Positions 1 through 64,000 of a stretch of DNA of 64,000 nt are shown piece after piece. The DNA is taken from assembly GCA_025594325.1 (NCBI GenBank), contig JANHCV010000002.1, positions 2,046,001 through 2,110,000 on the forward strand. Direction: 5' to 3'. Position 1 is the first letter of the stretch. Every line of letters begins with the position of its first letter. The DNA comes from Blastocladiella emersonii ATCC 22665. Its lineage: Eukaryota; Fungi; Blastocladiomycota. The position numbers were made by a program, and so were the translations under genes. The notes under the pieces are model-generated. The model ran no database searches. It was given only the letters and a program-made list of their open reading frames with translations, and was not told the DNA's origin.

Positions 1-126
1 GGCGGGCACCGACATCTTATCCGCGGCGGCGGCCGCCGTGGCCATCGCCGTTGTACCACCCAAATCCGCAGGTTTTGGCTTCGAGGACGTCGCGGCCTGC
101 TCCGCTACGCCCGACTGGCGTTTCCC
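1..126 (-). CDS. pol: Start of pol frame after -1 frameshift (partial)
   Basis: G GGA AAC in gag frame at 126-120; the -1 frame (RQSGVAEQAATSSKPKPADLGGTTAMATAAAAADKMSVPA) stays open to the window edge. No protease motif is visible yet. Confidence 0.6.
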
Positions 127-1181
127 GACGACGAGCGCGGGGGCGACGGGCAATCAGCCGCCTTGTGGCCGTAGCCCTTGCAGTTGTAGCACTTGATGTC
201 GGTGAGGGCGCGGCCCTGGTGCGCCGCCGCCCGCTGCCGAATCGCGCCAACGTCCATGGCGTCCGGGTCCGGGACGAGCTCGGCCGCGACGCCCGTCGCC
301 CCGCCCTCGTGCACCAGGAAGTGCTCGACCATCTTGTCGAAACGGTAGCCCTTGCGCAGCGAGGCGAAGGCCACGTCCGCGGCCAGCGGCGAGTTGCCGG
401 CCGTGACCACCAGGTAGAACTGCATCGCCAGCTCGCTGAGCGCGCGGTAGCCTGCACCGGACGCGGTCTGGCGGAACTTGGAGACGAAATCGCGCGCCGG
501 CATGGCGCCGCGCACGTACTTGAGGTTCTTGAGCTCGTGCGCGTACTCGGTCTCCGACTTCTCGGCCGGCTGCGTTGACTTGACGAGGGAGATGTAGGCG
601 TTGAACGAGCCGTAGTCCTCAAACTTGGACCCGGCCATCGCCAGCTCCACGGCCTCGAGCACCTTGCCCGTCAGCTTGCCGTGGAAGTGCGCAATCTTGA
701 ACTTCTCCGGGACGTTGAACGTGAGCTGGAGGATGCTCTCGTACTGCGTGATGGCGCTCTTGACCTTGAAGTTGACGCCGTCAACCGAATTCATGCGCAT
801 CAGCGCGTGCATCGCGGCCGGCGTGAAGCCATCAACGCCCACGCCCGGCCCGCGCGCGCTGCTGACCTGGATGCTGTCGAGCTCGCCCTGCAGGATACCG
901 TTGAGCGGCTGGCTCTGCTGCGTCTGCCGCAGCTCGACCTCGAGCGCATACGCGCGGCGCTCCGCCGTCTCGGCGCGCCGCTCGGCCGCGACCGCGCGGG
1001 CCTCGGTCGACACGCCCAGTTGCCAGTAGTCGCTGGCGACGTTGAGCGCGAGGAAGACGAGCTTGGCTTTGTCCTCGTACGGCATGACCAGGTCGCGCCA
1101 CGGCGCGAGCTGGTACTCGGGGACAATGGCCGCAACGTCAAACGTCGCCAGCTTTTTGAGGAACTGTGCCGGCGTTATCAT
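105..1181 (-). CDS. gag: Retrotransposon Gag, 358 aa
   Basis: First ATG at 1181 (the ORF track starts at an upstream GTG); DAMDVG motif and CYNCKGYGHKAADC zinc knuckle. Confidence 0.9.
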   Translation of the reverse strand: MITPAQFLKKLATFDVAAIVPEYQLAPWRDLVMPYEDKAKLVFLALNVASDYWQLGVSTEARAVAAERRAETAERRAYALEVELRQTQQSQPLNGILQGELDSIQVSSARGPGVGVDGFTPAAMHALMRMNSVDGVNFKVKSAITQYESILQLTFNVPEKFKIAHFHGKLTGKVLEAVELAMAGSKFEDYGSFNAYISLVKSTQPAEKSETEYAHELKNLKYVRGAMPARDFVSKFRQTASGAGYRALSELAMQFYLVVTAGNSPLAADVAFASLRKGYRFDKMVEHFLVHEGGATGVAAELVPDPDAMDVGAIRQRAAAHQGRALTDIKCYNCKGYGHKAADCPSPPRSSSGNASRA

Positions 1182-1224
1182 TTTGCCGTCGTGGAAGAAA
1201 TCACCGCTCGGAGGGGGTTTTACG

Positions 1225-1233
1225 GTGATACAA
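1225..1233 (-). other. Self-priming primer-binding site (TTGTATCAC)
   Basis: Starts 2 nt after the LTR end and is the exact reverse complement of GTGATACAA inside the LTR (1297-1305); no tRNA-type TGG PBS. Confidence 0.65.
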
Positions 1234-1235
1234 AG

Positions 1236-1409
1236 TGTAAGGTGCCGAGGGGGAGGGTCTTGTGCCACGAGGAATGACTAGCCGGATAATGAAGGATTGT
1301 ATCACGAATGACAAGAGAGAGGGAGAGCGAGGGCAACGCTCGGCTTATGAGGGACTGCGCCACCAGCCTGCGCCACCAGCCCGAGCCGTTGGATCACTGA
1401 ACCGTGACA
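1236..1409 (-). repeat. 5' LTR, 174 bp (element strand TGTCACGG...CCTTACA)
   Basis: TG/CA termini; CATAAGC followed by a CT-rich tract; 13-bp tandem duplication at 1355-1380; lies just upstream of gag. The partner LTR is outside the window, so the ends are inferred. Confidence 0.7.
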
Positions 1410-1438
1410 GCACCGCGTGATTTCCCGACGCGCCTCGC
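1410..1438 (-). promoter_or_regulatory. Family promoter motif, orphan copy abutting the LTR
   Basis: GCACCGCGTGATTTCCCGACGCGCCTCGC; 25/29 identical to the copy at 12091-12119. Confidence 0.55.
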
Positions 1439-1774
1439 GTCTCGCGGGTTTCACCTCCCACTCTCACTGCAACGCCAATTCCTGACTCGCTTGCGGGAGA
1501 CTTGCAGCGAAATGAATCGATCCACGTCGTCAAAACCCCGTGTTTCTGCCATGCAATGTGGCGCAGCGCGTCGCTGCCGTCCAAGCGGGCTAGCTCACGT
1601 TCATCCACTACGAAGCGCGAAGGGAGCTCAACGAAAGACAACTGTGTTTATAGAAGGAGCAACTACTGAGTTTGTATGCGGTGCAAACTAGGCGAACATG
1701 CCTTCATGCTGAGTCGTTTCCACGTTACCCACAAACGTCCAGCCCAACAGTCGTTGTTTCGTCCCAAGACTCGA

Positions 1775-3874
1775 TTACTGCGCTCGCTGGGCCCATGAAG
1801 TCTCAGCTAAAACCATGACGCTTCGAACTGATTGCTCCCAACTGCATCCATAGTTGCACATCCTCCACGACGCGTCCGCTCCTGGAATGTCGTCCCAAGA
1901 AGCAATCGCGCACAATCGGCCCCATGACCGCCTGATCATGGGCAAACGCGGGAGTAGCTGCTTTTGGTCTTTCACGCACTTGTCCAGCAGCAACGGGATG
2001 AGACCATGCCAAGCACGCTGGCGCATGAGCGGACAGCTGGGGCAGAGAGCTGGCGTTTGTTGGCCAACAAAGTACTCGGGTCGCAGCGACACGCCAAGGA
2101 CACCGTCGGGGATAATGAGAGACCGGATTATGGCGCGAAGGGAGAAGGGAGCCGTGTTGCCCGCATCGATCATGTCCAGACTGTCCTCGCTCAGTCCATT
2201 GCCTGCGGTCGAGATGAGAAGCCACACGAGGTCAACGGCTGCGGCCCAAACTGCGCGCTCCTCGTTTGCGTTCAAAGGAATCAAGGTGAACAGCCCGTCG
2301 GGAAGCGCGAGGTCTCCGTCATAGTCGAACAAAAAGTTGAACTGCCAATCTTTATGCCACTCGCCGTCGTTGATGGAGCACGCGCAGATGAAAATCATGG
2401 AGGATTAGGTTCCCGTTGTCGCCGTTGCTGTGAGGTCCCGGAACCAGAGCGAACAGCACAACCGCAAGAGCGACCTCCATGTATCCAATAGTTTCCAGAC
2501 AGCCATTGCGATACGCTACACGACCAGCGAATGTACTTGGGGACGTTTCAGGCTCGCGGTGTTGCACATGATAAAAAAAGTGCGGCGTGAGACGTACCAT
2601 CAAGGAGAAGGTACATCCAATCCTGCGCCGAGTATTGCTCGCGGATTTGCGCGACAAAGTCCAGCTCACCTCGAGCCACAAGCGCGCCGACGATGTCGCT
2701 CTATCGGCGCGGAGCAATGAAGCCATAACTGTCGAGAATTTCGATTTCGTCAAGCGAAAGCCCGCGATCAACCCATTTTGCAACCAAAGGACCGGGTTGC
2801 TTCTGCGTGTCATCCAGCTGAAAGTAACGAGGGACCAAGGTCTCAAGCAGCAGGGAGGGAGGGACCCAACACACAAGCTGCGTATCTTCGCGCCCAGGGT
2901 CGATTGCGAGTGCGGGGATGACGAGGTGAGGGAACTTGGCCAAGAGCGGGAAAAAGAGCTTGGGACCAACGATCAAGGTGGTGTGGACGTTCAAGTTCCG
3001 AACTGCCGTCGACATTTGCGCGCCGCGGTCGAGGAACCACGTGAAAAAGTGCTCTGAGTGCGGTGGTTGATGAAGTATAAACTCCGCCGGCTCCAGAGTG
3101 AACAACAGAGCGGTGAGCGCGGGCTCGTCAACACCGTACCGTGGCTCCTGGAGGAGAAGCTCAAAGCACGGGTATTTTCCGATCAAAGCACGGGTATTTT
3201 CCGATCAGCGTGGCCGAGTAAGAAAGAGCGGTACCGAATCGAACAGGCGACTGGGGCAGGCCACAGTCTTCGGCAAGGGCGTGCAAAAAGACAAGGTCCT
3301 CGACGAAGAAGATCCGTTCTTCAAGCTTGAGCTCCAGGTCAAGCAGTTGAGGCTTTTCGGCAACAAGCCTGTCGAGGATCAGCCGCAGCGCGTCCGTCTG
3401 GTCATCCACCATGGATTTGACCACAAGCCAAACTAGCGTGACGAGTGGGTACTTGAAAGAAAGTGGAACCGGTGCGTTCGGGTGGCGGCTTGCTCCGATG
3501 CTCGTGCAAGCGCTTCGGGTCAATGTCGCTGTCGCGGATGCGACGGCGCAAGACGGCCGCCAAGTTGACATAGAGCGGAGTGAGATGGCTATCGTCCTGA
3601 CCCGACGTCGAGGCGGAACCAGTATTAGTGCGCTTTTGGTACTCGACGTCAAACCACGTCACCACGTAGAGGGGATCAAGGTCCTCGTAGGAGCAATATT
3701 TCAGACTTTTGAGTACGGCGGAGAAGGTCCAAGAAGATGTCAGGGGTTCGTCGGCGACCGAGGCAGAAGAAACCTCGATGCGGCCGGGACGAGGGCACGC
3801 GGGATCGCGAATTGCAGCACAACGCTCACCAGCTCCGTGGGAAGCGTTGACAGGATGCGTCCATCAGTTTGCAT
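1775..3874 (-). pseudogene. Family paralog 1 (F-box-like N-terminus, Cys-rich C-terminus), pseudogene
   Basis: Colinear with paralogs 2-4 (MQTDGRILSTLPTELV..., LDG|A intron, LCPSCP, WGRLC). Lesions: 1-nt deletion near 3765, 22-bp tandem duplication at 3161-3204, TAG at 2701-2703, extra base near 2392. Confidence 0.85.
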
Positions 3875-3990
3875 CAGGTTATTGTTGCATGTAGGCTTTA
3901 CAGTGTGCTTCATTGCAACTCAACGGGGAGCGAGGACGGTGTGGCGCTGGGCATGCGCCGGCGATCAAGCAGTTTCAGAACGAGGCAGGC

Positions 3991-4019
3991 GCATCACGTT
4001 TTATCCCGACGCGTCTCGC
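3991..4019 (-). promoter_or_regulatory. Family promoter motif upstream of paralog 1
   Basis: GCATCACGTTTTATCCCGACGCGTCTCGC, matching the other family copies. Confidence 0.5.
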
Positions 4020-4217
4020 ATCCTGTCTCACAGCCGCGGCGGCTTGCGTGACGAGCTTCCCCGTCGCTAGCTGTACTCAAAATACGTTTTGCTTATTTCT
4101 CGCACCGTATGGAATCCACATTTCCGCTTTCACGAAACGCGTTGTATTGCTCCGAGCTATTGCAAGGGGCGCCTCGCGTCGTGCTGCCCGAGTCGAATAG
4201 ACCGTTAGCGGAACGAT

Positions 4218-6671
4218 TTAAGCAGTTGTACCAGACGAACCGACGGACCGGCTACTCGAAGAGCTGCTTGAGGAGCCACTCGAGGAGCTACTCGAGCCTA
4301 ATGAATCAAGTGGGAACTGCTCAGCTGCCTCCGGCGCGATCCGCGCAAACTCGGCTGCGGCGAGATCGTTACCAACGTCCTCGGGCAAGTTCGCGACCGC
4401 CTGTTGAACGAGAGCAGCGAGTGACTGAGCACCAGCGAGACCGTCCAGGGCGCCATCCGGCACCAAGCGCAAGACGTTATGCGAGACGCATCCCGAGTAC
4501 ACCTCGTTCCGCAGAGTGTCGAACGCCTCATGCGGATCGCTTTCGAATAGAAGCCGCGCAACAAGTAGGACAGATTCGACCGAGTCACAACCGCGAGAGC
4601 AACGCGAACCCAAGGAGGCGTTGTTGCCACCAAATGCATAGCTGCAAAGCCGTGACCAAAAGTCGTCAAAGAGTGAAGCCAAGTCACGATTCTCGCACTG
4701 ATAGCATAGCGCTTCCGCAAGACGCCGCCAGACCCACTGATCCGTAATCGGGCAGGACGGGCAATAAGGTTCGGCATAGGTCCAGTATTCGAACGGTTGT
4801 CTTGGAACGTGCTCGACCTGGAAGAGAGCTCGAATCGCGACATGAACGAATGTAGGGGAAGCTTGCATATGGTCGAAAACCATTTCCTCGGCGATGTTGT
4901 CGGACATGACCGACAATAAAAGCCAAGTCAAGTCGACTATCGTTTCCCCAACCACGCGATCCTCGACGGGACCGTGTTTCGCTGGGTCGAAGAGTCTGCA
5001 AGAGAGTTCAAGCTCGTAATTATGCCCAAAGAGGAAGTTCCGTTGCCAAGGAAAATCGTGGCCCTTTGAGCGCTTAAGGTGATGATCGATAAAATCGCCA
5101 AGCCGCAGAAAGCTGACATCGCCATTCGGCGGGCATCGAGTAAGAGCATAGAAAATCACGTCCGAGCGGGTTGCCCTGCCAGCGCGAGCTGTACGACTGC
5201 CGTTATAGTGAGCTACGCGTGATGTTAAGGTCAGGCTTCATTCGTCGCTGGATTAGGAAGTGCAAGTCGTACCGTCCAGCAGGAGCTTCTTCCATTGATC
5301 GCTGGAATAGCGACTGCGGAGACAATCAATTAAGGTCGTCTCTCGCCGAGCAATAGCTGCACCCAACACGTAGCTCCAGCACTTGGTCGCAACAAGACCG
5401 TGAGAGTCGAGTAGTTCGAAATGCTTGACAGGAAGATCGCGACTGAACCAGGACACGATAAAAGTTTCGAGCCGGCCAGGTACCAGCGCATCTTCGTCTT
5501 CGTCTTCGTCATCCTCCGAAAACGGGCCAGCGTGCGCAGCAGCACCTTGAAAATAAAGCGTATAGTCGTTCTCGTCGTGCTCGGAGTCTGAACCGCTTCG
5601 CTCGGAGTCCGAACTGTCTCGCTCGGAGTCCGAATCATCCAGCGCGGCATCTTCAAGAAGATTGGCATCCAAGTCATAGGCCGGTACGACAATATTTGAA
5701 AATTGTCGCAGAAGCGGAATGAAATGCGTGTGGCCGGCGGACGCTGCCGCGCAAACGTAGAGACTGCGCGTCGCTTCCGACCCTGGCGGGCAGCGCGAGA
5801 AGATCCACGAAATAATGGCTTTGGTGCTTGACGGAGACGTGTCTGCTGTCATCCGTTGGACCACGTAGTTTGCTGATGCCTCCGCGTAAAGCAACGAGAC
5901 GACGGTTGATTGGTCCACCGCGAAGCGGGGCTCGGTGACAAGAAGCTTGAAAGCCGAGAAATCCCAAGTCAGGACTGCGAGGTAGCACATGGCGTCGAGA
6001 AACCGAACCGGAGCAGTCGACATACCAAACTCGCCGGCAGGAGTGTCGACCGTGACAAACTCTTGGGCGAGTGAGGCCCACTGCGTGAGCTCGAGGTGAA
6101 TGTCCAGCAAAGGTCGCCGCTCGGCAACCATTTGATCGAGAATTTGCTCCAAAACATCCACGCGGCCGTGTGCCAAGGTCGCCACGACTAGCCGGACAAG
6201 CGAGAGCAACGGATCGGTAAAGATAGGTGTGATGCGTTCCGGATGCGAGCTCGCCGCATACTCGCGCAAGTGTGCCGTATTGACAACGCCGGGACGTAGC
6301 TTCCGGCGAAAACATGCGCTCAGGTTGACGAACACGGTGGCCGACATCGGAATCCAGCTGTGTGACGCAAAGTTGCCCGTGGACGAAGTTTGCACTGTTG
6401 CGATGCGGAGTTTCGACGAGAAAAGACGCGTCAGCTCGTCCTGGGGCGGGGGCGGGCGACTCTGGTAAAACGAATAGTACGGGTGACGCAGCGGCACGAC
6501 AAGCCGCTTGACAACGGTGACGGTCCAGGAAGCGGAGACGCGTTTGTCTGTAAATGCAGCGCGAAGCGAAGCCGATGCAGCCATGACCGCGGGGCGAGGG
6601 GCCGCGAGCTCTAGAACGGCGCCGACCAGCTCCGCGGGGAGACGCGCAAGGGTATTTTCATCTGTTTGCAT
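4218..6671 (-). CDS. Family paralog 2, intact, 797 aa; exons 6671-5273 and 5212-4218
   Basis: 60-bp GTACGA...CTGAC...TAG intron joins the two track ORFs in frame; LPAELVGAVL F-box-like start; CPSCP, WSRLC, CSRGC. Confidence 0.85.
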
Positions 6672-6780
6672 CGAGCTATTGGGCCAGGGGGATCCGTGGT
6701 ACGTCTCTATAGGACGGCTGCGAGGAGAGAGGAAGCGACGCGCGAGCGACGCGATGGGTGGGAATCGGTCGCGCTTGAAA

Positions 6781-6806
6781 CCATGTGATATCTCGACGCG
6801 TCTCAA
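6781..6806 (-). promoter_or_regulatory. Family promoter motif upstream of paralog 2
   Basis: GTGATATCTCGACGCGTCTC, identical to the core of the paralog 4 copy. Confidence 0.5.
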
Positions 6807-7008
6807 CTCACGCGCGTGCGAGCTCGTGCGCGAGCCATCGCGGGCTCGGTACCTGACGGGGCCGGGTTCCTCGAAACTGTCGAGTCAACAACGCGTATAT
6901 TGTATGAAATCAACAACGTCAAAAACACGAGGAGCAACATCATGTCCATGGGTGGCGAGACTGTCGTGGTCGAGGCGCATCTTCAAGGCCACGAAACTGC
7001 ACGGTGGC

Positions 7009-9233
7009 TCAACCCGAAGTCGCTTCTGCAGCGTTTCCCGGAGCCCCGTCTTCATCAGCAACGAGCTTCGAAACGAGCTGCGCCATGAAGCGGGGATTGA
7101 CTATGTTCTCCGCATCGTGTTCAATCGGAAGGAGACGCGCCAAGGTACTTTCAAAACCAGGAAACTCATTCCTCAGTGAAGCGACGCCACCCACAAACAT
7201 AACGTGTGCAGCGATCCGAGCCGAGCTAAAGTAGCTACAATCGCACGTTTTCTGAGAGTCTTCGCGGGGACCAGCATCATTCGCAATGCTGCAAAGTCGC
7301 GTCCACGGCTGGTCAATGAGATCCACGAGTAAGATTGGATGCTCTGGATTCCACATGCAGCAAAGCTCGGAGACCAGTTCGCGCCAGGGCCGCTGCGACA
7401 CGAGGGGACATTTTGAGCAATACTTTGGATCGGGCAAAAACGCGAGCATCTCCGGCGCGTCGCTGGTATCGACAGGCGCGAGCAGAGCCCGGATCACCGC
7501 GTGAAGGAGAAGAGACACGGAATTGGACATGGCGATCCGCTTGAGGAGCCCATCCTTGAGAGCGGGATTCGTCATGGTCGAGGTAAGAAACCATGTCAGA
7601 TCAACCGATGCGGCCCAATGCATGAGCTCCGAAGCATCATCCGTCGCAGTTGACAAAAGTAGCTGGGCGGGGATGGCAAGTTGCCCGCTCTTGCTGTCAA
7701 AGAGGAATATGGACCTCCAGTCGTTGCACACGTCGTCGTCATCGTAGCAAAAGTCGCTGATGAAGTCATGAAGCGTGTACTCGAATTCGCAGGTGTGAGG
7801 GCCTGGGACCAACGCGAATTGCATCACGGCCTTGGCAGCGTCGAGAGACCCTCGCGTGGCGCGCCGACCGTCGGCATAGGCTAGACTCGCACGTAAAAGG
7901 TCAAAATGTGTTTTGCGCCGAATAGTACTAGATTTTAGGTCGTACCATCGATGACCAGCTTCTTCCACTCCACGGGCGAGTACCGCTTGCGAAGCTTTGC
8001 AACATAGTCAAATTCTTCACGCGCAAGGACGGCACCGAGGATGAAGCTCCAGCATTTTTGCGCAACAAGCCCGTGGCCGTCGAGCATGTCGAGATCTGCG
8101 AGCGGAAGGTCACCGTCGACCCAAGCAATGATGTGGTTTCCAAGCAGCCGTTCGTTTATCTCGTCATCACCGAAAAAGTCATGCGTCGCGTCGTCAAGAA
8201 ACGCGTCATTGAACTGTTCGTCAAAAGCAAGCCCGGGCGTGATGACGTCGGGGAATTGCGAGAGGAGCGGAATGAGGACGCCGCTGCCCATGCGCGCTGC
8301 CTTGAGAACGTACTTACGACGCGTGGCATCCTCCAGTTCCGTGGCGCGCTCGAAGATCCAGCGGAAAATTGGGAGCGAGCGCCCCACTGAGGTCTTTGGA
8401 TTTGCGGCTTCAAGCACGAGAGTCGCTGGGTCCTCCATGCTAAGGAGTTCGAAGAGGGCTGTTTGGTCGACCGCGTAGCGAGACTCTCCAACGAGGAGCG
8501 AAAAGCACGAGTGATCCCAAGAGAACACGGAAAAGTAGGCGAGCGCGACGTGGAACGGGATTGGGTGTTCGGGAAAATCGTAATCTGGGGCTAAGATGAA
8601 TATCCCGGTGAACTCGTTGAGGAAGACGGCCCAATCCCAAAGATTGAGTTCCAGATTGAGGATCTGGCGCCCGCTGGCGACATCCATGTCGAGAATCTGT
8701 TGCATTGCCTCGGCTCGGTCCAGCACGGCGGTCCCGACGATGACACGGACAAGGTAGACAAGGTGGTCTTTAAAAATGGTAACGCTGCCCGTTCGCGTGC
8801 TCCAGTGAGTATCGACATACACCTCGATTGTACCCGGGTTTATGCCGTTTGGGCGGATACGGCGACGCAGCAGGCTGGCCAGTTTGACGAAATAGGTCGC
8901 AGGAACAGGGCTTGGTGCGTGAGGCGGATTTTCCGACTCGCCCGCCGGGCGCGGACCTTGATGGTTGAGGTCCACTGACATGATGCGACCCAGCCAAAAA
9001 TTGAAGTCACTCCCCGTGCGAGAAACAAATTCGGAGATGCGATTGCCCGTAGAGACGATCCAAGAGAACAATACGCGATCGTCGGCAACGACGGCGTGGA
9101 GCGAGGCCGAAGCGGCCGGGACGACAGTTCGCGGTGCGGCGAGCTGCAGGACGAAGCTCACAAGCTCGACGGGAAGCACCCCGAAGGCATATTAATTTGT
9201 TTGCATTAAGTTACTCATAGTTCCGCGCATCAT
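7009..9233 (-). pseudogene. Family paralog 3; single early nonsense codon, otherwise open; exons 9233-7946 and 7880-7009
   Basis: Codon 14 is TAA (9194-9192) where paralog 4 has GAA; 65-bp intron at the same LDG|A position. Confidence 0.75.
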
Positions 9234-9313
9234 GGCGGGCGTGATAAGCAGCGAGCTGTGGACGGAGCGGCGTTGATCCTGGCGAAGGACACAGACGGGT
9301 GTGTGGCGCAGCC

Positions 9314-9365
9314 ACACCGCGTGATATCGCAACGCGTCTCACCGCGTGTCTCACCGCGTGTCGCT
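9314..9365 (-). promoter_or_regulatory. Family promoter motif upstream of paralog 3, with tandemly repeated GTCTCACCGCGT
   Basis: ACACCGCGTGATATCGCAACGCGTCTCACCGCGTGTCTCACCGCGTG. Confidence 0.5.
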
Positions 9366-9795
9366 CACCGTCGCGAGCGAGACAAGAGCCGTTGGCAAAG
9401 CCCAATAAAACTTTGACGTTTCCTAAACTCTCGATCTACACGCTCGTTTGACGCTGACCTGGCCTAGCGCTCCACGGCGGCATGGTCCGCTCGCTCGGCC
9501 TGAGCCCCTGAGCAGGATTGCGCTGCTCACTCACTGGTCGCTGCTCGCTGGTAATTGATTGCGCGATTTCTTTTTATGGTCTCCAGCTATGTGAGCGAGG
9601 CATCGCAGACTTCGCGTTTTATGGTCGCGGGCGGGAAGCTTGACATGTTCGATTGTTTGCAACTGTGGAACTTTCTATCATGAATCGTAAAACAACAAAA
9701 ACCGGGCGAGTCGACGGTCAGGAAAATGCTGGCAAAATTGGAGTCGGGTCGAGCGCGATCAAAGCTCATCCGTGAGCTGGAAGGTAAATGACGGC

Positions 9796-12020
9796 TCAGC
9801 CGGAAATGTCGTCTAAAGCTTTGCCTGAATCTCTATCCAAGGCCGCCCCAGCAACCGGTTCGGAGATAAGCCGCGTGATGAGCTGAGGATCAAGGAGGTC
9901 TTTGGCCGGGAGGTCCTGAGGAACGAGGCGAAAAATAGCACCGGTGATGCTGCCAGCCTTGATCTCTTCCCGCAACGAAGCCAAACCGCCGCTGTATAAT
10001 GCATGTGCGGCGACTCGGGCGGACTCGAACAAACTGCAATCGCATGAATGCGAGCGCGCCTCGTCGCGGCCAGCCGCGTCCGCCATCTCGCAGAGTCGCG
10101 CCCACGGCTTGTCAACAAGACCCCCAAGTGCGGTCCAGTATTTGGGCCCACACACTTCCCAAAGCTTGGCAACGAGCTGGCGCCAAGGTCGTTGCGCCAC
10201 AAGCGGGCAGTGATGGCAAAGCTGTTTTGCGTCGCGGAAATAGTCAAGGCGAGCAGGTGCGCAGGTGACGCCGTCGGGTGCAAAGATAGCGCGAATAACT
10301 GCGCAGAGGAGATGGGGCGCACACCTGTCCTCGGAAATAACCTCCAAAAAATCGTCCTTGATGGCGGAATCCGCTGCACCTGAAGCGAGAATCCACGTCA
10401 AGTCGACAGCCGCGGTCCAGAGCGCGCGGCTGCCATTTGCGTCCGTTGCGGGTGATGCGAGTAGCTGGACTGGGACAATCAATTGACCGTCTTCTTTGTC
10501 GAAGAGCGCGTTGAGCTGCCACTCTAGCTCGCGCGGATCGTCTTGTACCGAGCAGTGTGCGTGGACAAAGTCATGGAGCGTCAGACCGGTCCCGCTGAAG
10601 TGAGGTCCTGGAACAAGAGCATAGTGGAGCACGGCCACGGCGGTCTCTGGGAACCCTCGATCATCCCGCCGACCGTCGACATAGGCTACGCTCGGTTTAC
10701 TTTGAGTTAGCTCAACTTTGCACAGGTGGCGAGTTATTGAAACATACCATCGATGAGCAGCTTCTTCCACGCCTCGGGCGAGTACCGCTCGCAGATTCGC
10801 GCGACGTAATCGAATTCTTCGCGCACGAGTTCAGCGCCAACAATGAAGCTCCAGCACTTTTGCGCAACAAGTCCGTGACGTTCAAGCAGGTCGAGATCCG
10901 TGAGCGAAAGGTCGTCGTCGACCCACCCAGCAATATGGGTCCCGAGGCGCCACCGCTCGGTTTCGTCCTCTTCCAAGTCATCCAGCGGCGTGTTGAAAAG
11001 GTACGCGTCGCCAAGCTGCTCGTTGAAGGTGAGTGCAGGCGCAACAATCTCCGAGAATCGCGAAAGGAGCGGGATAAAGACGTTGCTGCCCATGCGTGCC
11101 GCCGCGCGGACGTAGCTACCACGCGTGTCGGCTCCCAGCTGCGCGTGACGCTCGAAGATCCAGTTGAAGATTGCAAGCGGGTGGTCGGCAGGATCCAGCG
11201 GCTCCGCGGACCCGAGCGCAAAGTCAACGGGTCCATCCATTGCAAGAAGCGACATGACCGCGGACTGGTCGACTTGGTACCGCGGCTCGTTGAGGAGCAT
11301 CAGGAAGGACGGGTGATCCCAAGGCAGCACGGCAAGGTAAGCGAGCGCAGTGGGAAAAGGCACCGGAGCTTCGGGCATGTCGTAATCATGAGCATAATTG
11401 ATGAGCCCAAGGAAACCATCGACGAACGGGACCCACTCTTCGAGCGCGAGCTTGAGTTCGAGCATTTCGGGCAGCTCGGCAAAGACCATGTCGAGAATAC
11501 GCTGCATCGCCTCGGTTTGGCCAGCTACGGTGGTCCCGACGATGAGCCGGACAAGACAAACGAACGGATCCTTGAAAATAGTGCTGACTCGCTTGAACTC
11601 GTCGACCGCGACGTACGCCGCCAGGGGACCCGCGCGGATGTCGCTCGGGCGGACTCGGCGGCGCAACAGGTTGGCCAACTTGACGAAATAGTCAGCCGGA
11701 ACCGGAGTAGGCGTGTGCGCCGGCTCGTCCGCCCGCCGCGGCCCCTTGTAGCCGAGGTCCACCGACACGATGCGGCCCAGCCAGTCGTCGCGTTCGAGGC
11801 CCGTGCGGAAAGCAAAGTCCGAGATGGAAACGGTCAGAGCAAGAATCCAAGAGGTTGCAACGCATTCGTCGGCGACCGCCGCATGAAGCGAGTTCGAAGC
11901 AGCCGGGACGACAGTTCGCGGTGTGGCGAGCTGGAGGACGAAGCTCATGAGCTCGACGGGAAGCAGCTCAAAGGCATATTCATTTGCTTGCATGGAGTTA
12001 TTCGTAGTTTCGCGCATCAT
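9796..12020 (-). CDS. Family paralog 4, intact, 720 aa; exons 12020-10748 and 10685-9796
   Basis: 62-bp GTATGT...GCTAAC...TAG intron; LLPVELMSFVL start; CHHCP, WARLC, CDC. Confidence 0.85.
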
Positions 12021-12090
12021 GGCGGGCGGGGGAAGGAGCGAGACGGGCCAACGACCGGCGTTGCAAAGCTCGTGATGGCGATCAGGTGTC

Positions 12091-12119
12091 GCACCTCGTG
12101 ATATCTCGACGCGTCTCGC
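12091..12119 (-). promoter_or_regulatory. Family promoter motif upstream of paralog 4
   Basis: GCACCTCGTGATATCTCGACGCGTCTCGC, about 70 bp upstream of the ATG. Confidence 0.5.
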
Positions 12120-12561
12120 CCAGTGTCTCGCCGGCAAGTTAGTCCCCCTGTCGCCGGGTCGTAGCAAGGCGAGGGACTTACTATACTCGAAGCACCTAAA
12201 CGCGAAGCGCGAAGCGCTAGCGCTGGAGCGCATTTGCTCGAACTACGGTAGGCACTCGAGGCAATGGCTGTCGAGGCGAGGAGTGCGGGGTGCGGGTCGA
12301 TGAGGCCGTACATACGCTTGGCGGGGCGTCCACGACGGCAGCCGGCGGCCGCGGAGCGCTAGCATGGTTGAAGTCAAGGGGCTGTTCAGCGAACGAGCTG
12401 GCAATCCCGGAACATGGGTACTGTATCTCGGCGTGTCTCTCCCCTCGCTTGTGTCTCACCATCACACAGCCAGCACATCCGGTCTCGTCAGGTGCAGCGA
12501 GGCGAGGGACACACAAAACTCGCCATCTATCTATTCTCTTACTCTTACTCTATCTCAAACT

Positions 12562-14831
12562 CTACGCGCTCGCGTTCCGGTGCCCGACCCCCGCGCTCCG
12601 CGGCCGCACAATCTGCTCGACCTGACCGCCGGGGAGGTACAGCACCGCGGGCTCCTCGCGCGGTTCCACCTCACGGGCGCGACCGGGCAGGTACAGCGTG
12701 CCCGCGTCCACGGCCGAATTGGCACCGAAATCCGTCGCCGTCGGGGTCGGGGGCGGCGACGCCGCGCCGGCGAGCTCGGCGCTGAACAGGGCCGCGTAGT
12801 ACGCCTTGGCCTCGGCGGGGAGCAGCGCGATGCTCTCGCGGGTGAAGACGGGGACGGGCGCCGCGGGCGGCTCGGTGGTGGTGGTGACGGGGAGCGAGGC
12901 GACGCTCGTGCGGTGGTTGACCGTGGACGGGAGCGAGGTCATGCTGTCGCGGTGCGAGACGGCGGCGAGGTCGCGCGTCGTCGGCGTGGCCGAGTCCGAC
13001 GAAGTCGAGAACGCGGCCGCGAGGTCCGGAACAATTGTGACCGTGGCCGAGGGCGTAGACGACGCGCGGCTCACGGGCACCGCCGGGGTGGGCGGGACGG
13101 GCTTCGCCGCGAGCGCCGCGATCCGCGCGACGTCCGCGGGGTCGAGCTGCATCGTGTTGCGCTTGAGCTGCTTGGCGAGGCGGCGGTTGCGGCGGACAAT
13201 GTACGCGAACATGGCGGCGATGAGGACGACGGCTGCGCCGGCGAGACCGACGACGAGGCCGATCGGGAAGGGCTTCTCGGTGCCAGTCGAGTCGGCACCG
13301 CGCGCGCCAGCGGCGGGCGAGGGCGCGGAGGTGGTGCACTTGGCGAGGTTCGGCAGTCGGGCGAGGTTCGCGTAGCACGGGCCGGTGAGACCAGACGGGA
13401 TGCACGTGAAGTTGTTCTTCTCGGTCGAGGTGATGCTGACGAGCGAGCAGGTCGTGCTACACGGTTCCAAGTGTGAGTTTGGGGTTGAATCGAAGGGAGG
13501 TCAACGGGAAAGCGTACTTGATACTGGCAAAGGGCAGGTGGTCGATCCGGCCGGTAAAAGAGTTGTTGCCGAGCTGCCTACAGATCGTACACGAGCGTCA
13601 GTGCGCGTTGAGAGCAACTGCGGCCGCCGCAAACGTACAGTTGGTTGAGCGACGTCAAGTCGGCCATGCCAGGCGGAAGCTCTCCACGGAGGTCAATGTT
13701 GTTGTCGAGGTACCTAGAGCGGCCGACGAAGGTCAGCCATGATCAAGATCAGCTACGTTTGCGCCCAACGTACAGCTCCTTGAGGTTGCGCAGCTTCTCA
13801 ATCGAGCGCGGGATCTCGCCGCTGAGCTTGTTGCCGTTCATGTGGCTACACGCGGTTCCCCGCGTCAGTAAGCCCTTGCAGGCGTCCGCTCCGACCCTCG
13901 ACGACGTACATGAGCTTGGCGGAGACCATGGTCCCAATCTCAGCCGGGATCGAGCCGTTGAGACCCGCGTACGCGACCTTCCTGCTCGCGCGCGACCGAG
14001 TCAGCCATGCCCTCACGCGCGAACCAGCTGATCACGTACAGGTCGAGCAGGTTGGGCGGGAAAAAGTCCTTGGGGATCCCGCCCTCAAGTTTGTTGTACG
14101 AGAGACTCCTACATCGCAGGGGCGCGCTTGGTCAGTCAGGCGCGACCACGGTGAGCTGGGAGCGGCCGGTCGTACAGGTACTTGAGCTTGTCGTTCTTGG
14201 CGAACCCCGGCGGGATGGGCCCGGAGAGGTTGTTGGTGTCGACGTAGCTACACATCCACGAAAGGTTTGAGTGCTGTTTGAGCCGCGGAGCGCGCGAGCT
14301 CGGCCGGGACGTACATGGTGACGAAGCTCGTCGAGTCGGCGAGACTCTGCGGGATCGAGCCCGTAAGCTGGTTGCCGTTGAGCCACCTATATCAGCGACA
14401 GTGAGCGTCAGCGACACGAGCAAGCGGTCGAGGCAGTACGCGTACAGGATGCTGAGCTTGGCCAGCTTGCCGAGGTCCTTGGGGATATCGCCCGTGAGGT
14501 TGTTGCTGCTGAGTTTCCTACACGCCATGCTCGCGTCAGCTACTGCGAGCCCACGCTCGCACATGCAAAGTAACCGCACAAATGCTCGAGACTTGTCAAG
14601 GACGTGATGCTCGGCGGGATCGAGCCGCCCGCGAGGGTCTTCTCCAGCGAGCTACACCACCACAACCGGTTCAGCCTCCTCCACTTGACACATGCAGGGT
14701 AGCGAGAACGGGAGGACGAACATGGTCATGACCCGGCCGTCGTTGCACCGGATGCCCGGCCACAGGCAGCAGTTGGGCTCGGTCGCGTTGCGGTAGCCGA
14801 GGTCGCCGAGGACGGCGCAGTCCGACGCCAT
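12562..14831 (-). CDS. Plant-type LRR receptor-like membrane protein, about 11 exons, no kinase domain
   Basis: N-cap CCLWPGIRCNDGRV; nine LxxNxLxGxIP-type repeats, one per 60-75 nt exon; Cys-rich juxtamembrane region; TM IGLVVGLAGAAVVLIAAMFAYIV followed by RRNRR; low-complexity tail. Confidence 0.85.
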
Positions 14832-15150
14832 GGTTGCGGTCGCAAGTCTCGTTGCAGCGAGAGCAGATCAGGGCGAGGAGAGCGAGGACAAGACCGGCTC
14901 GTTCGACTCGCTGAGGGCGTCGCGGCGCCGCCACGAAGCGGGCGCTGGACAGCGAGGTGGCCCATGTGTGCCCCGCCGGCCGCCACCGTGCAAACCGGCG
15001 GCCGGTCCCTCCGTGTCCGCGGCCCCACGTTGCCTCGCGAACTGTCCGTGCGGACCGAGTGCGTCAAGTTACATATAGCCTAAGAGCCCGCAGGCGATAC
15101 ATTTCGATAGTTCTAAGGGAGAGAGCGCGACAGGAGCGACGCGTGCCGCT

Positions 15151-17872
15151 TCACGACGCGATCGCGGGCTCGTCGTCGCCCTCACCGCCTGGTGGCGCCG
15201 CCCCGTCATCCGCCGGCGTCGCCGCCGCCGCACGCACCGCGCGCTTTCCGCGTGCGCGCGCCGCGCCGAACGTGGCGTCGAGCTTCTCGTACTGCCGCAG
15301 CTCGGCGCGGGAGACCGACGGCGCGACGTTCTCGAGCGCGTTGTCGAAGTGGCGCGGACCGACGAGGAGCGGGTAATCGGGCCCGGCGCCGTCGGTGCCG
15401 CCGCCAGCGGCGAGGTACTCGCGGAGTGCGTCGACGGAGGCCTCGCGGACGAGGGCCGACAGGTCGGCACCGCTGAACCCGTCGCAGCGGTTGTCGAGGG
15501 CGACGGCGCGCAGGTCGACGTCGGGGTGCAGCGGGGTCTTGCGGGTCATGGTGGCGAGGATCTCGACGCGCTCGGCGGGCTGCGGGAGGCGCACGTGCAG
15601 GAGCTTGTCGAGGCGGCCGGGGCGGAGCATGGCGGGGTCGAGGATATCGGGGCGGTTGGTGGCCGCGATGATGTACACGGCGCGGCGCGAGTCGAGCCCG
15701 TCGAGCTCGGTGAGCAGCGTGTTGACGACGCGCGACGAGGCCTCGGATTTGGCGTCGTCGCGGCGCGGCACCAGCGCGTCGATCTCGTCGAAGAAGATGA
15801 CGCACGGCGCCGACGCGCGGGCCCGGGCAAACACCTGGCGCACCGCGCGCTCGCTCTCGCCGACGTACTTGTTGAGCAGCTCGGGGCCCTTGACCGAGAT
15901 GAAGTTGCTGTGCGCCTCGTTCGCCACCGCCTTGGCCAGCAGGGTCTTGCCGCACCCGGGCGGGCCCCAGAGCAGCACGCCGGCGGGCGCGTCGATGCCG
16001 ACGCTCGCAAACAGGTCCGGGTGCGCGACCGGGTTGACGATGGCCATGCGCAGCTCGGCGCGAACCGCCGCCAGCGCGCCGATCTGGTCCCATGACACGT
16101 CCGGGACCGTCGCGAACCCCTCGCGCTTGCTGCTCGGCTGCACCTTGGGCAGCGCCGCGTGGAAGTCGTCGAGCGTGATGGCCAGGTTCTCGAGCATCGC
16201 GTCGGGCAGGCGCGTCGGGTGCGCGCGGAGGAACTGCGCGATGGTCGAGGTGCCGAGCGCGTCGTCGTTGGCCGACACGGACGCGGCGGGGATGACGGCG
16301 GCGGCGCCCGCGAGGACCTCGTCGAGGGTCGGCGGGGCGGGGCTCGCGTCCGCCTCGGACTCGGCGACGGCCGAATCGGAAGGAGCGGCGGTGGAGGCGC
16401 CGTCGACATCCATGGCCTCCTCGGGCTCGGCGACGGCAGCAACAGCGGGCGCGGCGAGCGTCTGGGCCTGGAGCATCTCGAAGACGCGCTTGACGGCGAT
16501 CATGCCGGCCTCGGTTGTGAGGGCGGTGAGGTCAGCGCCGACGTATCCGGGGGTGATGCGAGCGATAGCGCGGAAGTCAAAGTCGCCGGCGAGGCGGAGC
16601 TTAGCGCCGAGGACCTCGAGGATCTTGACGCGGCCGTCCTCGTCGGGGACGCCCATGGTGATTTCGCGGTCGAACCGTCCAGCGCGGCGGAGCGCCGGGT
16701 CGAGGCTGTCGGGTCGGTTGGTGGCGCCCATGATGATGACGGGGTGCTGTACGAGGTCCTCGTCCGAGAGGTCGTCCATGGACTTGAGCAGCTGGGTGAC
16801 GATGCGGCGCTCCATGTCCTTTGACGAGCTCTCGCGCTTCTGGGTGATGGCGTCGATCTCGTCAATGAACAGGATGCAGGGGGCCGCGCGCATGGCCTCG
16901 TCGAAGATGTCGCGGATCTTCTTCTCGGACTCGCCCGACATGCCCGACACGATGGTGGTGGCGGCAATGTCGAAGAAGGGCACCTTGAACTGGCCCGCCA
17001 GGGCGCGCGCGGTGCTGGTCTTGCCGCACCCGGGCGGCCCGTTGAGCAGGATCCCGCGCGTCGGCTTCACGCCCATGCGCTGGTACACCTCCGGGTGCGT
17101 GAGCGGCAGCGCGACGAGCTCGAGCAGCGACTCGACGATCTTGTCGATGCCGCCGAGATCGGCCAGCGTCGTCGTCGGGATGTACGCCTGGTTCGGGCGG
17201 CGCTTGTTGCGGCCCGACGTGACGTCGTCTGCGAGCGGGAGTGCAGTGGGTCAGGGAGCGATTTGAGGTGCGAGGGTGGGAGCGAAAGGGCGTACCGTTC
17301 TCGCCGGTCTTGCGGCGCTTACCGTCCTTGCCGGTAGCCTCCTTGGCGGGCCGCTTGGTCGCGGTCGGCGTCGTCGGCGCGGACGCGGGAGCAGCGACGG
17401 GCGCGCCGTCGGCGCCCACGATCGCGACAGGCCCGTTGGTCGACACGACACCGTTCGCGGGCGTGGGCGTGGTATCAATGACGGCCGACTTGCGCACGGC
17501 CGCAGCGGCCGCCGTCGTATCGTTCATCGACGCGCGCTGCTCGCCGCTGAGGTACTGGGACCGGACGAGCTGGTTGAGGCGGTTCCCGCGGCCGGCGTAC
17601 ATGGCGTCGTCGTCGACCTCGGGTTCGCTCGGCTCCTCCTCATCCTCGCCGGCCTCGGCGCGCGCGGCAGCCGTCTCGGTGACGAGGGCGACGAGCGTCG
17701 ACTCGATGGCGGCGTCGAGCAGCTTCTCCTTGGCGCGGCGCAGGCGCACGTTGTGGTTGCGGACGCGGTCGCGCAGCACCGACATGGGCAGGTCCAGGAT
17801 CGCGGGCTCGGCCGCGGCGATGGCGCGCACCGCGGTCACGGTCGCGGCGTGCGCGTTGAAGGGGGGCGCCAT
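15151..17872 (-). CDS. RIX7: AAA+ ATPase Rix7/NVL (60S biogenesis), 884 aa; intron 17229-17295
   Basis: Two AAA domains (GPPGCGKT twice, FIDEID/FFDEID, GVSGESE-like SGMSGESE, NKYVGESE) and a Rix7-type N-terminus. Confidence 0.93.
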
Positions 17873-18797
17873 TTACGGGTTCGCGGAAGGGAGATGCATG
17901 CGGCGACGGTGCGCCGTGGTGTGGTCCGTGGTTGAAGGAGGGAGGGGAGGAGAGAGGGACGGCGATCTGTCTCCGGGCTGTCTCGCACTCGCGAAACCGC
18001 ACGGCAACCCGCCACGTGGGCCCAGCTGAGGGGCGCAGCGCGGCGTGCTAATACGCTTCTACTACGTAATAATGATCATAATATGGACCATCAGTCGCTC
18101 CAGCGTTCAAGCAAACAATTTCGTGAAGAGGGGTGGTATTGGAGCCCATTCTTCTCGAAGGCCGGGGTCAGGTGATGGGGCGGAGCCGGCCGGCCAGGCA
18201 GCGGCCCCGGTGCGCGGTCGCGGACCCGCCCTCTCCGCCGCCGCCGCCGCTGCTTGGCCGCCACCTCACACCGCCCGCACTCGACGCACTCGACGCACCC
18301 CGCACACCCCACGCAACGAACCAAATTTTCTTCCGCGAGTGTGCGAGCGCTGCCGCTCCCCGCCCTACCCGACCCCGGACTCGCTGCACGCCTCGCTCGC
18401 TCGTGTCTGGCTCGAGGACCGCCCCATCGACGACCCGCATCGATTCGGACCCGCATCGCTGCTGCCGACTCGCAGACCGATTGCGCCGGCACTTCCGAAC
18501 GTCTGCCGTTGCTGCTGTTCCGCTGGTGACCCGCTCCATCGAGTGAGCGGCCCCCGCAACACGGCCCCGCCACCCGCCGCACCTCCACCACCACCGAGTT
18601 TCTCTCCCCGCAGCTCGGCCGCTTGACGCCGTACTGTCGTCGCCTCCTCGCTGGTGGGTTTCTTGGTCAGCGACCGCACCCGCGCTCGTCGGCCGACCGC
18701 TGCGGGCGCGCATCAAGTGTGGCGCAAGGTTGACGCGCTCTCGCTTGTCGTGTAGCGCCTCCTCCCTCCTCGCCGCTCCCCTCGACCAGCTGCAACC

Positions 18798-21530
<2,733 letters not shown>

Positions 21531-21840
21531 GTGGAGTTGTTCGCGTCGCCGTCGTTTTTTTTTGTGTTGTATACGCTCTGCTTTACAGTTTTTCGTCGCC
21601 TATCCCACTCACTCTCGAGTCATATTATACATACATGCTGCTACACTCAAGATCTCGTTGACTCGGGGCAGTGATGGGCGCATGGCACCGAGTCCAGTGA
21701 CGCCAGCTGACCGCGACGCGCGACTCGAGGCACGCCCGCGGCAGTGTGGCGGCTTGCTGGCCCGAACGTTGTCCGTTCACGCCCAACTCTGCTCCACCGC
21801 AAACGAAGCACCCCCATTTTGCAACGTAACACACATCACC

Positions 21841-22324
21841 ATGTCCGGAGGCCAGCACGCAGTCAACAAGGCGCACCGCTACAAGGTCAGCCTGACGCGG
21901 TCCCTGCGGCGCAAGGTCAAGGCGCGCCGCGAGGAGTCGTCGCCCGTGGCGCCGATCCCGGCCGTCGTCTTCTCCAACATCACGCCGTCCAAGAAGCGCC
22001 TCCGCCGCAACACCAACCGTGGCCTTCAGCGCGCCATCGCCAAGCTCCGCGAGTCGGGCGTGATTGGCGGCGCAGGCAAGGCCGTCAGCGGTGGGGATGT
22101 TGAGATGAAGGGTGCGTTGTTGCTGCGGCGGCGACATGGTGATGCCGAAGGTGATGCTGACGCGCGCGTGCCTGGATGTAGACGCCGAGCACGAGGTGAT
22201 CGTGTCCAAGGAGCAGCGCAAGGCCAAGAAGGCCGCCGCCAAGTCGGCTGCCGCGGCCGCGTCCGGCGACTCGATGGAGGTCGATGGCGCCGAGAACCGC
22301 CGTGCCCGCCGCATGAAGCGCTAA
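21841..22324 (+). CDS. Small basic two-exon protein, possibly an Alb1-like ribosome-biogenesis factor
   Basis: GT...GCTGAC...TAG intron joins DVEMK to DAEHEV...; ITPSKKRLRR and DVEM resemble recalled Alb1 motifs. The family call is weak. Confidence 0.55.
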
Positions 22325-22705
22325 GGTGACGGCGACCACGACGGCCACGGCCGCGCACCGGTCTTCCGATTGATGTTGTTGTTTCCGTTCTCTCGTTAGC
22401 CATTTCCCCTTCCGGAATCCCTGTAATGTACATAGATTTCTCTCACTCGTCATCGCCATGGTCCCGAACGAGTCAGACAGGCGAATCCGAGTTGCTGGGC
22501 AGCAAGGAGTCGCGCGAAAAGGGCAGGGATCCCTGCCAATCGCGCACGTGATGCTTACGGCTCACGAGGCGAGATCGCGCGCGCAGCCGGTCGGCGGGCC
22601 GGGGAAGCGGGCGCGGGGACCGGGCCGCCCCTCACCATCGGCGCCCGCTCCCGCTCTCCCTCTTGTCCGATGCTAAGAGCTGTCTCTGCTACGAATCAAC
22701 AATCC

Positions 22706-24326
22706 ATGATGCTGCGCTCCGCCATCCTCTGCCGGGCAGCTGCCTCCACCGCGGCCCGTACCGCCGCGACCCGGGCCACGGCCCCCGCTCTGACGGCGGC
22801 GACGACGACCATGACTCGCGCGACGGCGGGTTTCGGTAAGTAGCCGACACGCTGCTGCTGATCCTTAGCGGGCAGAGCGCTCGCTGAAGAGATTGGTGGG
22901 ACTGACACGCCGCCCGCGCGCAATCTGATTAGCCGCGCGCCGCACGCTCGCGACGGCGACGAACGATGCGCCCAAGCTGTCCCCCGCACCGCACTCCAAG
23001 TCGGCGTCGTCGCTGGGCGACCCGGCCGACGTGCACGGCGAGCTGCGGGTGCCGGGGTTCACGGTCACCGCCACCTCGACGTCGGCGACCACGACCACGG
23101 GCGTGCCGCGGCCCATCTACCTCGACTACCAGGCGACGACGCCGACGGACCCGCGCGTCGTGGACGCGATGCTGCCGTACTTCTCGGACCGGTTCGGCAA
23201 CCCGCACAGCCGCACGCACGCGTTCGGGTGGGAGTCGGAGGCGGCCGTCGAGGACGCGCGCGCTGAGATCGCCCAGCTCGTGGGCGCCGACGCCAAGGAG
23301 ATTATCTTCACGTCCGGCGCGACCGAGTCCAACAACCTCGCCGTCAAGGGCGTGGCGCGCTTCTACCGCAAGGCCCGCGGCAAGAACCACATCATCACCA
23401 CCCAGACCGAGCACAAGTGCGTGCTCGACTCGTGCCGCGTGCTGCAGGAGGACGGGTTCGAGGTCACCTACCTCCCCGTGCAGCAGGACGGCCGCGTGCG
23501 CGTCGAGGACGTGGAGGCGGCGCTGCGCCCCGAGACGGCCATCGTGTCGGTCATGACCGTCAACAACGAGATCGGCGTGATCCAGCCCATCGCCGAGCTC
23601 GGCGCCCTGTGCCGCAAGCACAAGGTCTTCTTCCACACGGACGCGGCCCAGGCCGTCGGCAAGATCCCCGTCGACGTCAACGCCATGAACATCGACCTCA
23701 TGTCCATCTCCGGCCACAAGCTGTACGGGCCCAAGGGCATCGGCGCCCTGTACGTGCGCCGCCGCCCGCGCGTCCGCCTCGAGCCCCTCATCTCGGGCGG
23801 CGGCCAGGAGCGCGGCCTGCGGTCCGGCACCGTGCCGACCCCGCTCGTCGTCGGCCTCGGCGAGGCGTGCCGCATCGCCGCCGCCGAGATGCCCAAGGAC
23901 ACGGACCACGTGTCCAAGCTCAGCGAGCGTTTGATCAGGAGCATCACGTCCCGCCTGACCCACGTCGCCCGCAACGGCAGCAGCGAGCAAGCGCACGCGT
24001 ACCCCGGATGCGTCAACCTCTCGTTCGCGTACGTCGAGGGCGAGTCGCTGCTCATGGCACTCAAGGGCGTCGCCCTCAGCTCCGGGTCCGCGTGCACGTC
24101 GGCGTCGCTCGAGCCGTCCTACGTCCTCCGCGCGCTCGGCGCGTCCGACGACATGGCCCACTCGTCGATCCGGTTCGGGATCGGCCGGTTCACCACCGAG
24201 GCCGAGGTCGACGCCGTCGCCGATAAGGTCGTCGACGCCGTCAACCGCCTCCGCGAAATGTCGCCCCTCTGGGAGATGGTCCAGGAGGGGATCGACCTCT
24301 CGACTATTGAGTGGAGCGGCCACTAA
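22706..24326 (+). CDS. NFS1: Mitochondrial cysteine desulfurase, 2 exons
   Basis: Arg/Ala-rich targeting peptide; [22 protein letters not shown] (PLP lysine), [17 protein letters not shown]. Confidence 0.97.
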
Positions 24327-49172: not shown

Positions 49173-50441
49173 GCTTGGCCACGGTCTCGACGCAAACGAC
49201 AGGTCTCGACCGCCAGTCCCTTGAGCTTGGTCGCGCTTGGTCACAGTCCCAACCCGGCCGCGGCCGCCTCGAACCACGAGTTTCCTACCTGCTCATCACG
49301 CCGCAGTTCTGTGACGAGCTTAACTTCTACGTGCGCGTGATCTGAACGCCGTGCGCCTTCACCCCGCTCATCGAGTTGGACGACGCGTCGCTGTTGGACG
49401 CGTCGTTCATGTTCGCCATCACGTCTTCGATCACTGAGGTTGACATCAAGTCGGGTATCTGCACCGGCGAGGGCCTAGAGTTCCCGCGCGAGGCGCGCGA
49501 CATCATCTAGTCGCGCTGAGCTCGATTGAAGCGCCCCATCGTCTTCGTCGCGTTCGTTCTTGGCAACCGCTACTCAGACCTGGTCGAATCGAGCCCATCG
49601 TTTCGCCGCGGGGCCGTCAACGCCACGGTCGCGCTGTTCGTCGTACTGTTCCATGAGAACGCTGACTAACTCATTCAAGCAGTTCCTGCGCCACGACCTT
49701 ACGGGCGAGGATATCGCGCTCACGCTCGCCAGCAACGAGGGCAAGGCCGCGGACGCCCTTCTGGCGCTCGCTGCTGGCGGCCACGACGACGACCAGGATG
49801 CGGCCACCAACCTCTCGCTGTTTGACGAGCTCGATGCGCTTGAGCTCGACGAGACCGAGATCGTGACGCAGCCTCTCGCCCAGGTCTACGCCGTCGCCGT
49901 CTCCAAAGTCGTGCAGAGCGAGGCGATCGGCCACCTCGTCCGCTAGGCTGTGTTGACGCATCGCTCCCTTCCCCTCAGTAACGGAATACATCTCGCTCTC
50001 TTCTTCGTCCTCAATCTTTTGCTTGCTCGTGGTCGTCTAAGAACGTTTAGAGGTGCGCGGGGTCCGGAAATGACGAACCAGATTATTTCATGTCTTCGGA
50101 TAGTCTTGATTGATTTGACACCTCACAGACTCCTCACGCTCACGGTGAGTCTCACCGTGTGAGAGTGAGCATCTTTGCCTCCCTCCTCACACGTGCCAAC
50201 ACTAACGGGCTCGATGTGGCGCAGCGCGTCTCGCACGTTTCACGTGATTCTCAAACGCGTCGATCATGTGCGAGACACTTTTCCTTGATCACAAAACGTC
50301 GCCTCCGACCCGGGTGGGACACAACATGCGTGCTGTCGATCGCACGCCATATTCTAAACCGTTGACTCGAGCTCGGATCGATGCATCTGGAACCTCTGAA
50401 GCTCGAGCAACTCTACGCTATGCAACGGAGCTGATGCAATC

Positions 50442-51363
50442 ATGACGACCTGGAGATACAACCCAGCCAATCTCTCGGACAATCTGTTCCACTTTGGGCT
50501 CTCCTTGCACATTCTCGGGCTTGGCCTGATCGCGATATGCACGCGGACATGCGTGATCAAAGTGCGCCGATCGCCATCGCCGTTCTGGTGGGGATGCATG
50601 GTGTCGACGTCGTTTCTCTTGACGGCGACACTCATGGAACTCGCCTACATTCTCTCGCGGCAGTCGAGCGGGACTATCTGGGGATGGAGCGCGACGTTGA
50701 GCGCGTCGTCACGTTCATCGCGTTCCTTGCAGTCGCCCTCATCAACGTATCCGTCGACACGCTCTTCGCGTCCGTGGTCACGAACACGATCCGAAACGCG
50801 CGCCGCGGGTCGGACGTGTCGCGGTTCATGGGACTCGAGAAATGGTACATCCGAAAGCTGTATTGCATCATCACTCCACGGCTGACTCTTCGCGCCCCGT
50901 CCGACCCTGTTTCTAGGCGTTTCCGCTACCTCGCGTACCTGCCCGCCATGATCGCGTACCTCGGCTACGGCGGCGCGCTCGTGGCTGCGATCGCGCTCAA
51001 CTCGGCCACGGGGCTCAACTTCTCGACCATCACGCTGTGCCGGTTCAGCGCCACGGTCGCGCTCTCGACGTTTGTGTTGTACAGTGTGCCGCGGACCAAG
51101 TCGCTGATTGCGGCCTCACGCAGCCAGGCAGCGTCGACCGCGTACCAGTCGGCCAACACCGAAAGCCTCACGGCGCCCAACTCGGTCATCGGATCCACAG
51201 CGTCCAAGGCAACGCGCGGCAGCGGTGGTGGAGGCGGTGGTGGTGGAGGTCCTACGGTACGCCCTAGCGGACTGATCAGCCCGGATCGCTGGGCGGACCT
51301 TGACTGCGCGTATCTCGCACCGTGTAGGTTGAGCGGAGCGCGTCCGTTCCGGCCGACGAGTAA
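50442..51363 (+). pseudogene. 7TM GPCR-like paralog C, internal deletion of TM3-TM4 with frameshift near 50687
   Basis: GTIWGW is joined out of frame to RDVERVVTF; the rest is colinear with paralog B, including the intron at 50845-50916. Confidence 0.8.
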
Positions 51364-51490
51364 AGTGTCTCCCAGCTGTCGAAAGTCGGGACTGACTCCG
51401 TTTCCTCTCCCATCACGCTGTCTCTTTCGGTATAAATGGCCCAAGTAAATCTGGACTCTCAAGCGTCGTTCACGATGATAACTTGAAGCA

Positions 51491-52726
51491 ATGGCATCCA
51501 CATGGAAGTTTGACCCCAACAACTACGTCGACCGGCTGACGGCCCTCGGCATCGCGCTGCACATTGCTGGTGAGCTGGCGCTATTCGCGTCCATGGCCGT
51601 CTGCGTGCGACATCTCCACGGCAGACGAACGCCGTTCTGGTGGTTCACGTTCGCCGCGTGCGTGATCCTGGTTCCTTCGTCGGCCCTCGAGATCGGCTAC
51701 TCGCTGTCCAAGATGTCGAACGGGACGCTGTGGACATGGAACTCGTTCCTCTCGCTCGCCGGCGACCTGACGGTCCGCGTCGGTTTCGCCATGATGAGCG
51801 TACTGCGGTTCTACCGCGTGGCCCTCGTCCGTGGTCCGACCGACGTGCACGCCAAAAAGCAGCTCTATGCGGCGTCGACCGTCGTGTCCCTGGTTCTTTG
51901 CGTCTCGGCCGTGCTCGTCACGCAGGTGCGCGTCCTCGAGAACCAGTACGTCAAGGAGCGCGCAGCCGGTAAACCGCCGCCGGACCTGGTCGACGCGCGC
52001 AACACGGAGCGCTACGTGACGTTCGCGACGTTCCTGTTCATCAGCGCGTGCAACGTGGCCACCGATATTCTCTTTGTGCGCGTGATCCTCGGCAGCATCC
52101 GAAGGACCAAGCTGAGCGCGTCGCAGGGCGGGCTCGGGACGCGGACGGACCTGAGTTCCGGGAGCGCGACGCTCGCGATCCGCAAGCTGCGCAAACACTG
52201 GCGGTCGAGTCTGCCGTACCTCCCGTCGCTCCTGACCTACGTTGCGTACGCGGTCACGCTCATCGTCACGGTCGTCAGCCCCGACACGGGCAACACGTAC
52301 CTGACGATTACGCTGTGCCGCTTCTCGGCCAACGTCATGGCCGCGACTTTCGTGCTGCACTCGATCCCGCAGACCAAGCGGCTCGTCAAACGCGCGCGCG
52401 GCGGGAGTACGGGCGTGGTGAACGGGTCCAACAACCCGCGCGGCAGCAGCCATCAGCTCGGCACCACGCAGGCGGCTGGCGCGGCGGCCTCGGGATCCGA
52501 GACCTTCATATCGGCCTCGAGCCAGCTGTCGTTGTCCGGCGGCCCCGAGCAACCTAGCCGAACGGGTCTGACGCCCGGCTCCCGACACGGCAGCAGCTAT
52601 CAGCTCGGCAGCTTGCCGACGACGGCCACGTCGGCCTCGGCGTCCAACGCGCTCCTGATCCCGAGCCAGTCCACGGCCGTGGCCCCCGAGAAACCTCGCG
52701 GATCCGTGGCCGCGGACGCCAATTGA
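51491..52726 (+). CDS. 7TM GPCR-like paralog D, intronless, 411 aa
   Basis: Single uninterrupted ORF with seven TM segments; PFWW, LRFYR, TITLCRFS shared with paralogs A-C. Confidence 0.8.
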   Translation: MASTWKFDPNNYVDRLTALGIALHIAGELALFASMAVCVRHLHGRRTPFWWFTFAACVILVPSSALEIGYSLSKMSNGTLWTWNSFLSLAGDLTVRVGFAMMSVLRFYRVALVRGPTDVHAKKQLYAASTVVSLVLCVSAVLVTQVRVLENQYVKERAAGKPPPDLVDARNTERYVTFATFLFISACNVATDILFVRVILGSIRRTKLSASQGGLGTRTDLSSGSATLAIRKLRKHWRSSLPYLPSLLTYVAYAVTLIVTVVSPDTGNTYLTITLCRFSANVMAATFVLHSIPQTKRLVKRARGGSTGVVNGSNNPRGSSHQLGTTQAAGAAASGSETFISASSQLSLSGGPEQPSRTGLTPGSRHGSSYQLGSLPTTATSASASNALLIPSQSTAVAPEKPRGSVAADAN

Positions 52727-52753
52727 TGGAATAAACTGGGTGTGGATTCATTT

Positions 52754-55700
52754 TTACACCTGTTTGTACGAGTACCAGAGGTAGATGGCGAGGAGCCAGA
52801 AGCAGAAGGTGACGGCGGTGAGCGACATGGTGGACTGCTGGACCGACGCGATGGGCGTGGCGTTGAGCACGAACACGGGCATATCCGTGGCCAGCGTGCA
52901 GTAGCTCCCAATCGGCACGAACACGCGGAAGTGGTACAGCTCGGCGCCCTTGAACACGAGCGACGCGTTGACGGTCGGGTCGGCCGTGGCCATGAAGGTG
53001 GCGTTGGGCGGCGCGCACTCGTTGACGAACGAGCTGATGCACCAGTCGGCGCGGTTGTTGAGCTCGACGATCGTGAAGGGTACGGCGACCGGCGAAAAGT
53101 TGTCCATGTCGCGCGTCAGGAAGAAGCTAAGCGGCAGATCCGCCTGCTGGTACGCGCTCAGCACCCGCGTGATGCAGTCGCTGTCCTCGATCCGGAACGA
53201 CCGCGTCTCGGCGTCTGAGCACCCGCACGCCGTCCGGTTCGCCTTGCCCGCGCACGTGTGGTAGGAGCCCGTCGATTTGCTCAGCGGGAAGAAGTCGTTG
53301 TACCGCGGCGCGCTCGGGTCCGCGTTGTAGATGTACGTCGAGTTGGGCACGCCGACGCCCAGCGCCGACGGCGGGCGGTAGTTGGTCTGGAGAGTCCGTC
53401 TCTTTGTTAGCGTGGCCTCGAGTCAAAGGTCTAAAAGCAGTCGTACCGGCAAATACGTGATCATGGACGCGCCGTTCGGGAACACGAGGTCGTCGCGGAG
53501 CTCGAGGCTGTCCGAGTTGGGGATGTTGTAGAAGAGGCGGTACGACGGGTGGCACCCGTTGATGACGCGCATCGTCGGAATCGTGAAGGGGCACGCGATC
53601 GACATGGGGCTCGGCATGATCCCGACCGTGGACCCGACGCCGACACCAACCGCCGTAGCGGCCGCCGAGTTCTCGCCGACCGCCGCGAGCGCCGTCGAGA
53701 CGGTCGCGTCGATGTTGTTGAATGCGATCTGCATCGCCGACGTGGGCGCGAACCGGTCGAGCGAGCTGTTGGCGCTCGTCGTCGTCGCGTAGTAGTCGGC
53801 CTGGGTGAGCAGCAGGCCGAGCGTGCCGATCGTCGCGCCCTTGGGTGGGATCGTGGTCCCGTCGATCGCCCACTCCCACGACGCGCGCAGCTGCAGCTGG
53901 TCAAACGACGCCAGGTACTCGACCGGGTGGTGGTTCAGGTCCACGTTGTTGAGCTGGAAGTGGATGTCCATGCCGCGTACCGAGCACGCTGGCGGGACGA
54001 CCGACCACGTCTTGCGCTACACGGACGGAAACGCTGGTCAGCTCCCATCCCGGCAATCCCAAGCGGAAGCGACGTACCGGCTGAAGGTAAGTGGACGAAA
54101 CATAGTCGGCAGCAAACACGGCGACCTGGCTCGCATCGAAACTGGACCCCGCGAGCCCCGCCATCGCCGTGACCACGAGCGCGCTCGCCGCGGTCGCCGA
54201 CGCGACGCGGGTGATCCGAAGCAGCGCCGCACCGCCGTTGATCGAGACGTACGAGTTGAGCATGCTCGCGGCGAACGCGAAAGCCTTGCCGCTCTGCGTG
54301 GACAAACTGACCTCAGACCCGGCGGTTGCAGTCCCCGCAGCGACAGAAATCGACTGCCCGTAGCTCATGGCCGCAGCGGGTCGCGCGCGCAGGTCGACGA
54401 CCTTCCACCGCGTGGTCCCCGAGATCGGCAGAGTCAGGGCGAGCGACGAGATGACCATCCCGCGGACCGTCTGCGCGTCGGTCACGGAGAGCACAAAGAC
54501 GGCGTGGACCGAGTTGACGACGACTGTGGACCCGACGACGCGCGAGTCCCACGCGGCGCTGGACGACGTCAGGACCAGGTCGACGAGCGTCTCGCCGGAC
54601 CCCGCGACCGTGGCGCCCGTCGCGCGCACGTCCATGGCGGTCGCGGTGATAGCGAGCGGCGTGATGGCCGTGAGCTCCTGCACGTAGGCGGACGCGCCGT
54701 CGGTGGCCACCTGGGAGACGAACAGAGTCCCGCCGGTCAAAATCGAGATGAGCTGGCCCTGGTCCTGGTCCGTGAACGCGTTGGCGACCGCGGCGCCCGT
54801 CGCGCTGAGTGCGCGCAGTGTCACCTGGTCGATCCCCGCGGGGACATACCCGAGCGACGCCGCGGCCGCGGTGTCGTGCACGTCGATCGGGGCCGGGTTG
54901 ATGTCGTACATCGCCGACGACTGCGTGATGGACGTGACGCTGACGGGTGTGCGCTGCAGCGCAAGCGTGGTGCCGTCAAGCGACACGAGATCGAGGCGGA
55001 TCAGGTTCCCCGCGAGGTCGAACAGCACGGCGGACGCGGGCGGGGCGCCCGTGGACCCGGCAAACGACTGCGAGGCCGAGATGGGCGTGAGCAGCGCGAC
55101 GCCCGCGCGCCCGTACAGGATGGTCCCCGACGGCGTAAGTACGGCGTACGCGTTGCGGTGGCGGCAGCTCGCGTATGCGGTCCCCGCGCCGCCGAGCGTG
55201 CTGGGCACGCGCATCGTGGTGCGCCACGTCGTCCCGCCGTCGGACGACGCGAGCACGTGCGAGCCCACGGCGTGCAGCTCGTACTCGTCGACGTGCGGGA
55301 AGATGCCGAGCGACGGCGTGGCGTCCGAGGGCAGGGTTGCGACGGTGCTCGCGGTCGTCGCGTTGACGATCGAGTACGTGTTGGACGCCAGCTTGAGCAG
55401 CGCGAGCGGGGAGACCACGGATAGGTCCGACGTGAACGTGTCGACGACGGTGGCGCCCGAGGGGAATGCGGCTGAGGCGAGCCACTTGGAGTGCAGCGGG
55501 TGCGCGCTACTCAGGAGCAGCCAGTACGCGGCGCGCGCGCTGTACAGCGTGACCGACGGCGCATAGCAGCTGCGGCGGCCGAAGAGCAGCGCGCCGGCGG
55601 TCCCCTGGTCAATGGCCGCGATTCCCGTCGTGACGCGCACGACGTTGGTGAGCGCCGTCGACATCTGGTACAGCCCGTTCGATGTGGCGACGAGCAGGAC

Positions 55701-56912
55701 GTCACGGACGCCGAACCCGATATCGTAGACGGTGAAGCTTGTACAGTTGGCGCACAGCGACGAGAGCGAGAATGCGCGCCACGTCGCCCAGCTGTCGAGC
55801 GTGTGGAGGACCTGGTTGTTGGTCGTGGGCGACGTGAAGGCGAACGCGTGGCTCTTGCGGCACGGGTGCGGGACGAGGCGGAGCGCCGTGACGGGGGCCG
55901 ATGGGAGCGCGGGGGACGCGAGCGGCGCGATGCCCCACTTGACGCCGTTGACGGCGGCGGGGCTGATGCTCACGACGCTCGGCGCGATGTTGCACCCGAG
56001 CGCAGACGCGCCCGTCGCCGAGAGCTCGAGGTAGACGAGCGACGCGCTCACGAGCGCCTGGCTGTTGATGTGCACCCGCCACGTGCGGTCGGTCGTGTTG
56101 AGCACGGGCGTCAGCGTCTGGTCCATGGTGTCATTACGCAGCACGACGTCCGGGTAGTGGCCCTGAACGATCATGGACTGCGCGAGGACGCGCGAGGGAA
56201 CGATGCCCTGTGGGTCAACGACGTTGATGGTCACGTCGGCGCTGGCCAGGCCGAGCTTCGAGTCCATGGACCACGACACGGTCGAGTCGAACGTCGCGCA
56301 GGTCACTACACGGCGAGAGGCTGTCAGCGGCTACTTTGAGCGGCCAGACATCAGTCGTGCGCACTCGGCTTGCTCTGCACGTTAATGAACAACGAGAGCG
56401 TCTTGCTCGGGGTTCCGTCGAGGTCGACGGCCTTGAACGTCTTGACGGACGCTGGCGAGCCGGACGTGAGCGGCGTGATAGTGCCGTCGGTGAGCGTCAC
56501 GGTGACGATCTTGGTGCCCGTGGTGCGGTAGACGTAGGCGAGGGATTGCTGCGCGGCGGTGCTCGGCGTGCTGAACACGGAAGTCGCCGCCTCACCCGAG
56601 GCCGAGGTCTCGCCCCAGTCGACGAGCATCGTGTACTGTGCTGTTGGTGGAACGCGGAACAGTGCCGTGATCTTGGTTTCTGTGGGCGAGCCGGTCGCTG
56701 CGTCAGGGACGTGTCTGGAGGCGGCGCTGAGCGGACATACGGTAGCCCACATGGTACGAGTCCCCGAGCTCGGACGACGCCGAGACGACGGCGTCAAAGT
56801 CGGCTGCTCGGACAGCGGACGTCAACAGTCCCACGGCCAGCACAAGGCCCACGAGCGCCGCGAACAGCCGATGGCGCAGATTGCATGGTGACACAGAGGT
56901 CCAAGAGCGCAT
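52754..56912 (-). CDS. CATSPERB: CatSper channel auxiliary subunit beta homologue, 1305 aa; exons 56912-56741, 56679-56365, 56305-54078, 54016-53447, 53386-52754
   Basis: Signal peptide, large ectodomain and C-terminal TM; LPTNYRPPS..G..VP....IYNADPS..P....F..SK.TG....C....R..CGC.....SDC and FKGAELYHFRV...YC match recalled CATSPERB C-terminal motifs; four 59-61 bp introns join all exons in frame. Confidence 0.82.
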
Positions 56913-57037
56913 TTTGATTCATGGGAGGGCGTTTGTGAGGCCGGCCGAGAAGGGGGCGAGCGTGTGAGACGATCGGCGCGACGCGTCTCCGCGCGCGAAG
57001 TTGGCGCGTCTCGCGGCGGGTCACTTGACCTCCCCAC

Positions 57038-57722
57038 ATGACGCGCATGCAGCTGATACTTCCCCGCCGCGACGGCGAGGGCGCGATTGCCACCCCCGCT
57101 AACTCGGTGCACTTTCTTCCGTGCACCGTGCACGCCGACCGGGCGGCGCCCGTCTCCAAGTACTTTGTCGTCGAGCCGGCGTCCGTGCCGACGGCGACGG
57201 GGACGGACTCTGCTGCGGTGAGTGCTGCCCCTGAGCCTGCTTTCCGCTCCTCGTTCCGCGGTCGTCGGCTTGAGGGCAAGGTGCCTGACACGCATGGTTA
57301 CACGGGTACGCCGCAGTCTAGCAGCCAGGACGTTCGTGACGGCGTGCTGAGCCGGCATCCGTCCGCCTCCAGGTCTAGTTCTTCGGGCGCAGCCGGCTTC
57401 GGGCCGCGACCCTACGACCGGCGAGCACGCCGAGGACAGCTACCACGACGAGCCCATGGAGGAGGAGACTTCCGCGAGGTCCGACCTCGAGGTCCGCGCC
57501 GTGGGCCACCTCGCCAACCCGATCGTGTGGGACCACGACCAGCTCCCGACAGTTTACGAGTCGGCCGTCATGCGTGGGTTCGAGTGGGCCTGGCTTATGA
57601 ACGAGGTGCGGATGAATCACTCGCAGTCGCTCATGTCATGCTTACTGACGCGGACGTCCTTGGTGTAGGTCCATCGCCCTGTCGAGTACCCTGCCGAGAC
57701 GGAGGAGGCGACGAGCGATTGA
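57038..57722 (+). CDS. RNH203: RNase H2 subunit C, 3 exons
   Basis: VHFLPCTVH...VSKYF, SSFRGRRLEG...GYTG, VWDHD...EWAWL..VH. Confidence 0.85.
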
Positions 57723-57755
57723 ATACAAAGCGTCTATTCATGATAATCCACGCAA

Positions 57756-58166
57756 TCACGCCGCCTCGATCGCGCCCGCTGCCGCCGCGCGCTTCGTATC
57801 GCGGCGCCACAGGATCACGTGGAACACGTAGTACAGCGCGGTCGCGAACGGGAAAGCCAGCAGCGCGGTGGTGTACGCCGTGGACCGCTTGCCCGTAACC
57901 TCGTCGTGAACGTGGAAGCTGAACTGGACCGCGTTGACGAGCAGGTTGAGCGTGCTCAGACCGACAAACTTCTCCCAGCTTGACACGAGGCCGTGGAAGA
58001 CCCACAGCTGCAGGGCGATATGAATGACCGTGAACTGGTACGCCCGGACGTTGACAAAGAAGTCGGCGCCCAGCACGATCAGCGTGGCGACCAGCAGCGC
58101 GAGGCACGCGTACTTGGAGTACGTGACGGCCCGCGAGTCGGCGTGCTTGGGGGTCTCGTCGGTCAT
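57756..58166 (-). CDS. Small four-TM membrane protein, 136 aa, unknown family
   Basis: Four hydrophobic helices; GC3-rich codon usage; alternative ATG at 58178. Confidence 0.65.
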   Translation of the reverse strand: MTDETPKHADSRAVTYSKYACLALLVATLIVLGADFFVNVRAYQFTVIHIALQLWVFHGLVSSWEKFVGLSTLNLLVNAVQFSFHVHDEVTGKRSTAYTTALLAFPFATALYYVFHVILWRRDTKRAAAAGAIEAA

Positions 58167-58965
58167 GGTGTGATGCATGGGTTCTAGTGTGTTGATGCGT
58201 GTTGATGCGTGGTGCCTGCTTCTTGTGGAGAGCGTGGACACGAGCGCGGACAAGTTCCCTTGGCGCGGACCGCCAGTTGAAGCTGTGGCGGCGAATGGTC
58301 CATTCCGTACACGTCGTGGCGGCATCGATGATCAGCGCGATCACGACGAGCGCGGTGCACGCGTGCTTGGACCGCTTGAAGGCTGGCGACATGGTGTCCT
58401 CGGGCGGGAGCTCGTTGGTTGACATGGTGGCGATGATCGCTTTGTTCGAGGGAGAGCGAGAGAAAGCATGTCATCCGCTTGCTGTGGGGAAGGCGGCGCC
58501 GCACGCGGCGGCCCAGGTTGTTCCCGCCTGCGCGCTGCAGTGGCAACGCACTACGTGACGATGAAAGACGCGTCCTTGTCCTTTGCTCGACATCGCTAGG
58601 CCGCATCGTACACTTTCCCATAAACTGGTTCAAGGCAAACCTCGAACGCGACTGATCGCGCCGAAGGTGAGACAGTCACGCGGTTTTTCACGTGGTGATG
58701 CGAGACGCGTTTTGATCATGATCGATCACTGCCGGCGAGGGCGAAGATGGAGAAGCGCGCATGCTGGAGAGTCAAGAGAGTAGATAAAGTATGCATTGCA
58801 ATGCATTCACGCGACGGAGTAGACATAGGAATGGTGAGCGAGCAGGGCTGAATCTCAATTCAACGATGTCATACCTCGCAGTTGGACTCGGACAAGAACA
58901 TTGAGGAGAGCAAAACTATAGATCTATGTACAAGGAGACACTCCATCATCTTCCACCACTGGAAC

Positions 58966-60561
58966 TCACGCGCGGTTCGGGCCGACGGCCTTGAAGTCGT
59001 CGCCCGCGTCAGGCACCCGGTTCGCCTCGCCCGCGAGGTCGAGCTTGGCGTGCCGGCGGCTGTAGCCAAAGTAGATGACGATGCCGATCGCCATCCAGCC
59101 GAACAAGCGGATGAGCGAGTCCTTGCCGCCCGAGACGAGAAGGAACAGGCAGGTGGCCATGCCGAGGCCGGGGACGAGGATCGGGCCGCCAGGCACGCGG
59201 AACGGACGCTCAACGTCGGGACGCGTGAACCGGAGCATCATCACCGACGCGCAAACGAATGTGAAGCATAGGAGCGTGCCCGAAGATGTGCCGCTATTGT
59301 TTGCGATAATTCGTAGTCAGTGAGCTGATTCGAGTGGTGGCGGTGGCGAGGTAAGAGACACGTACGCGCTGAGGACGTCGATCGGGAGGAACGCGGACGC
59401 GAGACCGACCACGACGCCGTTGAGGACGAGCGGGAAGATGGGCGTCTTGTACTTGGGGTGCAGTTTGGCAAAAATGGGCGGCAGGAGGCCGTCCTGGGCC
59501 ATGGAGAAGAAGACGCGCGGCTGCGAGTTGAGCGCCACTGCGATGACCGACGTCAGGCCCGCAAGGGCGCCGACGCTAATCGCAATCACGAGCCAGTTCA
59601 TGCCGAGCCCAGCAACGGCCGACGCGAGGGGCGCGCCGCCAGCGAGCGTGCGGAAGTTGGCGATGCCCGTGAGGACGAAGGCCACGGCCATGTAGAGAAG
59701 GGTGCAGATGGTGAGCGAGCCGAGGATACCGATGGGCAGGTCGCGCGCTGGGTTCTTGGCCTCGCCGGCCGTGGTCGAGACGGCGTCGAACCCAATGTAC
59801 GAGAAGAAGACGTTGAACGAGGCCTTGAAGATGCCGCCCCAGCCGAACGTGAGGCCCTTGGCGAGGTCGTCGGCCGTGGGCGTGACGATGAACGGCGACC
59901 AGTTGGCAGGGTTGACGTAGCCGACCGTAGCGAACAGGAACAGGAGGATGACGACGAGCTTGATGACGACGAAGAACGACGTGAAGTTGGCCGACTGCTT
60001 GGCGCCGAGGCACAGGATCGCCGTGATCACGGCCACGATGAGCAGGGCCGGCAGGTTGATGTAGCCCGCGCCAGCGACGAACCCGTCCTTCTCGGTCCAC
60101 TCCCACGGCGTGCTCGTCCACTTGGGGCTGAGCGTCAGGCCAAACACCTTGCACATCTTGATCAGGTACGCGGTCCACCCTTGCGCGACGAGCGCCGAAC
60201 CGACCAGGTACTCGAGCATGAGGTCGAAGCCAATGATGAACGCGGGCAGCTGGCCGAGGCAGGCGTAAGCGTAGGTGTAGGCCGACCCGGAGATGGGCAG
60301 CAAACTCGCGAGCTCGGCGTACGAGAGGCCGGCGAACGCGCACGCGATGCCCGAGAACAGGAACGACAGGATGACGGCGGGACCCGCGTAGTTGGCGGCC
60401 GCGGTGCCCGTGATCACGAAGACGCCCGCGCCGATGATGTCGCCGACGCCGATCATGGTCAGGTCGAGCGCCGTTAGGGACCGCTTCATGCCGTTGGCCC
60501 GCGCATCGTGCTGGATCCGTTCTACTGTCTTGGTGACAAACAGCGACTTGAGGAAGGTCAT
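58966..60561 (-). CDS. APC-superfamily amino-acid permease (CAT/YfnA type), 2 exons
   Basis: DLTMIGVGDIIGAGVFVITG, AGPAVILSF, YAELAS..P.SGSAYTY, YIGFDAVSTTAGEAKNP, RPFRVP. Confidence 0.92.
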
Positions 60562-61407
60562 GGTGGTCGCGGTCGAGAGGTAGGGCGAGGTGGTTGATGG
60601 AGATACTGATCCTCACTGCGAAGCGGGGCCCTCGCGGTCTTTATACACTCGGTCCACAGTCGCGCTCGACCACGTCGCCGTACCCGAGCTCCTGGCCGGC
60701 GTCTCGGCCGATTATTCTATCGCGGGTGCAGTGCCCGGTGACCCGTAGCCGAGCACGCCGGCCGCTTCACGGATCACACCACGTCGGCACGGCGTGCGCG
60801 CGCTGCAGCATCCGCTGACCTTGCCGTGACGCGATCGGGTCAACCCGTTGCGCCATCCGGCTTACGCTGCCGTTTCAGAATTTACGCGTAGGTCGGGTAG
60901 GCGGCTTGAGCGGCGCGACACGTCCCGACCCAGCCGCGCGCTTGCGCCATCGGAGCGCGGGGAAGCGTCACGCTGCTGCTTCACATCACCTCGCCCATCA
61001 AAGCTCGGGGCTGCTCCGAGGTGTAGCGCTCGCGTCGTTCAACTCAGGATGACTAGTCCATCGCGTCGGCCGACCCCAAGACGTGGTGGGAGGAGTCAGA
61101 TCGTCAAGCAAGGCTCGTCGGCCAAGGGGCGAAGGCTTCGACCAACTTCACCCTTGCGTTGACGTACGAGCAGCGGCCGCGGCCGCCTCTCCGGCCATCC
61201 CTTGACCATCTCTGTAGCCGAGCATGCGAGGAGCCGTGCTTGATGGCCACCGCAAAGCCACACACCTCGCGCACAAGTATCGCTCGAGTGCAGCGCGGGA
61301 TCACGTCCAGCAATCTGGACGCGACCCGCCGTCGCCGCAGCTGACGATCCACGCTCGCGATCATGGAAGAAAATGTTTTATACACTCAGTCACCAGCCCG
61401 ACCCGCT

Positions 61408-64000
61408 TCACGACCGCGGCGTCAACAACTGCGTCTGCGTCTGCGCCTGCCCACGGTTGTGCTGCTGATTGCTGTGCCGCCGGTGCGGCGTAGGCGACGC
61501 GGACCCCGCTCGCCCGCCGCCGGCCGCGGGCGACGACGACGACGTGAGGGGCATGGGTCCGCCATCATCGTCGTCCGTGGTCTCTTCGACATTTACCATC
61601 TCGACGGGCACGTCGCGGGCGCGGCGGCGGCGGGGCAGGTCCGCGGGGACGGCGCCGTCGACGAGCGGCGAGATGGGCGGGACGATGATGGCGCCGGAGG
61701 AGATCGCCATGGGCGGGGTAGTGCGGAACCGCGAGTCGGGGGTACCCCCGCCAACGCCGCCGCCGCGGTCGTTGGCCGTGGCGATCCCGCCGCTGGTGCT
61801 GCTGTGCGCGGGCGTCTGGAGCGGGCCCGCCGCACCACTACGATGGAGTGCGGGTGACGACGCGACGGTCGGGAGCACGGGCGGCGGCGGGAGATGGGCG
61901 AGGAGGTGCTGCGGGATCGGGCCGGCGTTGGGCGCGGGCGACGTGTTGTTGTAGCGCGACGACGAGGTCCCCGGCCGCGACTCGCTCATGATGAACTTGA
62001 TGCGCACCGGCGTTCCGCGGGCGTGCTGCTGCTGCTGCTGCTGCGGCGGCGGTGGTGGTGGTGGAGGGGCAGGCGAGGACGGGGCCGGCAGCGGGATCGG
62101 CGACCCGCGCAGCGCGGGCGTCGGCAGGGGCGGCGGGCGGCGCGGCGACGAGATCTCGACCCCTCCCGCGCCGCGGAACCCGCCGGGCGACGACTGGACC
62201 CCGACGCCGCGGGCGGCCGCCGCGTTGCGGAACGCCGTGGCCGCGAGCGCGCGCGGGCCGGGCGACGAGACGAGCCCGAACGCGGGCTGCGGGAGCGGCG
62301 GCAGCGGGAGCGGGGGCAGGGGCAGGGGCGGGAGCTGGCCCGCCGCACCACCGTTCTGCTGCTGGGTCATCTCGCTCGGCACGTCCGTGAACAGACTCTC
62401 GGCGGCGAGCTGGATCGCGTTCCCCGGCGCGCTCGCGGGCGGCGACGAGGCCGAGGGCAGGAGCGCGGCCGACGACGAGAGGTACGGGTGGCCCTGGCCG
62501 TGGGCGCCGCCGGTCGCGAGGAGCATGTCGGCGACGCTGGTATCGATGGCGCTGTGGAACCCGGTGAACCCGCGCAGGTGCGGCGGCGATTTCGCGGAAT
62601 CGTGCCCGCTGGCCGCGCTCGTCAGCGCCGCCATCGTCACGGCGCTGTCGGTCGGGCGCGACGCAATGTCAAACGACTCGGGGATCTGGCTGTACGCGCC
62701 GGTGCCGGGCCCGGCCCCGGCCCCGGCGCCGCGGTGGTACTGCGGGTCGTGGAGCGACGGCGGCGCGGGGAGCGTGAGCGGCGGCGCTGCGGACACAGCG
62801 ACCGCGACCCCCGTACCCGCACCCGCGCCCGAGTCGTTGGGCAAAAAGTCGAACTCGAACTCGTCGTCGACGGGCGACACGAGCATCGGGCTGGTTTCCC
62901 GGTCGAAGACGAGGGCCGACAGGTCGGCCGCCGCCGACGGCCGAACCGAGGGCGTCGGCGCGGTCCATGGCGTCGTCACACCGCTCGCCGCCGCCGCGGT
63001 CCACGACGGCGTCGCCGCAACACGGGGCGTCTCGCCCACGACCGACTGCGCGGGCGTGATCCCGCTCGCGTACATGTTCCACACGCCGCCCTCGGTGTCG
63101 GGCCACGCGTGCGCGACGGACTCGCGGCGGCTCGACGTGGTGCCGCTGGTCGAGGGGCGGGAGCGGGTGCGCGGTGCCGAGTCGCGCGCGGCTGCGGGCT
63201 GCGACTGGTACTGGTACGGCGTCGCGGCGGGGCGCGAGGAGGCGCCGCCGCCGGCAGCGGACAAGGGTGTCGGGATCGCGGACAAGCGGCGGCTCGGCGG
63301 CGGGCCCATGACGGGCGGCTGCGGCGGGCCGCGGCCAGGCGCGCTCCCCACGTTGTCCTCGTCGTCCTCGTCGCCGTAAATGTCCATGACCGACGACTCG
63401 GAATCGCCAAAGTCAAAGTCAGGCACCGCAGCGGCCGCGTGCGCGGCGGCGGCGGCAGCGTCGAACGAACCGACACGCCGGCGCTTGGCGACGAGCTCGT
63501 CCTCCTCCTCATCGTCGTCCTCCTCCTCGGTCTCGCTCCCGTCCGACCCGTCGGCAGCGGCAGCACGCGGCGCCGCGCGCCCGCGTGTGCGTTTCCGGTT
63601 CGCGGGCGTAGGCGACGCGGACCGGCGGTTATCGGCGGACGGGCGGGACCGGTGGATGGTGCTGGCGAGCGACTCGTCCTCGCTCGTGGACCCGAGGTCC
63701 GAGTCACCGGCGGCGGCGCCGGCCGCGCCGAACAGGTCGTCGTCGTCGGTGCCGCGGTGGTACACGGTGACGCCGGCAGCTGCCGCAGCACGTGGTGGTG
63801 GTAGTGGGCGGGAGACCGGGTCGACGACCATCTCGTCGGCATGGACGCCGCCATCCCCAATGATATCGATCTCGCTCGACGTCTCCGAGTTGAACGCGTC
63901 GACGTCGACAACGACGGGCCGCGGTGCGGACTGCGCCGCCGCCTGGACCGCGGGCCACGCCTTGGCGGACGCCGTCGGCGGCATCGGCGTGGCCGTGTGC
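61408..64000 (-). CDS. Low-complexity Pro/Ala/Ser-rich protein, 3' part (frame open to the window end)
   Basis: At least 858 codons open; acidic tract, NLS-like RKRTR and KRRR, polyQ and polyP; no folded domain recognised. Confidence 0.6.
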   Translation of the reverse strand, partial: HTATPMPPTASAKAWPAVQAAAQSAPRPVVVDVDAFNSETSSEIDIIGDGGVHADEMVVDPVSRPLPPPRAAAAAGVTVYHRGTDDDDLFGAAGAAAGDSDLGSTSEDESLASTIHRSRPSADNRRSASPTPANRKRTRGRAAPRAAAADGSDGSETEEEDDDEEEDELVAKRRRVGSFDAAAAAAHAAAAVPDFDFGDSESSVMDIYGDEDDEDNVGSAPGRGPPQPPVMGPPPSRRLSAIPTPLSAAGGGASSRPAATPYQYQSQPAAARDSAPRTRSRPSTSGTTSSRRESVAHAWPDTEGGVWNMYASGITPAQSVVGETPRVAATPSWTAAAASGVTTPWTAPTPSVRPSAAADLSALVFDRETSPMLVSPVDDEFEFDFLPNDSGAGAGTGVAVAVSAAPPLTLPAPPSLHDPQYHRGAGAGAGPGTGAYSQIPESFDIASRPTDSAVTMAALTSAASGHDSAKSPPHLRGFTGFHSAIDTSVADMLLATGGAHGQGHPYLSSSAALLPSASSPPASAPGNAIQLAAESLFTDVPSEMTQQQNGGAAGQLPPLPLPPLPLPPLPQPAFGLVSSPGPRALAATAFRNAAAARGVGVQSSPGGFRGAGGVEISSPRRPPPLPTPALRGSPIPLPAPSSPAPPPPPPPPQQQQQQHARGTPVRIKFIMSESRPGTSSSRYNNTSPAPNAGPIPQHLLAHLPPPPVLPTVASSPALHRSGAAGPLQTPAHSSTSGGIATANDRGGGVGGGTPDSRFRTTPPMAISSGAIIVPPISPLVDGAVPADLPRRRRARDVPVEMVNVEETTDDDDGGPMPLTSSSSPAAGGGRAGSASPTPHRRHSNQQHNRGQAQTQTQLLTPRS

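Follow-up and report, generated by a model that had tools for sequence, protein, structure and literature searches.

A probable CATSPERB orthologue in the zoosporic fungus Blastocladiella emersonii

Gene structure and the 5′ end

The window examined here is a stretch of 64,000 nucleotides from Blastocladiella emersonii ATCC 22665 (assembly GCA_025594325.1, contig JANHCV010000002.1, positions 2,046,001 to 2,110,000). On its minus strand, at 52754-56912, lies a five-exon gene of the CATSPERB family with a predicted type-I membrane product of 1305 aa (Table 1). The first-pass annotation had described a protein of this kind, and splicing out four canonical introns gives a product of precisely the 1305 aa that it stated. 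From N- to C-terminus, the product begins with a signal peptide and two sandwiches, the first PKD-like and the second resembling the CATSPERB 1st domain. A beta-propeller of seven blades, carrying an Asp-box, comes next, followed by the head domain, an extra beta segment, the Ig-like domain, the cysteine-rich stem, a transmembrane (TM) helix and a tail of 3 residues. The type-I topology is seen in an N-terminal hydrophobic core, a large ectodomain (with 11 N-glycosylation sequons), one C-terminal TM helix and a short tail. The deposited counterpart is H9P43_002613 (P0001, 1280 aa), labelled "hypothetical protein", and the two products are identical from 'DFDAVV' onward. A Pfam search of the downstream open reading frames at 46321-52726 gave no match.

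Table 1. Features of the CATSPERB-family gene, in window coordinates.
Feature	Position	Strand	Description
Exon 1	56741..56912	-	start codon 56910-56912; predicted signal peptide and first mature residues
Intron 1	56680..56740	-	61 nt, GTATGT...CACAG, branch site CTGAC
Exon 2	56365..56679	-	divergent PKD-like beta-sandwich domain, DWGE...YVYRTTGTKIVTVTLTD
Intron 2	56306..56364	-	59 nt, GTGCGC...TGTAG, branch site CTGAC
Exon 3	54078..56305	-	CATSPERB 1st-domain-like sandwich, seven-bladed beta-propeller, head domain, extra beta segment
Exon 3, beta-propeller	about 54888-55916	-	Asp-box SSDGGTTW
Exon 3, extra beta segment	about 54078-54380	-	about 105 aa
Intron 3	54017..54077	-	61 nt, GTACGT...TGTAG, branch site CTGAC
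Exon 4	53447..54016	-	Ig-like domain and beginning of C-terminal stem domain
Intron 4	53387..53446	-	60 nt, GTACGA...TCCAG, branch site CTAAC
Exon 5	52754..53386	-	CATSPERB_C stem with conserved cysteines, TM helix, tail, stop
Single TM helix, exon 5	about 52766-52849	-	followed by 3-residue cytoplasmic tail
Stop codon	52754-52756	-	

The splice junctions and the start codon were placed by homology alone; RNA runs were sought and none were listed, only three DNA runs of the source sample. All four introns run from GT to AG and each carries a CTRAC branch site. At intron 2 the junction residues 'SKPMTCATF' match 'TKPVPCYQY' of Allomyces without a gap. Left unspliced, intron 3 is read through and the frame of exon 4 is lost, and splicing of intron 4 joins YLP to TNYRPPS, restoring the family-wide motif LPxNYRPPS. 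For intron 1, an upstream acceptor giving a 43-nt intron and a 1311-aa product was considered and rejected; the 61-nt intron is preferred because the 6 residues added by the shorter version are found in no orthologue.

The reading frame is open from the ATG at 56912, and residues 1-37 form a predicted signal peptide (hydrophobic core at about 15-30, hydropathy peak from residues 12-19 onward), as read from hydropathy and comparison with orthologues. An equivalent signal peptide stands directly before the conserved stretch DAV..SSS.GD in the gene models of Allomyces javanicus and Coelomomyces. The deposited model instead starts at an ATG at 56886, contains an additional 48-nt intron (spliced at 56852/56804) and has no signal peptide, suggesting that it probably lacks the true signal peptide and that its 5′ end needs correction. 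Judged from the sequence, the 1305-aa model is better than the deposited 1280-aa one, with the 5′ end itself being uncertain because the deposited model is without a signal peptide.

Relationship to animal CATSPER-beta

The Pfam model CATSPERB_C (PF15149) matched the protein with 136.5 bits (E 1.3e-39, cut-off 27) over profile positions 29-251 of 258, and exon 5 by itself gave an E of 7.9e-38. On the same protein CATSPERD/E_C reached 19.9 bits (E 5.8e-4), below its cut-off of 27.4. The C-terminal and N-terminal motifs that the first-pass annotation had quoted were all found in the product, which contains LPTNYRPPS (across intron 4), IYNADPS, SKSTG, CGC, SDC, FKGAELYHFRV and DWG...YVYRTTGTKIVTVT, and the nearly invariant residues of the family, N, Y, R, P, P and S together with five cysteines, are all kept in exon 5. 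When solved structures were searched with phmmer, CATSPER-beta chains were the only ones returned (mouse 7eeb_E and 9ubw_E, E 2e-23). In a word-indexed protein search, the large exon retrieved nothing but the protein of this genome itself, probably because Ala/Ser/Thr-rich words swamped the candidate list, and relatives were found by exhaustive phmmer instead. This gave 187 relatives over 1.8 billion representatives, with Allomyces macrogynus AMAG_07910, Thecamonas, Nematostella and mammalian CATSPERB among those named; the alignments to orthologues begin at about P0001 residue 1009, in exon 4. At the level of sequence, the match to CATSPERB is far beyond chance.

The animal-trained Pfam models for the N-terminal CATSPERB domains (1st, 2nd, head and Ig-like) found no match when run on the Blastocladiella protein alone, and on exons 2-4 Pfam gave sub-threshold matches only (GLEYA, PKD_4 and Sortilin-Vps10). 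The case for homology over the full length therefore comes from profile-profile comparison and from the predicted structure. The same four models do match the chytrid and Sorochytrium orthologues, which link the Blastocladiella protein to animals. Using hhalign, the Blastocladiomycota group aligned with the animal CATSPERB group at a probability of 100 (E 1.3e-69) over 933 columns, pairing P0001 163-1261 with animal 76-1088.

The AlphaFold model has a mean pLDDT of 86.4 and a pTM of 0.83, with pLDDT mostly 85-95 across the exon 3 region and a terminal helix of 30 residues at model residues 1105-1134. Compared with the PDB using Foldseek, it matched 7eeb_E (beta) at 4.9e-47, 7eeb_H at 3.6e-25, 7eeb_F at 1.6e-16 and 7eeb_G at 3.2e-16, leaving epsilon, gamma and delta far behind beta as structural matches. 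VIA-align superposed 899 residues of the model on 7eeb_E with a Z of 26.9 (model 1-1108 to chain 37-1058), and its next-best rows were generic beta-propellers with a Z of about 19, covering model residues 123-465. By Pfam, hhalign, Foldseek and VIA-align alike, the Blastocladiella protein is closer to beta than to gamma, delta or epsilon, and hhalign together with VIA-align on the predicted model finds the full ectodomain plan of 1st domain, beta-propeller (2nd), head, Ig-like domain and stem. The gene is intact, and from end to end its product agrees with animal CATSPER-beta in both sequence profile and predicted fold. The earlier description of a full-length homologue of CatSper-beta is upheld for this zoosporic fungus, both by the profile comparisons and by superposition of the predicted structure on the mouse subunit.

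Overall identity to mouse CATSPERB (7EEB and 9UBW, chain E of the CatSpermasome) is about 15-16%. The two proteins share the propeller with an S-x-D-G-G Asp-box blade, the head, the Ig-like domain, the cysteine-rich stem (LPxNYRPPS...YxADPS...SDC) and the single C-terminal TM helix, whereas the PKD-like sandwich at the N-terminus and the beta segment of about 105 aa are additional in the fungal protein. Much closer is Allomyces macrogynus AMAG_07910 (KNE62723.1), which is 42% identical over the full length and has its domains arranged in the same way, with both the PKD-like N-terminus and the extra segment present. Orthologues of AMAG_07910 are also present in A. arbusculus and A. javanicus, and Allomyces and Blastocladiella belong to one fungal order.

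Ectodomain modules outside animals

Exon 2 gave a weak Pfam PKD_4 match (E 0.11), and AlphaFold places a beta-sandwich at P0001 residues 16-134 with a pLDDT of about 70-86. In Gefionella and the Blastocladiomycota, the N-termini of the orthologues can be aligned with the exon 2 segment, and Pfam PKD is significant at the N-terminus of orthologues from Gefionella, Polyrhizophydium (a chytrid), Diphylleia, Cyanophora and Chromosphaera; it was absent from the two animal sequences scanned. The protist and chytrid orthologues align over their full length, and all but that of Thecamonas carry a significant N-terminal PKD (Thecamonas AMSG_06718 is itself a full-length match, with 145-1177 aligning to query 152-1195). 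In Blastocladiomycota, the PKD domain has diverged below Pfam significance. Its presence in five protist and chytrid orthologues argues that the module is widespread outside animals and therefore not specific to fungi.

The extra beta segment, P0001 780-884, lies between the head and Ig-like domains and is kept in the Thecamonas, Gefionella, Diphylleia, Cyanophora, Chromosphaera and Polyrhizophydium orthologues; it is missing in the mouse, Nematostella, annelid and rotifer sequences. A single loss in Metazoa, in its strong form, was rejected, with a Patiria miniata fragment keeping the segment and the labyrinthulomycete Hondaea being without it. Both the PKD-like N-terminus and the long Ala/Ser/Thr-rich ectodomain had been suggested in the first-pass annotation to be lineage-specific additions, and neither suggestion held. 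The PKD-like N-terminus has the significant counterparts just listed, and the ectodomain is no addition either, being homologous along its whole extent to that of animals and aligning with animal CATSPERB over the 933 columns and 899 structural positions given above.

Alternative readings and possible role in the zoospore

We consider this B. emersonii gene very probably orthologous to CATSPERB, which encodes the auxiliary beta subunit of CatSper, the Ca2+ channel of flagella. The entry H9P43_002613, now a 'hypothetical protein', can be given the name of a CATSPERB-family subunit. The plan of propeller, Ig, stem and TM helix is common to all four auxiliary subunits, so it could be argued that a gamma, delta or epsilon paralogue has been mislabelled as beta, particularly given the weak CATSPERD/E_C match and the two N-terminal sandwiches, which find their best match among solved structures in 7eeb_H (E 7e-7). 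We give this almost no weight, since CATSPERB_C scores 136 bits against 20 for CATSPERD/E_C, Foldseek ranks beta ahead of the next chain by 22 orders of magnitude, hhalign aligns the protein with animal CATSPERB over more than nine hundred columns and the sequence search of solved structures found beta chains only. A decaying or silent relic, that is, an unexpressed gene, would fit the lack of a listed RNA run and the hypothetical label of the deposited model. However, the five exons are open, the four introns are canonical, every nearly invariant family residue is retained and the AlphaFold model is confidently folded throughout, making a relic very unlikely.

It is also conceivable that the protein is a true CATSPERB member that no longer serves in a CatSper channel, the pore subunits having been lost or become incomplete and the ectodomain having taken on another task at the zoospore surface, such as adhesion or the binding of ligands. 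The PKD module and the added beta module, both missing from the animal channel subunit, would suit such a use. Against this, conservation in the protein is highest in the stem and TM region, where the mouse subunit contacts the pore subunit (identity to Allomyces 54% for the stem, 87% for the TM helix), and CatSper genes have been reported in Allomyces, of the same order, where CATSPERB, G and D are expressed (10.1101/230292). We regard loss of the channel as unlikely, and going by the Allomyces literature, an intact CatSper complex in Blastocladiella is plausible.

If the protein is a CATSPERB subunit of such a complex, as we favour, its arrangement would be expected to follow that of mouse 7EEB. 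By this analogy the TM helix would pack against a single pore subunit (CATSPER4 in mouse) at its voltage-sensor domain, and the ectodomain would supply a quarter of the stabilising canopy on the extracellular side of the channel. The channel itself would lie in the flagellar membrane of the zoospore, admitting Ca2+ that alters the flagellar waveform in steering. In mammals, CatSper is indispensable to sperm hyperactivation and to male fertility, and we know of no functional expression of it achieved in heterologous cells. That CatSper has a deep origin is already accepted on the basis of Allomyces, Thecamonas and Aurantiochytrium. Subunits of the channel, beta included, have been published for Allomyces and for fungi with flagella in general. 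CATSPERB is listed there as an orthogroup of 9 proteins found specifically in flagellated fungi, together with CATSPER1-4, D/E, G, T, EFCAB9 and TMEM249 (PMC13358043), and Blastocladiella is one more species.

Allomyces CatSper has been discussed for gametes, whereas in Blastocladiella only zoospores could use the channel. We tentatively propose, as an idea that may well prove wrong, that non-animal CATSPER-beta keeps an older, larger ectodomain, with the PKD and about-105-aa modules that most animals would have lost, and that CatSper in Blastocladiella serves the steering of zoospores, possibly as the step of Ca2+ entry downstream of rhodopsin-guanylyl-cyclase/cGMP phototaxis. The steering role is suggested because Blastocladiella has, to our knowledge, no sexual cycle. 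As cited in PMC12714865, the flagellum of the B. emersonii zoospore bends asymmetrically in a Ca2+-dependent manner. Since these zoospores are a laboratory model of phototaxis, their flagellar bending is Ca2+-dependent and the organism is not known to form gametes, Blastocladiella lends itself to testing whether CatSper acts in the simple steering of zoospores. Should the proposal be true, this optogenetic model fungus would offer a tractable non-animal system for CatSper gating.

Gene model and 5′ end

Reading and splicing the minus strand by script recovered the five exons and the 1305-aa product claimed in the first-pass annotation, and all of the motifs quoted there are found in that product. 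The four introns are 61, 59, 61 and 60 nt long, each is bounded by GT..AG, and each has a branch site (CTGAC or CTAAC) 15-25 nt 5′ of the acceptor. The DNA of the gene is ~65% G+C, and the big ORFs in the opposite strand and other frames are a by-product usual at high G+C.

A protein search returned a single entry, H9P43_002613 ("hypothetical protein", B. emersonii ATCC 22665, 1280 aa; contig JANHCV010000002.1, GCA_025594325.1), which matches the 1305-aa model residue for residue from 'DFDAVV' on and for which the 5′ end is the sole point of difference. The deposited model has ATG 56886 as its start and an additional intron of 48 nt, leaving the protein without a signal peptide, whereas a start at ATG 56912 with no extra intron gives a classical signal peptide. 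Since the Allomyces javanicus and Coelomomyces models have an equivalent peptide directly before the same conserved stretch, and a type-I ectodomain requires one, we infer that the 1305-aa model is to be preferred over the deposited 5′ end. A search for RNA runs listed none.

Features of the CatSper-beta locus (exons from the strand read and spliced by script)
Feature	Window position	Strand	Remark
Three ORFs, 303-428 aa	46321-52726	+
Exon 5, including stop	53386-52754	minus
Exon 4	54016-53447	minus
Extra beta segment	about 54078-54380		residues 780-884 of H9P43_002613
Exon 3	56305-54078	minus
PKD-like segment	56365-56679		Pfam PKD, E 0.11
Exon 2	56679-56365	minus
Differing 5′ end	56790-56912		signal peptide or extra intron
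Exon 1	56912-56741	minus
RNase H2 subunit C gene	about 57038-57720	+	Pfam RNase_H2_suC; L001 9165-9849

Family assignment and fold of the ectodomain

The CATSPERB profile search proposed at first pass gave a match, with the whole protein reaching 136.5 bits (E 1.3e-39) against Pfam CATSPERB_C and exon 5 alone reaching 7.9e-38; the related CATSPERD/E_C model scored under its cut-off on the whole protein. When all solved structures were searched by sequence, only mouse CATSPER-beta chains were matched (7eeb_E and 9ubw_E; E 2e-23), with a second, weak stretch pairing the Asp-box blade SSDGGTTW with mouse SMDGGNTF. Exhaustive phmmer searching gave 187 relatives, including Allomyces macrogynus AMAG_07910, which aligns end to end at 42% identity. 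Further fungal relatives are from A. arbusculus, A. javanicus, Sorochytrium, Coelomomyces, several chytrids and Gonapodya, protist relatives from Chromosphaera, Thecamonas, Gefionella, Diphylleia, Cyanophora and Hondaea, and animal relatives, named CATSPERB in their entries, from Nematostella, Owenia, Patiria and Nannospalax. Two of the deposited orthologue models carry unrelated domains, that of Gonapodya sp. JEL0774 (P0012) an N-terminal Cyclin domain and that of Cyanophora paradoxa (P0027) a C-terminal ureidoglycolate lyase domain; these are probably neighbouring genes fused in the gene models.

The long ectodomain, rich in Ala (13%), Ser (11%) and Thr (10%), was initially thought to be a possible lineage-specific addition. 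The animal-trained Pfam models of the N-terminal CATSPERB domains (1st, 2nd, head and Ig-like) do not match the Blastocladiella protein, but they do match chytrid and Sorochytrium orthologues that can themselves be aligned with it. Profile-profile comparison of ten sequences, mostly from Blastocladiomycota, with twelve animal sequences aligned 933 columns (probability 100, E 1.3e-69), spanning residues 163-1261 of H9P43_002613 and 76-1088 of the animal profile. The AlphaFold model from a 73-sequence alignment was confident (mean pLDDT 86.4, pTM 0.83), and its top Foldseek match was mouse CATSPER-beta (4.9e-47), followed by other chains of the mouse CatSpermasome (7eeb_H 3.6e-25, 7eeb_F 1.6e-16, 7eeb_G 3.2e-16) and then by unrelated propeller proteins. 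Superposition on mouse CATSPER-beta, a check proposed at first pass, gave a VIA-align Z of 26.9 over 899 residues (model 1-1108 against chain 37-1058). Taken together, these sequence and model matches argue that the ectodomain is a folded homologue of the animal one and not a low-complexity addition peculiar to the lineage.

Two modules mostly missing in animals

From the N-terminus on, sequence and model show a signal peptide, a PKD-like domain and a 1st-domain-like sandwich, then a seven-bladed propeller, the head, an extra beta module and an Ig-like domain, and at the C-terminal end a cysteine-bearing stem in which these cysteines are conserved, a single transmembrane helix and a tail of 3 residues. 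The best conserved parts are the stem (54% identity to Allomyces) and the transmembrane helix (87%). In the AlphaFold model the N-terminal segment folds into two successive beta-sandwiches, and its best solved Foldseek match is 7eeb_H, then generic Ig-like folds. An N-terminal PKD domain is significant in Pfam in five orthologues: those of the malawimonad Gefionella (1.6e-12), the glaucophyte Cyanophora (6.7e-12), the CRuMs member Diphylleia (4.4e-8), the chytrid Polyrhizophydium (3.3e-7) and the ichthyosporean Chromosphaera (5.5e-7), the last with PKD immediately N-terminal to CATSPERB_1st. A Pfam scan of Nematostella and Nannospalax found no PKD in either, both beginning with CATSPERB_1st, and animal N-termini ahead of this domain are short in the 73-sequence alignment. 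The PKD-like N-terminus had also been proposed as a possible lineage-specific addition, which its occurrence in these protist and chytrid orthologues contradicts; the Blastocladiomycota domain has diverged below Pfam significance.

Between the head and Ig-like domains lies a confidently folded beta segment of ~105 aa with no counterpart in the twelve-sequence animal profile. Nearly all fungal and protist orthologues carry it, as does one Patiria miniata fragment; it is lacking in the sequences from mammals, Nematostella, an annelid, a rotifer and Hondaea, and so patchy an absence suggests repeated loss. Across the orthologues, both modules are thus common outside animals and mostly missing in them, which we did not find stated in the literature covered, without a targeted search.

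Fungal CatSper, possible role and neighbouring genes

CatSper genes are reported for Allomyces macrogynus, in line with the first-pass annotation, with CATSPERB, G and D expressed in the sexual stage (10.1101/230292), and a CatSper subunit survey also took in Allomyces (PMC5362262). A 2026 survey covering 184 fungal proteomes, among them those of Allomyces, Catenaria and Paraphysoderma but none from Blastocladiella, found a CATSPERB orthogroup of 9 proteins in flagellated fungi only; CATSPER1-4, D/E, G, T, EFCAB9 and TMEM249 are listed there as well (PMC13358043). Since CatSper-beta in flagellated fungi is therefore already known, the Blastocladiella gene adds a member to this group. In the literature searched, we found no paper tying CatSper to Blastocladiella genes.

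In the mouse CatSpermasome, the helix of each auxiliary subunit reportedly lies against a single pore subunit, and the ectodomains of all four are said to make a canopy. By analogy, Blastocladiella CATSPERB would be expected to bind the CatSper4 orthologue and to act as a stabilising subunit of a flagellar Ca2+ channel. The zoospore flagellum of B. emersonii bends asymmetrically in a Ca2+-dependent manner, according to work cited in PMC12714865, and phototaxis in this species is cGMP-based (PMC4046227); a link between the two would be speculative.

The three ORFs of the table lie upstream of the CatSper-beta 3′ end and converge on it, and none of the three has a Pfam match. The RNase H2 subunit C gene is divergent from the CatSper-beta gene across an intergenic gap of only ~125-150 bp, and a Tctex-1 dynein light-chain gene lies ~10 kb beyond it.
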